From contig CAWDTG010000006.1 in assembly GCA_963805245.1 (NCBI GenBank), positions 560,799 to 624,798 of the forward strand: a stretch of 64,000 nucleotides of DNA, read 5' to 3'. The notes beneath the pieces are model-generated. The model was not told the DNA's origin. It saw only the letters and a list, made by a program, of their open reading frames with translations, and ran no database searches. The translations under genes and the position numbers were made by a program. Below, in pieces: positions 1-64,000 of this stretch; within the stretch, counting starts at the first letter, position 1; the number at the start of each line of letters is the position of its first letter. The stretch comes from an uncultured Acidobacteriaceae bacterium. Lineage in GTDB: Bacteria > Acidobacteriota > Terriglobia > Terriglobales > Acidobacteriaceae.

Positions 1-1
1 A

Positions 2-325
2 ATGCAGATTGCGAACGCACCTCCGTCGGGCGCGACCACAAGCGCGCCGGTGTCAAGCGCGCACTTCCTTTCGAGCACCGAGGGCGAACTGACTCTCGCT
101 GTCATCGCGCTTGGCGTGCTCATAATTATTGCCCAGTCGATTGTCCTAAGAAGTAAGAGCGCGTCTGCCGACGACGCGATGCGTGCCTACAGCATTACGC
201 TGATTATTATCGGAACGATGGTTCTGATTTGTGCGGGCTACAGTAATGATCAGATCGCCCCGGCGATGGGCTTGTTCGGTACAGTAGCGGGATACTTGCT
301 AGGACGAAGAGGGGGGCAGCAATGA
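2..325 (+). CDS. hypothetical small membrane protein
   Basis: 107-aa ORF with two hydrophobic helices (LTLAVIALGVLIIIAQ, ITLIIIGTMVLICAGY). Its stop overlaps the next start (ATGA at 322-325). May extend left of the window. Confidence 0.4.
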   Translation: MQIANAPPSGATTSAPVSSAHFLSSTEGELTLAVIALGVLIIIAQSIVLRSKSASADDAMRAYSITLIIIGTMVLICAGYSNDQIAPAMGLFGTVAGYLLGRRGGQQ

Positions 326-672
326 GGCGGGTCTTGCCGGCTGTAGCTATTCTTGTTTCCGTGCTGTTGACGGCAATCGGTTCGAGGGGCCAGATGGCGC
401 CGAAGCAGAATTGCAATGGCGACGCGGTTTCGATTGTCCTGAACGATTCTTCAGAGACCATGACGATCGAATACCGAAGCAACAACGAATGGCTGCAGTT
501 AAAGCTGGATGCGGGCAAAGACGGCACTGTAGCTGGTGACCGTGTTCGGGTCGCCACCATGCGCCAAGACAAAGCAATGATCACGGTGGACATTCCGGTT
601 GAAGCGGGGAAAAAATACCGCCTGGCTTGGAACTCGGGCGCAGCCATGTGGGACCTACGCGCAACCCAATAG
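322..672 (+). CDS. hypothetical exported protein
   Basis: 116-aa ORF with an N-terminal signal-like segment (MRRVLPAVAILVSVLLTAIG). Translationally coupled to the upstream ORF. Confidence 0.45.
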   Translation: MRRVLPAVAILVSVLLTAIGSRGQMAPKQNCNGDAVSIVLNDSSETMTIEYRSNNEWLQLKLDAGKDGTVAGDRVRVATMRQDKAMITVDIPVEAGKKYRLAWNSGAAMWDLRATQ

Positions 673-851
673 CTCAATCTACGCCGCGAAGGCTTCCATA
701 AAATTCTTCAAGAACTTTCGCGTACCCTCGTTCGCGATATTTCCTTCTTTGTCGAAGAGGGTTGCAGCGCCTCCGATACAGGCCTCCAGCTGCTGGATGG
801 TGGGTACATAATGACAATTTCAAAGGAAATTTCGAATTCCAACGACTGTGG

Positions 852-1868
852 CTATTTCTCCGCGACCTGATTGACACTATTGCCGCCCGTCTTCTGTTGC
901 TCGTGATGGGGCAGCTTGGGGTGATGCTTGCCGAGAAAAACTTTAATGTCGGGCCAGAATTCCGTCAGGATATTCCACTCGGCGATTCCGCCAAGGTTCG
1001 CGAGCGCGTTCTCGATGGTGCCCGGGACGGTTTCATTGCGGTACGGAATGTAAGCATTGGAAAGGGCAGACTGCACAAACGTACTGAGAATGAGGGAGCT
1101 GTTGAATACATTTCGCCCCGAATCACTGCGGCCGATAATCACGCGGCTGGCGGCGTAGGCCAGGCGTTGGGAGATGTCGTACTGGCGCGACGGGAAATAT
1201 CGCGGGTCCTGGTGCAACAGCGTCGGAAAAAGAAAGCCCGAGAAGAACGCTCCCGCCTCGGCGCCAGCAACCGATGCGCCCAAGCGCTTGCCATAGCCTT
1301 CCATGCCGCCGCCAAAACGCGGGTACGCGCCGGTGGCCTGCGAATAGAGAGAGTCAGACAGGACGTCGAAGGCGAAGCCGCCGGAGTGGCTGTAGCGCAA
1401 AAACCGGTCGAACTTTTGCTGCGTGGTCAGTGGCACATACGACGGCGCGTCGGGCAGCGGTTGTCCAGGGACAAAGTTACGCCCCATTTTCACCAGATTT
1501 TCATGGGTGAACGCCGACTTGATCGCCGCCGCGCTGAAATCGAGGTGATCGAAGGCATTATTGTCAACCGTAGGTTTAACTTTAGCTACAAGAAACTCTG
1601 TACATGCGATCTGCGGCGGCAGCGGCTGAGTAGCTTCTTCCAGAGTGCTTGCGTGCGGAAATCCGTGAGCTACCTGGAAGCGGTCCAGTCCGGGCACCGG
1701 AGCTGAGACATTCACGACTGCGGCAACCTTACTAGAGCGTGAGTCCCCATGCGGAGCCGGGTGTGATTCCATGTCTGGAGTCCGCGACGCCAGCCTGGGT
1801 AAATGCTGCCCGTATAGCGAACAGCACAGTCCCAACCATACGCAGCAGATCACCCCACCGGCTCTCAT
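852..1868 (-). CDS. hypothetical exported protein
   Basis: 338-aa ORF with a signal-like N-terminus (VICCVWLGLCCSLYG). Preferred over the overlapping + strand ORF 762-1706, which is Arg-rich and low-complexity. No family recognised. Confidence 0.5.
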   Translation of the reverse strand: MRAGGVICCVWLGLCCSLYGQHLPRLASRTPDMESHPAPHGDSRSSKVAAVVNVSAPVPGLDRFQVAHGFPHASTLEEATQPLPPQIACTEFLVAKVKPTVDNNAFDHLDFSAAAIKSAFTHENLVKMGRNFVPGQPLPDAPSYVPLTTQQKFDRFLRYSHSGGFAFDVLSDSLYSQATGAYPRFGGGMEGYGKRLGASVAGAEAGAFFSGFLFPTLLHQDPRYFPSRQYDISQRLAYAASRVIIGRSDSGRNVFNSSLILSTFVQSALSNAYIPYRNETVPGTIENALANLGGIAEWNILTEFWPDIKVFLGKHHPKLPHHEQQKTGGNSVNQVAEK

Positions 1869-2097
1869 ACTCGGCCCACCCCCGGCTTACAACTACTTGC
1901 TAGGTTGGAAGCCATTCTGGTCTAAAAGGGTGGTTCTTTCAAGGCATAAATAGCGGCTCGGAGAGAGCCGCGCGAAAAACTCAGAGCATCCCTCGGGCAA
2001 CCCGCCATCGCCGCTCGCGATGACATTCCAAGCGATTCGTTCGGGCAAACACATTCGCCCCAGATGACACCAAGGCGTGCTACGGTATTATGTGAGC

Positions 2098-2571
2098 ATG
2101 TCCTCGCGACCCAAATTTACGCCTGCAATCCTGGCAATGCTCCTGTTCGCCGCCTTGATCGGGTGCAAGCCCAAGCCCAAGATTACGCCCGAGACGGTCA
2201 TGGTCTTCCGTAACCTCGGCTCACCGTACGCCAGTGAAATGGACCGGCGGATTGTGGAGTTTCAAGTCACCAATCCGCGCACCACCTCCGGTAGGCCGAT
2301 CGTCATACGCACGGTCGAGATCCGCGACTATCCCGATCTCCTGCAGAACCATCTGGGCAAGGACGTGAATGCCGACGTGATCATTCTGGATGCGCCGACG
2401 GATGCCGATCTGAATCCCACCGTGAAAGCCGATATGGCGCACGCGGTGAACATCTGTTCCGCCGTGAAGGCATGTCCCGCGGAAGTTCCGGCGCTGATTG
2501 CCTCCTCCGACTCCGGAGATCGTAAGGAAGCGGCCGAGCAGTTTGTGGATGCGCTGCAGAAAAAACAGTAG
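2098..2571 (+). CDS. putative lipoprotein
   Basis: ORF 2077-2571 with an in-frame ATG at 2098. Signal peptide plus lipobox (LLFAALIGC). Confidence 0.55.
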   Translation: MSSRPKFTPAILAMLLFAALIGCKPKPKITPETVMVFRNLGSPYASEMDRRIVEFQVTNPRTTSGRPIVIRTVEIRDYPDLLQNHLGKDVNADVIILDAPTDADLNPTVKADMAHAVNICSAVKACPAEVPALIASSDSGDRKEAAEQFVDALQKKQ

Positions 2572-2628
2572 TGGCGCGCAATTTACACTAGGGCAGTTCC
2601 GGATTACTGTATCCGTCGGTACGGGCAG

Positions 2629-2861
2629 TGCGGCGCTTCAGAGGCTGTTACGAAACCCACTACTGATCTGCTACGGTGGGACAAAACATCCGCCAGCCGC
2701 CGCGCGGCGGCAGAGCTTAGCCCAGCGGTTGCCGGGGTCCCCGAGCCACGCCGCTTCTGCGTGGATTGGGGTGGTTGAGCGCTGGGTGACAGCAAATGGG
2801 AAATCCTGAGTCCGCTTTAGCGGACGGCAGGAGTTTCGTAACGGCCTCTTCAGCGCCGCGT
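2629..2861. repeat. composite palindromic repeat element (family E core flanked by ~29-bp inverted arms)
   Basis: Arms gtgcggcgcttcagaggctgttacgaaac (2629-2657) and gtttcgtaacggcctcttcagcgccgcgt (2833-2861) are near-perfect inverted repeats. The core agcttagcccagcg...gcgctgggt recurs at about 21895-21970 and in a short form at about 20207-20237. Confidence 0.65.
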
Positions 2862-2881
2862 TCCCGGCGACCAAGCACCCC

Positions 2882-2932
2882 GCTTAAGCCGCTGAGGACT
2901 TCGACCTCAGCGGCTTAAGCAATTTTCTTCTT
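2882..2932 (+). terminator. perfect 16-bp stem hairpin followed by a T-rich tail (also a repeat-family member)
   Basis: gcttaagccgctgagg / loop acttcga / cctcagcggcttaagc, then aattttcttctt. A related hairpin lies at 30763-30801. Confidence 0.4.
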
Positions 2933-3033
2933 GCCCTGTCCGCAGGCCTGAACGCCCGCACTACCCGTGCAAACCGGACATATCTATTGTCTATTGCGGA
3001 AACGATCCAGCGGAGCAGTTCACGTCTTGAAAA

Positions 3034-3231
3034 CTACTTCCGCGGCTCAAAGAATTTGAGCGACTCGGGGCACGTATGGGCGAGTTCAGCCGCTAACAGC
3101 AACCTCGGGTCAGGACTTGCGCCCACGAAGAGCCCGCAATTCGGGCAGTACGATTCCACCACGCGCGACCTTCTCAGGTTCGGGACGTGTTCGAAATCAC
3201 CACCACGTTGCGACGGTTTCCTCTCGTCCAT
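3034..3231 (-). CDS. possible small zinc-ribbon-like protein
   Basis: 65-aa ORF with CPNCG and HTCP motifs. Weak RBS and no recognised family. Confidence 0.25.
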   Translation of the reverse strand: MDERKPSQRGGDFEHVPNLRRSRVVESYCPNCGLFVGASPDPRLLLAAELAHTCPESLKFFEPRK

Positions 3232-3346
3232 TCGAGCGGCCCCGTTTTAGTTAGATTGCGGGAAGTGTAGGGCCGCTGCCTGCTCTTTTCTGTCTGGAGC
3301 CGGACACTGCTAAGCGAAATCGGATAATTCAGGATACTGCTCAGGA

Positions 3347-4552
3347 TTACACGCGCTCCAGCACTAGCGCAATGCCCTGGCCGACGCCGATGCACATGGT
3401 GCACAGGGCGTAGTGCCCGCCGGTGCGTTGCAGTTGCAATACCGCAGTGGTGACTAACCGCGCTCCGCTGGCGCCCAGAGGATGGCCAATTGAAATTGCT
3501 CCGCCGTTCGGATTGACATGGGGGGCATCATCGGGAATGTCAAGGTCGCGAAGTACAGCGAGCGCCTGAGAGGCGAACGCCTCGTTCAATTCGATTACGT
3601 CCATATCCGCAATGTTGAGTTTGGCCAGAGCAAGCACCTTGCGTGTCGCCGGACCAGGTCCCATGCCCATGATGCGCGGTGCGACGCCCGCCGACGCCGA
3701 GGCGACCACGCGCGCTTTTGGTGTAAGACCGTAGCGGGTCACGGCCTGTTCCGACGCCAGCAGCAGCGCGCAGGCGCCATCGTTGACGCCCGAGGCGTTG
3801 CCGGCGGTGACGGTGCCATCTGGTTTCACGATTGGCTTCAGCGCCGCCAGCGCTTCGAGCGTTGTATCGGGACGAGGATGCTCGTCCTGGCTTACGACGA
3901 CGGGCACACCTTTGCGGCCAGAAATTGTGACCGGAACAATCTCTTCCGCGAGAGCTCCGCTCTTAATGGCAGCCGCTGTACGCTGCTGGCTGCGATAGGC
4001 AAAGGCGTCCTGGTCCTGTCGCGAGATATGGAATTCTTCCGCCACGTTCTCGGCAGTTTGCGGCATGGAGTCCACGCCATACTGGGCTTTCATCAGCGGA
4101 TTCACGAAGCGCCAGCCGATGGTGGTGTCTTCCAACTTCACGCCGCGGGAGAAAGCAACATCGGACTTTGCCATGACGAACGGCGCCCGCGACATGCTCT
4201 CCACGCCGCCAGCGATCACCAGGGAATTCTCTCCGGTCTTGATCGCCCTGGCGGCAACAGAAATGGCGTCCATGCTGGAGCCGCAGAGACGATTCACGGT
4301 TGAGCCAGGCACGGTTTGCAGAAGGCCAGCGAGCAACAGCGCCATGCGCGCGATGTTACGGTTATCCTCTCCGGCCTGATTCGTACAGCCCAGAATTACA
4401 TCGTCAACCGCGCTCCAATCCACGGAAGAGTTGCGCTCAACCAGGGCTTTGATCGGAATCACTGCTAGATCATCCGTACGGACAGAGGATAGCGATCCGC
4501 CATAGCGGCCGAAAGGCGTTCGGATGGCGTCGCAGATGAAGGCATTCGACAT
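3347..4552 (-). CDS. acetyl-CoA C-acyltransferase / 3-ketoacyl-CoA thiolase (PcaF/PaaJ-like)
   Basis: 401 aa with thiolase hallmarks: N-terminal ICDAIRTPFGRYGG, active-site region NRLCGSSMDA, C-terminal NPNGGAISIGHPLGASG and CIGVGQG. Confidence 0.92.
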   Translation of the reverse strand: MSNAFICDAIRTPFGRYGGSLSSVRTDDLAVIPIKALVERNSSVDWSAVDDVILGCTNQAGEDNRNIARMALLLAGLLQTVPGSTVNRLCGSSMDAISVAARAIKTGENSLVIAGGVESMSRAPFVMAKSDVAFSRGVKLEDTTIGWRFVNPLMKAQYGVDSMPQTAENVAEEFHISRQDQDAFAYRSQQRTAAAIKSGALAEEIVPVTISGRKGVPVVVSQDEHPRPDTTLEALAALKPIVKPDGTVTAGNASGVNDGACALLLASEQAVTRYGLTPKARVVASASAGVAPRIMGMGPGPATRKVLALAKLNIADMDVIELNEAFASQALAVLRDLDIPDDAPHVNPNGGAISIGHPLGASGARLVTTAVLQLQRTGGHYALCTMCIGVGQGIALVLERV

Positions 4553-4702
4553 TCGGCAAGCACCAGTGTCTCCAACATAATAACTTGAACGATCTGGGTC
4601 GCGAGACTTGCCAAGAAGGGAAGAGAAGTAGAGTGCGACAAATGCTTCAACGATAAGCGAAATCGGCGAGCTTATCGGGGCAACAACCCCAACTCCGACA
4701 CT

Positions 4703-5488
4703 CTACTTCAGCGTGTACAAGGCGTTCACATGAGCGGTAACTGTGATCTTCTGCGCTCCAAACTCTGCCGTGGGAGCGGGAGGAGCACCCATCGTTACTG
4801 CAGTTGCCTCTTTAGCGAAAACCATGGGGCGAATCGGGGTGGGCTCGTATGCGTCTACGGACGCATAAGACAGCTCGCCCAGGGTACGGCCGCCGAAGCG
4901 CGCGACCGCATTAGCCATGGCACGGGCACGCGGCAACGCATCTTCCACAGCTTTAACTTTGGCGGCCTCCATATCGTCGAGAAGATAGCTGAGAGATTGA
5001 TCCCCGGTCACGTCCGTCATGTTGGCGAGGCCCTCGGTAATCGGCCCCACTTTGGAGAAGTCCTTCAGCTTGATGCTGATGTTGGTGTCTACGCGATAGC
5101 CAACCAGCTTGCGCTTCGGGGTCTTGTAGTCATACACCGGCTGCACGGAGAACTGGCCGACCTGCGCGTCCTTGGGGTCGAGGCCGTTGGAGCGTAGCAG
5201 TTGCCGCACCTGCTCCGCCGCCCGACTGGCTTTCTGGTTCGCATCCTGCAGTTTGTCTTCCTGTGCCGAAATACTAAATTGCACCAGCACAGTGTCAGGC
5301 TCGGATTCGAACTTGCCGTCAGCTCCGACCCATACTGTATTGGGGATGGGAGTTATGGAGCGATCCTGCGCCATCAGCGGCGTCAGCCCGTAGAGTGAGC
5401 CGAGAAAAAACATGACTGCGAACGCGATGGACTGGCAATTTCTGAGTCCTATGTGGGTATCTGCCACGCACCTCTCCAGCGCCGACAC
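4703..5488 (-). CDS. SIMPL-domain (DUF541) periplasmic protein
   Basis: 261-aa ORF. The pattern VxxxGxxxxxPDxxxxxxxV ... and a C-terminal VTVTAHVNALYTLK resemble the 26-kDa periplasmic immunogenic protein family. Start codon uncertain (GTG 5488 or internal). Confidence 0.75.
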   Translation of the reverse strand: MSALERCVADTHIGLRNCQSIAFAVMFFLGSLYGLTPLMAQDRSITPIPNTVWVGADGKFESEPDTVLVQFSISAQEDKLQDANQKASRAAEQVRQLLRSNGLDPKDAQVGQFSVQPVYDYKTPKRKLVGYRVDTNISIKLKDFSKVGPITEGLANMTDVTGDQSLSYLLDDMEAAKVKAVEDALPRARAMANAVARFGGRTLGELSYASVDAYEPTPIRPMVFAKEATAVTMGAPPAPTAEFGAQKITVTAHVNALYTLK

Positions 5489-5776
5489 ATCGGCCGAAAG
5501 CCGCGGAGACGTGGCTCCTTTCCTTTGAAATCATAGTCCGGTGGAATAGCTTTGACCAAAGACGAAGCCACCGGACCTTTCCTTGGAAAGAACGTGGGAA
5601 ATTGCCAGCCTTGCACGAATTCCCGGTTAGGGAAGTGGTTGGGTGTTCTCGATTCCCAGAATCAAACTCGCCATGCACTTTCACGCCGAATGTGTCATCC
5701 AAATATTGAAAACGCGAATCTAAAAAGGTAAGTTGCTGATAGTTGTTAACGCCAAGGTCGGAGTAAGGAGCGGCCA

Positions 5777-6007
5777 ATGCGCAGATGGTATGTGCCACTT
5801 ACGGTTCTGGGAATTGGTAGTATTGGGGCTCTTTTGTTGAGCGAGTGGGGAAGAAGCACCTTGCGTGCTATATTCGACGATTTCCACGCGACGCCAGACC
5901 GCTGGCTGGAATGGAATGAGAGCGCGCAAAGGGAACTTGATCGCCTCCAGGCTGCGTTGAATCGCATCGCGGAGTCATTGGAGCCAAGCACCCAGTTCGG
6001 ACACTAA
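5777..6007 (+). CDS. hypothetical membrane-anchored small protein
   Basis: 76-aa ORF preceded by RBS taaggag. One TM segment (VPLTVLGIGSIGALLL) followed by a helical tail. Confidence 0.4.
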   Translation: MRRWYVPLTVLGIGSIGALLLSEWGRSTLRAIFDDFHATPDRWLEWNESAQRELDRLQAALNRIAESLEPSTQFGH

Positions 6008-6026
6008 GTGCTGACTGGGTAGGCGC

Positions 6027-6326
6027 TTAGGAGGACGACGGAGAGGGCGCCAGTTCATTGATTCTTCCCGCCATCCGGACATCGCGCTGCGTAACTCCAC
6101 CGGAGTCATGCGAGACCAATACCATCGTTACCCGGTTGTAACTAATGTGAATGTCAGGATGATGATTCAGGGCTTCGGCGGCTTCCGCGATTTGATTTAC
6201 GAAATCCATAGCTTGCAGAAAGTTTGTGAACTGGAAATTGCGCTCAATCGCGTTTCCGTTTTTCTTCCAGCCGGGAAGCTTCTGTAGCGCTTGCTGAACG
6301 TCAGCGTCCGACAGAACCTCACTCAT
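6027..6326 (-). CDS. 4a-hydroxytetrahydrobiopterin (pterin-4a-carbinolamine) dehydratase
   Basis: 99 aa with the conserved pattern LxGWxxxxxxIxRxFxFxNFxxAxxFxNxIAxxAExxNHHPD. Confidence 0.85.
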   Translation of the reverse strand: MSEVLSDADVQQALQKLPGWKKNGNAIERNFQFTNFLQAMDFVNQIAEAAEALNHHPDIHISYNRVTMVLVSHDSGGVTQRDVRMAGRINELAPSPSSS

Positions 6327-6394
6327 TCGTTGACTCCTTTAGGAAACCAGTTCTAGTACTTCATCGGCTCCCAGCGACAGAGATTGTTACCACC

Positions 6395-7459
6395 TTACTT
6401 CGCGGTTGGAACTCCGATTTCAGTGCGCAATTCATGCCATATGTGCTCTGAGATGGAGAGGAAGACTTGCACAATCTCAGGATCGAATTGCCGTCCCGCA
6501 TTACGCTCAATTTCCCGACGTCCTGCTGGAATAGACTGCGCGGCGCGATACGGACGATCCGACGTAATGGCGTCAAAGGTATCAGCAATCGCGAAAATGC
6601 GAGCTCCCAGGGGAATCTGATCGCCCCTTAGCCCGCGTGGATACCCGCTGCCGTCGAAACATTCCTGGTGTGAGTAAACGATCTCGGCGGCCTCGCGAAG
6701 GAAGGGAATTCTGCGCAACATCCGGTAACCAAGCAAGGCATGCCGGCGCATGATTTCTTGTTCTTCTGGGCTTAGCCTGCCAGGTTTACGCAGGATCGCG
6801 TCGGGAATCGCCATTTTGCCGATATCATGGAGAAACGCCCCCCGGGCGATGATGCGAATGTCGTCGTGGGGCAACTCCATGGCTCTGGCAATGGCGATGG
6901 TAAAGGCGGTCACGCGTTTCGAGTGGCCCTCGGTTTCCGCATCTTTCAAGTCGAGCGCATCTCCCAGTGCCTCCAGGGTAATGTCGTAGGAGCGCTCTAG
7001 GTCGGCAAGAGCGCGACGAAGCAAATCGGTACGGGCGGCGACCAGTGATTCCAGCTTCGTCTGGTAGGCCAGATTCTCAAGCTTCAGGCGACGATTTTCC
7101 ACAGCCCGGCGAACGATAGCCAGCAGTTGTTCGCGTTCGAAGGGTTTCAGCAGGTAGTCGTACGCACCGTTTCGAATAGCAGCCAAGGCTACCGAAATGT
7201 CGTGGACTGCAGTAACCATGACCACCGGCATGTCAGGATGTTTCTGACGGATCCGCGACAACAACGACAAGCCATCCATTCCTTCCATGATGACGTCAGA
7301 CAACACCAGCGAGTAATTTTCGTCGGAATGTAGCAGGGCGAGCGCTTCCTTCGCGGAGGTGACGGGACGGCAGTCGAAGCCTGCCTGGCTCAAAATGGAG
7401 CACACGACTTCCCGGATTGCGGTCTCGTCGTCAACTACCAGAATGCGTTCATCGGCCAT
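6395..7459 (-). CDS. response regulator with HD-GYP output domain
   Basis: N-terminal receiver (ILVVDDE...LVLSDVIMEGMDG...KPF). C-terminal HD-GYP motifs (GHSKRV, FLHDIGK, SHQECFDGSGYPRG). Confidence 0.9.
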   Translation of the reverse strand: MADERILVVDDETAIREVVCSILSQAGFDCRPVTSAKEALALLHSDENYSLVLSDVIMEGMDGLSLLSRIRQKHPDMPVVMVTAVHDISVALAAIRNGAYDYLLKPFEREQLLAIVRRAVENRRLKLENLAYQTKLESLVAARTDLLRRALADLERSYDITLEALGDALDLKDAETEGHSKRVTAFTIAIARAMELPHDDIRIIARGAFLHDIGKMAIPDAILRKPGRLSPEEQEIMRRHALLGYRMLRRIPFLREAAEIVYSHQECFDGSGYPRGLRGDQIPLGARIFAIADTFDAITSDRPYRAAQSIPAGRREIERNAGRQFDPEIVQVFLSISEHIWHELRTEIGVPTAK

Positions 7460-7894
7460 AATGAAAGCTCAAGGGCAATCGCGCTGACGTCGTTCGCTCG
7501 ATTCTATCCACTTCGGCCCAGACCGCTACAGAAATTCGCACCCGGATCAAAGAGGTTGTTCCTAACCGGGTGGAATTTTGCAAAACTTACACACCCCCAA
7601 CACAAGGGTTGGCATCGCGATACCAACTTACGGCAGAGAGAGACCCAATATTTGCCAGCTTGCGACGCAATTCCGGCCTGAAATCATGAATTACCAGTCG
7701 TAGCTAAGCTTGATTAGATTCAATTATCCCATAATATTATCAATGTCTTATGGATTTTCTACTGCCGACTCCTAGCCGTCGGCAGTTTTGGGCAAGCTGA
7801 TTGCACAGTACTAAGGTGTTGCTGAGCAGATAGCGAATACGTAGACGACTTCGAGCCAATTTCACAACGGTTGAACTCACCCAGGGGGGAAGTC

Positions 7895-8413
7895 ATGAAT
7901 ACGGTGCAGGAAGCGAAAACGTTTGGTTTCTCAACATACATACCTACGATAGTGCGACGCGGCGTAGACAGCTACAACGAAACTTACGAGCAGAATCGCC
8001 ATCGCGTGTATGCCCTGGCATTCTGGATGACGGACAACGAGCTTGACGCAGCCGAGTTGATGACCCAGACGTTCTGTCGCGTATTTGCGAAGGGTGATAC
8101 CCCAACGCCAGAAGAAATTGATGGCTGTCTGATCAGGCAGCTGCGCGAATACATGCCTCTTGGAGTCCTCACCCTGAATTGCGCCCCGTGCGAGAGAGTG
8201 TTGTCGGTGCGCCGTAACACATTACGTGTTGAGCTGGAACGCGCTGTGGTTCAGTTGCCCCCTACAGAAAAGATGATCTTCCTGATGCACGACGTGGAAC
8301 GCTACGATCACTCTCGCATTGCGCGCACCCTTGGACTCAGTGAAGAGGAATCACGCATCGGAATTCATCAGGCTCGGCTGCGCCTGCGCGAGCTGCTGGC
8401 GAAATCAGTTTGA
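7895..8413 (+). CDS. sigma-70 family (ECF-type) RNA polymerase sigma factor
   Basis: ORF from 7871. ATG at 7895 is preceded by ggggga. Region 2-like (HRVYALAFWMTDNELDAAELMTQTF) and region 4 HTH (LPPTEKMIFLMHDVERYDHSRIARTLGLSEEESR). Confidence 0.75.
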   Translation: MNTVQEAKTFGFSTYIPTIVRRGVDSYNETYEQNRHRVYALAFWMTDNELDAAELMTQTFCRVFAKGDTPTPEEIDGCLIRQLREYMPLGVLTLNCAPCERVLSVRRNTLRVELERAVVQLPPTEKMIFLMHDVERYDHSRIARTLGLSEEESRIGIHQARLRLRELLAKSV

Positions 8414-8438
8414 TCCCACAATTCTCCTGAAGGCTCAC

Positions 8439-8467
8439 GCCCCCTTCGAAAGAGGGGGGCATTTTTA
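8439..8467. terminator. hairpin plus T-run between convergent sigma-factor gene and lysS
   Basis: gccccc ttcgaaaga gggggg c followed by attttta. Lies between two convergent stop codons. Confidence 0.5.
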
Positions 8468-8477
8468 TGAGTGCGCT

Positions 8478-10076
8478 CTAGGTCTTCTCGGCCTGTTCCT
8501 CGGCTTTTTCCAGTTCCTCTTCTTCTTCGCGCTTCAGGGGACGAAGCAGCGGGAAGAGAATCACATCCCGGATGGAACGTGAGTCGGTCAGCAGCATGGT
8601 CAGGCGATCGATACCGACGCCTTCGCCCGCAGCCGGCGGTAGCCCGTACGACAAGGCGCGAATGTAGTCTTCATCCATCTGATGGGCTTCTTCGTCGCCG
8701 CGCGCGCGTTCGCTGAGCTGCAACTCAAACCGGCGGCGCTGCTCCTCGGGATCGTTCAGCTCGCTGAAAGCGTTGCCAATCTCAAGTCCACCGATGAAGA
8801 TTTCGAAACGCTCGACCCACTCGGCGTTCTCCTCCGGCTCGCGTTTGTTCTTCGACAGCGGCGAAATTGCCAGAGGGAAGTCGTAGATGAACGTCGGCTG
8901 AATAAGGTGCGGCTCGGCGATAAACTCGAAAATATCGGCAATCGTTTTGCCGTTGGGCGCCGTTAGATCGTAGGGGAGGTGCGGATTCGCCGCATTGTAG
9001 CGGTGCACAATGGCGGCAATTTGCTCGGCGCTGGAGAAATCACTCATCTCCGGCTTATCTCCAGCATTTTCGGGCCAGAATTTGATGATGGCTTCGCGCA
9101 TGGAGAGGCGCTGAAAGTTTCCAAAATCAATCTCGTGTCCGTTGAAGTGCACGATGGTCGTACCGTTCAGATCACGCGCTACCTGGGCCAGCATTTGTGC
9201 GGTGAAGTCCATCATGTCCCGGTAGTCGGCGTAGGCCATGTAGAACTCCAGCATGGTGAACTCGGGATTGTGCTGGGTCGAGATGCCCTCGTTGCGGAAG
9301 TTGCGATTGATCTCGTACACGCGGTCCATGCCGCCGACCACCAGCCGCTTCAAATAAAGCTCAGGCGCGATGCGCAGATACAGGTCGACATCGAGCGCGT
9401 TGTGGTGGGTGATGAATGGCTTGGCCACGGCGCCGCCGGCTATGGGATGCATCATCGGAGTCTCGACTTCGACGAAGCCGTTGGTGTCAAGGAACCGCCG
9501 CATCGACTGCACCACCTTGGCGCGCTTCAGGAAGACCTCGCGCACCTCAGGATTCATGGTTAGATCAACGTAGCGGCGGCGATAGCGCGTCTCCACATCC
9601 TGCAAGCCGTGCCATTTCTCGGGCAGCGGAAGCAGGTCCTTGACCAGGAAGGTGATCTCCTCGACGTGTACCGTCAACTCGTTGGTGCGGGTGCGAAAGA
9701 GATAGCCCTTTACGCCGATGTAGTCGCCGAGGTCGAGCAGCTTGTAAAGCTGAAACGCCTTTTCGCCGACATTGTCGAGGCGGACGTAAATCTGCAAGCG
9801 CCGCCCGCCCTGCTGCAGGTGCGCGAAGCCGGCTTTCCCCTGGACGCGGATGGACATCAGCCGTCCGGCGACGCTGACGTTCACGCGTGGAGACTCGAGT
9901 TCCGGGCCGGTCTTGGACGAGTACGCCTCGAGGATCTGGGGAACGGTGTGAGTGATTTCGTAGCGATAGGGATAGGCAGACTGCCCCAGCGCTTCGATCT
10001 GCTTCAGCTTTTCTTTTCGAAGCTCGTAGATTTTCTGGTCAAGTGCCACAGTGGTCCTGGTAGCCCCGCGCTTCAC
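8478..10076 (-). CDS. lysS: lysine--tRNA ligase (class II)
   Basis: 532 aa with an OB-fold N-domain and class II motifs ([28 protein letters not shown]). Start is GTG at 10076 or GTG at 10049. Confidence 0.95.
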
Positions 10077-10226
10077 GAGGGGCCTAGAATTGGAGAAGCT
10101 TGATTATAGATGTGTGAGGCCAACGTTCACAGGCAGGTTAGGAGGGAGCGTAGGCGCTTTTCAGGAATTTCATGGCATCTCAACGGAATGATACTGCTTA
10201 GGGTTTGACAGATAGGCTAAACTCAC

Positions 10227-10433
10227 ATGAGTACGAGGAAGAAGCAATCGCAAGTGACAAAGACCACCGTAAAGCCGAAACCCGCCATGGAGTCACTGAT
10301 TTCTGACTTCACCAAATCTGCACTCGTGCGCTCGAAGAAAATGAGCGATGAAGAGTTTGAGCGTACGGTCAAAGAGTCTCACGAAATCATCGATCGCCGT
10401 GTTTCTCCGCCACGGCGGCGCGAAAGCGCTTGA
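10227..10433 (+). CDS. hypothetical small protein
   Basis: 68-aa Lys-rich ORF. Its 3-prime end overlaps the convergent ORF 10387-10638, so at most partly credible. Confidence 0.3.
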   Translation: MSTRKKQSQVTKTTVKPKPAMESLISDFTKSALVRSKKMSDEEFERTVKESHEIIDRRVSPPRRRESA

Positions 10434-18342: not shown

Positions 18343-19615
18343 CGCCATCACAAAATATCTCGGCTCCAACGTCACCCCAGGCGAAGCGGGCAATATGTTG
18401 TGGGCCACGATTTACATCCTGCTGGTGATCGTCGGGGTGTCGGTGGCTGTGCTGTGCATGAATTGGCTGGAGCGCAAGATCCTGGCACACATGCAGATTC
18501 GTCTAGGCCCCATGCGCGTCGGCCCGCACGGATTGCTGCAGCCCTTCGCCGACGCCCTCAAGCTGCTGATCAAGGAAGACATTATTCCCCAGGACGCCGA
18601 CAAGTTTGTCTTCTGGAGCGCGCCCGTCGTCGTAACCATGACCGCGTTCACTACGTTTCTGGTGGTGCCGTTCGGCCGAACCCACGCCGTTACCGACATG
18701 AACATCGGGGTTCTGTTCATGCTGGGTGTGTCGTCGCTGGGCGTGCTGGGCATCATCATGGCGGGCTGGTCGTCAAACTCGCACTACCCCCTGATGGGCT
18801 CCCTGCGTTCGAGCGCGCAAATGGTTTCGTACGAAATCGCTATGGGGCTTGCGATTGTCTCGGCCGTGCTGATGACCAGCTTGCAGACGGGCACAGGCAC
18901 GCTAAGCATGATCGGCATCGTCGAATCGCAGGCCAGCCAGCACACCTGGTTCATCTTCAAGTTTTTCCCGCTGGGCTTCGTCGCTTTCGCGGTGTTCGCC
19001 ATCGCAATGATAGCGGAAACCAACCGCGCTCCCTTCGACCTGCCGGAAGCCGAATCGGAGCTGGTCGCCGGATTCCATACCGAGTACAGCGGCTTTCGCT
19101 GGTCGCTGTTTTTCCTGGCTGAGTATTCGGCCATGTTGGCGGTCTCGTCGATAGCGGTGACTTTGTGGCTTGGCGGATGGCTACGGCCATTTCCGAAGCT
19201 ATTGGGCGGCCCAACCTGGGACCTGGCGTTCTCGTTCCTTCCAGCGTTGACCTTCTTCGTACTCGCAGCCATGTGCTTGTTGGGAACCATACGCATGCCA
19301 AGGATCCCCCAGTTTCGAGTTCAGACGATAGGCCTGGGGACCTTCGGCGCGCTGCTGGGATTCATCGGATTAGTGCTGCTGATTCCGGCAGTGCGGGTTC
19401 GCATACAAGACATTTACTGGTTCGTCGTCAAAGTTGCCTTCTTCATGTACTTGTACATCTGGTACCGCGGAACGTTCCCACGCTACCGCTTCGACCAGCT
19501 CATGAAGGTGGGCTGGAAAGTACTGCTGCCGATTGGTTTGGGCGTGCTGATTGCCACCGCGCTTTGGGGCCTGATGCCGCAACTCTCGGCGGCGATCCCG
19601 GGGGTGCTGCCGTGA
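18335..19615 (+). CDS. nuoH: NADH-quinone oxidoreductase subunit H
   Basis: 426-aa polytopic membrane protein with NuoH motifs (ERK..A..Q.R.GP, FDLPEAESELVAG.HTEYSG). Confidence 0.95.
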   Translation: MLDAITKYLGSNVTPGEAGNMLWATIYILLVIVGVSVAVLCMNWLERKILAHMQIRLGPMRVGPHGLLQPFADALKLLIKEDIIPQDADKFVFWSAPVVVTMTAFTTFLVVPFGRTHAVTDMNIGVLFMLGVSSLGVLGIIMAGWSSNSHYPLMGSLRSSAQMVSYEIAMGLAIVSAVLMTSLQTGTGTLSMIGIVESQASQHTWFIFKFFPLGFVAFAVFAIAMIAETNRAPFDLPEAESELVAGFHTEYSGFRWSLFFLAEYSAMLAVSSIAVTLWLGGWLRPFPKLLGGPTWDLAFSFLPALTFFVLAAMCLLGTIRMPRIPQFRVQTIGLGTFGALLGFIGLVLLIPAVRVRIQDIYWFVVKVAFFMYLYIWYRGTFPRYRFDQLMKVGWKVLLPIGLGVLIATALWGLMPQLSAAIPGVLP

Positions 19616-20073
19616 GTCTGTCGCCGCTGGTGCGCAAAATCCTATTGGTTGACCTGATAAAGGGCCTCAAGGTCACGTTCCATTATCAACCGCCCAGTGA
19701 GGCAATTACTGAGCAGTATCCACTGGAGCGGCCGGTAATCTTCGAACGCTTCCGCGGACAGCCGCGCTTGAACTCGAATCCCGATACCGGCGAGTCATTA
19801 TGCATAGTCTGCAACCTGTGCGCACTGGCTTGTCCTGAGCAACTAATCGTGGTGAAGGGCGAGCGTAACCCGGCAACTAAGCGCAAAGAAGTTGTCTCAT
19901 GGACCTACGATCTTAGCCGCTGCATGTTCTGTGGGTTATGTGCCGAGGCTTGTTCAACCGATGCGCTGGAGCTGAGCCAGGATTACGAAATGGCGCTTTA
20001 TAGCCGCGAGGGCATGGTGCTGGACCAGGCAGCGCTGGAGCGCGGGCCGGAGCCGGTGAGGTACGCGAAATGA
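19612..20073 (+). CDS. nuoI: NADH-quinone oxidoreductase subunit I (2x[4Fe-4S])
   Basis: GTG start overlaps the nuoH stop (GTGA). Two ferredoxin motifs are present (CIVCNLCALACP, CMFCGLCAEAC). Confidence 0.9.
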   Translation: MSLSPLVRKILLVDLIKGLKVTFHYQPPSEAITEQYPLERPVIFERFRGQPRLNSNPDTGESLCIVCNLCALACPEQLIVVKGERNPATKRKEVVSWTYDLSRCMFCGLCAEACSTDALELSQDYEMALYSREGMVLDQAALERGPEPVRYAK

Positions 20074-20075
20074 GG

Positions 20076-20103
20076 CAGTTGCCAGTTGTCAGTTGTCAAT
20101 TGC
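20076..20103. repeat. heptanucleotide-periodic tract (CAGTTGy x4) just after the nuoI stop
   Basis: cagttgc cagttgt cagttgt caattgc, strictly 7-nt phased. Confidence 0.8.
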
Positions 20104-20389
20104 AGGCTTGGGTAAAGCTGGCTTTTAGAGCATGTGTGACAACTTGGTCTGAGTTGGCGGAATGGGACGATTGCGCAAAGTCCAGCCCCAAAATGGGGCG
20201 GAAGAGCTTAGCCCAGCGCTTCAGCGCTGGGTACAGTGGGAAATGAGGCCGAGTCCCCTCAGGGACGGCAGAACAGCAATTCCCTCGACTCGGACTGAAG
20301 TCGTTGCTCGGGATGGCAGACGTTTGATAGTTTCCCACCCTTTCGCAAAAGCGGCGAAAGGATGGGGTACCCGAGAGTTCTTTGCAACA

Positions 20390-20445
20390 ATAGGGGTCCT
20401 TCGACTCCGCCGCGCAAAAGAGGCGCGCCTCCGCTCAGGATGACA
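20390..20445. repeat. family-A 56-bp repeat copy
   Basis: ataggggtccttcgactc-N-gctcaggatgaca with a central GC-rich hairpin. Same 56-bp length as the 22016-22071 and 47867-47922 copies. Confidence 0.8.
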
Positions 20446-20496
20446 AGCGAGGGGAATCGACGTGAGGGAAGGATCGGAACGCTAGGTATTGGGTTT

Positions 20497-20559
20497 GCTA
20501 ATTGCTAAAGGCTAATTGCTAAAGGCTAATTGCTAAAAGCTAATTGCTAAAGGCTAAGT
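20497..20559. repeat. heptanucleotide-periodic tract (GCTAAnn x9) upstream of nuoJ
   Basis: gctaatt gctaaag alternating for nine in-phase units. Ends 6 nt before the nuoJ ATG. Confidence 0.9.
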
Positions 20560-20565
20560 ATTGAT

Positions 20566-21084
20566 ATGACACCGATTGCCACACCGTTCTTCTTCTACTT
20601 TCTGGCGATCATGGCGATCGTCTCCGCTATCGCGGTGATTACGCGGCGGAATCCGGTGCACGCGGCCCTGTCGCTGATTGTAACGCTGCTCTCGCTGGCA
20701 GGCTTTTACCTGATGCTGTATGCGCCATTCGTGGCTGCCGTGCAGATCGTGCTCTACGCCGGCGGAATCATGGTGCTGTTCCTGTTCGTCATCATGCTGG
20801 TGAACCTGGAGCAGAACATCCGCGAGTATCAGTTCAACAAGCAGTGGATCGTGGCGACCCTTGCGGCGCTGGCGCTCGGTGGATTGCTGGTGTTCGTATA
20901 TCGCACCGGCCGCGGCACATTTCCGACAGCTTTCTACCAGAGTTATCGCGGGCTCGAGGGCGACAACACTCAACAGATCGGTGTCTGGCTATACGGCAAT
21001 TACATGCTGCCGTTTGAGATTGCGTCGCTGCTGCTGCTGGTGGCCATCGTAGGCGCGGTGGTCATGGCGAAGAAGAGGATTTGA
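20566..21084 (+). CDS. nuoJ: NADH-quinone oxidoreductase subunit J
   Basis: 172-aa membrane protein with a NuoJ-like N-terminus (AIVSAIAVITRRNPVHAALSLI) and a position consistent with the nuo gene order. Confidence 0.9.
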   Translation: MTPIATPFFFYFLAIMAIVSAIAVITRRNPVHAALSLIVTLLSLAGFYLMLYAPFVAAVQIVLYAGGIMVLFLFVIMLVNLEQNIREYQFNKQWIVATLAALALGGLLVFVYRTGRGTFPTAFYQSYRGLEGDNTQQIGVWLYGNYMLPFEIASLLLLVAIVGAVVMAKKRI

Positions 21085-21122
21085 GGACTTACGAGCGTGA
21101 GTTACGCGTTTTTCACTATCGC

Positions 21123-21257
21123 TTTGTGTCAGGGCACGGCTTCAGCCGTGCCGCAAGAGGTCCGACCACCGACGGGCTTTAGCCCCTGTGCCTCAGTGGC
21201 TAAAGCCGTTTTCTTAACCGCGTTGACGGCACGACTAAAGTCGTGCCCTGACACGAA
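21123..21257. repeat. 135-bp palindromic REPIN/MITE (family B), nuoJ-nuoK spacer
   Basis: Termini tttgtgtcagggca / tgccctgacacgaa. Module-for-module match to 15967-16101. Confidence 0.85.
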
Positions 21258-21280
21258 GCTGACCGGCAGGAGCCTGATAC

Positions 21281-21586
21281 ATGGCTGAAATCACCACCAT
21301 GCATTACCTCGTGGTTGCGGCGGCGCTGTTCATCATCGGCACCATCGGGGTGCTGACACGGCGCAACGTGGTCATCATCCTGATGTCGATTGAGTTGATC
21401 CTGAATGCCGTAAACCTGAACCTGGTGGCGTTCTCGCGGTTGTGGGGATTGCATGGCCAGGTGTTCGCGATTTTCGTGATCACGGATGCGGCCGCCGAAG
21501 CAGCGGTCGGCCTCGGCATCATCATCGCCTTCTTCCGTAACAAGGAGACGGTGAACGTGGATGAAGTGGACTTGTTGAAGTGGTGA
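21281..21586 (+). CDS. nuoK: NADH-quinone oxidoreductase subunit K
   Basis: 101-aa, three-helix protein with the NuoK pattern ([19 protein letters not shown]...[13 protein letters not shown]). Confidence 0.9.
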
Positions 21587-22177
21587 AGGAGCGGTTGTCA
21601 GTGACCAGTGGCCAGTTATCAGTTTCGACTAGACGGCGTGTCCACGATGTGTCTTTTGCGATTTAGTTTGGCCGATGCGCCATGAACTGTTCTTTGGAAT
21701 GTTTGCGCGACAGTGATCCAAGGGCCGCGAAACAAGTTGGAAGAGACGAACTGGTAGTGCGGCGCTTAGCGCCGCGTCGACGGTTCCAGGTAGATCGGGC
21801 TTTTAGCCCGGAAGGTAAACGCGGCATGAATGCCGCGGTTGTGACGATCTTTGCACTGACGATGATGCAGTCCCGCGGAGCGGGACGGGAAAGCTTAGCC
21901 CAGCGCGTGCCGGGGTCCCCAAGCCGCGCCGCCTTTGCGTGGATTGGGGTGGTTGAGCGCTGGGTAGGGAGGGAAGAACCTGAGTCCCGTAAGGACGGCA
22001 GAGTTTTTCGTGATTATAGGGGTCCTTCGACTCTGGCGCGCAAAGACGGCGCGCCTGCGCTCAGGATGACAGGCTTCATCTTCTGGAGAAGAGCGAAGGG
22101 CGAAAAGCGAATTGCGATTTCATTTATGGCTGACAGCTGATAGCTGACAGCTTGCTAGTTGCTAACGGCTAATTGCT
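21587..22177. repeat. nuoK-nuoL spacer made of stacked repeat modules
   Basis: Heptad tract 21597-21624, small hairpins at 21740-21840, family E at about 21895-21970, gtccc..ggacggcag hairpin at about 21983-22002, family A at 22016-22071 and heptad tract 22129-22177 abutting the nuoL ATG. Confidence 0.8.
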
Positions 22178-24307
22178 ATGTTCTTAGACCACATTTGGTT
22201 GATTCCGCTGTTTCCCGCCTTCGGCGCGGTTTGCATGTTTTTGTTTGGACGCAAGCTGTCGAAGCAGGCGGTGAACGGCATTTGCGTCGGCTTGGTTGTG
22301 CTGGCGTTTGCGTGGGCGTGTCTCGCCGTCTGGGAGTACTCGGGATACAGCGCCGCCCATCCCGGCAAGCCTTTCGAGAAGGTGATGTACACCTGGATGG
22401 GCACCGGCGACGCCTCCATGACGTATCCCATGCACGGCGGAACACCCGCGGAGTTCCGCGCCGACGCCGGCTTCCTGCTCGATCCGCTCTCCTGCATCTG
22501 GCTGCTGTTCGTGGCCGGGGTGGGCATGCTGATTCACATTTACTCCATCGGCTACATGGGACATGAAGGCGGGTATTACCGTTTCTTCGGATACATGAAC
22601 CTCTTCATGTTTTCCATGCTCACCCTGGTGCTCGCCAACAATTACGCCTTGATGTTCGTAGGCTGGGAAGGCGTGGGCCTGTGTTCGTATCTGCTCATCG
22701 GCTTCTACTTCCAGCGCCACTCCGCCTCGACCGCCGCGAACAAGGCGTTCATCGTGAACCGTATCGGTGATGCCGGATTCCTGCTGGGCATGTTCACTAT
22801 CGCCTGGTATTTCGGCTCGATGCAATACACGCACATCAATCATCTCGCGCGCAGCGGGCAATTTCACATCGGCGATCCGGTGATCACTGCGGCCTGCCTG
22901 CTGCTGTTCGTTGGAGCCTGCGGTAAGTCGGCACAGTTCCCGCTGTATGTCTGGCTGCCAGACGCCATGGAAGGCCCGACGCCGGTCTCGGCGCTGATCC
23001 ACGCCGCGACCATGGTGACTGCTGGCGTGTACATGGTGGCGCGCTCCAACGCACTGTTCGTACTGGCGCCCAATGCCATGAAGACGGTCGCCATTATCGG
23101 CGCGCTGACGGCGATCTTTGCCGCGACCATCGCGCTGGTGCAGAACGACATCAAGCGCGTGCTGGCGTACTCGACGGTGTCGCAGTTGGGATATATGTTC
23201 CTGGCGCTCGGCGTGGGAGCGTTCGCTGCGGGCGTCTTCCACGTCTTCACGCACGCGTTCTTCAAGGCGCTGCTCTTCCTCGGGGCTGGCTCGGTGATTC
23301 ACGCCATGAGCGGCGAGCAGGAAATGCAGCACATGGGCGCGCTGCAAGCGAAAATCAAAACCACTTTCGGCACTATGTTGATTGCGACGCTGGCCATCGC
23401 CGGCATTCCAGGGTTCGCGGGTTTCTTCTCGAAAGACGCAATTCTGTGGGAGACATGGTCGCGCGAGGCGGGCGCGTATCGGTATTTGTGGTACATCGCA
23501 TTTTTGACGGCGCTGATGACCTCGTTCTACATGTTCCGGCTGATCTACCTGACGTTCTTCGGGAAGCCGCGCATGAATCACGAAGTGGAGCACCACATCC
23601 ACGAGTCGCCCAAGACGATGACCGTGCCGCTGGTCATTCTGGCGATCTGTTCGATTGGCGCGGGCTATCTTGGCATGCCCCACAGCCTGGGCGGATCGAA
23701 CCGCTTCGAGAAATTTCTCGAGCCAGTATTCGCCAAGGAAGTGGTCGTCTTGGAAGAAGGCGGCAAAGCTGCTCAGGTAGCTTCGGGCGAGCAGCAGGTC
23801 GAGCACACCGACCCGATGGAATACATGTTGATGTTCGCCTCGGTGGGCGCGGCGGTAGTGGGCTGGTGGTTGGCCCAGCGGGCGTATAAGAAAGCCGACA
23901 AGGGCTACAAAGAGCCGATCAGCGAGATTTCACCGCGCTTCTACAAAACGCTCTTCCGCAAGTGGTATGTGGACGAAATTTACGACTGGGTCTTCACCGG
24001 CCGCAAGAAGGTTGGACCGGTGCGATTGGGTGCGATGGGGCTGGGAGAGGCGGCCTGGAAGTTTGACGCCGACGTCATTGACGGTACTGTGAACGGCGCT
24101 GGTTGGACAACGCGCATGACGGGCAATCTGTCCGTGCTGTGGGACAAGTGGATCATCGATGGTCTGCTGGTGAATGGCCTGGCCATGGTGACCAGACTGG
24201 CTTCGTATCCCGTGCGCCTGGTGCAGTGGGGCCTGGTGCAGTGGTACGCGCTGGTAATGGTGGCCGGGTTGGTGTGTTTCATTTTTTATTACGTGATTCG
24301 GTGGTAG
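22178..24307 (+). CDS. nuoL: NADH-quinone oxidoreductase subunit L
   Basis: 709-aa antiporter-like subunit (WEGVGLCSYLLIGF, KSAQFPL..WLPDAMEGPTPVSALIHAATMV). Confidence 0.95.
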   Translation: MFLDHIWLIPLFPAFGAVCMFLFGRKLSKQAVNGICVGLVVLAFAWACLAVWEYSGYSAAHPGKPFEKVMYTWMGTGDASMTYPMHGGTPAEFRADAGFLLDPLSCIWLLFVAGVGMLIHIYSIGYMGHEGGYYRFFGYMNLFMFSMLTLVLANNYALMFVGWEGVGLCSYLLIGFYFQRHSASTAANKAFIVNRIGDAGFLLGMFTIAWYFGSMQYTHINHLARSGQFHIGDPVITAACLLLFVGACGKSAQFPLYVWLPDAMEGPTPVSALIHAATMVTAGVYMVARSNALFVLAPNAMKTVAIIGALTAIFAATIALVQNDIKRVLAYSTVSQLGYMFLALGVGAFAAGVFHVFTHAFFKALLFLGAGSVIHAMSGEQEMQHMGALQAKIKTTFGTMLIATLAIAGIPGFAGFFSKDAILWETWSREAGAYRYLWYIAFLTALMTSFYMFRLIYLTFFGKPRMNHEVEHHIHESPKTMTVPLVILAICSIGAGYLGMPHSLGGSNRFEKFLEPVFAKEVVVLEEGGKAAQVASGEQQVEHTDPMEYMLMFASVGAAVVGWWLAQRAYKKADKGYKEPISEISPRFYKTLFRKWYVDEIYDWVFTGRKKVGPVRLGAMGLGEAAWKFDADVIDGTVNGAGWTTRMTGNLSVLWDKWIIDGLLVNGLAMVTRLASYPVRLVQWGLVQWYALVMVAGLVCFIFYYVIRW

Positions 24308-24495
24308 GGCCCACCCTGTCGCCAAAAGAGGGCGACAAGGATGGGGCACCCGCGCGAGTCGGGTCCCTCGGGGACGGCAGAAAAGCAGGTCCCTCGACTC
24401 GGACTGAAGTCCTCGCTCGGGATGACAAATTTACTTGTGGAACAGAAGTTTGAGCTGACGGCTAAAAGCTAACAGCTAAGGGCTAAGAGCCAAAA
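24308..24495. repeat. nuoL-nuoM spacer made of stacked repeat modules
   Basis: cccaccctgtcgcc..ggcgacaaggatgggg hairpin (24310-24354, related to 20334-20375), gtccctcggggacggcag hairpin, a family-A variant ending cgggatgaca, and heptad tract 24454-24495 (six GCTAAnn-type units) in exact register with the nuoM ATG. Confidence 0.8.
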
Positions 24496-26427
24496 ATGTA
24501 CAACCATATTCTTTCAATCATCTTATTTACGCCGCTGGTGGGCGCAATTCTCCTGATGCTAGTGCCCAAGGAGAACAAGGACGCCATCCGCTGGATTGGC
24601 AACATTTTCGGCATGCTGGGATTTGCAGTCTCAGTACCACTGATCCCGTGGTTCTGGGCGTTGAAGGACCGCTCTGGCTTCCAATTCGTCGAGGGCGCAC
24701 CCAACAACTGGATACCCTCCATCGGCGCCGGCTATGTGATCGGCATCGACGGCATCTCGTTCCTGCTGATCATGCTGACGACGCTGCTCGGGGCCATCTC
24801 GATCCTCTCGTCGTGGAACGCCATCCAGGAGCGGGTCAAGGAATACTACGTTTGGTTCCTGGTATTGCAGACGGGCATGCTTGGCGTCTTCATGGCCAAC
24901 GACATGTTCCTGTTCTTTGTCTTCTGGGAAGCCATGCTGGTGCCAATGTACCTGCTGATCGGCATCTGGGGCGGCCCGCGCAAGCTGTACGCGGCCATCA
25001 AGTTTTTCCTGTACACCTTGTTTGGCTCCGTGCTGATGCTGCTCGGTATCCTGTTCCTGTACTTCCATCACCACACCCTGACCGGCGTTTATACCTTCTA
25101 CCTGCCTGATCTTTATGCGACAGCGCCGAAGATTGGCGGGCACGCGGCCATCTGGTTGTTCTTCGCCTTCTTCGTCGGCTTCGCGATCAAGGTGCCGATG
25201 TTCCCCTTCCACACCTGGCTGCCGGACGCCCATGTGGAAGCGCCAACTGCCGGCTCCGTCATCCTGGCGGGCGTCCTGCTGAAGATGGGAACGTACGGCC
25301 TGATCCGCTTCTCGCTGCCGTTCTTCCCGGCGGTGGCGATGACGCCGTGGGTGCGCCAGTTCGTCATCGTGCTTTCGCTGATCGCCATCATCTACGGCGC
25401 GCTTGTCTCGCTGATGCAGAAAGACATGAAGAAGCTGGTAGCGTACTCGTCGGTCAGCCACCTTGGCTTCTGCACGCTCGGCATTTTTGCTCTAAGCCCG
25501 CTGGGACTCAGCGGCTCGGTTTTGCAACAGATCAACCACGGCATCTCCACCGGCGCACTGTTCTTGATTGTCGGCATTCTGTATGAACGCCGGCACACCC
25601 GCGAGATCGCGGAATATGGAGGCATCTCCAGCGTGATGCCGGTTTACGCCACCATTACGTTGATCATGTTCATGTCTTCGATGGGGTTGCCGCTGCTCAA
25701 CGGGTTCGTCGGCGAGTTCACCATTCTGCAAGGCACCTTCATGGAGAACAAGGTGTGGGCCGTCTGGGCAGTGCCGGGAGTAATTCTGGCCGCGGCATAT
25801 TTGCTCTGGCTGTACCAGCGCGTCTTCTTCGGCTCGGTGCACAATCCTAAGAACGAGAAGCTGATGGATCTTTCGGGAAGGGAACTGGCTACATTTATTC
25901 CGCTGGTGCTGGTCGCTTTCTGGATTGGCCTGTATCCCAAGCCGTTCTTCCAAATTCTTTCCACCCCGGTCAACAATCTGGTCGCAACCGTGCGCCCCGA
26001 TTATCCAGGACTGACCAAACCGGTGGTTGCCGATCAGCCGGTGACGAATCCGAATCCCGACGCGGCTACTCCGCTGCCCGAAGCGCCGAAAGCGCCGGCA
26101 AAGCAGACATCTCCGGCAAGCAGCTCGCCAACACAAACGGGCGTGACGAAAGCGCGGTCCCCGGTTCCGGTAGAGCGGCGCCCTTCGACAAGCTCAGGGC
26201 AGGCCTTTGGCGCAGCGTCAAGTGCGACTCGGGTAGAGCAAGCCTTCAGGCCTGCGTCAGGCGCAACTCAGGTAGGGCAGGCCTTTAGCGCCGCGTCAAG
26301 TGCGACTCAAGTAGAGCAGGCCTTTAGGCCTGCGTCCGGCGTATGTATTTCAAAACACAGCCGGGCTTCGAGCCCGCCGGCATCAGTCAACACGGCGAGC
26401 GCCAACGTATCGGCGCTCGGCAAGTGA
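24496..26427 (+). CDS. nuoM: NADH-quinone oxidoreductase subunit M with ~120-aa repeat-derived C-terminal tail
   Basis: Antiporter-like core (FFVFWEAMLVPMYLLIG, KVPMFPFHTWLPDAHVEAPTAGSVILAG). The ORF reads through a 39-bp tandem array before stopping 10 nt upstream of nuoN. Confidence 0.95.
   Translation: MYNHILSIILFTPLVGAILLMLVPKENKDAIRWIGNIFGMLGFAVSVPLIPWFWALKDRSGFQFVEGAPNNWIPSIGAGYVIGIDGISFLLIMLTTLLGAISILSSWNAIQERVKEYYVWFLVLQTGMLGVFMANDMFLFFVFWEAMLVPMYLLIGIWGGPRKLYAAIKFFLYTLFGSVLMLLGILFLYFHHHTLTGVYTFYLPDLYATAPKIGGHAAIWLFFAFFVGFAIKVPMFPFHTWLPDAHVEAPTAGSVILAGVLLKMGTYGLIRFSLPFFPAVAMTPWVRQFVIVLSLIAIIYGALVSLMQKDMKKLVAYSSVSHLGFCTLGIFALSPLGLSGSVLQQINHGISTGALFLIVGILYERRHTREIAEYGGISSVMPVYATITLIMFMSSMGLPLLNGFVGEFTILQGTFMENKVWAVWAVPGVILAAAYLLWLYQRVFFGSVHNPKNEKLMDLSGRELATFIPLVLVAFWIGLYPKPFFQILSTPVNNLVATVRPDYPGLTKPVVADQPVTNPNPDAATPLPEAPKAPAKQTSPASSSPTQTGVTKARSPVPVERRPSTSSGQAFGAASSATRVEQAFRPASGATQVGQAFSAASSATQVEQAFRPASGVCISKHSRASSPPASVNTASANVSALGK
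26186..26335 (+). repeat. 3.8 tandem units of a 39-bp hairpin-containing repeat inside the nuoM 3-prime end
   Basis: Units at 26219-26257, 26258-26296 and 26297-26335, plus a partial unit at 26186-26218. Each contains a gcaggcctttaggcctgc-type hairpin. Related to the arms at 30716-30743 and 30822-30848. Confidence 0.85.
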
Positions 26428-26437
26428 GGATGAAATA

Positions 26438-27994
26438 GTGACCACCTCGCTGACAACCTTTTCTTTATCGTACTCGAGCACCGACTACCTGCTCGCCTTG
26501 CCGATGCTGCTGCTGACCGTGTTTGCGCTCGGCATCCTGATGATTGATTTAATGCTGCCGAAGCAGTGGAAGCGCATGAATGCGATTACGGCTTTGATCG
26601 GCATATCGTTTTCAGCCGCTGCCGTGGTCAAGCTTCACCTCGCCTACCACGCCGCCGAAAAGCAAGGCATCGCAATCGCGACCTTCACCGGCTTTATGGG
26701 CTCGCTGGTGGTCGATCGCTTCGCTATCTATTTCTTCTATCTCTTCCTGATCGGGGCGGCTGTCGCGATCCTGATGTCGATTCGTTATCTCGAAATCGAG
26801 CACGAAAACCATGGCGAGTTCTACGCGCTGCTCTTGCTCTCCGTCGTCGGGATGATGTGCATGGCCGCCGGCTATGACATCGTCCTGATCTTTATCGGGC
26901 TGGAGTTAATGGCCATCTCGACCTATGTTCTAGTGGGCTTCCTGCGGCGCGATAAGCGGTCGAACGAAGCCGCGCTGAAGTATTTGCTGCTCGGGGCGTT
27001 CTCATCGGGGATCTTTGCTTATGGACTGTCGCTGTTCTACGGCCTGACCGGCAGCACCAACCTGGGACAGATTGCACAGAAGCTACAGGAAGTGATCGCC
27101 ACCCGGCCGAACGATCCGGTGGTCATTTTTGCCCTGCTGGCAACCACGACAGGATTGTTGTTCAAGATCGCAGCCGTACCGTTTCACCAGTGGGCTCCCG
27201 ATGCCTATGAGGGCGCGCCCACCAGCATCACCGGCTTCATGTCGGTGGCAGTGAAATCCGCCGGATGGGCGATGCTGCTGCGCATCTTCCTCTTCGGACT
27301 TTACCCGCTGCGCTCGATGTATGTCCCGCTGCTGATCTTCGTTTCGATAGCGACCATGACCGGCGGCAACCTGGCAGCGATCACGCAGGACAATCTAAAG
27401 CGGCTGCTGGCGTACTCCTCCATCGCCCACGTCGGCTACATGCTGCTGGGCTTGATTGCCAGCGATGGGCAGACGAACTCTACCGGCATCATGGCGATCT
27501 TGATTTACCTGCTGGTGTACACCTTCATGAACCTGGGCGCCTTCGCGGTGATCACGTCGCTGCGGCGGCGCAACATCATCGGAGACACGGTCGATGACAT
27601 TGCGGGGTTGTACTTCAAGGCGCCGACCGAAGCCATCCTGATGTTGATCTTCCTGCTTTCACTGGCCGGAATTCCGCCACTGGCGGGCTTCTGGGGCAAG
27701 TATTTCATCTTCCTCAGCCTGATCCAGACAGGGCACTATTACCTGGCAGCCATCGGCGTGCTCTATTCGGTCGTCGGCCTCTATTACTACATGCGAATTG
27801 CCAACTCCATGCTCATGCGCCAACCCATCGATGCCGAACCTGTGCACACGCGACCCGCGATGCGGCTGGCGTTGACCGTCACCGCGGCTGGCACAGTGGT
27901 CATCGGTCTCTTCCCGAATGCCTTCATCAACGTTGCGAACTGGTCGCTGGGATTGGTGCAGGGCACGCAACACATGGCGGGAATGTTGCGGTAA
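26438..27994 (+). CDS. nuoN: NADH-quinone oxidoreductase subunit N
   Basis: 518-aa antiporter-like subunit (GTG start) with the motifs GLELMAISTYVLVGF and KIAAVPFHQWAPDAYEGAPT. Confidence 0.95.
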   Translation: MTTSLTTFSLSYSSTDYLLALPMLLLTVFALGILMIDLMLPKQWKRMNAITALIGISFSAAAVVKLHLAYHAAEKQGIAIATFTGFMGSLVVDRFAIYFFYLFLIGAAVAILMSIRYLEIEHENHGEFYALLLLSVVGMMCMAAGYDIVLIFIGLELMAISTYVLVGFLRRDKRSNEAALKYLLLGAFSSGIFAYGLSLFYGLTGSTNLGQIAQKLQEVIATRPNDPVVIFALLATTTGLLFKIAAVPFHQWAPDAYEGAPTSITGFMSVAVKSAGWAMLLRIFLFGLYPLRSMYVPLLIFVSIATMTGGNLAAITQDNLKRLLAYSSIAHVGYMLLGLIASDGQTNSTGIMAILIYLLVYTFMNLGAFAVITSLRRRNIIGDTVDDIAGLYFKAPTEAILMLIFLLSLAGIPPLAGFWGKYFIFLSLIQTGHYYLAAIGVLYSVVGLYYYMRIANSMLMRQPIDAEPVHTRPAMRLALTVTAAGTVVIGLFPNAFINVANWSLGLVQGTQHMAGMLR

Positions 27995-28136
27995 AACCCC
28001 GAGAAGATGCCCCGTGAAATACTTTACTGTTAGACCATCACCGGGACGTCCCTTCAGCGTCGAGTCGACTTTGGACCCAAACAGAGACAGAGGACTGCTG
28101 GCGGGCGGAGACGAACAGGCATGATCGAAGCGGAAG

Positions 28137-28751
28137 CCCGAAGGGCGGCATTTGTGTTAGCCGTGGGCGTTAGCCCGCGGTAAACGTTAATTTATGAAGC
28201 GAGAGCCGCGGAGCGGCGAGATTCCTGATGGCACGATCCTACGTTCTGAATCTTGTTCATTGCGTCTTCAGCACGAAGGGCCGCGTACAGGTCATCCATA
28301 ACCCCGAGCCGCTCTGGGCCTATATGCGCGGCATCGCCCGAAATTGTGGATTCGATATCCTTGCCATCGGCGGAACCGTCAATCACGTTCACCTGCTTTT
28401 GTCCGTTCCGCCCAAGCAACAGCTTGCCGACATCATTCGCGACCTTAAAGCAAATTCCTCACGGTATATGAATCAAAAGGCTCGGGGGTTTGGATGGCAA
28501 GACGGATATGGAGCCATTAGTGTGAGTCCCTCGCAAGTTGAAATCGTGCGAAACTACATCGCGCGCCAGCAAGAACACCACGCAAAGCGAACATTCGACG
28601 AGGAATACGTTGCAATGTTGAAGAAGGCAGGCGTGGTCTTCGAACCAAATTATCTTTTGGGCTGAGTGCCGCCGCCTTCGCGGCTCGGACGCCTGTTTCG
28701 ACCTGCTCCGCGGGCTCACGCCCACGGCTAACACAAATTCCGCCCTTCGGG
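28137..28751 (+). mobile_element. Y1-transposase element bounded by 44-bp inverted repeats
   Basis: cccgaagggcggcatttgtgttagccgtgggcgttagcccgcgg (28137-28180) matches the reverse complement of 28708-28751 at 42 of 44 positions. Each arm contains its own hairpin. Confidence 0.85.
28228..28665 (+). CDS. IS200/IS605-family Y1 (HUH) transposase, RAYT-like
   Basis: 145 aa with the HUH motif (VNHVHLLL) and catalytic Tyr region (VRNYIARQQEHH). Confidence 0.9.
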   Translation: MARSYVLNLVHCVFSTKGRVQVIHNPEPLWAYMRGIARNCGFDILAIGGTVNHVHLLLSVPPKQQLADIIRDLKANSSRYMNQKARGFGWQDGYGAISVSPSQVEIVRNYIARQQEHHAKRTFDEEYVAMLKKAGVVFEPNYLLG

Positions 28752-28920
28752 CTGGTTTTGCAGTGGGTTTTGACGTCTTCTCCCACGCAAATTTAGATTA
28801 TTCGCACACTCTCATACGCTAAGGCCAACGCTAGCTGTTCCTACCAACTCCGTTCGGCGGTACTAGCTTTACGCTCTCCTCTTCTGTTACCTTCTCTGCA
28901 CCTTGCTGAAGAAAGGGCAG

Positions 28921-30158
28921 ATGGGAGAACTCACAAGCAGCGCCCCACAGGCCAACTCCGATCGCTGGCACGCTATGGGCGCGGGCTTTCTTGGATGGAC
29001 CCTCGACGCCTTTGATTTCTTCGTCGTCATATTTCTGTTCGACACTCTGGCCGCGCATTTCCACGTCCCCAAACGCGACATCGTTCTCAGCGTAACCGCG
29101 ACGCTGGCCATGCGTCCGGTGGGCGCGCTCATCTTCGGCATGATGGCGGATCGCTACGGCCGGCGGCGTCCGCTGATGGTCAACGTATTGTTTTGTTCTT
29201 TTCGACCATTGAGTTGCTTTGCGGCTTCGCGCCCAACTTCACCGTTTTCTTCATTCTGCGAATGCTGTTCGGCATCGGCATGGGCGGCGAGTGGGGCGTG
29301 GGTGCATCGCTGGCCATGGAACACGCTCCCGTGCGCTGGCGCGGCGTGCTGTCGGGAATTTTGCAGAGCGGATACGTCTTCGGCTACTTTCTGGCGGCAT
29401 TTGCCGCGCGTCTGGTGCTGCCCAACTGGGGATGGCGCGCCATGTTCTGGGTAGGCGGCATCCCGGCGCTGTTGGCGCTCTACATTCGCACCAAGGTCCC
29501 GGAGTCAGAGGCCTGGAAGGTACATCGCGTGACGCGCACCATCGACGGCCCACGCATCGCATGGCAGCATAAACGACTGTCGCTCTACCTGGTCGTGCTG
29601 ATGTTCCTCATGAACTGCCTCTCGCACGGGACGCAAGACCTTTATCCCGATTTCCTGAAGCACGGGCACGGCATTGCGCAGAACACCGTCGCCTACGTCA
29701 CCATGTTCTATAACGTCGGCGCGGTCACAGGCGCAGTCATCTTCGGCCTGCTTTCGGAGCGGCTCGGGCGCCGCTACAGCATGCTGGCGGCACTGGCGGT
29801 TTCGCTGGCTATCATACCGGCGTGGGCCTTCGGCAGCACGCTTACGATTCTCGCGCTAGGCGCATTCGTGATGCAGATGGGAGTGCAGGGCGCGTGGGGC
29901 ATCATTCCTGTGCACCTCAACGAGCTGTCGCCTCCGGCGGTGCGCGGGCTTTTGCCCGGATTTACCTACCAGATTGGGATTCTGTTTGCCGCGTCGACGC
30001 CGACGGTCGAGTTCGCGTTACGCGACCACCTTGGCTATGCGTGGGCGCTGACGTCGTTTGAACTGGTGGTAATCGCCGTGCTTGCCGTGTGGTTGTTCTT
30101 CGGCGAGGAGAAGCATGGGAGGAGCTTCTTACACGAAGAGGAACAGGTTGCGGCGTAG
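28921..30158 (+). pseudogene. MFS transporter (NanT/YjhB-like), frame break near 29190
   Basis: The N-terminal part (GFLGWTLDAFDFFVV...MADRYGRRRPLMVNVL) and the C-terminal ORF 29193-30158 (FFSTIELLCGFAPNF...) are contiguous in homologous order but in different frames. The break lies in ttgttttgttctttt. Confidence 0.8.
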
Positions 30159-30289
30159 GCGGCTAAGCCTTCGACTCCATTCGTCGAAAATTATTCACCA
30201 CGGAGGCACGGAAGACGCGGAGTTTTCTCTTAAGGAATCTTCTCCATGATCTCTGTGTCCTTCGTGGTCATTTTTACCCGCAACGGTGG

Positions 30290-30690
30290 CAAGTCCATTT
30301 GCAGGATGACACCGAACACCCATCCTTTCAGCACGAGGTGACTGATCGGAGCCACGTACGCCAGCAGGAAGACCTACACGCCGACCAGGGCGGCTAGCGC
30401 CAGACTGTGGAAGAAGATGTAACGCAGGATGTCTCCTTCATGTCCGTACCAATTCGTCGCAGTGCTGGCGACCACGATGCTCTGCGCATCGATCATCTTG
30501 CCCATGACGCCGCCACAACTGTTGGCCGCCGACATCAGGACGGGTGAGACGCCGACCTGTTGCGCCGAGATCTTCTGCAGCTGCCGAAAAGCACGTTCAA
30601 TGAGGTATCCGAACCGGTCAACGCCACACCCAGCCATCCGAGTAAGGTGCTGAAGAACGGATACAAGTGGCCCGTTCGGCCTAGGGCAGT
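30290..30690 (-). pseudogene. L-lactate permease C-terminal fragment (remnant)
   Basis: Translates to [22 protein letters not shown] ... [17 protein letters not shown] ... [13 protein letters not shown], paralogous to the C-terminus of the intact permease at 30932-32824. No N-terminal part, and an internal frame change. Confidence 0.65.
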
Positions 30691-30715
30691 TTAGGAATTG
30701 GTATAAGCCGAGTTC

Positions 30716-30848
30716 GGGTAGAGCGGGCCTTCAGGCCCGCGTTTATGGGCAAGAAGGAAAACGCTTCCGCCGCTGAGGCCACAGACCTCAGCGGCGGAAG
30801 CAAGATGATATCGCGATCCTGAACGCGGGCCTGAAGGCTCGCTCTACC
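30716..30848. repeat. nested palindrome: 27-bp inverted arms enclosing a perfect 16-bp hairpin
   Basis: Arms gggtagagcgggccttcaggcccgcgtt / aacgcgggcctgaaggctcgctctacc (1 mismatch). Inner hairpin gcttccgccgctgagg-N7-cctcagcggcggaagc at 30763-30801. Confidence 0.8.
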
Positions 30849-30931
30849 GGATTACACAAAAACCCAAACTGCTCTAATGCCAAGGCCATAGTCGGGTAAT
30901 GGCTCAATTGAGCCACTACCCGTGGTCGCTT

Positions 30932-32824
30932 TTACTTGACCGGCAGGTGCGGGATCATCCCCGGGAAGACATATGCCTGGAGCATGACGATCACGCCGAC
31001 AATGGCTGCCAAGGCTATTGAGTGCCAGAAGACCTTCCGGAAAATCGGTCCCAGGGCATGGGAACGCTCGTACGGATCATCGTAACAGGCCGCACACGCG
31101 ACCATGATGGACTGAGCGTCAATCATCTTACCCATGACGCCGCCCGTCGAGTTGGTGGCCACGATGAGGACCTCATTCAAGTGAAGCTGCTGTGCCGTGA
31201 TCCGTTGCAGGCTCCCGAAAAGCGCGTTGGAGGCGGTATCGGAGCCAGTCAAGAAGACCCCCAGCCAGCCAAGGTAAGCGGAGAAGAATGGATACATCAC
31301 GCCCGCGCTGGTGAAGGCAAGTCCGAGTACGGCATCGGTGCCGGAATAACGGGTTAGGTAGCCCAACCCCAGCACTTGGCCGATGACCAGCACGGGGATC
31401 TTCATGCGGCGCAGGGTGCTGGCAGTCGCTTGTTTCCACTGAGTGCCGTTCATTTTCAAGATCAACCCCGTGAGGAGGGCAGCAATAAAAACGCCGGTGC
31501 CGGCCGCCGACAGCCAGTTGACCGCAAACACCGCCCCTTCTGGCTTGGCGGTCAGCGCGGCTACCGGAGGCATGCGCTGCACCAGATTGTGCAGTGCAGG
31601 CATCTGCCATTTGGGTAGGGAAAGGGTCCCAGCCAGGCTTGAACCCAGTAGCGTTGTGTTGATCTTTACACCAGCAAAAAGGTTGTTGAGGTAAGTCTTC
31701 CAGGTTGGGATTCCCCAAATCGCGCAGCAGGCGATCAAGATCGTCCATGGCGCCCAGGCATGGGCGGTTTCCCGGACAGTGTATGGATAGGTCCATTCTT
31801 TAGCCGGCACTACGGCCTGCCCCGCATTGCCGACGGAAGCTGCCTTGGCCGCCTCGCGTTCGGATCTCAGGAGAAAACGCGTCTTGGGATGCCAGACAAA
31901 GCGCAGGAAAACCGCGGTGCAGATCACCGAAAAGACGCCCGCCACCACGTCGGTCATGAGGTGGAAAGAGGCGGTCTGAGAGGCCAGGAACTGCATGATG
32001 GCGAATGACGCGCCGGAGACGAGCGTGGCCGGCCAGACTTCCAGGGCATCTTTCAATTTGCCGCCCTGCATAAGGACAAAGGTGATCACCAGCCAGAAGG
32101 GGATCAGGATGGACACGAACGGAAGTTGCCGACCGGCCATGGCGGAAAGGGTGAGCTGATCGAGCCCGCTCACCTGGGCCAAGGTCACGATAGGCGTGCC
32201 GATCGCGCCGAATGCCACGGGGGCGGTATTGGCCAGCAGGTTGAGCACGGCGGCTTCAAAGGGCGAGAATCCCAGGCCTACCATGACCGCACCCGCAATA
32301 GCCACTGGTGTCCCGAAGCCGGAGGTGCCCTCGATGATCGCGCCGAAGGAAAAGGCAATCAACAGCACCTGCAGGCGCCGGTCAAAAGAGATATGAATGA
32401 TCGATTCCTTCACAATCTCGAACTTGCCCGTGACCACCGTCATGGTGTAGAGGAACATGGCCGCGAGGACGATCCAGATGATGCCCAGAAAGCCTGCTAA
32501 CCCTCCATAGGCAAAGGCTGAGAACGCGGCTTTGAAGGGCATGCGGAACGCCAAGCATGTGACCAGGAAAGCGGCCAGCACGCCGTAGAACGCGGCATAA
32601 GGTGCACTGATGCCGAGATGGCGGAAACCCCGCTTATCCCGGTGGGGATGGATGGCGATGAAATACAGGAGTGTCAAAATTGGGATTGCCGCCACGATCG
32701 TCGACAGCGCGACATTGCCCAGAGGATTGTAATTCTGATGGTATATCTGCGGTGCACCACCATCGGTGGCGAAAAGCGGACGTGCAAGAGCGACAAAACC
32801 CAGTGAGGTCAAGAACCTTCTCAT
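30932..32824 (-). CDS. L-lactate permease (LctP family)
   Basis: 630-aa polytopic protein. LctP-like N-terminus (YNPLGNVALSTIVAAIPIL) and conserved segments ([34 protein letters not shown]). Confidence 0.9.
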   Translation of the reverse strand: MRRFLTSLGFVALARPLFATDGGAPQIYHQNYNPLGNVALSTIVAAIPILTLLYFIAIHPHRDKRGFRHLGISAPYAAFYGVLAAFLVTCLAFRMPFKAAFSAFAYGGLAGFLGIIWIVLAAMFLYTMTVVTGKFEIVKESIIHISFDRRLQVLLIAFSFGAIIEGTSGFGTPVAIAGAVMVGLGFSPFEAAVLNLLANTAPVAFGAIGTPIVTLAQVSGLDQLTLSAMAGRQLPFVSILIPFWLVITFVLMQGGKLKDALEVWPATLVSGASFAIMQFLASQTASFHLMTDVVAGVFSVICTAVFLRFVWHPKTRFLLRSEREAAKAASVGNAGQAVVPAKEWTYPYTVRETAHAWAPWTILIACCAIWGIPTWKTYLNNLFAGVKINTTLLGSSLAGTLSLPKWQMPALHNLVQRMPPVAALTAKPEGAVFAVNWLSAAGTGVFIAALLTGLILKMNGTQWKQATASTLRRMKIPVLVIGQVLGLGYLTRYSGTDAVLGLAFTSAGVMYPFFSAYLGWLGVFLTGSDTASNALFGSLQRITAQQLHLNEVLIVATNSTGGVMGKMIDAQSIMVACAACYDDPYERSHALGPIFRKVFWHSIALAAIVGVIVMLQAYVFPGMIPHLPVK

Positions 32825-33192
32825 TTAATGCTCCCTTTCCCGGCACTTCCATTCAGGATCCAGAGGAAGCCCGGCGCAAATCCGAATTGGGCCGCGAGTG
32901 TGGGTCCAACCAAAGGTCCGGCGCCAGCGATGGAGGCAAAGTGATGACCGAATAAAACCCACTTGGGCGATGGCGCATAGTTGTGTCCGTCTTCATAGAC
33001 ATGGGAAGGGGTGGGCCGGCGATCATCTAAGACCCGGACCTTCGCCGCGATGAAGGCACCGTAATACCGATAGGCAATGACAAAGACGCAGAGCGTTCCC
33101 AACAGAATGGGAAAAGTATTCAAGAAAGCCTCCCAGCGCCATTCCTGGTGCTCCGGTGGCAAGGCTGGGCGCCCGTCTACCACGATGCGCAC
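32821..33192 (-). pseudogene. carbon starvation protein CstA, N-terminal fragment only
   Basis: Matches the first ~115 aa of CstA (YRYYGAFIAAKV..LDDRRPTP...KWVLFGHHFASIAGAGPLVGPTLAAQFG..PG.LWIL). It then diverges and stops where the lactate permease gene begins. Confidence 0.7.
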
Positions 33193-33457
33193 CGGGGTAT
33201 CAGCAGTCGTAAATATTACGAAAGTGGCCTAATACAAGCCAAGTGAGAACGTTAGGACGAAACCCGGAAGAGAGCGAGTGATCGTCGTCACAATTCATGG
33301 TGACGTATGGTATAGCGGCGCGACGCTTGTTGGGCAAAAACCCTTCCGCAAGGCTGCCAAGAAAGCTGTTGTGATCAACCATTGTTTATAGGATAATCCC
33401 GCCTTCTTTTGTATCGGGGCCTCGCACCTTTCTTTCGCCTAGGAGGACTCGTCGTCC

Positions 33458-35062
33458 ATGAGACATATATCAACCGGCGTATTACGCTGCCACATCTGTG
33501 CCGCGTGGTTATTGCTGGCTTACGGCGTTGCCGTGGCGCAAGTTGCCGTTACCACGTATCACAACGATACTTATCGTACCGGCTCCAACTCGCAGGAAAC
33601 GATACTCACGCTGTCCAACGTGAAAATGCAAACTTTCGGTAAGCGGTTTACCTTTGCGGTGCAGGGCTATGTTTATGCGCAACCGCTCTATGTGCCAGGG
33701 CTCACCATTGGAGCAACAGTCCACAATGTACTCTTCGTTGCCACCGAACACGACCAGGTTTATGCATTCGACGTGAACAGTGGACAGCAGCTTTGGCACA
33801 CAGACTTTCTGGCGGCCAGCTCCCCTCGCTATCAGATCACTCCCGTCTCCAGTGGCGACGTAAACTGTGGCGACCTGGTTCCAGAGATTGGTATCACCGG
33901 GACCCCGGCGATCGACACTACCGCGGGGACCATGTATCTGGTCACCAAGACGAAACAGTACGACTCGCTCACCCGCACCACGTCCTTCCATCAGACCTTA
34001 CACGCGCTTGATATCAAGACCGGCACGGACAAAGTGGCGCCTCTCCAAATTTCGGCGACGTTCCCCGGCAATGGTACGGGTTCCATCGGGGGCATTCTCA
34101 CCTTTGATCCGCTGGTGGAAGCGCAACGTTCGGCGTTGCTGCTGCTAAAGGGGCAGGTATTCGTCACTTGGGCTTCGCATTGCGACCTCGGCGACTATCA
34201 CGGTTATGCGATGTCGTTCAACGAGTCGAGCCTGGTTCGCAGCGGCATTTATGTAGATACACCCAATGGTTATGAAGGTGGCTTTTGGGGCGGAGGCGCT
34301 GGTCCAGCGGCTGATGCCGCCGGATCGATTTATGCTGCGAGCGGCAATGGCCGCTACGATGGAGGAGCCGATTTCGGCGACAGTGTTCTTCGCCTCAGCT
34401 TGCCGGGCGCCGGCCTTCGCATAACGGTGAGCGATTACTTCACCCCCTGGGATCAGCAGACGCTGGATGACAACGATAGCGATTTTGGCTCTGGCGGAGC
34501 CATGTTACTTCCTGATCAGCCGGGCACGACGTATCCCCACCTGCTGGTGCAGGTGGGAAAAGAAGGGACCATCGATCTGATAAACCGGGACAACATGGGA
34601 CATTTCCATTCGGGCAGCGACAGCCAGATCGTGCAGACCATTCCCTTCGCAATTGGCGGCATCTGGGGCTCACCGGCGTTCTGGAACAATACGGTTTACT
34701 TTGGCGGCCAGTATGATCGCCTGAAGGCTTACAGTTTCGATCCTCACCAGGAGAAGCTTTCCTACGCCTCGGAATCGCCCGAATCCTTCAACTTTCCTGG
34801 AAGTACCCCGTCCGTCTCGTCCAATGGCATGAATAATGGAATCGTCTGGATCATTGAGAACGACACCTATAGAGGAGGCAACGCCGTATTGCGCGCCTAC
34901 GATGCTACTAACCTGGCGACCGAGCTCTACAATTCCGAGCAAAATCCCGCTCGCGATCGCGTAGGGCTGGCGGTGAAGTTCACCGTTCCAACCGTTGCGG
35001 ATGGAAGCGTCTTCGTCGGGGCCGAGAATCAGGTTGTCAAATATGGGCTGCTAGGTCAATGA
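33458..35062 (+). CDS. exported PQQ-like beta-propeller repeat protein
   Basis: 534 aa with a signal peptide and repeated propeller-like segments (LFVATEHDQVYAFDVNSGQQLW, VYFGGQYDRLKAYSF, VFVGAENQVVKYGL). Confidence 0.7.
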   Translation: MRHISTGVLRCHICAAWLLLAYGVAVAQVAVTTYHNDTYRTGSNSQETILTLSNVKMQTFGKRFTFAVQGYVYAQPLYVPGLTIGATVHNVLFVATEHDQVYAFDVNSGQQLWHTDFLAASSPRYQITPVSSGDVNCGDLVPEIGITGTPAIDTTAGTMYLVTKTKQYDSLTRTTSFHQTLHALDIKTGTDKVAPLQISATFPGNGTGSIGGILTFDPLVEAQRSALLLLKGQVFVTWASHCDLGDYHGYAMSFNESSLVRSGIYVDTPNGYEGGFWGGGAGPAADAAGSIYAASGNGRYDGGADFGDSVLRLSLPGAGLRITVSDYFTPWDQQTLDDNDSDFGSGGAMLLPDQPGTTYPHLLVQVGKEGTIDLINRDNMGHFHSGSDSQIVQTIPFAIGGIWGSPAFWNNTVYFGGQYDRLKAYSFDPHQEKLSYASESPESFNFPGSTPSVSSNGMNNGIVWIIENDTYRGGNAVLRAYDATNLATELYNSEQNPARDRVGLAVKFTVPTVADGSVFVGAENQVVKYGLLGQ

Positions 35063-35145
35063 ACCGGAGCGCTACCTGGAAGCAGGGAAGAGCGTCCAAG
35101 TGGGATCTTCTGGCTCGCATCAAAAGGCAAGAACAAGAAATGGCG

Positions 35146-36228
35146 TCAGCTGCTGGGGCTCCTGAACTGGGGCAGCACGGCTTCGCCAAAGAGCCGTGCT
35201 TGCTCTTCCCGATCGTCGCCCCAGATCTCCAGCATGATGTTGGTGCAGCCCGCTTGGCGATACTGTTCGATCCGCTCACAACATTCGTCAGGCGTACCCG
35301 CGATAGGACATACTTTCGCCAGCACGTCGTCTGTCACGGCGCGCGCGGCAGCTTTGCGCCCACCTCTCTCCATGGCGTCGGCGATGGGTGTGATCTCTTC
35401 AAACGTCAGCCCAGCTTTTTGCAATAGAACGTCGGCCGACCCGCGAATATTCTGCACTTTATTTGCGAGATACATGGCGGCCATCTCTCTCGCGCCTTTC
35501 TTGCCAGTCTGCGAATCCTTGTTGATGCTGCCAACGATCACGGCGCCCAAGTCGAGCGACGCTGGGTCCTTGCCCGCCCGCTTCGCGCCCGCTTCCATGT
35601 TGCCGCGCGCATAGCGTACGAAGTCAGGGGTGGTGATGCTCGCGGTCAGCAGGCCGTCGGAATGAGAGCCCGCCAACTTCTGCAGCACCGGGCCAGTTGC
35701 GCCCACGTAGATGGGCACACGAGCTCGGGAAATGTGGGCGTCGCTGTGGAGCGCCGGAGCCGCCGCGTCGAAGGCCTTGCCGTGATAGTCCACCGCTCCG
35801 CCGGCCAGCATGGCTTGGATAATTTCGATGCTCTCCTGCATGACTACTGCCGGGCCCACGTCCTTGCCCTTCTCGCCTTCGCCGATCTCCTTCATGAAGA
35901 TCTTGGAAGCGCCCAGCCCGAGCAGAAAGCGGCCCACGCCGGCGGCATCCTGCATGACGCGTGCTTCCATCGCAATCTGCATCGGGTGCCGCGTGTACGG
36001 CGAAATGATGCCCCAGCCGATGGTGAGGTTCTTGGTTTGCGTGGCGATCACGGCGGTCATCGCGGTTGACGAACGGGCTTCCATGCCGTGCTTCCGCCAC
36101 CATGGATATGCTTCGGCCAGCCAGAAGATGTCGAAGCCGGCGCGGTCGCAAGCCTGCGCCATGCGGACGGTCGCTTGTAGCGGCTCCATGCTTAACTGCA
36201 GTACGCCAATGCGGAAGGGGACCGGCAC
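35146..36228 (-). CDS. LLM-class flavin/F420-dependent oxidoreductase
   Basis: 360-aa luciferase-like monooxygenase fold pattern (FDIFWLAEAY..., LGLGAS, C-terminal AGTPDECCERIEQYRQAGC). Confidence 0.75.
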   Translation of the reverse strand: MPVPFRIGVLQLSMEPLQATVRMAQACDRAGFDIFWLAEAYPWWRKHGMEARSSTAMTAVIATQTKNLTIGWGIISPYTRHPMQIAMEARVMQDAAGVGRFLLGLGASKIFMKEIGEGEKGKDVGPAVVMQESIEIIQAMLAGGAVDYHGKAFDAAAPALHSDAHISRARVPIYVGATGPVLQKLAGSHSDGLLTASITTPDFVRYARGNMEAGAKRAGKDPASLDLGAVIVGSINKDSQTGKKGAREMAAMYLANKVQNIRGSADVLLQKAGLTFEEITPIADAMERGGRKAAARAVTDDVLAKVCPIAGTPDECCERIEQYRQAGCTNIMLEIWGDDREEQARLFGEAVLPQFRSPSS

Positions 36229-36265
36229 GAGTGTGATAACTCCTCTGTGCGATATATGAGATGGC

Positions 36266-36345
36266 TGCTAGCTTTTAGCTCTTAGCTGTTAGTAAGCCGC
36301 ATCGTTTGCCGCCGTTTGCTAAAAGCTAAGAGCTAACGGCTAGTA
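36266..36345. repeat. two opposed heptad-periodic tracts (AGCTnnn type) between the LLM gene and the panE-like gene
   Basis: gctgcta gctttta gctctta gctgtta on one side and gctaaaa gctaaga gctaacg gctagta gctaaga on the other. Partially self-complementary. Confidence 0.7.
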
Positions 36346-36346
36346 G

Positions 36347-37276
36347 CTAAGACGGCTCCGTCCAGGAATGTTCTAGACCCTTGATCAGCGCCCACATTGC
36401 CCGGTTCAGGGGCGTCGGAACTCCATATCTTTCTCCCCACTTCACGATGGCGCCGTTCATGAAGTCCACCTCGGTCGTTCGTGAAGCAAGCACATCCTGC
36501 AACATACTGGCATTGTGCTTACCTGGAGCGTTTGCTCCCTTCGCGACCAGGTCTCTGGGATTGCCATGTAGTTCAATGCCCATGACTTTCGCAACTGCTT
36601 CTCCCTCCCCGATGAGCGCCTCGAACAACTGCGCCGTGGGCGGGAAGCGCGATGCAGCCCCATGATGTAGCCGGGTGAGCGCGCCGACAGGGTTGGTGGC
36701 CGCGTTGAAGATCAGCTTCGTCCATTGCGCGCCACGCGCATCCGGCAGGGCAATCGTGTTCATCCCGGCACGGGTGAGAAGGGCGGCTAGTTCCTGCACT
36801 CGCTGCATCGGCGTGTGTGTCGGTTCGAACGGGCCAATCCAGGTATCGCCTTGGATATCGAAGCCCACGTGCCCGGGCTCGATAACGTGACCAGCAGGGA
36901 AAGTCGTTCCTCGGATCACATATCTCACGTGTTCGGCGATGATCTCTTCATTGCCCACGCCATTCTGCACCGAGCACACGGCGCTATTGTCGTCGAAGCA
37001 GCGCGCCGCTGCTTTGATGGCTGAGGCAGTGTGAATGGCCTTGGTCGCGACAATGCCGTAATCACAAATGGGAAGCTGGGACGGATCCGTGCTCGCCTTC
37101 GCCAACTTTACATGCACATGGGCAGCGCCCGACAGCCTGAGGCCGTGTCGATTGATGGCGTCGACATGATGCTGAGACACGTCGAAGGCGAAGACCTCGA
37201 CCTCGCCGCCCTTCGCCAGGTGCGCGGCGAACAGGCTGCCGATTGCGCCACATCCCACGATCAGAACTTTCTTCAT
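36347..37276 (-). CDS. 2-dehydropantoate 2-reductase family protein (PanE/ApbA-like)
   Basis: 309 aa with an N-terminal Rossmann motif (VLIVGCGAIGSLFAAHL) and a family-typical C-terminal domain (SMLQDV...RTTEVDFMNG). Confidence 0.8.
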   Translation of the reverse strand: MKKVLIVGCGAIGSLFAAHLAKGGEVEVFAFDVSQHHVDAINRHGLRLSGAAHVHVKLAKASTDPSQLPICDYGIVATKAIHTASAIKAAARCFDDNSAVCSVQNGVGNEEIIAEHVRYVIRGTTFPAGHVIEPGHVGFDIQGDTWIGPFEPTHTPMQRVQELAALLTRAGMNTIALPDARGAQWTKLIFNAATNPVGALTRLHHGAASRFPPTAQLFEALIGEGEAVAKVMGIELHGNPRDLVAKGANAPGKHNASMLQDVLASRTTEVDFMNGAIVKWGERYGVPTPLNRAMWALIKGLEHSWTEPS

Positions 37277-37279
37277 GGC

Positions 37280-38419
37280 TTATCCGGCAAGCTCGCTGGC
37301 CTCAGACCGGGAGTAGAACTTCCAGGGGATGTTGCTCAAGTTTTCGCCTTCGCTCTGGCCCACGCGAAAGGTATCTTGGGTATAAAGACAAACTTCGCCA
37401 TCCTGATCAATAACTTGCGGATGGAGAGAAAATATCATGTTCTGCTTTAACACAAGCTGGCTCTTCGCGCCGATCGCGGGATGCTCAATCATCGTTGTTC
37501 CAATCGAGTGACCGGAAAGGTGTCCGAGCGAGAAGCCCTGTTTTGCAAATGTGTCGGCAACGACTTTATGTACATCGCAGGCGAGCACGCCCTCGTGCAT
37601 CAGCTGGCGCGCGGCTTCCATCGCCTCGGGATAGACGTTCGCCATTTGCTGGGTTCGTTGGCTCGGCTCCCCATGAATGAGGGCTCGCGAGAATTCCACC
37701 CAGTAGCCACCCGCCCCGGCGATTTCGAGCGAATAAAGCAGCAGATCGCGCTCGCCCACCTTGCGCTGGCCGGGAACTTTGAAGTGCGCTTCCGCCTCGC
37801 CGTTCTGGCCGGAGAGCACGATGTTCATCATGCGCGGGCCGGCACCGCGCGCGAAGAAAACTTTCACCGCCGGCGCCATGATCTCGGCTTCAGTTTTGTC
37901 CACGCTGAATCCATCGAGCAGCGCCCAGAAGCCTTCGTGGATGACGTCCATGGAGTCGCGGACTTCGATGAGTTCTTCTTCGCTCTTGACTGCCCGTGCC
38001 ATGTCGAAGTGAAAGTCGAAGGGAACGATCTCGAAGCTGCCCTGCTGTAATTCGCGATAGTCGCGTACAGCCATGATGTAGTCGAGGCCGTAGACACCCA
38101 TGCGCTTCCAGGCTTCATCCTGCGCACGCTCCCGCAGCCAGCGGCCGGGGACCTCCGCCCAGACTTTCTCTCGCACGAACGGCTTCTTCTTGTCGCCAAT
38201 CCAACGTGCCTCTTGTGGGAAGACCAGCACCGGCTCGCCATTCAGCGGGATGAGAACGTAAACGTAGCGATGCACGATCTCAAAGCCCGAGCTGTAGAAA
38301 ACAGCCCCTTCAAAGCCGGCGTATTGATTGCCACAAACGATGAGCGCATCGACGCTCTGCTCATGCATCGCAGCGCGGATGCTGGCGTACCGGCGGGCGA
38401 TTTCAGGTTGACTGGGCAA
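37280..38419 (-). CDS. M24-family metallopeptidase (Xaa-Pro aminopeptidase/creatinase-like)
   Basis: 379 aa with a creatinase-like N-domain and pita-bread catalytic-domain motifs (GHSIG...HP). Confidence 0.75.
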   Translation of the reverse strand: MPSQPEIARRYASIRAAMHEQSVDALIVCGNQYAGFEGAVFYSSGFEIVHRYVYVLIPLNGEPVLVFPQEARWIGDKKKPFVREKVWAEVPGRWLRERAQDEAWKRMGVYGLDYIMAVRDYRELQQGSFEIVPFDFHFDMARAVKSEEELIEVRDSMDVIHEGFWALLDGFSVDKTEAEIMAPAVKVFFARGAGPRMMNIVLSGQNGEAEAHFKVPGQRKVGERDLLLYSLEIAGAGGYWVEFSRALIHGEPSQRTQQMANVYPEAMEAARQLMHEGVLACDVHKVVADTFAKQGFSLGHLSGHSIGTTMIEHPAIGAKSQLVLKQNMIFSLHPQVIDQDGEVCLYTQDTFRVGQSEGENLSNIPWKFYSRSEASELAG

Positions 38420-38432
38420 GGGAAGATCCTAA

Positions 38433-38500
38433 GTAGCAAGCAGCAATTCGCAACCAGCAATTAGCAATTGTCTCAGCAATTAGCCTTTGGTTCTTAGCAA
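38433..38500. repeat. heptad-periodic tract (TTAGCAA/CAGCAAT type) upstream of the M24 peptidase start
   Basis: AGCA recurs at 38435, 38442, 38456, 38463, then 38475, 38482 and 38496, giving a 7-nt period with one phase slip. Confidence 0.7.
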
Positions 38501-38512
38501 ACAATCCTCATT

Positions 38513-38567
38513 TATCATCCTGAGCGCAGGTCCACCTCTTTTGCGCACCGGAGTCGAAGGGCCCTAT
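38513..38567. repeat. family-A repeat copy
   Basis: tatcatcctgagcg...ggagtcgaagggccctat. Confidence 0.75.
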
Positions 38568-38654
38568 CATCGCCCTTGACGCCGCCGTCGTTGCTATACG
38601 CAGGATGACAGCGGTAAGTCTGACGGATGACTTCCACTCACCACGGATAACCGC

Positions 38655-39047
38655 CTACTGCCTTTTCTTCTCCGGTTTGATTACGATGCCACGCGGCACG
38701 GGTACAAGCGCCCCGCGGCTGGGATCGGCGTGTTGGGCGCGAGCCATCACCTCGTTGCGCACATAGCTGACGAAGTCCGCCATCTGGCGCTGCATTTCGT
38801 CCATGCGCTCACGCATTTGCAGAATAATCGCGATACCCGAGATGTTTACCCCCAGGTCCCGCGCTAGTGACAGGATCAGCTCCAGACGCTCAATATCTTC
38901 GTCGGTGTAGAGGCGGGTGTTGCCTTCGGTGCGCGACGGCTTTAGCAGGCCTTCGCGCTCATACAGGCGCAACGTCTGCGGATGAATGCCATACATCTCC
39001 GCCACAGCGCTGATCATGTACGCGCCTTGCTTTTTACGCTTGGCCAT
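38655..39047 (-). CDS. hspR: MerR-family heat-shock repressor, HspR-like
   Basis: 130 aa with a MerR HTH (YMISAVAEMYGIHPQTLRLYEREGLLKPSRTEGNTRLY). Last gene of the dnaK-dnaJ cluster, as in actinobacterial dnaK operons. Confidence 0.75.
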   Translation of the reverse strand: MAKRKKQGAYMISAVAEMYGIHPQTLRLYEREGLLKPSRTEGNTRLYTDEDIERLELILSLARDLGVNISGIAIILQMRERMDEMQRQMADFVSYVRNEVMARAQHADPSRGALVPVPRGIVIKPEKKRQ

Positions 39048-39078
39048 AATCCTCTCGTTAGCTGGCAGCCATCGGCTA

Positions 39079-39669
39079 TCAGCTGTCAGCTAAGTCCTTG
39101 TTCACTGCTGCATCACGTTCGCTGTCTTTTATTGATGGCTGACGGCTCTGGGCTGAGGGCTTACATACTGCATACAGCAAGTGCGGCAGCCCAGAGTGCA
39201 TTACTTCCCGCTCAACTTGCATTCCGTTACGCTCGGCCACCCGCCGCGACGGCCCATTCTCCGGCCGGATAAGGGATACTACCTTCTCCGCCGCGAGATC
39301 GCGAAATGCATAATCCATACACGCCCGCGCTGCCTCGGTTGCATAACCATGCCCCCATTGATCGCGGCGTAGATGATAGCCCACCTCAAACTCTGGTCGG
39401 CCCTCGATTTGCTGGGTAGCCACTCCACAATCGCCAATTACTGCACGACTGACCTTGAGCACCATGGCATAGATCCCGTGTCCGTCGTCGGCGTAGCGGC
39501 GAAGATTGCGTTCGATCCATTCCTCGGCGTCTTTGCGATCATACGTTCGCGGATAATATTGCATCGCGATCGGATCACCAATCACCGCGTAGATCGCATC
39601 CACATCATCGCGACACAACCGGCGGAGGATGAGGCGTTCCGTTTCGAGGACAACATCAGCATTTAGCAC
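39079..39669 (-). CDS. GNAT-family N-acetyltransferase (RimJ/RimL-like)
   Basis: 196 aa (GTG start) with the pattern LETERLILRRL ... WGHGYATEAARA. Confidence 0.8.
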   Translation of the reverse strand: MLNADVVLETERLILRRLCRDDVDAIYAVIGDPIAMQYYPRTYDRKDAEEWIERNLRRYADDGHGIYAMVLKVSRAVIGDCGVATQQIEGRPEFEVGYHLRRDQWGHGYATEAARACMDYAFRDLAAEKVVSLIRPENGPSRRVAERNGMQVEREVMHSGLPHLLYAVCKPSAQSRQPSIKDSERDAAVNKDLADS

Positions 39670-39744
39670 TTGGCATTTGGCAGTTAGCGTTGATTACGAA
39701 CGTTGTTATTTTGCGAAACTCTCCAGAATCTGAAGATCGGAAAT

Positions 39745-39786
39745 GCTAATTGCTAATTGCTAATTGCTAATTGCTAATTGCTAAAC
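39745..39786. repeat. heptanucleotide tandem repeat (GCTAATT x5 plus GCTAAAC) overlapping the dnaJ stop codon
   Basis: Six in-phase units. The dnaJ TAG stop (complement of 39781-39783) lies in the last unit. Confidence 0.9.
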
Positions 39787-41022
39787 CTTCTTCCACAGCT
39801 CCTCCCTCGGGTCCTCTGGATTCAGCTTTGCCAGCTCGCGCAGGATTTCCTTCGAGCGTTCGTCGGTAATCTTCGGAGGCACCAGCTTGATCTCGACAAT
39901 CTCATCGCCACGTACGCCTTCCTTTACCGCCGAAGGCACACCTTTATCGCGCAGGCGGAGCTTCTGTCCCGATTGCGTGCCCGGCGGAATCTTCAACAGA
40001 GCCCGGCCGTCGATGGTCGGAACCTCGATCTTGGCGCCTAGTGCGGCTTCGGTGATGGTCGCCGGGATCGTGAGATAAATGTCGTCGCCCTCACGCTTGA
40101 ACACCGGATGCTCGCCTACGCGCACGATGATGTAGAGATCGCCCGCGGGGGCTCCCATGGTTCCGGCATTGCCGCGGCCTGGCAGGCGGATACGTTGTCC
40201 GTCGCGGGTCCCTGGTTTGATGCGGACCTTGAGCGTCTCACTTCGCTCGATGCGGCCTTCGCCGTGACATACCGGGCACACCGTACGATTCTTGCCGCTG
40301 CCGCCGCAGCGCGGGCAAACCACGTTGAACTTCATGCTGCCGGTTTTTTGCGTGATTTGTCCCTTGCCGTGGCACTCGGGGCATTGGCCCGGGCTTTCGA
40401 GGAAGCCCTGGCCGTGACAGTTGGTGCAGACCTCGCGGTGCGGAATCGTCAGCTGCATCTCTGTGCCCTTGATGGCCTGCCAGAAACCGACGTTCACCTG
40501 GTATTCCAAGTCCTCGCCTGGTTCGGGCCGCGATATGGGTGCTTCGCGTCCGCCTCCGAAGATGCCGGAAAAGATATCGCGGAATCCGCTGCCACCGGCT
40601 TTGCGCCCTGCCGCACCTGCGCCCTCAGCAAAGTCACTGAAGTCGAATCCGCCGAAGTCAATAGGAACTTCCTGGGTATAGGTACGCGTTCCGCCTCTGC
40701 CCGCGCCTGGCGGTGGTCCACCAAAACCACCTGCGCCAAAGCCCCCACCGCGCGCATAGGCTTCCGCTGTCGCCGCATCGATGTTGTCGGAGTAGAACCC
40801 GACCTGGTCGTAGATCTTGCGCTTCTTGGGATCGCTGAGGACGTCGTTGGCCTCGGAGAGCGTCTTGAACTTCTCCTCCGCAGACTTGTCACCAGGATTC
40901 ACGTCGGGGTGGTACTTGCGCGCCAACTTGCGAAACGCCTTGCGAATCTCCTCCGCCGAGGCAGTCTTCTTCACCCCGAGGATGCCGTAGTAGTCTTTGT
41001 TTTTGTTGGGCGTGGTTGGCAT
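39781..41022 (-). CDS. dnaJ: molecular chaperone DnaJ (type I)
   Basis: 413 aa with a J-domain (YHPDVNP), a G/F-rich region and four CxxCxGxG zinc-finger repeats. Confidence 0.95.
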
Positions 41023-41025
41023 TTG

Positions 41026-42303
41026 TTACGTTTTCAACACGACGTTCACGCTGCCGGTAAATGTCTTAGGGTAATCGCTCGCCAGAATCTCATAGCTCAG
41101 CGAAAATGATTTCAGGGCGCTCTCGCTATCAAAATGCACAAACAATGAAGGCAAATCCTCATACCGCTGGTGTTTAACGACAGGAACGCAGACCCGAATT
41201 GCTTGGGGATCGCCCTTACGAACGGCCACAATCCTGGCGCGAGACTTGAGATGACTCCAAACCCTATCTAAGTTTCGCAGTTCCAGTTTTCCGAAATCAG
41301 CTTGGAGGCCACGGGCGAGTTGTTGCGGCCGATTAGTCGGTATCAGCGGCGGTTCTGGTTTTGGGGTGAATTCTCGAAGTTCGTCCTTGCCGAGGACATC
41401 GAACCCACACGGGAACAGAATCTCGATTTCAACATCGGTCGCCGGCTTGACACGCAGCGCTAATTCCGGCGTCAATCTATGCCACTCATAAACCTCAATG
41501 CTGTTAGAAAGCCATGCCTGAATCTTCTCGAAGTACGCACACAACCTCTGGTTGTAAGCCTCTGACAATCTTGGGTCAATGTTGGCGAACCTCCATCCCT
41601 TCGGTGGTGCAGGATGAGGAGCCAAATAGGGGAGTTCCGCGCGCAGCCCCTCCATCGCACGCTCTATGAAGTCATTATCGAGATTCAAACGTTCTCTCAG
41701 GGTGAGAGTGCAGATACCATCATCGCCGATTGGCGCTAACGAAAGCTTCGGTGATGCTGCCTTCAAGACATGGAGCTCGGCCTGCAGGTCCCTGATCCGA
41801 CGGGTGTCCTCGTCCACTTGGTTAGGCAGACGCAGATTATCCGGCAGCCGTAACACGTGGATCTCTGTCCGTGCACGCGCCTTCAGCTCTAATCCCAGGT
41901 CTGCGGTCGCAACTGCGACCGAGTTACGGTCAAGAGAATTCTCAGCCGCAAACTCGACGGCGGCTGCTAATAGACGATCATCTGGTACATCTTGGCAGAG
42001 CCTATACAGTGCGAAGTTGATCAAAGGCTCTTGCGTTATAAATCGGATCTCCACCTGATCGCGGATATAGACGGGCGGAGATTGCCTGGAATAATCCGAA
42101 AGCAAGCGCAACGCTCCTGCCGCTCTTTCTCGCTGCTTAGACCGCGAAGAGGTATCCTTGTGCTTATTGAGTTCAGCAATTGTTATCAGTGGGACCAGGA
42201 GCACGATAGACGTGCAGTCCGCTAGCTTCAACCAGTCAACATTGGACATCGGCGGAAAATGTTCAAAGTAGTTTGTGTCCAAAAACAAGTACTTCTTGAC
42301 CAT
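41026..42303 (-). CDS. PIN-like nuclease domain protein with uncharacterised ~230-aa C-terminal region
   Basis: 425 aa with RBS gaagggtgg. The N-terminal ~150 aa show a PIN-type acidic pattern (LFLDTNYF, TIAELNKH, VPDDRLLAAA, ATADLG). About 52% GC versus about 65% in dnaJ (hand counts). Its stop lies 3 nt from the dnaJ start. Confidence 0.65.
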   Translation of the reverse strand: MVKKYLFLDTNYFEHFPPMSNVDWLKLADCTSIVLLVPLITIAELNKHKDTSSRSKQRERAAGALRLLSDYSRQSPPVYIRDQVEIRFITQEPLINFALYRLCQDVPDDRLLAAAVEFAAENSLDRNSVAVATADLGLELKARARTEIHVLRLPDNLRLPNQVDEDTRRIRDLQAELHVLKAASPKLSLAPIGDDGICTLTLRERLNLDNDFIERAMEGLRAELPYLAPHPAPPKGWRFANIDPRLSEAYNQRLCAYFEKIQAWLSNSIEVYEWHRLTPELALRVKPATDVEIEILFPCGFDVLGKDELREFTPKPEPPLIPTNRPQQLARGLQADFGKLELRNLDRVWSHLKSRARIVAVRKGDPQAIRVCVPVVKHQRYEDLPSLFVHFDSESALKSFSLSYEILASDYPKTFTGSVNVVLKT

Positions 42304-42321
42304 TCCACCCTTCCATACCGT

Positions 42322-42507
42322 TCAGTTGATACTAGCCTGTCCTCCGTCGCCCATAGGAATGACGGCGCGCGCGACAAAACCGAACTCATCGCTGATCACC
42401 GGGATCGCTTTCATCCGGCCGTCGACGCCGGCGGTTATCAAATACCACCGTCCGTCGTCGTTGTTAAAACTTAACATGTAGGATTGACCGTTTACTTCGA
42501 ATCGCAA
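42322..42507 (-). CDS. small hypothetical protein (61 aa) upstream of the PIN-like gene
   Basis: TTG start preceded by RBS gaagga. 18 nt upstream of the PIN-like ORF. No family recognised. Confidence 0.4.
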   Translation of the reverse strand: MRFEVNGQSYMLSFNNDDGRWYLITAGVDGRMKAIPVISDEFGFVARAVIPMGDGGQASIN

Positions 42508-42608
42508 ATTGTTCCTTCTAACCGGGGAGTTCGTTGGATTATTACTAGCTGTCAGCCATCAGCCGTCAGCTCTGGGCCAAACTCGCGCTTCCACGGCTAC
42601 CGCCCACC

Positions 42609-42643
42609 TAATGCGAAGGGGCGTTCATCACGCCCCCGCATTA
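42609..42643 (-). terminator. strong stem-loop downstream of dnaK (no U-tract)
   Basis: taatgcgaaggggcg / ttcatca / cgcccccgcatta. Flanked by heptad tracts at about 42545-42575 and 42633-42672. Confidence 0.3.
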
Positions 42644-42673
42644 GCTGATAGCTGACAGCCGAAAGCTGAGAGC

Positions 42674-44603
42674 TTATTTCTTCTCGTCCACGTCCACGTA
42701 CTCGGCGTCGATCACGCCTTCGTCTTTCTTCTTCTGCTCGCCGCCCGCGGTCTGACCATCTCCACCTGGAGCGGGTCCACCCGGCGGAGGCGTTTGCGCC
42801 GAAGTTGCTTTGTACATGGCTTCCGCCAGCTTGTGCGAAGCCGAAGTCAGGTTCTCGCGGGCTTTGTTCATCGCAGCCGCGTCGGTGCCCTCAAGCGCCT
42901 TCTTGGCATCCGCCAGCGCGTTCTCGACGTCGGCGCGCTCCTGCCCGGAGATCTTGTCTCCGTGCTCGCGCAGCATCTTCTCGATGCTGTACACCATGCC
43001 GTCGAGCTGGTTGCGGGCTTCCACTTCCTCGCGTTTGGTCTTGTCTTCGGCGGCGTGGGCATCGGCGTCCTTCGCCATGCGCTCGACCTCTTCCTTGCTT
43101 AGACCCGAAGACGACGTAATCGTTATCTTCTGGTCCTTACCGGTCGCCATGTCTTTCGCGTTGACGTTCAGAATGCCGTTGGCGTCGATGTCGAACGTCA
43201 CCTCGATCTGCGGCACGCCACGCGGAGCCGGAGGCAGTCCGGTTAGGTGGAACTTGCCCAGAGTGCGGTTGTCGCGCGCCATCGGACGTTCGCCTTGCAT
43301 CACGTGCACCTCAACCGACGTCTGGTTGTCGGCGGCGGTCGAGAACATCTCCGTTTTCTTGGTCGGAATGGTGGTGTTGCGCGGAATCATCTGCGTTGCC
43401 ACGCCGCCCATGGTTTCGATCGAGAGCGTCAGCGGAGTCACGTCGAGCAACAGCAGGTCTTTCACCTCGCCGCCGAGCACGCCACCTTGGATGGCCGCTC
43501 CGATCAGCCACCACCTCATCAGGGTTCACGCCCTTGTGCGGCTCCTTGCCAAAAAGCTCCTTCACCAGCTGCTGAATGCGCGGCATGCGCGTCTGTCCAC
43601 CGACCAGCACCACTTCGTTGATCTTGTCAGGAGTAACGCCGGCATCTTTCATCGCCTGCCTACACGGCCCGATGGAGCGATCGATGATGTCCTTCACCAT
43701 CTCTTCCAGCTTGGAGCGAGTCAGCTTCTTGACCAGGTGTTTGGGACCGCTCGCATCCGCCGTGATAAACGGCAGATTGATTTCGGTCTCCATGGTGGTC
43801 GAAAGTTCGATCTTGGCGCGCTCGGCCGCGTCGCGCAGACGTTGCAGCGCCATTTCGTTGCCCTTGTCGCGAAGGTTGAGGCCTTCGTCCTTCTTGAACT
43901 CGTCAATCAACCAGTCGACAATGCGCTGGTCGATGTTGTCGCCACCCAGGTGCGTGTCGCCATTGGTGGACTTCACTTCGATGACGCCTTCGCCGACTTC
44001 CAGAATCGAAATGTCGAAGGTGCCGCCGCCGAAGTCATACACCGCGATGGTTTCGTCCTTCTTCTTGTCGAGTCCGTAGGCCAGTGCAGCCGCCGTGGGC
44101 TCGTTGATGATGCGCTTAACGTCAAGACCGGCAATCTTGCCCGCGTCTTTGGTCGCTTGCCGCTGCGCGTCATTGAAGTACGCCGGAACCGTAATCACGG
44201 CGTCCGTCACAGTCTGTCCAAGGTAGTCCTCGGCAGACTTCTTCAGCTTCTGCAGAATCATGGCCGAGATCTGCGGCGGGGTATATTCCTTCCCCTGCGC
44301 GACGATGGCCACGTGATCGCCCGACTGCACGACCTTGTAAGGCACCATCTTCATTTCTTCATTGACTTCGTCGAAACGACGGCCCATGAAGCGCTTGATG
44401 GAGTAAATGGTGTTTTCTGGATTGGTGATGGCCTGGCGCTTTGCGACTTGGCCGACCAAGCGCTCGCCGTTCTTGGTGAATCCCACGACGGATGGCGTGG
44501 TCCGCCCGCCTTCTTCGTTTGGGATGACCTTGGGCTCGCCGCCTTCCATAACCGCGACCACGGAGTTCGTGGTACCCAAGTCAATTCCGATAATCTTTCC
44601 CAT
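42674..44603 (-). pseudogene. dnaK: molecular chaperone DnaK, reading frame broken by one extra base near 43505
   Basis: N-terminal ORF ([13 protein letters not shown]...NPDEVVA) and C-terminal ORF ([25 protein letters not shown]...). Deleting the top-strand C at 43505 gives the continuous sequence [13 protein letters not shown]. The second ATG (44603) is properly spaced from the aggagg RBS. Confidence 0.9.
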
Positions 44604-44643
44604 TGCAGCCATCCTCCTGGCTTAATTAGCTCGTAAGCTACTG

Positions 44644-44717
44644 ATAATAAATGCTATTTGTAACATGTCAAGTCTTATAACGAACCGAGTATAGAACTTG
44701 AGTGAATCACTGTCAAG
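44644..44717 (-). promoter_or_regulatory. dnaK promoter region with HAIR-like HspR operator
   Basis: Minus strand: CTTGACA-gtgattc-ACTCAAG (44697-44717) against the HAIR consensus CTTGAGT-N7-ACTCAAG. The same TTGACA lies 17 nt from TATACT (44688-44693). A second TTGACA-N16-TATTAT sits at 44644-44671. Confidence 0.6.
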
Positions 44718-44845
44718 GTTTAGATGTAACAGATGCCAGCCTCGTTGCAGGGAATTTCTGGAACACGGGAGACCTCCCCATGGTTTTCCCGTTAGTATGA
44801 ATGCTTCTAGGGATACGAATGCCTGTAAGTCTCGGGAGCGGCGCA

Positions 44846-46180
44846 ATGGCGACGCAATCGGTGGAAACGAGCTGTTGCATCGTCGGTGGCGGACCCGCTG
44901 GAGTGATGCTCGGCTATCTCTTGGCCCGCGGCGGCGTGCCGGTTACGGTACTGGAGAAGCACAAGGATTTCTTTCGCGACTTCCGCGGCGACACCGTGCA
45001 TCCTTCCACGCTTGAGGTGATTTACGAGCTCGGTCTGCTAGAAGAATTCCTGAAGGTGCCGCATCAGAGGTTGACCTCGGTCGGTGGCGTCTTGGGCGAC
45101 TTTGCCTTTCAGGCGGCCAGCTTTCGGTGCGTGCCCACGCATTGCAAATTTGTGGCGCTGATGCCGCAATGGGATTTTCTCAACTTTCTTTCCAGCAAGG
45201 CGCAGGAATTTCCGATCTTCACTCTCAGGATGGAGCATGAGGCGGTTGACCTGATTGACGATAGCGGCCAGGTTAGCGGAGTGCGAGCGAACACGCCGAA
45301 TGGAACGGCGGAGATTCGGGCCGACTTGGTAGTCGGGTGCGATGGGCGGCATTCGACGATCCGCCATGCCGCAGCTCTGGAGGTGATCGAGTCAGGCGTT
45401 CCCATCGACGTGCTCTGGTTCCGCATTGGCCGCACTGCGGACGACCCCGAACAGCTCTTTGGAAACATCAACTACGGCAAGGCCCTGGTTCTAATTCCCC
45501 GGGGTGATTATTTCCAGGCCGGTCTTATCATCCCAAAGGGCTGTTTCGCAGATACACAGCGTCGAGGGCTGGACGAATTTCAGGCCGACATCGCCCAGAT
45601 TGCCCCATATCTCGCTGACCGGGTTACGGAATTGAAAGACTGGGACCAGATCAAGTTGCTAACCGTACAGATCAACCGTCTGCGGAAGTGGTATCGGCCT
45701 GGATTGTTATGCATTGGAGACGCCGCCCACGCTATGTCGCCAGCGGGAGGTGTCGGCATCAACCTCGCGATCCAGGACGCGGTTGCCGCCGCGAATCTCT
45801 TAACGCACGCACTACTAGAAAGGCGAGTCACCGAAGGCGTGCTGGCGGGCGTCCAATGCCGGCGGGAGTTTCCCACCCGTGCGACCCAATTCTTGCAGGT
45901 GCAGGCCCATAAGCTATTCGCGCGAATATTCCAGAATCCCGGTCCGGCGAAGGCACCATGGCAACTGAAGGTCGCCGTGAACATTCCCGGAGTGCATGAC
46001 CTGCTCGGACGGGTCGTAGGAAATGGGTTCCGTCCCGAGCACGTTGCTGGGGCGCGAACTCGGCCGGCAGATAGCGGGGAAAGCTTGAAGAAATTAGCGG
46101 TCGGAATCGGTCTTGCCGCGGCCGGCGCCGTGCTCGCGTTTCGCATGTTCAGAAGCAGGAAACGGGTGGTTTGGGCTTGA
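44846..46180 (+). CDS. FAD-dependent monooxygenase/oxidoreductase
   Basis: ORF from 44801 with an ATG at 44846 after gggag. Dinucleotide-binding motif CCIVGGGPAGVMLG, the later motif GDAAHAMSPAGGVGINLAIQDA, and a C-terminal hydrophobic anchor. Confidence 0.8.
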   Translation: MATQSVETSCCIVGGGPAGVMLGYLLARGGVPVTVLEKHKDFFRDFRGDTVHPSTLEVIYELGLLEEFLKVPHQRLTSVGGVLGDFAFQAASFRCVPTHCKFVALMPQWDFLNFLSSKAQEFPIFTLRMEHEAVDLIDDSGQVSGVRANTPNGTAEIRADLVVGCDGRHSTIRHAAALEVIESGVPIDVLWFRIGRTADDPEQLFGNINYGKALVLIPRGDYFQAGLIIPKGCFADTQRRGLDEFQADIAQIAPYLADRVTELKDWDQIKLLTVQINRLRKWYRPGLLCIGDAAHAMSPAGGVGINLAIQDAVAAANLLTHALLERRVTEGVLAGVQCRREFPTRATQFLQVQAHKLFARIFQNPGPAKAPWQLKVAVNIPGVHDLLGRVVGNGFRPEHVAGARTRPADSGESLKKLAVGIGLAAAGAVLAFRMFRSRKRVVWA

Positions 46181-46235
46181 CGCCGCGCGAGCGGAGGAAA
46201 CAGCCTTTGGGAAGACTGCGCAGGGAGCTTACGCT

Positions 46236-47039
46236 TTGACAACCATCCGATTACTTGGAATTCAGCTCTGTTACAACGACGGCGATCTCCTCGAAGACTC
46301 TCTGCGCTATCTGCTCGATCAAGGCCATCACGTAATTGTGTGGGACCATGGGTCCACTGACGAAACACCGGAAATTATCCACCGCTATCGAAGGGAATTG
46401 CTTGAAAGCCGCCACATTCCCAGAGAGTTCGATTTCTACGAACTGTACGCAGCCATGTCGAGGCACCTTCTCGAAAACCTCGTGCCGATCTACGAGTGGA
46501 TTTCCTGGCCAGATCAGGACGAATTCCTGGAGGGGCCATCTCGTTCAAAGCCGTACCGGGAATGCATCGAGGAGGTGCATGCGTCGCAGTATAGCTGGAT
46601 ACAATTCAATAACTTTAATTATTGGTTGACCAGCGCCGACGATCCGAGGATCCAGTCTCCGCCGTTGAGAATCCGGCATTACTCTCTCTTTCCAGATTGT
46701 TCTCCGAGAATTCGTTCGTGGCGCGCCTCCGCGACCAACATCCGGGTCTTCAATCACAATCCACCGCTGGGGAATCCGTGGCCTGCTCGATTCAACCTGC
46801 GTCATTACCCCATACGATCACCAGAGCAAATGCTGAATCGCGTCCTGCGGGATCGTGCGGGCTTGCGCCGCGGCGGCAGCAATTATCATTACGACAACAT
46901 GAAGCTGAACATGAATCGACTGGAAATCGCCCCTGAGCAACTTCATTACGACGATGGACGCTCGGAGTTAAATCCCGAACCGATTTTTAATTGGCGTTCC
47001 ATCTACGGATTCGGCGCGCCTGAGGAATCCGCCTCCTGA
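46236..47039 (+). CDS. glycosyltransferase-like protein (family uncertain)
   Basis: ORF 46113-47039, with a likely TTG start at 46236 after agggag. The N-terminus (IQLCYNDGDLLEDSLRYLLDQGHHVIVWDHGSTDETPEI) resembles GT2-type nucleotide-sugar binding domains. Confidence 0.45.
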   Translation: MTTIRLLGIQLCYNDGDLLEDSLRYLLDQGHHVIVWDHGSTDETPEIIHRYRRELLESRHIPREFDFYELYAAMSRHLLENLVPIYEWISWPDQDEFLEGPSRSKPYRECIEEVHASQYSWIQFNNFNYWLTSADDPRIQSPPLRIRHYSLFPDCSPRIRSWRASATNIRVFNHNPPLGNPWPARFNLRHYPIRSPEQMLNRVLRDRAGLRRGGSNYHYDNMKLNMNRLEIAPEQLHYDDGRSELNPEPIFNWRSIYGFGAPEESAS

Positions 47040-47054
47040 AGCCGATTAGATTAG

Positions 47055-48310
47055 TTACGTTTGGGAAAATGGCGCTACCTGTACCAGCTCCGTGGTGTGC
47101 TTCAGTTGCCCACAGGCGGCGTAGATGTCGCGGCCGCGGGGACGCCGAACGAACGCTGGTATTCCCGCACGGGTGAGGACGTTCTGGAATGCCAGCACGC
47201 GATCGTCGGACGGGGTGGAGAAGGGAATCTCTGCTCCCGAATTCAGCGCGATCAAGTTTACCTTCGCGCGCAGCCCGCGAATCAGGTCAACCATCTCGCG
47301 GGCATGCTGAACCCCATCGTTGACCCCGCCAAGCAGGACATACTCGAAGGTCAACCGCTCTCGATTGCGCAGAGGAAACTCGCGCAGCGCCGCCATTAGC
47401 TTCTCGATCGTCCACTTCTTAGTGATCGGCATGACTTGCGTGCGCAGCGGCTCGTTGGGAGCATTGAGTGACACTGCTAGCTTGGGGCGGACGGGCTCGG
47501 CTCCGAAATCGGCGATGCGCGGGACGATGCCCGATGTTGAAACCGTCATGCGCGACTCGGGAATGCCCACCGCTTCCACCAGCAGGCGCACAGCCTGCAT
47601 GAAGTTGTCGTAGTTAAGGAAAGGCTCGCCTTGTCCCATGAAGACAAGGTTGACGCGGTCGCGCTCCATCTCGACCTGCTGGTCGTTGAGCACGGCGAGA
47701 ATCTGTCCCACGATTTCTCCCGCGCTCAGGTTGCGCTTCAATCCCAGCAGCGCGGTCATGCAGAAGGCACACTCCACGGCGCAGCCCACCTGGCTGGAGA
47801 CGCAGATGGTGGCGCGCTGAAAGCGATCTCGGGAACGGGGAGGAGATGTGGAAAGTCCCGACTGCTATAGGGGTCCTTCGACTCGCCGACGCAACCTCGG
47901 CGTCGGCTCGCTCAGGATGACACTCTGAAATCTGGAGTTCTTGCAGCTCGGCATCTCCATCCTCCGATCCATCGCCGGCTTCTCCGCCATCGCCTTCCGG
48001 CATCCACACTGTTTCAACACTTTGGCCGTCGGAAAACGCCAGCAGGTAACGAACCGTCCCATCGATAGAAGCGAACTTCTTCTCGAGTTCGGGTAACCCA
48101 ATCGAGTAGCCCGAATCACTCAGCTGCTGCCGAAAGGCAAGGGCAGCATCGTGAACTGTTCCAAGAGCGACCACCTTTGCCGGTATAAACCGTCTAAAAG
48201 CTGGCGGGCGCGATAGGCGGGTTGACCTAAACCTTCAGCAATCTCCGTAAGTTGCTGAATCGTAAGGCCTAATAGTTCGGTATTTTGTTGGTTGCTCATG
48301 CATCCAATAT
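47055..48310 (-). pseudogene. rlmN: radical-SAM rRNA/tRNA adenine-C2 methyltransferase RlmN, interrupted by a 56-bp repeat insertion and a second frame break
   Basis: N-terminus MSNQQNTELLGLTIQQLTEIAEGLGQPAYRARQLLDGLY. Radical-SAM motif GCAVECAFCMT. Family-A repeat at 47867-47922 inside the coding sequence. Additional break at the G3 run 48141-48143. Confidence 0.85.
47867..47922. repeat. family-A 56-bp repeat inserted in rlmN, flanked by AG/AG
   Basis: Gene-sense tgtcatcctgagcg...gagtcgaaggacccctat. The element end creates an in-frame TAG in the downstream frame. Confidence 0.85.
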
Positions 48311-48515
48311 GCTGTAGTTAGATTCCTGTGCGCCCGACGACGCTGCGGGCATTTCGTCATTGTAGATTCATTCTAAAAGGGTGGTCATTCTATTCCGCGG
48401 GCCTGAGAAGCCACAGGGAGCACAGGTACTAAGTTTAGCCAGGCGGACAGTTGCCAGAAGGGGCGTAAGCTCGGACGGCCGTCAGAATGTGACAAGTAGG
48501 AAGCGGTAATAAGTA

Positions 48516-49794
48516 ATGGTTGAAGAAGTCCGCAATATAAAACGCGAGGTGTTGCCCAACGGGCTCACCATCCTGACCGAACACATGAACCACATCCGTT
48601 CGGTCTCGATGGGGATCTGGGTGAAGTCCGGCTCGCGTCACGAAGATCCCGCCGTGAATGGCATTTCGCATTTTGTCGAACACATGGTGTTCAAGGGGAC
48701 AACCAGCCGTACTGCCGAGGATATTGCCCGCCAGGTGGATTCCATCGGCGGCAACATGGACGCCTTCACCGGCAAAGAGACTATCTGCTTCAATATCAAA
48801 GTTCTGGACGAGCATCTGCCTCTGGCCGTCGATATCTTGAGCGACATGGTCCTGCATCCGGTCTTCGACGCCAACGAAATCACGCGCGAGCGTGGCGTCA
48901 TACTGGAAGAGATCAAGATGGATGAGGACAATCCCGACTACCTGGTGCATGAGATCTTCACCCAGAATTTCTTCAAGGACCACCCACTGGGCAAGCCGAT
49001 CCTGGGGACCAAGGAAACAGTGCGGCGCTTCGATCAGAGTGCCATTCAGGGTTTCTATCCCTCCAAGTTTGCTCCTGGCAATCTGATCATTTCGGCGGCA
49101 GGGAACGTGAACCACGAGGAGTTTGTCGAACTCCTGCGCCTGCGCTTCGGGCAGTTGCCGGCGGGATCCAACGGCTGGCACGACAGTCCGCCGAAAGTCC
49201 ATTCCCGCATCATCCTGCGCAACAAGAAATCCCTGGAGCAGGTACAGATTTGCGTGGGCGTTCCGTCGTACTGCATCAGCCACGAGCGGCGCTATGCGTC
49301 GTACATCCTGAACACGCTACTGGGCGGAGGGATGAGTTCGCGGCTCTTCCAAAACGTTCGTGAGAAACAGGGATTGGTGTATTCGATCTTCTCCGAACTG
49401 AATCCTTTCCGCGATGCGGGATTGCTGTCGGTGTATGCAGGTACCTCGCGGCAGTCTGCGCCCCATGGTGGTGCAATCCATCGTGAACGAGTTTCGCCAG
49501 TTGAAACTGGAGCCCATCTCGGAAGAGGAGCTGAAACGCGCCAAAGACCAGTTGAAGGGAAGCCTGATGCTGAGTCTGGAGTCGAGCACAGCGCGAATGT
49601 CCAACTTGGCGCGGCAGGAAATGTATTACGACCGCTTCTTCAGCATGGACGAAATTATTGAGCGCATCCAGGCGGTGACCAGAGAAGACTTGTTGCAATC
49701 CGCAAATGAACTATTCCAGCCGGAGCGAATCGCGGTAACCGTGTTGGGCAATCTCAACGGACTGAAGATCAGCCGCGATTCCCTGGTCTGCTGA
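48516..49794 (+). pseudogene. M16-family zinc peptidase (pitrilysin-like), frame break near 49450
   Basis: HxxEH motif (HFVEH) in the first ORF. The C-terminal domain continues in ORF 49414-49794 (SLRPMVVQSIVNEFRQLK...). The junction follows SVYAGTS. Confidence 0.85.
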
Positions 49795-49807
49795 AGGCCC
49801 CCACGGG

Positions 49808-50050
49808 ATGGGCTTTGCGACACTACGTTATCGGATTTCTGCGATGACTGTAGTGGGCGTCGTCAAACGCTCCCGCATCGAATCTGTCGACGTCCTTCGC
49901 GGGGTCATCATGATCCTGATGGCGCTCGATCATGCCAGGGACTATTTGGGTGTCCGTGGCGTTAATCCCACTGATCCGACTACCACGACGATTCCGCTCT
50001 TCTTCACGCGCTGGATCACCCATTTTTGTGCGCCGGTTTTCTTCCTGCTG
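49808..50050 (+). pseudogene. DUF1624/acyltransferase-3-like membrane protein, N-terminal fragment
   Basis: [21 protein letters not shown]...[13 protein letters not shown] matches only the first ~80 aa of this family. The homology ends exactly at the convergent carbonic anhydrase stop codon. Confidence 0.5.
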
Positions 50051-50769
50051 TCAAAAGGACTGCCCAAAATACCCGAGCAAAGCCACAGCACCACTGGCCA
50101 GGTCATAGTAGCCTGAGACGACTTTTACCTTGCCTTCTTTCATCAGGCCTGAGATGACGGTCGAAGCCTCGCGCAATAGTGCTGCCTGAATCTTTGGCGT
50201 TGGCCTTGGTCGCCGCTTCCAGATCCGGTCCAGCCTGATCCACCGCAGGTTGGATATGCGGAAAGAGTGAGCTGATCTGCCCGGGTACTTCCTTTCCTTG
50301 AATGGTTGCCTTCACAGCGCCGCAGCCAGAGTGTCCCATCACCAGGATCACTTTGGTTCCCAAGACTGCAGCGCCATATTCGAGGCTGCCGATAATCTCC
50401 GGCGTAATAACATTGCCTGCAACCCGCGTCACGAAAATATGGCCAATACTTTGATCGAAGATAAGTTCCACCGGCACGCGCGAATCCGCACAGGACAGCA
50501 CAGCGGCAAATGGTTCCTGCTTATCGGCCGTATGTTGCTTGATGATCGCAAGATCGTGATCGAATGAAGTTAGCCTCTCGGCAACGAACCGCTTGTTGCC
50601 ATCCACCAATTCCGCCAGCGCGGCATCGGGTGTTAGCACGCTCTGGGCCAGCATTTGGGACGGTGCCGCGAGTTGCAGACCGCTTGTCAATCCGACTGCG
50701 GCTGCGGTTACGCCCATCTCCAGGAATCGCCGTCTCGACGGTGCCTGATCCGAAAAAAATGTAGTTCAT
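50051..50769 (-). pseudogene. beta-class carbonic anhydrase with Tat signal, two single-base frame breaks
   Basis: Core motifs CADSRVP and HSGCGAV are present. Removing one A from the A7 run 50753-50759 gives MNYIFSDQAPSRRRFLEMGV (twin-arginine motif). Removing one base near 50140 restores ...[37 protein letters not shown]. Confidence 0.8.
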
Positions 50770-51262
50770 GACTTTTCCTTTCTCACAGATTCACGGTGCG
50801 TCGCAAATTGCGTGACTCGCGCGGTTGAGCCTAGTCGCAATGACTCCGGCAAGAGGATCAGTTTTTCGCCAGCCATTTGAACACGGATCGGTATCAATGC
50901 CAAGCTCGAAGCGGCGACGTCAGCAACCTTTCCTTCCGGCAACCGTCCAAGTTGCAGACTTGTCTGTGTTGGGCTGGAAAATGATTGCCGAGGTGCATTT
51001 TGGATTGTCCCACCCTCGCATCATCTTCAAAATTGTGCGATGCTGTGAGCATGGGAAACAAGAACGCACCAAAGCGCGAAGCCAAAAAGCCGCCTAAGAA
51101 GAAAACCAAAGCGACCCTCTAGACTTCCAGCTAAGTCGCCGTGTTGGCGGGTGCGCCAAATGCCAAGGCCCAAGGCTGGCGGATGTTCCATTGAGGACGC
51201 ATCGGCAGTTTGGGTGGTTGAGCAGGCGTGAACCGACCGGACGGCTAAGAAAGGTTGCCAGT

Positions 51263-51738
51263 ATGCGTAAACGTAACCGAGACCGGGGATTTACCCTGAT
51301 CGAACTGCTGATCGTCGTAACCATTATTCTGATCATCGCGGCATTCACCATACCCAAGCTTACGAAGTCGACTATTCCGGCACACGAGACTTCCGCCATC
51401 GCCAGCATCCGAGCGATCAATGAAGCGCAAATGATCTATGCCAGCAGTCATCCGGACGTGGGCTTCACGCCGGACTTGGCGATGCTGGGAGGTACGACTC
51501 AGACCGGCGGCGAGGGTACAATCGACAATACCTTGGCCAGCGGCCGCAAGAGCGGCTATACGCTTTACCTATACGCCCGGGGAGAAAGGTGAACGGCGCG
51601 ATCCGTTCGTACACGATCACTGCCGTACCCGACCAGGTTGGCACGACTGGACAGCGCCGGTTTTACTCGGACGAGGCAGGCGAGATCCATAACAATTCCT
51701 CCGGACCTGCGGATGCCAACAGCCCGGTGATTCAGTAA
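51263..51738 (+). pseudogene. type IV pilin (prepilin-type N-terminal cleavage/methylation domain), two frame breaks near 51570-51590
   Basis: MRKRNRDRGFTLIELLIVV N-terminus. The C-terminal part continues in other frames (FTYTPGEK, then VNGAIRSYTITAVPDQVGTTGQRRFYSDEAGEIH). Confidence 0.8.
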
Positions 51739-51839
51739 GATCCGCCAGACTGACGATTTTGTACCGAAGATCGGACATCGCCTTCGAGAGCCCGATCGAC
51801 CGTTCGGCTAAAAATTCTGGACTTTAACCGCAAACATTC

Positions 51840-52517
51840 TTGATTCATGAGCTGGCCACCTCGTTGGAATTTGTCGCTGTCGTGCTGCTTCTACTGCGTT
51901 CAGCTCCGCTCAGCGCCCAAACCGACGTGCACGCCCTTGCCGCCAAAGTGGACCAACGCTACGATCACATGCGCACCCTGGAAGCCAGGTTCACTGAAAT
52001 CTATAGCGGCGCCGGCATCAACCGCACCGAGAGCGGCACCCTCTTGATGAAAAAGCCGGGCCGAATGAGGTGGGACTACGATGAGCCGCGCCCCAAGCTG
52101 TTCCTCACCGACGGACACACCGCCTGGTTCTACGTTCCTGGGGAGAAACAGGTTCGCCGAACGCCGGTCAAGCAACTCGACGATCTGCGCTCGCCGCTGC
52201 GTTACATGCTAGGTAAGACAAAGCTGGAGAAAGAGTTGGATGGTCTTTCCCTCGCGCCTGATCAAAAACCGCTCAACCCAGGCGACGTAGTTCTGCGTGG
52301 CATTCCCAAAGGAATGGGCGACCGTATTGAGCAGACATTGCTGGAAGTCACGCCTGACGGCTTGATCTCGCGCATCGTAGTCGAAGAACGTGATGGCTCC
52401 GTCACCGAATTCCGCTTTCTTCAGCAGAGGGAGAACGTCGAAATACCAGACGCACAATTTCGTTTTAGTCCGCCGCCAGGAACGGAGGTCGTAGCCGGAA
52501 CCGAGTTCACGGAGTAG
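51840..52517 (+). CDS. LolA-like outer-membrane lipoprotein carrier protein
   Basis: 225 aa with a signal peptide and the LolA-family pattern (F.Q......G.L.....GR.RWDY..P....L..DG...W.Y.P). Confidence 0.7.
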   Translation: MIHELATSLEFVAVVLLLLRSAPLSAQTDVHALAAKVDQRYDHMRTLEARFTEIYSGAGINRTESGTLLMKKPGRMRWDYDEPRPKLFLTDGHTAWFYVPGEKQVRRTPVKQLDDLRSPLRYMLGKTKLEKELDGLSLAPDQKPLNPGDVVLRGIPKGMGDRIEQTLLEVTPDGLISRIVVEERDGSVTEFRFLQQRENVEIPDAQFRFSPPPGTEVVAGTEFTE

Positions 52518-52691
52518 CGATGAGCTGTCGGCCTTCAGCTAAGGCCCTAGGGCAAAGAGAGAAAGGCGAACGGCCAAAGACGTTACTTGCGGAAGTATAC
52601 GTCGCGCGAAAGCTGATAGCTGACGTGCTGATAGCCGACGGCTACCAGATGCTAGACTACTCATAACCTCTCCCTAGGGAACTTCTCAACC

Positions 52692-53902
52692 ATGGCCGAA
52701 TACCTGATCAAGATGGCCGACGAACGGGGTCATGTCCTCGAGCAGACTCGAGAACGGTGTCTCGGAGGTCGAGATCCGGGATCGCTTTGCCCAGCAGGGC
52801 TTTTTGGTCTATTCGGTCAAGGCCAAGGGGCTGTTTTCGACGGAAATGGGTTTCCCGCGCCGGCGCAAGATCAAACAGGACCAGTTTGTCATCTTCAACC
52901 AGCAGTTTGTGACGCTGATCCATGCCGGCCTGCCGATTATTCAGTCGCTGGAACTGTTGATCAAGCGGCAACGCAACCTCTTCTTTCGTCCGGTGCTGCA
53001 GAATGTGCGCGACCGGGTGCGCGGTGGCGAGTTGCTCTCCGAGGCGTTCGAGGCGCAGAAAGTTTTTCCGAAGGTTTACACCACCACCCTGCTGGCCGGT
53101 GAGAAGAGCGGCAATCTGGAAGAGGTGATGGGGCGCTACATCTCCTTCCAGCGCCTGGCGGTCAGTTTTCGCAAGAAGCTGACCGCTTCACTGGTCTATC
53201 CCGCGTTGCTGGTGGCCATGCTTATCGTGATGATGACGTTCCTCATCACCTTTGTCGTTCCGCAGTTCGCAAACCTGTATCAACAGCTAGGTGCTCAGTT
53301 GCCGACAATGACCTCCATCATGTTGTCCATCGGGGTCAACGCGAAGCACTATTTCTTGCCCTCGCTGGTAGTGCTGGGCGATCGCTGGTTTCTTCTTGTG
53401 GCGTTGGATGAAGAGCGACAGCGGCGCCACCAGGATGGACCGCTTCAAATTGAAGATCCCCATGCTGGGAGATGTCTGGTTGAAGTACCAGGTCGCGGTG
53501 TTTGCACGTATGCTGTCAACTCTGCTGTCGGGCGGACTGTCGCTGGTCCCCTCGCTGGAGACGGCGGGTGAGTCGATGCAGAGCCGCCTGATCGCGCGCG
53601 GCATCGAGACGGCGACCCGCGGCGTGCGCGAAGGCCAGGGGCTGGCGCACAGCCTGGAAGAGACCAAGGTCTTTCCGGAAATGTCGGTGGAGATGATTGA
53701 GGTCGGTGAATCGACGGGCGCGCTGCCGGCAATGCTGAACTCGGTGTCGGAGTTCTATGAGGAAGACGTGCAAAACGCACTGGCCACGGCCATGGCGTTG
53801 ATTGAGCCGGTTATCCTGATTGTGATGGGCGTGGTAGTGGCTTTTGTGTTGATTTCCCTGTACCTGCCGATCTTTAGTTTGGGTTCGGAGGGGCTGCATT
53901 AG
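52692..53902 (+). pseudogene. pilC: type IV pilus / T2SS inner-membrane platform protein PilC/GspF, two frame breaks (about 52745 and 53385)
   Basis: Three consecutive ORF pieces cover a complete GspF-type protein (two T2SSF repeats, ...AMALIEPVILIVMGVVVAFVLISLYLPIFSLG). Confidence 0.85.
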
Positions 53903-53907
53903 AAGGG

Positions 53908-53935
53908 GATAGTGGTTAGTGGATAGTGGATAGAA
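53908..53935. repeat. heptad-periodic tract (GATAGTG x4) after the pilC stop
   Basis: gatagtg gttagtg gatagtg gatagaa. Confidence 0.8.
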
Positions 53936-54015
53936 ACAGCGGGTCCTTCCGCTCGGTCGCCGTGGCGACCTCGGTCGGGATGACAGAATAAGTGGGGGTG
54001 GAGTACTTTGCTTTA

Positions 54016-54064
54016 GCTAGCTGCTAATTGCTAGTTGCTAATTGCTAATTGCTGATTGCTAGTA
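54016..54064. repeat. heptad-periodic tract (GCTAnTT x7) upstream of pilB
   Basis: gctagct gctaatt gctagtt gctaatt gctaatt gctgatt gctagta, all in phase. Confidence 0.9.
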
Positions 54065-54080
54065 CTAAAAGGTGTTAGGT

Positions 54081-55736
54081 ATGGCAGACATAAAGAAACC
54101 GATCTTCGTAGGCGGCGGTAACGGAAGTCCGATCAGTACGCAGGACGAAGTCGAACACGGCAAAGAACTGGCGCGGCGTTATCGTTGCGAGTTCGTGGAC
54201 CTGAAGAACTTTCACATTCAGCACGAACTGTTCCGCAAAATTCCAGTGGACCTGATGTTCCGCTACAACTTTGTGCCTTTGGAAGACAAGCCCGACGGCC
54301 GCCTGGTGATCGCCATCGCCGATCCCAGCCAGTTGATGATGATCGACGAGATCGGCTTGCTGCTGGCGCGGCGCATCACCACCAAGGTCGCCAGCCTGTC
54401 GCAGATCAGCGACATCCTGAAGAAGACGGAGCAGTCGCAACGCGTGCTGGAGGAAGCCAGCGAAGGCTTTGCGCTGGACGTTATCGCCGAGGACGAAAAT
54501 TCCGACGAGACCATCTCGATCGAAAAGCTGACGGCCGAGGCCGACATCAGCCCCATCATCCGTCTGGTGGACACGACCATCTTCACCGCGTTGCAGCGGC
54601 GTGCCAGCGATATTCACATCGAGACGCGCGACGACTCGGTGGTCATCAAGTACCGCATTGACGGCGTGCTGCAACAGGCCATGCAGCCCATTGCCAAGGA
54701 GCACCACTCCACCATCATCTCGCGTATCAAGGTCATGAGCGAGTTGGACATCTCCGAGCGCCGCGTCCCGCAGGACGGACGTTTTCGCGTGCGCTATCTG
54801 GGGCGCTCCATCGACTTCCGCGTTTCCATCATGCCCTCGATTCACGGCGAAGACGCGGTGCTTCGTGTGCTCGACAAAGAGTCGATGAGCGAGAAGTTTC
54901 ACAAGCTGACTCTTGACGTGGTGGGCTTCAGCGACGAAGACCTGCGCAAGTTCCGTCGCTACATCAAAGAGCCGTACGGAATGGTGCTGGTCACCGGACC
55001 GACGGGCTCGGGCAAAACCACGACGCTATACGCCGCGCTGAACGAGATCAAGACCGACGAAGACAAGCTGATCACCATCGAAGACCCGGTCGAATACCAG
55101 ATTCGCGGCATCACGCAGATTCCGGTGAACGAGAAGAAGGGATTGACTTTCGCCCGCGGTTTGCGCTCGATTCTGCGCCACGATCCCGACAAGATCATGG
55201 TCGGCGAAATCCGCGATACCGAGACGGCCCAGATTGCCATCAATTCCGCGCTTACCGGACACTTGGTGTTCACCACCGTTCACGCCAACAACGTGGTCGA
55301 TGTACTGGGGCGATTCCTCAACATGGGCGTGGAAGCCTACAACTTCATTTCCGCACTGAACTGCATCCTGGCGCAACGGCTGGTAAGAGTCGTCTGCGAA
55401 TTCTGCAAGAAAGAGGTCCACTATTCCGACGAGGAATTGGAGGCCAGCGGTTTGAATCCGCAAGAATGGGCGAATATCCCGTTCTATGAAGGAGAGGGTT
55501 GCATCGAGTGCTCGGGCACCGGATTCCGCGGACGAACTGCCATCCACGAGTTGCTGGAGTTGACCGATAACGTTCGCGAGATGATTCTGGCGAAGAAGCC
55601 CAGCAGCGAGATTCGCCGCGCCGCCAAAGAGGAAGGAATGCATTTCCTTCGTGAGTCGGCAATTGATAGAGTGAAACGAGGGCTGACGACGCTGAAGGAA
55701 ATCAACAAGGTAACTTTCATCGAGACGACGCGGTAA
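54081..55736 (+). CDS. pilB: type IV pilus assembly ATPase PilB (GspE family)
   Basis: Walker A (GPTGSGKTTT), Asp box, Walker B and a tetracysteine motif (CEFC...CIEC). ATG at 54081 within ORF 54072-55736. Confidence 0.9.
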   Translation: MADIKKPIFVGGGNGSPISTQDEVEHGKELARRYRCEFVDLKNFHIQHELFRKIPVDLMFRYNFVPLEDKPDGRLVIAIADPSQLMMIDEIGLLLARRITTKVASLSQISDILKKTEQSQRVLEEASEGFALDVIAEDENSDETISIEKLTAEADISPIIRLVDTTIFTALQRRASDIHIETRDDSVVIKYRIDGVLQQAMQPIAKEHHSTIISRIKVMSELDISERRVPQDGRFRVRYLGRSIDFRVSIMPSIHGEDAVLRVLDKESMSEKFHKLTLDVVGFSDEDLRKFRRYIKEPYGMVLVTGPTGSGKTTTLYAALNEIKTDEDKLITIEDPVEYQIRGITQIPVNEKKGLTFARGLRSILRHDPDKIMVGEIRDTETAQIAINSALTGHLVFTTVHANNVVDVLGRFLNMGVEAYNFISALNCILAQRLVRVVCEFCKKEVHYSDEELEASGLNPQEWANIPFYEGEGCIECSGTGFRGRTAIHELLELTDNVREMILAKKPSSEIRRAAKEEGMHFLRESAIDRVKRGLTTLKEINKVTFIETTR

Positions 55737-55738
55737 GA

Positions 55739-55773
55739 AGCAATTAGCATTTAGCAATTGGCAGCTAGCAGAT
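55739..55773. repeat. heptad-periodic tract (AGCAnTT x5) after the pilB stop
   Basis: agcaatt agcattt agcaatt ggcagct agcagat. Confidence 0.8.
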
Positions 55774-55943
55774 TGTGATCTCGTATGCGTCTGTCATCTT
55801 GAACTTGGAGCGCGGCAGGAATAGTTTGCTTGTCATCCTGAGCGAGGAGCGCGGCGACGAAGGACCCGATACTGGCCGAACCGTTGGTTTCGTGAGGAAC
55901 TTGCCACGTTAGGGATCCTTGCTGCGCTCAGGATGACACGATT

Positions 55944-55971
55944 GAAACTTGAAACTCGACAACTGAAACTG
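55944..55971. repeat. heptad-periodic tract (GAAACTn x4) upstream of pilM
   Basis: gaaactt gaaactc gacaact gaaactg, then agag and the ATG. Confidence 0.8.
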
Positions 55972-55975
55972 AGAG

Positions 55976-56864
55976 ATGCCTTCTAACAACATTCCGCGGC
56001 CCCGAGTGGCCTGTGAAATAAGCGCCGAGCGCGTCGTTGCTGGACGCGCGACCGAAGGCGCGCAGACTCTCGAAGCCGCTTCGGCACAGGCTCTTCCCGA
56101 TGGTGCACTTGTGCCTGGGTTGCAGCAGGCGAACGTTAACGCGCGCGAAGCGCTGGTGTCGGCGCTGCGCGAGGCTTTGTCGGCGGTCGCCGGACGTTCC
56201 CGCGATATCTGTCTGGTGATTCCCGACGCTACCACCCGCATCATGCTGCTCGACTTCGACACCCTGCCGGCTAAGCCGGAGGAAGCGGATGCGGTAGTGC
56301 GCTTCCGCCTAAAAAAATCGCTCCCCTTCGAAGTGGAGCAGTCGGCCGTATCATTCGATCGCCAGGGAACAGCGGATCCGGTCCGGCTGGTTGCGGCTGT
56401 GACGCCGCGCAATATTCTGGAGGAGTACGAATCGCTGGTCCGCGAAGCCGGCTACAATCCGGGAGCGGTGTTGCCTTCCATGATTGCGGCGCTTGGCGTG
56501 GTGGAGGGTTCGCGCCCGACCATGGTCATTAAGGTCGAAAGCGGGAACTACCACCTTCGCTATCGTGGACAATAATCAGCTGTTGCTCCATCGCGCGCTG
56601 GAAAACGGTGGCTCGGCGGTCAGCGGCGAGTCTCTGGTGGATGACGTGAACACTTCACTGGTGTACTTCGAAGACCGGTACTCCGTGGGCGTGGATCGAG
56701 TCCTGGTAACCGGAGTGGAGTCGGCGCAGGCTTTGCAGGAGGCATTGAGCGCCACTGCGAATATTCGAGTGGAAGAGTTGCTATCCAGTGAGCGGACGGG
56801 TGCCGCGGCGGGCAAGGTATCGCGCTCCGTGCTCGCCGGAGTGGTGGGAGCGTTGGTTTCCTGA
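55976..56864 (+). pseudogene. pilM: type IV pilus assembly protein PilM-like, frame break near 56545
   Basis: The two ORF pieces join as ...TMVIKVESG/TTTFAIVDNNQLLLHRAL. The stop overlaps the pilN ATG (TGATG). Confidence 0.7.

Positions 56865-64000: not shown

Follow-up and report, generated by a model that had tools for sequence, protein, structure and literature searches.

A gene for a predicted PIN-domain endonuclease was found between dnaK and dnaJ in a chaperone operon that carries the marks of HspR/HAIR control. The gene occupies the same codon-tight slot in several Acidobacteriota lineages, where it is under selection and yet has been swapped or lost like an accessory gene. Our preferred explanation, which we hold to be moderately probable, is that an accessory, catalytically competent PIN_4 endonuclease was captured into this HspR/HAIR-controlled operon and is made upon proteotoxic stress. 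Full-text literature searches gave no description of such an arrangement, in agreement with the original prediction. To judge from these searches, the placement of a PIN nuclease gene between these two genes, here in some Acidobacteriota from soil, is not well known, unlike PIN nucleases and HspR operons themselves.

Gene order and control signals of the operon

The minus strand of the window (the whole 64-kb stretch of DNA that was analyzed) carries, in this order, dnaK, an ORF of 61 codons (small ORF), an ORF of 425 codons (PIN gene), dnaJ, a GNAT gene and hspR. The features of the operon, in the direction of transcription, are the following:

44697-44717, minus strand: HAIR-like operator CTTGACA-N7-ACTCAAG over the -35 hexamer (inverted repeat, 9/10 related loci)
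44688..44716, minus strand: dnaK promoter TTGACA-17-TATACT, sigma-70-like, score 11/12 (promoter prediction)
44671..44644, minus strand: second promoter-like site (promoter prediction)
42674..44603, minus strand: dnaK (Hsp70) (ORF calls and alignment to the L011 dnaK)
42547..42674, minus strand: compound hairpin, REP-like element, beginning at the dnaK stop codon (inverted repeat)
42322..42507, minus strand: small ORF, 61 aa (TTG start, GAAGGA 5 nt upstream)
41026..42303, minus strand: 425-aa ORF, the PIN gene (ATG start, purine-rich GGAAGGGTGG just upstream)
41848..42303, minus strand: PIN_4 nuclease domain, residues 1-152 (Pfam, AF2 model, Foldseek, family profile)
41464..41847, minus strand: helical linker, residues ~153-280 (AF2 secondary structure)
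41026..41463, minus strand: C-terminal Ig-like β-sandwich, residues ~281-425, plus the stop codon (AF2, Foldseek)
39781..41022, minus strand: dnaJ (ORF call, Pfam)
39079..39669, minus strand: GNAT acetyltransferase (Pfam)
38655..39047, minus strand: hspR, MerR-family heat-shock repressor (MerR_1 in Pfam, and NF047375)

The distance between the dnaK stop and the dnaJ start was measured at 1,651 nt, and this interval contains the two same-strand ORFs that had been described in 1.65 kb, separated from each other by 18 nt. The PIN gene ends in TAA, followed by CAA and then by the ATG of dnaJ, which is the 3-nt gap read in the original prediction; no Shine-Dalgarno sequence of dnaJ's own was seen upstream of this ATG. 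Predictions for the coding strand gave neither a sigma-70-like promoter nor an intrinsic terminator in the dnaK-dnaJ interval; an unconventional promoter is possible there. From the spacing alone we infer that the PIN gene is co-transcribed with the operon and translationally coupled to dnaJ. A 1-nt insertion near position 43506 breaks the reading frame of dnaK, which is called as two overlapping ORFs (44612..43311 and 43519..42674). The insertion is the single indel in an alignment with the dnaK gene of related locus L011 (90% nucleotide identity), and this frameshift is probably an assembly error. The GNAT gene is a variable member of the operon, being present in L011 and L012 and absent from L013 and L017.

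Regarding the control region, the HAIR-like site shows two mismatches to the consensus CTTGAGT-N7-ACTCAAG (PMC6102357). A lone site of this kind is not significant by count (1.8 expected at up to three mismatches); in 9 of the 10 related loci, however, the same motif precedes dnaK by 95 to 119 nt. In addition, the MerR-type gene was identified as an equivalog of NF047375 (HeatShock_HspR, NCBIfam), with 106.2 bits against a cut-off of 105. This score and the conservation of the motif support an operon of the HspR/HAIR type, with the operator lying over the promoter as had been proposed. The compound hairpin that follows dnaK is highly stable in prediction (-83.7 kcal/mol, z = -6.3) and lacks a U-tract. 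At least six places of the window carry its motif (13 hits, where 1.2 were expected), and an Rfam scan of the operon, hairpin included, revealed no known RNA. Placed between dnaK and the genes that follow it, the hairpin may stabilize the mRNA or act as an attenuator, or could be a terminator or a processing site of the transcript.

The PIN protein and its family

Analysis of the 425-aa protein bore out the PIN-like N-terminus that had been recognized from the letters. Residues 9-144 matched Pfam family PIN_4 (PF13638) with 29.4 bits vs a gathering score of 21.9, and a PF13638 match is precomputed for most homologs. The AF2 model of the protein reached a pLDDT of 80 overall and of 85-94 in the PIN core (residues 1-152), and Foldseek aligned it with probability 1.0 to the PIN domains of SMG6 (E 2.5e-5), AF0591, Nmd4, Rrp44, and VapC5. 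A profile of the family matched SMG6/EST1A at E 1.4e-5. Sequence searches of the whole protein against PDB chains, NCBIfam, and PADLOC gave no match, and nothing informative was obtained from a Foldseek search of the PIN model against viral structures. Residues D9, E44, D108, D109, and D135 were invariant in an alignment of 10 relatives; among 150 family members, D9 and D135 were invariant, and E44, D108, and D109 were conserved in at least 90%. Three of the acidic residues had been named correctly (D9, E44, and D135), whereas the fourth element of that set, D107/108, was off by one and corresponds to D108/D109. The recommended check of the fold and of its acidic tetrad by HMM and structure prediction thus returned a PIN fold with its acidic residues intact. 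The 425-aa protein is a PIN_4 (SMG6-like) protein, predicted to be a stand-alone endonuclease and most likely an endoribonuclease.

The remainder of the protein consists of two parts. The linker is modeled as helices (165-183, 210-223, and 244-276) plus a short β-hairpin, with pLDDT values of 66-89 and a dip at 229-238. The C-terminal domain gave Foldseek matches to integrin thigh and calf domains, TTHA1873, and complement MG domains. Identity between orthologs is lower in this part (28-62%) than in the N-terminal part (46-78%), with H378, F391, Y404, and G417 among the conserved residues, and the Ig-like domain is a candidate specificity or partner-binding module. A GrpE-like role of the helical and β C-terminus was considered, grpE being the usual occupant of this position, and rejected, as no GrpE hit was found in Pfam and the fold matches Ig-like domains; the sequence of E. 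coli GrpE showed no similarity to the window.

The extent of the family depended on the method of search. A word-indexed protein search gave 10 hits for the PIN gene, whereas an exhaustive profile search gave thousands, with 1,669 full-length representatives of 50%-identity clusters at E<1e-30. In the sources, these proteins are named PIN domain-containing, FCF1-like or hypothetical proteins, and JGI labels some of them as FCF1-like rRNA-processing proteins. The wider family appears as a solo gene in variable contexts, and neither a recurrent neighbor nor a conserved upstream partner was found for it. Two members (L067 and L053) are embedded between brxC and pglXI of type-3 BREX operons, L101 and L102 carry a member beside an IS3 transposase and VapBC pairs, and several members stand among ordinary metabolic genes. 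The commonest domains among 147 neighbors were N6_N4_Mtase (5), SLFN_AlbA_2 (3), DUF6079/BrxC (2), and Eco57I (2). These contexts come from a metagenome scan with a 9-sequence sub-alignment (80 loci), which is biased towards the part of the family outside dnaK operons. The neighborhoods are often of mobile or defense type, which is suggestive in a census made without a control set. No model of PADLOC-DB v2 was matched by the window protein or by its BREX-embedded relative in L067, and the window locus does not lie in a defense island, its neighborhood being of housekeeping type. The family is not typically phage-borne, since a scan of viral contigs gave only two weak relatives.

Evolution of the PIN gene and the small ORF in the operon

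In nine loci, the PIN gene has the small ORF directly before it and dnaJ directly after it (the window, L001, L002, L006, L007, L008, L009, L093, and one JGI contig). Upstream of it, the L006 contig retains only the last 17 codons of the small ORF, and the JGI contig carries a 60-aa ORF that was not compared; the sequence reaches as far as dnaK in the window, L001, L008, L009, and L093. Seven of these loci have 0-3 nt between the PIN stop codon and the dnaJ ATG, L093 has 10 nt, and the spacer before dnaJ measures 180-780 nt in loci lacking the PIN gene. The slot next to dnaJ is kept across lineages whose DnaJ proteins are only 70% identical, and the closest relatives of the window locus (L011 and L012, DnaJ 88% identical) keep dnaK, the small ORF, and dnaJ without the PIN gene. 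A tblastn search for PIN remnants in such PIN-less spacers found none, a result that fits loss of the gene and its never having been gained alike. Other, unrelated small genes were also seen in spacers of this operon: L013-15 have one of 133 aa, and L093 has a GIY-YIG gene together with an ORF of 102 aa. In a neighbor-joining tree of 227 family members, the dnaK-linked PIN sequences grouped together, and at most 2 out of 77 sequences known to be non-linked intruded into their cluster in any bootstrap. Strict monophyly of the dnaK-linked set was weakly supported (14/100 bootstraps for a 15-member set), with no intruder in 43/100.

The composition of the PIN gene departs from that of its surroundings. 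Its GC content (0.520) is below that of every sliding window of 1,278 nt taken in 50-nt steps over the 64 kb (lowest 0.522, median 0.576), and its GC3 is 0.58 vs 0.73 to 0.79 for dnaJ and dnaK. The low GC noticed at the outset was therefore real, whereas the value of about 65% given for dnaJ was too high (0.61 overall, ~0.63 locally). GC and GC3 of the PIN orthologs were below those of the flanks in every locus examined. Comparison of L006 with L009, a pair in which dS is unsaturated (0.17), resulted in a dN/dS of 0.136 for the PIN gene; within the subclade of the window gene (window vs L007 and L008), dS was saturated, so that the estimate stands for the L006-L009 pair. Between L009 and L093, identity is 95.5% for DnaK, 81% for the small ORF, and 92.5% for DnaJ, vs 42% for the PIN protein, with dS values of 0.70 for dnaJ and ~2.5 for the PIN gene. 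At least one replacement of a PIN allele independently of its flanking genes is evident from these comparisons. Concerning the foreign origin suggested by the original prediction, the low GC relative to the flanks in all loci and the allele replacement agree with it, but a recent one-off insertion does not fit: in several lineages the gene has long resided in this operon slot under selection. Homologs were full length and the dN/dS was ~0.14, as opposed to the fragmentary, unselected ORFs that were to speak against a functional gene. On sequence grounds, the PIN gene is a real, full-length gene under purifying selection.

The small ORF has a different history. Its family comprises at least 95 clusters at 90% identity, with L12, W21, Y22, T25, and V37 invariant and dN/dS values of 0.05-0.12. 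In all loci retrieved it lies just downstream of dnaK, and dnaJ follows wherever it is on the contig, except in L016; in L011, L012, L013-15, L017, and L018 it stands between dnaK and dnaJ without the PIN gene. Its divergence tracks that of DnaK and DnaJ and the host phylogeny, whereas that of the PIN gene does not. The protein is modeled as a four-stranded β-meander with a disordered tail (pLDDT 75), for which Foldseek found no significant match; neither a Pfam, NCBIfam or PADLOC hit nor a DNA-binding or antitoxin domain was detected. The number of clusters (set against the 10 word-search hits of the PIN gene), the PIN-less loci, and the unlinked divergence speak against the two ORFs forming one cassette, as was first thought. 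Altogether, the comparisons indicate that the small ORF is a conserved resident of Terriglobales-type Acidobacteriota dnaK-dnaJ-hspR operons, independent of the PIN gene and in most cases found without it.

Alternative explanations and relation to known systems

A VapBC-like type II toxin-antitoxin pair, with the 61-aa protein as antitoxin and the 425-aa PIN protein as toxin, had been put forward in the original prediction. The small ORF is directly upstream of the PIN gene on the same strand, at 18 nt, and is present at every dnaK-linked PIN locus with upstream sequence. However, it is far commoner than the PIN gene, is under strong purifying selection in PIN-less operons, and follows the host phylogeny, which the PIN gene does not. 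It carries no DNA-binding (AbrB, RHH, PhD, HTH) or antitoxin domain and has no structural match, and the 425-aa, three-region protein is three times the size of the single-domain VapC (~130-150 aa). This reading is also unlikely because no upstream partner is conserved in the wider PIN family, and we give it very little credence. Still less credible is a non-functional ORF, a pseudogene or an assembly artifact. Frameshifts do occur, at least one in the contig (in dnaK) and also in the PIN ortholog of L008, but the intact 425-aa ORF, the full-length homologs, the invariant catalytic residues, and the dN/dS of 0.14 refute it through conservation. A purely selfish hitch-hiker, bringing no benefit to the host, retained as deletions would be polar on dnaJ, and spreading its alleles by homologous recombination in the highly conserved dnaK and dnaJ flanks, would account for the 0-3 nt stop-to-ATG gap without a visible dnaJ Shine-Dalgarno sequence, the scattered distribution of the gene, the exchange of alleles between flanks that are nearly identical, and the other unrelated small genes in spacers of the operon. 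Purifying selection on the catalytic residues and over the full length is not expected of a functionless passenger, and PIN-less operons evidently express dnaJ from a long spacer, and therefore loss of the PIN gene should be feasible; we regard the hitch-hiker as improbable.

The most serious rival, though itself rather doubtful, is a dedicated heat-shock RNase that is integrated in the chaperone regulon, for example in ribosome or RNA quality control, and is not an accessory or conflict gene. Analogs of such an enzyme are the E. coli heat-shock endoribonuclease YbeY with its PhoH-like neighbor, and the PIN_4-PhoH2 proteins. The exact dnaJ-adjacent position across divergent lineages, the purifying selection (dN/dS ~0.14), the intact catalytic residues, the HspR/HAIR-controlled setting, and the FCF1-like rRNA-processing labels given by JGI agree with this role, which would explain equally well why the gene was kept for long in one operon by purifying selection. 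Against it, the closest relatives keep the operon without the PIN gene, one allele was replaced independently of its flanks, the composition of the gene is persistently atypical, the rest of the family is scattered over unrelated, often mobile or defense-type contexts, and the C-terminal domain evolves fast. A more speculative proposal, to which we assign a low probability, is that the PIN protein is a sensorless conflict effector (an abortive-infection or stress-suicide nuclease) making use of the chaperone-titration circuit, with the 61-aa protein as a new DnaK/DnaJ cofactor. Unfolded or foreign protein, such as phage capsid, would titrate DnaK and free HspR from the HAIR operator, the release of HspR would turn on nuclease and chaperones together, and an arms race would lie behind the allele swapping and the fast-evolving Ig-like domain.

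In the explanation that we prefer, the capture of an accessory nuclease, one branch of the accessory PIN family would have entered the HspR-repressed dnaK operon in a subset of Acidobacteriota. The PIN gene would be transcribed from the HAIR-controlled dnaK promoter, and the protein would be made mainly once an unfolded-protein load (heat or any DnaK-titrating event) lifts HspR repression. Ribosomes ending the PIN ORF may reinitiate at the dnaJ ATG 0-3 nt downstream; as proposed, DnaJ synthesis would therefore be coupled to the PIN ORF, and a clean loss of the latter would be costly. Under proteotoxic stress the nuclease would cut RNA, with slower translation, removal of damaged RNA or an aborted infection as the result, and the Ig-like domain would set its target or partner specificity. 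If this wiring is functional, RNA cleavage is tied directly to the unfolded-protein signal, and the operon offers a testable case of a conflict-type gene switched by a core stress regulon or, alternatively, of a gene that secures its persistence by being coupled in translation to a chaperone gene. Two uncharacterized families appear worth study, the PIN_4 plus Ig-like family (>1,600 50%-identity clusters) and the small Acidobacteriota dnaK-dnaJ protein.

Among known systems, the PIN_4 nucleases (SMG6/EST1A, PIN_4-PhoH2) share with the 425-aa protein the Pfam family, matched above its gathering score, and the acidic active-site set; of the solved structures, the PIN domain of SMG6 comes nearest in profile as well as in fold comparison. 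Unlike SMG6 and PIN_4-PhoH2, the proteins of this family have a bacterial build of 425-450 aa with a helical linker and an Ig-like β-sandwich, they lack PhoH ATPase, 14-3-3 or TPR parts, and they have no characterized member. In VapBC modules, too, a small ORF directly precedes the gene for a PIN nuclease, and VapC5 is among the fold matches, but in the present case the upstream ORF is not of antitoxin type and has an inheritance separate from that of the PIN gene, and the pair lies inside a chaperone operon instead of forming an autoregulated two-gene operon. Accessory genes in BREX and other defense operons are a further parallel, with distant relatives inside type-3 BREX (L067, L053) and others adjoining Schlafen/AlbA_2, restriction-modification, and toxin-antitoxin genes; in contrast, the window gene belongs to a housekeeping operon, and the family members scanned match no PADLOC model.

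In Thermus thermophilus, DafA assembles the DnaK3-DnaJ3-DafA3 complex (PMC3727329), and CbpM binds the J-domain of CbpA (PMC8215388). Like DafA and the E. coli CbpM, the 61-aa protein is small, its gene belongs to a dnaK/dnaJ-type operon, and it is conserved in a single lineage, the likeness being one of size and position alone. The HspR/HAIR dnaK-grpE-dnaJ-hspR operons of Streptomyces and Mycobacterium share with the operon described here the location of dnaK first and hspR last, the HspR-equivalog MerR protein, and the HAIR-like inverted repeat over the promoter (consensus in PMC6102357). They differ from it in that grpE is missing here, from the operon and from the whole window, while the small ORF and, in some lineages, also the PIN gene fill the dnaK-dnaJ interval, and dnaJ and hspR are separated by a GNAT gene.

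Organisation and control region of the chaperone operon

ORF calling placed the whole operon on the minus strand, in the order dnaK, a 61-aa ORF (the small ORF), a 425-aa ORF (the PIN gene), dnaJ, a GNAT gene and a MerR-family gene.

Features of the operon, and copies of a dispersed repeat, in the window
44603..42674, minus strand: dnaK, split in two overlapping ORFs
42547-42674, minus strand: compound hairpin of 125 nt, beginning at the dnaK stop codon
42507..42322, minus strand: 61-aa ORF with a TTG start
42303..41026, minus strand: 425-aa PIN ORF, 18 nt after the 61-aa ORF
41022..39781, minus strand: dnaJ, starting 3 nt past the PIN ORF
39669..39079, minus strand: GNAT gene, between dnaJ and the MerR-family gene
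39047..38655, minus strand: MerR-family gene (hspR), last gene of the operon
42547-42674, 39060-39161, 22122-22151, 24454-24469, 27742-27757 and 52524-52642: copies of a REP-like element (motif search of the window)

The original description of this locus was accurate save for small numerical slips, the GC content of dnaJ being 0.61-0.63 instead of 0.65. The dnaK reading frame is broken by one extra nucleotide near position 43506, in comparison with the 90%-identical dnaK of L011 (L-numbers denote related or metagenomic loci retrieved for comparison), and this single-base break is probably an error of the (long-read) assembly and not the mark of a pseudogene. In the MAG locus L008 the PIN orthologue carries a frameshift of the same kind. 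An Acido-Lenti-1 RNA (Rfam RF01687) at 20184-20231 on the minus strand, scoring 47.6 bits (gathering score 37), is consistent with the acidobacterial origin of the contig.

A sigma-70-like promoter (11/12) is predicted upstream of dnaK, and its -35 hexamer is overlapped by the sequence CTTGACA-N7-ACTCAAG, which has two mismatches to CTTGAGT-N7-ACTCAAG, the consensus of HAIR, the inverted-repeat operator of the heat-shock repressor HspR (PMC6102357). A HAIR-like motif was present 95-119 nt upstream of dnaK in nine of ten related loci, and the MerR-family gene reaches the NCBIfam equivalog cut-off for HspR. Scanning of the coding strand from dnaK to dnaJ predicted neither promoters nor intrinsic terminators; the hairpin after dnaK (folding energy -83.7 kcal/mol, z = -6.3) lacks a U-tract.

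A dispersed REP-like element of 7-nt periodic units (AGCTGTC / AGCCATC / AGCCGTC), with no match in Rfam, forms long intergenic hairpins; its motif has 13 matches in the window vs 1.2 expected by chance, and one copy lies directly after dnaK and another between GNAT and hspR. The presence of GNAT between dnaJ and hspR is variable across the dnaK loci fetched. In the window, a tandem array of the heptamer AATTGCT in the dnaJ-GNAT spacer (39741-39789) has a degenerate inverted partner just downstream of hspR (38431-38500), so that the GNAT-hspR pair is bracketed by inverted arrays.

The PIN protein and its slot upstream of dnaJ

The Pfam family PIN_4 covers residues 9-144 of the 425-aa protein with a score above the gathering score. 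An AlphaFold2 model based on 10 homologues (mean pLDDT 80) contains a PIN α/β core at residues 1-152 (pLDDT 85-94), helices at 165-183, 210-223 and 244-276, and a C-terminal β-sandwich at about 283-424. In Foldseek comparisons the N-terminus resembled the PIN domains of SMG6, AF0591, Nmd4, Rrp44 and VapC5, and the C-terminus resembled Ig-like sandwiches (integrin thigh/calf domains, TTHA1873 and complement MG domains); SMG6/EST1A was the sole significant solved relative (E 1.4e-5) of a profile of 150 family members. The PIN_4 match and the structural data agree with the N-terminal PIN fold originally proposed, and the proposed set of acidic residues was borne out with a shift of one pair from D107/108 to D108/D109. 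Residues D9, E44, D108, D109 and D135 do not vary in the 10 nearest relatives and are invariant or at least 90% conserved in 150 family members, and the C-terminal residues H378, F391, Y404 and G417 are likewise conserved. The gene is under selection and encodes a probably active PIN_4 nuclease whose C-terminal domain is Ig-like, and we infer RNA as its substrate because its PIN type is SMG6/VapC-like.

The gene has homologues of 35-64% identity immediately before dnaJ in L001, L002, L006, L007, L008, L009, L093 and one JGI contig. In all eight loci the small ORF directly precedes the PIN gene (the L006 contig reaches only its last 17 codons, and in the JGI contig it is a 60-aa gene call, uncompared), and the sequence extends to dnaK in L001, L008, L009 and L093. 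The distance from the small ORF stop to the PIN start is 15-26 nt across PIN-carrying loci; between the PIN stop and the dnaJ ATG there are 0-3 nt in seven loci, with L093 the exception at 10 nt. The PIN gene occupies a conserved, codon-tight slot between dnaJ and the resident small ORF; the operon has a HAIR-bearing promoter at its head and hspR at its end. Neighbour joining of 227 family members placed the dnaK-linked PINs in one clade of 15; bootstrap support for strict monophyly was weak, and the only intruders in 100 replicates were L091 and L092, two of 77 known non-linked sequences. L091 adjoins HicB antitoxin and ECF sigma genes.

Small ORF, PIN gene and their histories

The small ORF family comprises at least 95 clusters at 90% identity, from Terriglobales, 'Ca. 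Korobacteraceae', Bryocella and other Acidobacteriota MAGs, and has a well-conserved core and a dN/dS of 0.05-0.12. The protein is modelled as a β-meander of four strands and a disordered tail; the model gave no structural match, and the sequence had no match in Pfam, NCBIfam or PADLOC. The 90%-identity cluster holding the small ORF also holds full-length DnaJ proteins, a database artefact presumably due to fused small ORF-DnaJ gene calls on some contigs. Loci retrieved through the small ORF have the order dnaK, small ORF, dnaJ, (GNAT), hspR and no PIN gene; the small ORF stands right after dnaK in every one, and dnaJ follows wherever visible save in L016, which has nothing dnaJ-like there. 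Among them are L011 and L012, which are related most closely to the window (DnaJ 88% and small ORF 90% identical by tblastn), as well as L013-15 and L017/18. No PIN remnant was found in PIN-less loci by tblastn. The PIN gene is independent of the small ORF, and the survey of dnaK-dnaJ spacers suggested by the original prediction found it in several lineages and absent in others.

In PIN-less loci the spacer between small ORF and dnaJ consists of 180-250 nt of REP-like sequence, or, in L013-15, of 780 nt occupied by an unrelated 133-aa gene (5234-5635) with no Pfam or NCBIfam match. In L093, a GIY-YIG nuclease gene (108 aa) and a 102-aa ORF lie between dnaK and the small ORF (3631-4519). Together with the PIN gene, these insertions show the operon spacers to collect small accessory genes. 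The GIY-YIG gene is flanked by two copies of a repeated element.

From sequence comparison, the PIN gene appears to be both a selected resident and an accessory visitor. Comparison of L006 with L009, where dS is unsaturated, gave a dN/dS of 0.136 for the gene, and comparison of L001 with L009 gave about 0.14; the slot is kept across hosts whose DnaJ is as low as about 70% identical. On the accessory side, the gene is missing from the window's closest relatives. Between L009 and L093, identity is 95.5% for DnaK, 81% for the small ORF and 92.5% for DnaJ vs 42% for PIN, with dS of 0.70 for DnaJ and about 2.5 for PIN, and the L009 PIN is nearer to that of L001, although the L001 DnaJ is more distant. 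In these comparisons the small ORF goes with its host, so the exchanged unit is the PIN gene alone. The presence of the PIN gene is patchy, and at least one of its alleles has been replaced. The C-terminal half of the protein diverges faster than the PIN domain. GC and GC3 of PIN orthologues are lower than those of flanking dnaK and dnaJ in every locus, a contrast partly expected because chaperone genes have strong codon bias.

The wider PIN family and possible roles

A word-indexed protein search gave just 10 matches and the family looked tiny, whereas an exhaustive profile search gave 5,236 cluster representatives at E<1e-3, 1,669 of them at E<1e-30. Nearly all of the best 150 listed homologues were 425-460 aa long with a full-length match, and the concern that only fragmentary homologues exist can be set aside. 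Database names were generic only, no member scanned matched PADLOC models, and phage contigs almost never carried the family. Among 80 metagenomic loci from its non-dnaK part, no recurrent neighbour gene was found, and only L093 had dnaK and dnaJ beside the PIN gene. In L067 (759-9507) and L053 (17-6609) a type-3 BREX operon has the PIN gene between its brxC and pglXI, with brxF upstream in L067 and a PDC-M23A candidate defence gene after the set in L053. The commonest domains in 147 neighbour proteins, counted with no control set, were N6_N4 DNA methylase, Schlafen/AlbA_2, DUF6079 (BrxC) and Eco57I. The distant relatives L003 and L004 adjoin Schlafen/AlbA_2 genes, L010 lies among genes mostly without Pfam match, and one widespread member adjoins IS3 transposase, Uma2 and VapBC pairs. 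Some homologues lie at defence-type or toxin-antitoxin genes (BREX, VapBC, Schlafen), others among ordinary genes. The setting of the wider family suggests a gene of solo accessory or conflict type.

The PIN gene would be transcribed from the dnaK promoter and hence induced when HspR is released, and its product may cleave RNA when triggered by stress or infection. Translation of dnaJ could be coupled to the PIN ORF by termination-reinitiation; no Shine-Dalgarno was seen upstream of dnaJ in the PIN-carrying or PIN-less configuration. The main rival to an accessory or conflict-type gene is a dedicated role of the PIN protein in heat-shock RNA quality control, which fits the conserved position of the gene and the selection on it, but is at odds with its patchy presence, the swapping of its alleles and how other family members behave. 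A pairing of the PIN protein with the 61-aa ORF as toxin and antitoxin, also contemplated originally, is largely excluded, as the small ORF is widespread without PIN and has no antitoxin-type match.

A search of the full-text literature turned up no account of a PIN gene between dnaK and dnaJ, as the original prediction had supposed, nor of the 61-aa ORF or a PIN plus Ig-like family. No grpE was found in the window or any related dnaK locus fetched; actinobacterial HspR operons have the order dnaK-grpE-dnaJ-hspR, whereas the acidobacterial HspR-type operons studied here have no grpE in or near them. The small ORF is a candidate for a new, uncharacterised chaperone-operon component, whose likeness to DafA of Thermus (PMC3727329) and CbpM (PMC8215388), also small chaperone-operon proteins, is an analogy of operon position only. 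The PIN gene, in turn, unites an enzyme class and a regulon, each already known, in an unreported, evolutionarily maintained combination.

Follow-up and report, generated by a model that had tools for sequence, protein, structure and literature searches.

The stretch of DNA analysed here (hereafter the window, 64 kb in length) carries on its reverse strand the gene rlmN, which in the assembly is broken into three ORF pieces and which harbors a short palindromic element within its interdomain linker. The gene was aligned, at the DNA level, with seven intact rlmN orthologues coming from independent assemblies and showing 84-90% nucleotide identity to the window, i.e., L001 (NCBI MAG GCA_044447455.1), L002 (ENA), and L083 and L163-L166 (JGI, other metagenomes); orthologue DNA was fetched for selected protein matches. 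The features of the locus are the following:

47055..48299, minus strand: rlmN, 23S rRNA/tRNA m2A radical-SAM methyltransferase, three ORF pieces as assembled (ORFs and translation)
48299-48120, minus strand: N-terminal ORF piece of rlmN, 59 codons (ORF translation)
48174-47614, minus strand: middle ORF piece of rlmN, in the other frame (ORF translation)
47789-47055, minus strand: C-terminal ORF piece of rlmN with GCAVECAFCMT, in the frame of the N-terminal piece (ORF translation)
47760..47783, minus strand: CX3CX2C radical-SAM cluster motif CAVECAFC (translation; columns invariant in an alignment of 48 orthologues)
48138..48139, minus strand: frame break 1, one G missing (CCCTT-GCC here, CCCTTGGCC or equivalent in the seven orthologues)
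47861..47861, minus strand: frame break 2, one extra T in gene sense (TAGCAGTCGGG here, TAGCGG-CAGG in the orthologues)
47867..47922, minus strand: family-A palindromic element, REP-like (exact 56-mer TGTCATCC...CCCCTAT)
47817..47997, minus strand: hypervariable interdomain linker, between ETVWMP and RATICVSSQ (181 nt here, 180 nt in L001, L002 and L083)

The assignment of the gene to rlmN relies on the presence of the CX3CX2C motif and of the RlmN_N domain, and on the similarity to characterised RlmN proteins over the full length. A protein search with the repaired gene retrieved 120 RlmN homologues at E <= 1e-202, the orthologues possess both PF04055 and PF21016, and the matches to the RlmN structures 6fz6 and 3rfa of the PDB have E values of 1e-66 to 1e-73.

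The first 54 codons of rlmN share the frame of the C-terminal part, the middle piece alone being shifted. As the first-pass annotation of this DNA had described, and as the translation confirms, the upstream frame enters the element, whereas the downstream one is closed. Indeed, the middle frame passes right through the element (...ELQISE CHPERADAEVASASRRTPIA VGTFH...), which is read there as the peptide CHPERADAEVASASRRTPI(A), and the frame containing RATICVSSQVGCAVECAFCMT is stopped upstream by the TAG of CCTATAG. It is also correct that, once 58 bp are deleted, ...ELQISE continues in frame into QSGLSTSPP...RATICVSSQ; nevertheless, this deletion does not repair the gene, the break near 48138 having been overlooked, so that the first 54 codons stay out of frame. 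The comparison of the window with all seven orthologues revealed exactly two frame-altering single-base events, both outside the element and both unique to the window. The addition of a G at 48138/48139 brings LPLAFRQQL back, and the removal of the T at 47861 makes the gene read ...RRTPIAAGLSTSPPRSRDRFQRATIC, like the RRTPVAAGSSTSRPYSRDRFQ of L001; when both are reversed, an ORF of 414 aa is obtained that contains no internal stop and whose linker reads ...RRTPIAAGLSTSPPRSRDRFQ, to be compared with that of L001. As the alignment shows, rlmN is not disrupted by the element itself; its frame is broken by the missing G and the extra T. Frame break 2 lies just 6 nt 3' of the element, a proximity that could suggest a link between the two; the corresponding alignment column is filled by the window alone.

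Structure and distribution of the family-A repeat

The presence inside rlmN of a 56-bp repeat, belonging to a family previously designated as A, was recovered as an exact match at 47867-47922 on the minus strand, the 56-mer being found once with 0 occurrences expected by chance. A covariance model of the family matches the same site at 47864-47925 (76.2 bits, E 5e-21), and the minimum free energy of the hairpin is -22.5 kcal/mol.

Twelve family-A copies can be aligned to one common structure of 13 pairs, consisting of an outer helix UCCU/AGGA, covarying to UCCC/GGGA and followed by tandem G-A loops, of a GC paired with G(U)C, of a second G-A loop, and of a GC-rich apical stem of 7-8 bp, whose sequence varies from copy to copy while its pairing is kept. 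The conserved termini and the variable stems with compensating changes that had been reported for the family are therefore well supported by this alignment, in which 95% of the cells are paired (25-46% in slid controls) and 28 cells carry changes in both partners (9.3 in shuffles), a number that none of 500 shuffles attains. The compensatory changes involve seven of the 13 pairs. At E < 1e-3, the covariance model retrieved 11 copies in the 64 kb window, and it gave 32 further matches in related loci of Terriglobia totalling 599 kb, where several of them form convergent, REPIN-like pairs. All family-A copies, except for those in rlmN, lie outside long ORFs. The other copies of the window are the following (bit scores are those of the covariance model):

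13192..14735, plus strand: family-A copy split by an IS110-family element (head TGTCATCCTG at 13192-13201; the rest, AGCG...CCCTAT, at 14700-14735)
13202-14699: IS110-family element, with its transposase at 13570-14619 on the minus strand (Pfam Transposase_20, DEDD_Tnp_IS110)
14755..14841, minus strand: long-stem variant, intact (sequence and covariance model; similar in L005 and L015)
20271..20321, minus strand: diverged copy, intergenic (32.3 bits)
20387..20448, minus strand: copy, intergenic (78.4 bits)
22013..22074, minus strand: copy, intergenic (77.7 bits)
24380..24430, minus strand: intergenic copy, apical stem short, tail CCTGCTTTTC (57 bits)
38510..38571, plus strand: copy, intergenic (67.2 bits)
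53934..53988, minus strand: copy absent from the orthologous L002 spacer (38.2 bits; L002 alignment)
55828-55874 (plus strand) and 55906-55941 (minus strand): convergent pair, REPIN-like (31.3 and 20.7 bits)
61697..61754, plus strand: copy, intergenic (59.5 bits)

Inverted pairs like that at 55828..55941 are also harbored by L001, L002, L005, L043 and L076. The tails of the family are of the types CCCCTAT(A/T)(A/G), CCTGC(T/A)GTT or TCTGCGGT, and arrays of TTGCTAA-type heptamers lie on the head side of six copies of the window, at a distance of 23-55 nt. That one copy has been the target of an IS110 element, as had been proposed, is borne out by both the sequence and the Pfam domains; the junction reads GTCATCCTG|AGCG, with GG on either flank. 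The copy at 53934-53988 is missing in L002, which implies that the family is polymorphic between relatives by insertion or deletion, the boundaries of the event being blurred by flanking heptamer repeats. Thus, the part of the mobility claim that stands is that of a dispersed family which has been mobile over evolutionary time; the recent insertion into rlmN that went with it does not, the copy being common to relatives that are 84-90% identical.

When the whole window was scanned against Rfam at the gathering threshold, Acido-Lenti-1 at 20184-20231 was the sole match and none fell on family A, and a permissive scan of 47780-48000 gave a lone chance match to an lncRNA (E 6.4). The core CUGA...GAA had been compared by eye with a hammerhead or a k-turn; this was rejected, since stem I is missing, the spacing does not fit, and the Rfam scans yielded no match. 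A search of a literature library with the head sequence returned a sole paper containing it, which is unrelated. On the basis of sequence and predicted structure, the 56-bp sequence belongs to a family of REP-like palindromic repeats that is present in many copies in Terriglobales (Acidobacteriota).

The rlmN copy in related genomes

The first-pass annotation had expected the orthologues of rlmN to exhibit an empty site. On the contrary, in all seven of the closest intact orthologues for which DNA was available this element occupies the same position of the gene and keeps the frame, being translated as CHPERADA.VASASRRTPIA; according to the comparison of the linkers, this is also true for L058, whose linker is itself frameshifted. 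At the protein level, the homologues (from Terriglobales/Korobacteraceae MAGs and soil metagenomes) share 74-94% identity and are 380-471 aa long, with length differences confined to the segment between ETVWMP and RATICVSSQ. In dozens of them this segment reads ...SCHPERADAAVASASRRTPIAAGSSTSRPYSRDRFQ-RATICVSSQ, that is, family A translated in the frame of the middle piece of the window; the in-frame element occupies this site in about 35 of the 119 RlmN protein clusters. Short-linker RlmN proteins, such as the 383-aa forms represented by P0051, are without the element, and relative to them the element is an insertion; the linkers without it are too diverged for an empty-site junction. The copy in rlmN is common to relatives of 84-90% nucleotide identity and is therefore old. 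Taken together, these comparisons make it quite probable that we are dealing with an old and vertically inherited insertion, in frame and translated in related soil Acidobacteria.

An alternative scenario is that a recent transposition of the 56 bp, accompanied by a 2-bp AG duplication, inactivated rlmN, and that the excision of 58 bp would give back the ancestral gene. In its favor one might quote the joining of the two frames by the 58-bp deletion, the AG on both sides of the element, and the matching flank dinucleotides at two other copies of the window. However, this scenario conflicts with the in-frame element at the same site in seven of seven close orthologues, with the position of the nearby break (an extra T that maps outside the element), and with the second break at 48138, which is unrelated to the element. 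Moreover, 56 + 2 = 58 bp, a length not divisible by 3, cannot yield the in-frame state of every intact orthologue. We regard such a recent event as scarcely credible; orthologues with the segment in frame are just what the first-pass annotation had itself named as refuting it.

As for the flanks, the matches of two nucleotides that had been taken as a target duplication do exist, in that matching dinucleotides (AG, TG, GG) were found at three of the seven copies of the window having a CCCTAT tail. Their interpretation as a duplication is unconvincing, though: an AG directly follows the CCCT[AG]T tail in 5 of 14 separate copies, and its recurrence there makes it likely to belong to the element, a point that again weighs against the recent transposition. 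The flanks of the rlmN copy are AGC/AGC in L001, L083 and L165, AGT/AGT in L002 and L166, and GAG/AG(C or A) in the window, L163 and L164, with no match in L058; the flank trinucleotides of the orthologues co-vary (AGC/AGC versus AGT/AGT), which counts against our preferred reading. With about 15-28 copies, a target duplication is indistinguishable from element-internal sequence or chance, and a short duplication may have accompanied the ancient event by which the element first arrived, although it is unproven.

Concerning the hairpin, its copies in the rlmN orthologues show one compensatory pair (L058), G-U changes in L002, L165 and L166, and plain mismatches in L163 and L164, the wobble changes being without strand bias. 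We find here no clear evidence of selection on the hairpin within rlmN, and no case for a function.

Origin of the two single-base indels

The frame breaks of rlmN do not stand alone in the window. Single-nucleotide insertions that are unique to the window were also found in dnaK at 43506 (in comparison with 5 relatives), in the neighbouring gene for an M16 peptidase at 49460 (7 relatives), and in a pilin-like gene at 51562 and 51585 (9 relatives). Furthermore, two more genes are split into consecutive ORFs that each match the next portion of a single Pfam model or architecture:

28903-30158: MFS transporter gene, split
52732-53902: PilC-type T2SSF gene, split

The Microflora Danica MAGs L031 and L058, which are among the nearest genome representatives and are 80-90% identical to the window, are likewise frameshifted in the rlmN linker, and the project from which they derive made use of Nanopore long reads (PMC12313526). 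The classic context of Nanopore errors is represented by long homopolymers. Most of the indels of the window lie outside such runs.

Once corrected, the rlmN gene of the window contains zero nonsense substitutions, and the dN/dS of its radical-SAM part is 0.025-0.046, compared with 0.030 between two intact orthologues. The knockout of a housekeeping gene is accordingly doubtful, given both this value of about 0.03 and the single-nucleotide indels, unique to the window, in other genes; similarly, where the insertion had been opposed to a sequencing artefact, an assembly error appears to be the likelier cause. We think it very likely, from the comparison with relatives, that the two indels of rlmN are assembly indel errors, the most likely source being the consensus of a long-read metagenome assembly.

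Two other explanations deserve attention. The indels might be real, rlmN, dnaK, the M16 peptidase gene and the pilin gene being very recent pseudogenes of a decaying genome in which the element is an old in-frame passenger. At least five or six conserved genes of the window are indeed frameshifted, and most of the indels fall outside homopolymer runs, as one would expect from this idea. On the other hand, it would require that dnaK and other core genes were lost simultaneously in a free-living soil acidobacterium, and it must face the lack of nonsense substitutions and of larger deletions, a dN/dS of the corrected rlmN identical to that of an intact orthologue pair, and the fact that all lesions are indels of one base and are confined to the window, as is characteristic of consensus errors. 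On balance, we judge real gene decay to be improbable. According to the other explanation, rlmN would undergo programmed ribosomal frameshifting, with the GC-rich hairpin of the element acting as the stimulator. A stable hairpin does adjoin frame break 2, but it precedes the shift site instead of following it, a slippery heptamer was not observed, no structure lies near break 1, the orthologues need no recoding, and the same kind of lesion affects unrelated genes, so that the probability of this mechanism can be considered negligible. Assembly error therefore remains the reading that we prefer, and what looked like the knockout of a gene by a mobile element would be an old translated passenger accompanied by two probable assembly indels, which serves as a caution. 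Indels are to be reckoned with throughout the window, as the dnaK, M16 peptidase, pilin, MFS transporter and PilC-type genes are split as well.

The RlmN linker and its comparison with known repeat systems

The site at which the element resides (between ETVxM and RxTxCVS) consists of about 3 residues in the solved RlmN structures 6fz6 and 3rfa. Across 157 Terriglobia loci, the length of the linker ranges between 16 and 87 aa, with a mode of 25-26 aa, the modal form being acidic and glycine-rich (EGDGGEAGDGSEAGDE...WD). In the AlphaFold2 model of P0003, pLDDT is 32-49 over residues 104-158. The dN/dS of the linker is 0.5-1.1. A lower dS was also observed in the linker.

Family A occurs in the linkers of about 45 of 119 close RlmN clusters, and it does so in different forward frames (CHPER..SRRTPI, VIPS..VEGSAV and LSSRA..VEGPA) as well as in reverse orientation (LDSARDD, FAQD). 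It is not the only repeat to be found there. The GAPSFRP..AKGW palindrome is embedded in the linkers of about 29 of the 119 clusters, and the peptides LETRNLKLET (about 31/119) and QHSALS (about 33/119) both come from heptamer arrays; 37 of the 119 are without any of these repeat peptides, and tandem and partial copies are present, for example, in P0018, P0047 and P0087. In a neighbour-joining tree of the conserved core the linker types appear scattered, which points to a rapid turnover of the inserts. The modules follow one another in the order heptamer array, family A and GAPSFRP-type element, the same that is observed in the intergenic spacers of the window; hence, the linker behaves like a translated intergenic spacer.

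Most probably, the element was inserted long ago downstream of the N-terminal RlmN_N domain and ahead of the strand leading into the CX3CX2C loop, and its in-frame translation contributes about 19 residues to an acidic, disordered linker whose protein sequence evolves neutrally. The linker being a disordered tether that joins two domains, almost any stop-free, in-frame insert is probably tolerated; inserts without stops and with a length that is a multiple of three would be nearly neutral and would accumulate by tolerance and survivorship, and in this way the linker would have collected pieces of spacer repeats, including family A, the GAPSFRP..AKGW palindrome and the heptamer arrays. The accumulation of repeats is, we infer, explained by the tolerance of the linker, and tolerance plus survivorship would be the most economical mechanism, the one by which Rickettsia palindromic elements (RPEs) and intragenic REPs are also explained (PMC10969869; PMC3733652). 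As to the agent, our best guess is that family A is mobilised by a HUH transposase of the RAYT/TIRYT type.

It might also be imagined that the rlmN linker of the Terriglobales goes beyond tolerance and represents a genuine hotspot for insertions, where composite intergenic modules are repeatedly targeted, exchanged between lineages and kept translated; the modules may home to resident copies, and the hairpin may act at the RNA level, e.g., as a pause between domains. This would fit the occupation of all three frames and of both orientations, the spacer-like order of the modules, the compensatory change of L058 and the lower dS of the linker, whereas the decay of the stem in L163 and L164 and the wobble changes without strand bias speak against it. 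We hold such a hotspot to be unlikely, and favor tolerance and survivorship. The homing to resident copies can be likened to the IS110 element at 13202.

The broader relevance of these data lies in the fact that the RPE phenomenon, i.e., selfish palindromes inside proteins, would extend to abundant free-living soil Acidobacteriota. Besides, the RlmN linker, with its 16-87 residues, records insertions of several repeat families among close relatives and represents a natural test bed, which could be used to time the activity of repeats, to reveal targeting rules, and to gauge how much random peptide is tolerated beside the radical-SAM cluster-binding loop.

Different systems of small repeats are available for comparison. 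MITEs (Correia/NEMIS, ERIC, Nezha) are, like family A, small, non-coding, dispersed and polymorphic, and can fuse in frame with host ORFs. Unlike them, family A is devoid of 15-30 bp terminal inverted repeats and of a related autonomous IS: its head and tail are linked only by the 4-bp UCCU/AGGA and the GC/G(U)C pairs, and IS110 was the only transposase identified in a non-exhaustive scan of the ORFs of the window.

The resemblance to REPs and REPINs is closer. Family A shares with them a short, GC-rich, imperfect palindrome able to form a stem-loop, a high and mainly extragenic copy number (11 in 64 kb) with occasional copies inside ORFs, the frequent arrangement in inverted doublets, and the role of target for an IS110-family element. 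REPs are known as IS targets, and TIRYT genes have been reported in Koribacter and other Acidobacteria (PMC3733652). The REP superfamilies of Di Nocera et al. (2013) bear a GTAG or CGTC tetranucleotide at one end (PMC3733652); this tag is not conserved in family A, in which GTAG occurs in two L001 copies only, through an A-to-G change. In addition, family A is longer than the classic REPs of 20-40 bp, and the combination of its conserved purine-rich internal loops with an apical stem that covaries freely is unusual for REPs.

Finally, intragenic REPs and RPEs are well established (PMC3733652; PMC10969869), and RPEs are described as palindromes lying in frame in housekeeping genes and being translated (Ogata et al. 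2000, as cited in PMC10969869 and PMC3733652). Like RPEs, the rlmN copies of family A are short palindromes that sit in frame in a housekeeping gene and are translated as an extra peptide; they occupy positions compatible with the fold, the survivors being stop-free, in-frame copies only. Indeed, we found a stop-free, in-frame element in an otherwise intact gene (in the seven orthologues with DNA and in about 45 of the 119 clusters), and its insertion at a fold-compatible linker position is indicated by the PDB alignment and by the AlphaFold2 pLDDT. RPEs are about 100-150 bp long and belong to Rickettsia, an obligate intracellular alphaproteobacterium, whereas family A is about 50-60 bp long and belongs to free-living soil Acidobacteriota; the likeness is thus one of behaviour and not of sequence family, homology not being expected given the phyla and the sizes. 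What rlmN adds to RPE- or REP-like in-frame insertions is a single linker that collects several repeat families: unlike the case of RPEs, these are unrelated to one another, are read in three frames and in both orientations, and undergo a rapid turnover among close relatives.

Insertion of an IS110-family element into the repeat head

One copy of family A, the REP-like palindromic repeat of the window, is interrupted by an IS110-family element:

13192-14735, interrupted family-A copy
13202-14699, IS110-family element (transposase 13570-14619, minus strand)

The element, whose termini read tctataacgacgtcggc...gccgacgtcgttatgtaatca, lies precisely between GTCATCCTG and AGCG of the repeat; this exact position suggests that the conserved repeat head represents a sequence-specific target of the element.

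Flanks, frame and surroundings of the rlmN copy

The comparison of the orthologous element copies of rlmN (aligned to window positions 47862-47925) in related Terriglobia loci revealed that their flanking trinucleotides co-vary, with AGC on either flank in L001, L083 and L165, and AGT on either flank in L002 and L166. A 3-bp duplication in the distant past with subsequent parallel changes, conversion, or chance may account for this pattern.

The repeat-rich rlmN linker, that is, the hypervariable interdomain segment hosting the element, is frameshifted in both L031 and L058 (public Microflora Danica MAGs), whereas it is in frame in every short-read assembly examined, which suggests that long-read consensus errors arise easily here. 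Several other genes of the window are also broken or split:

43506, dnaK, 1-base insertion unique to the window
49460, M16 peptidase gene, 1-base insertion unique to the window
51562 and 51585, pilin-like gene, 1-base insertions unique to the window
about 29200-29450, MFS transporter gene split into successive ORFs
about 53400-53570, PilC-type T2SSF gene split into successive ORFs

The entire window looks indel-prone, and read support is therefore required for any pseudogene call within it.

Between dnaK and rlmN there is a segment of about 2.2 kb (44801-47039) harboring a FAD-dependent monooxygenase gene and a GT2-like gene. In L001, L003 and L004 this segment is absent and rlmN is directly followed by dnaK; it is a lineage-specific insertion or rearrangement.

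Other repeats and their order

A tandem repeat with a period of 39/78 (26196-26341; about 3.5 and 1.9 copies), carrying GCAGGCCTTTAGGCCTGC palindromes and located close to the end of a nuoM-like ORF, is another repeat type. The spacer downstream of a nuoI-like gene harbors an Acido-Lenti-1 sRNA (20184-20231, minus strand; Rfam RF01687, 47.6 bits), adjoining the family-A copies at 20271-20321 and 20387-20448 as well as a core (20354-20371) of the GAPSFRP-type element, a second palindrome type.

The window also embeds tandem arrays of a TTGCTAA/TTAGCAA-type heptamer, each of 3-8 units:

20495-20557, heptamer array
22129-22152, heptamer array
24453-24495, heptamer array
38434-38467, heptamer array
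39744-39784, heptamer array
54016-54063, heptamer array
55739-55775, heptamer array

Most of them stop shortly upstream of the next start codon, and six are found at 23-55 nt from a family-A copy, on its head side. The order array, family A, GAPSFRP-type element is the same in the window and in the RlmN linkers of relatives, where it is translated.
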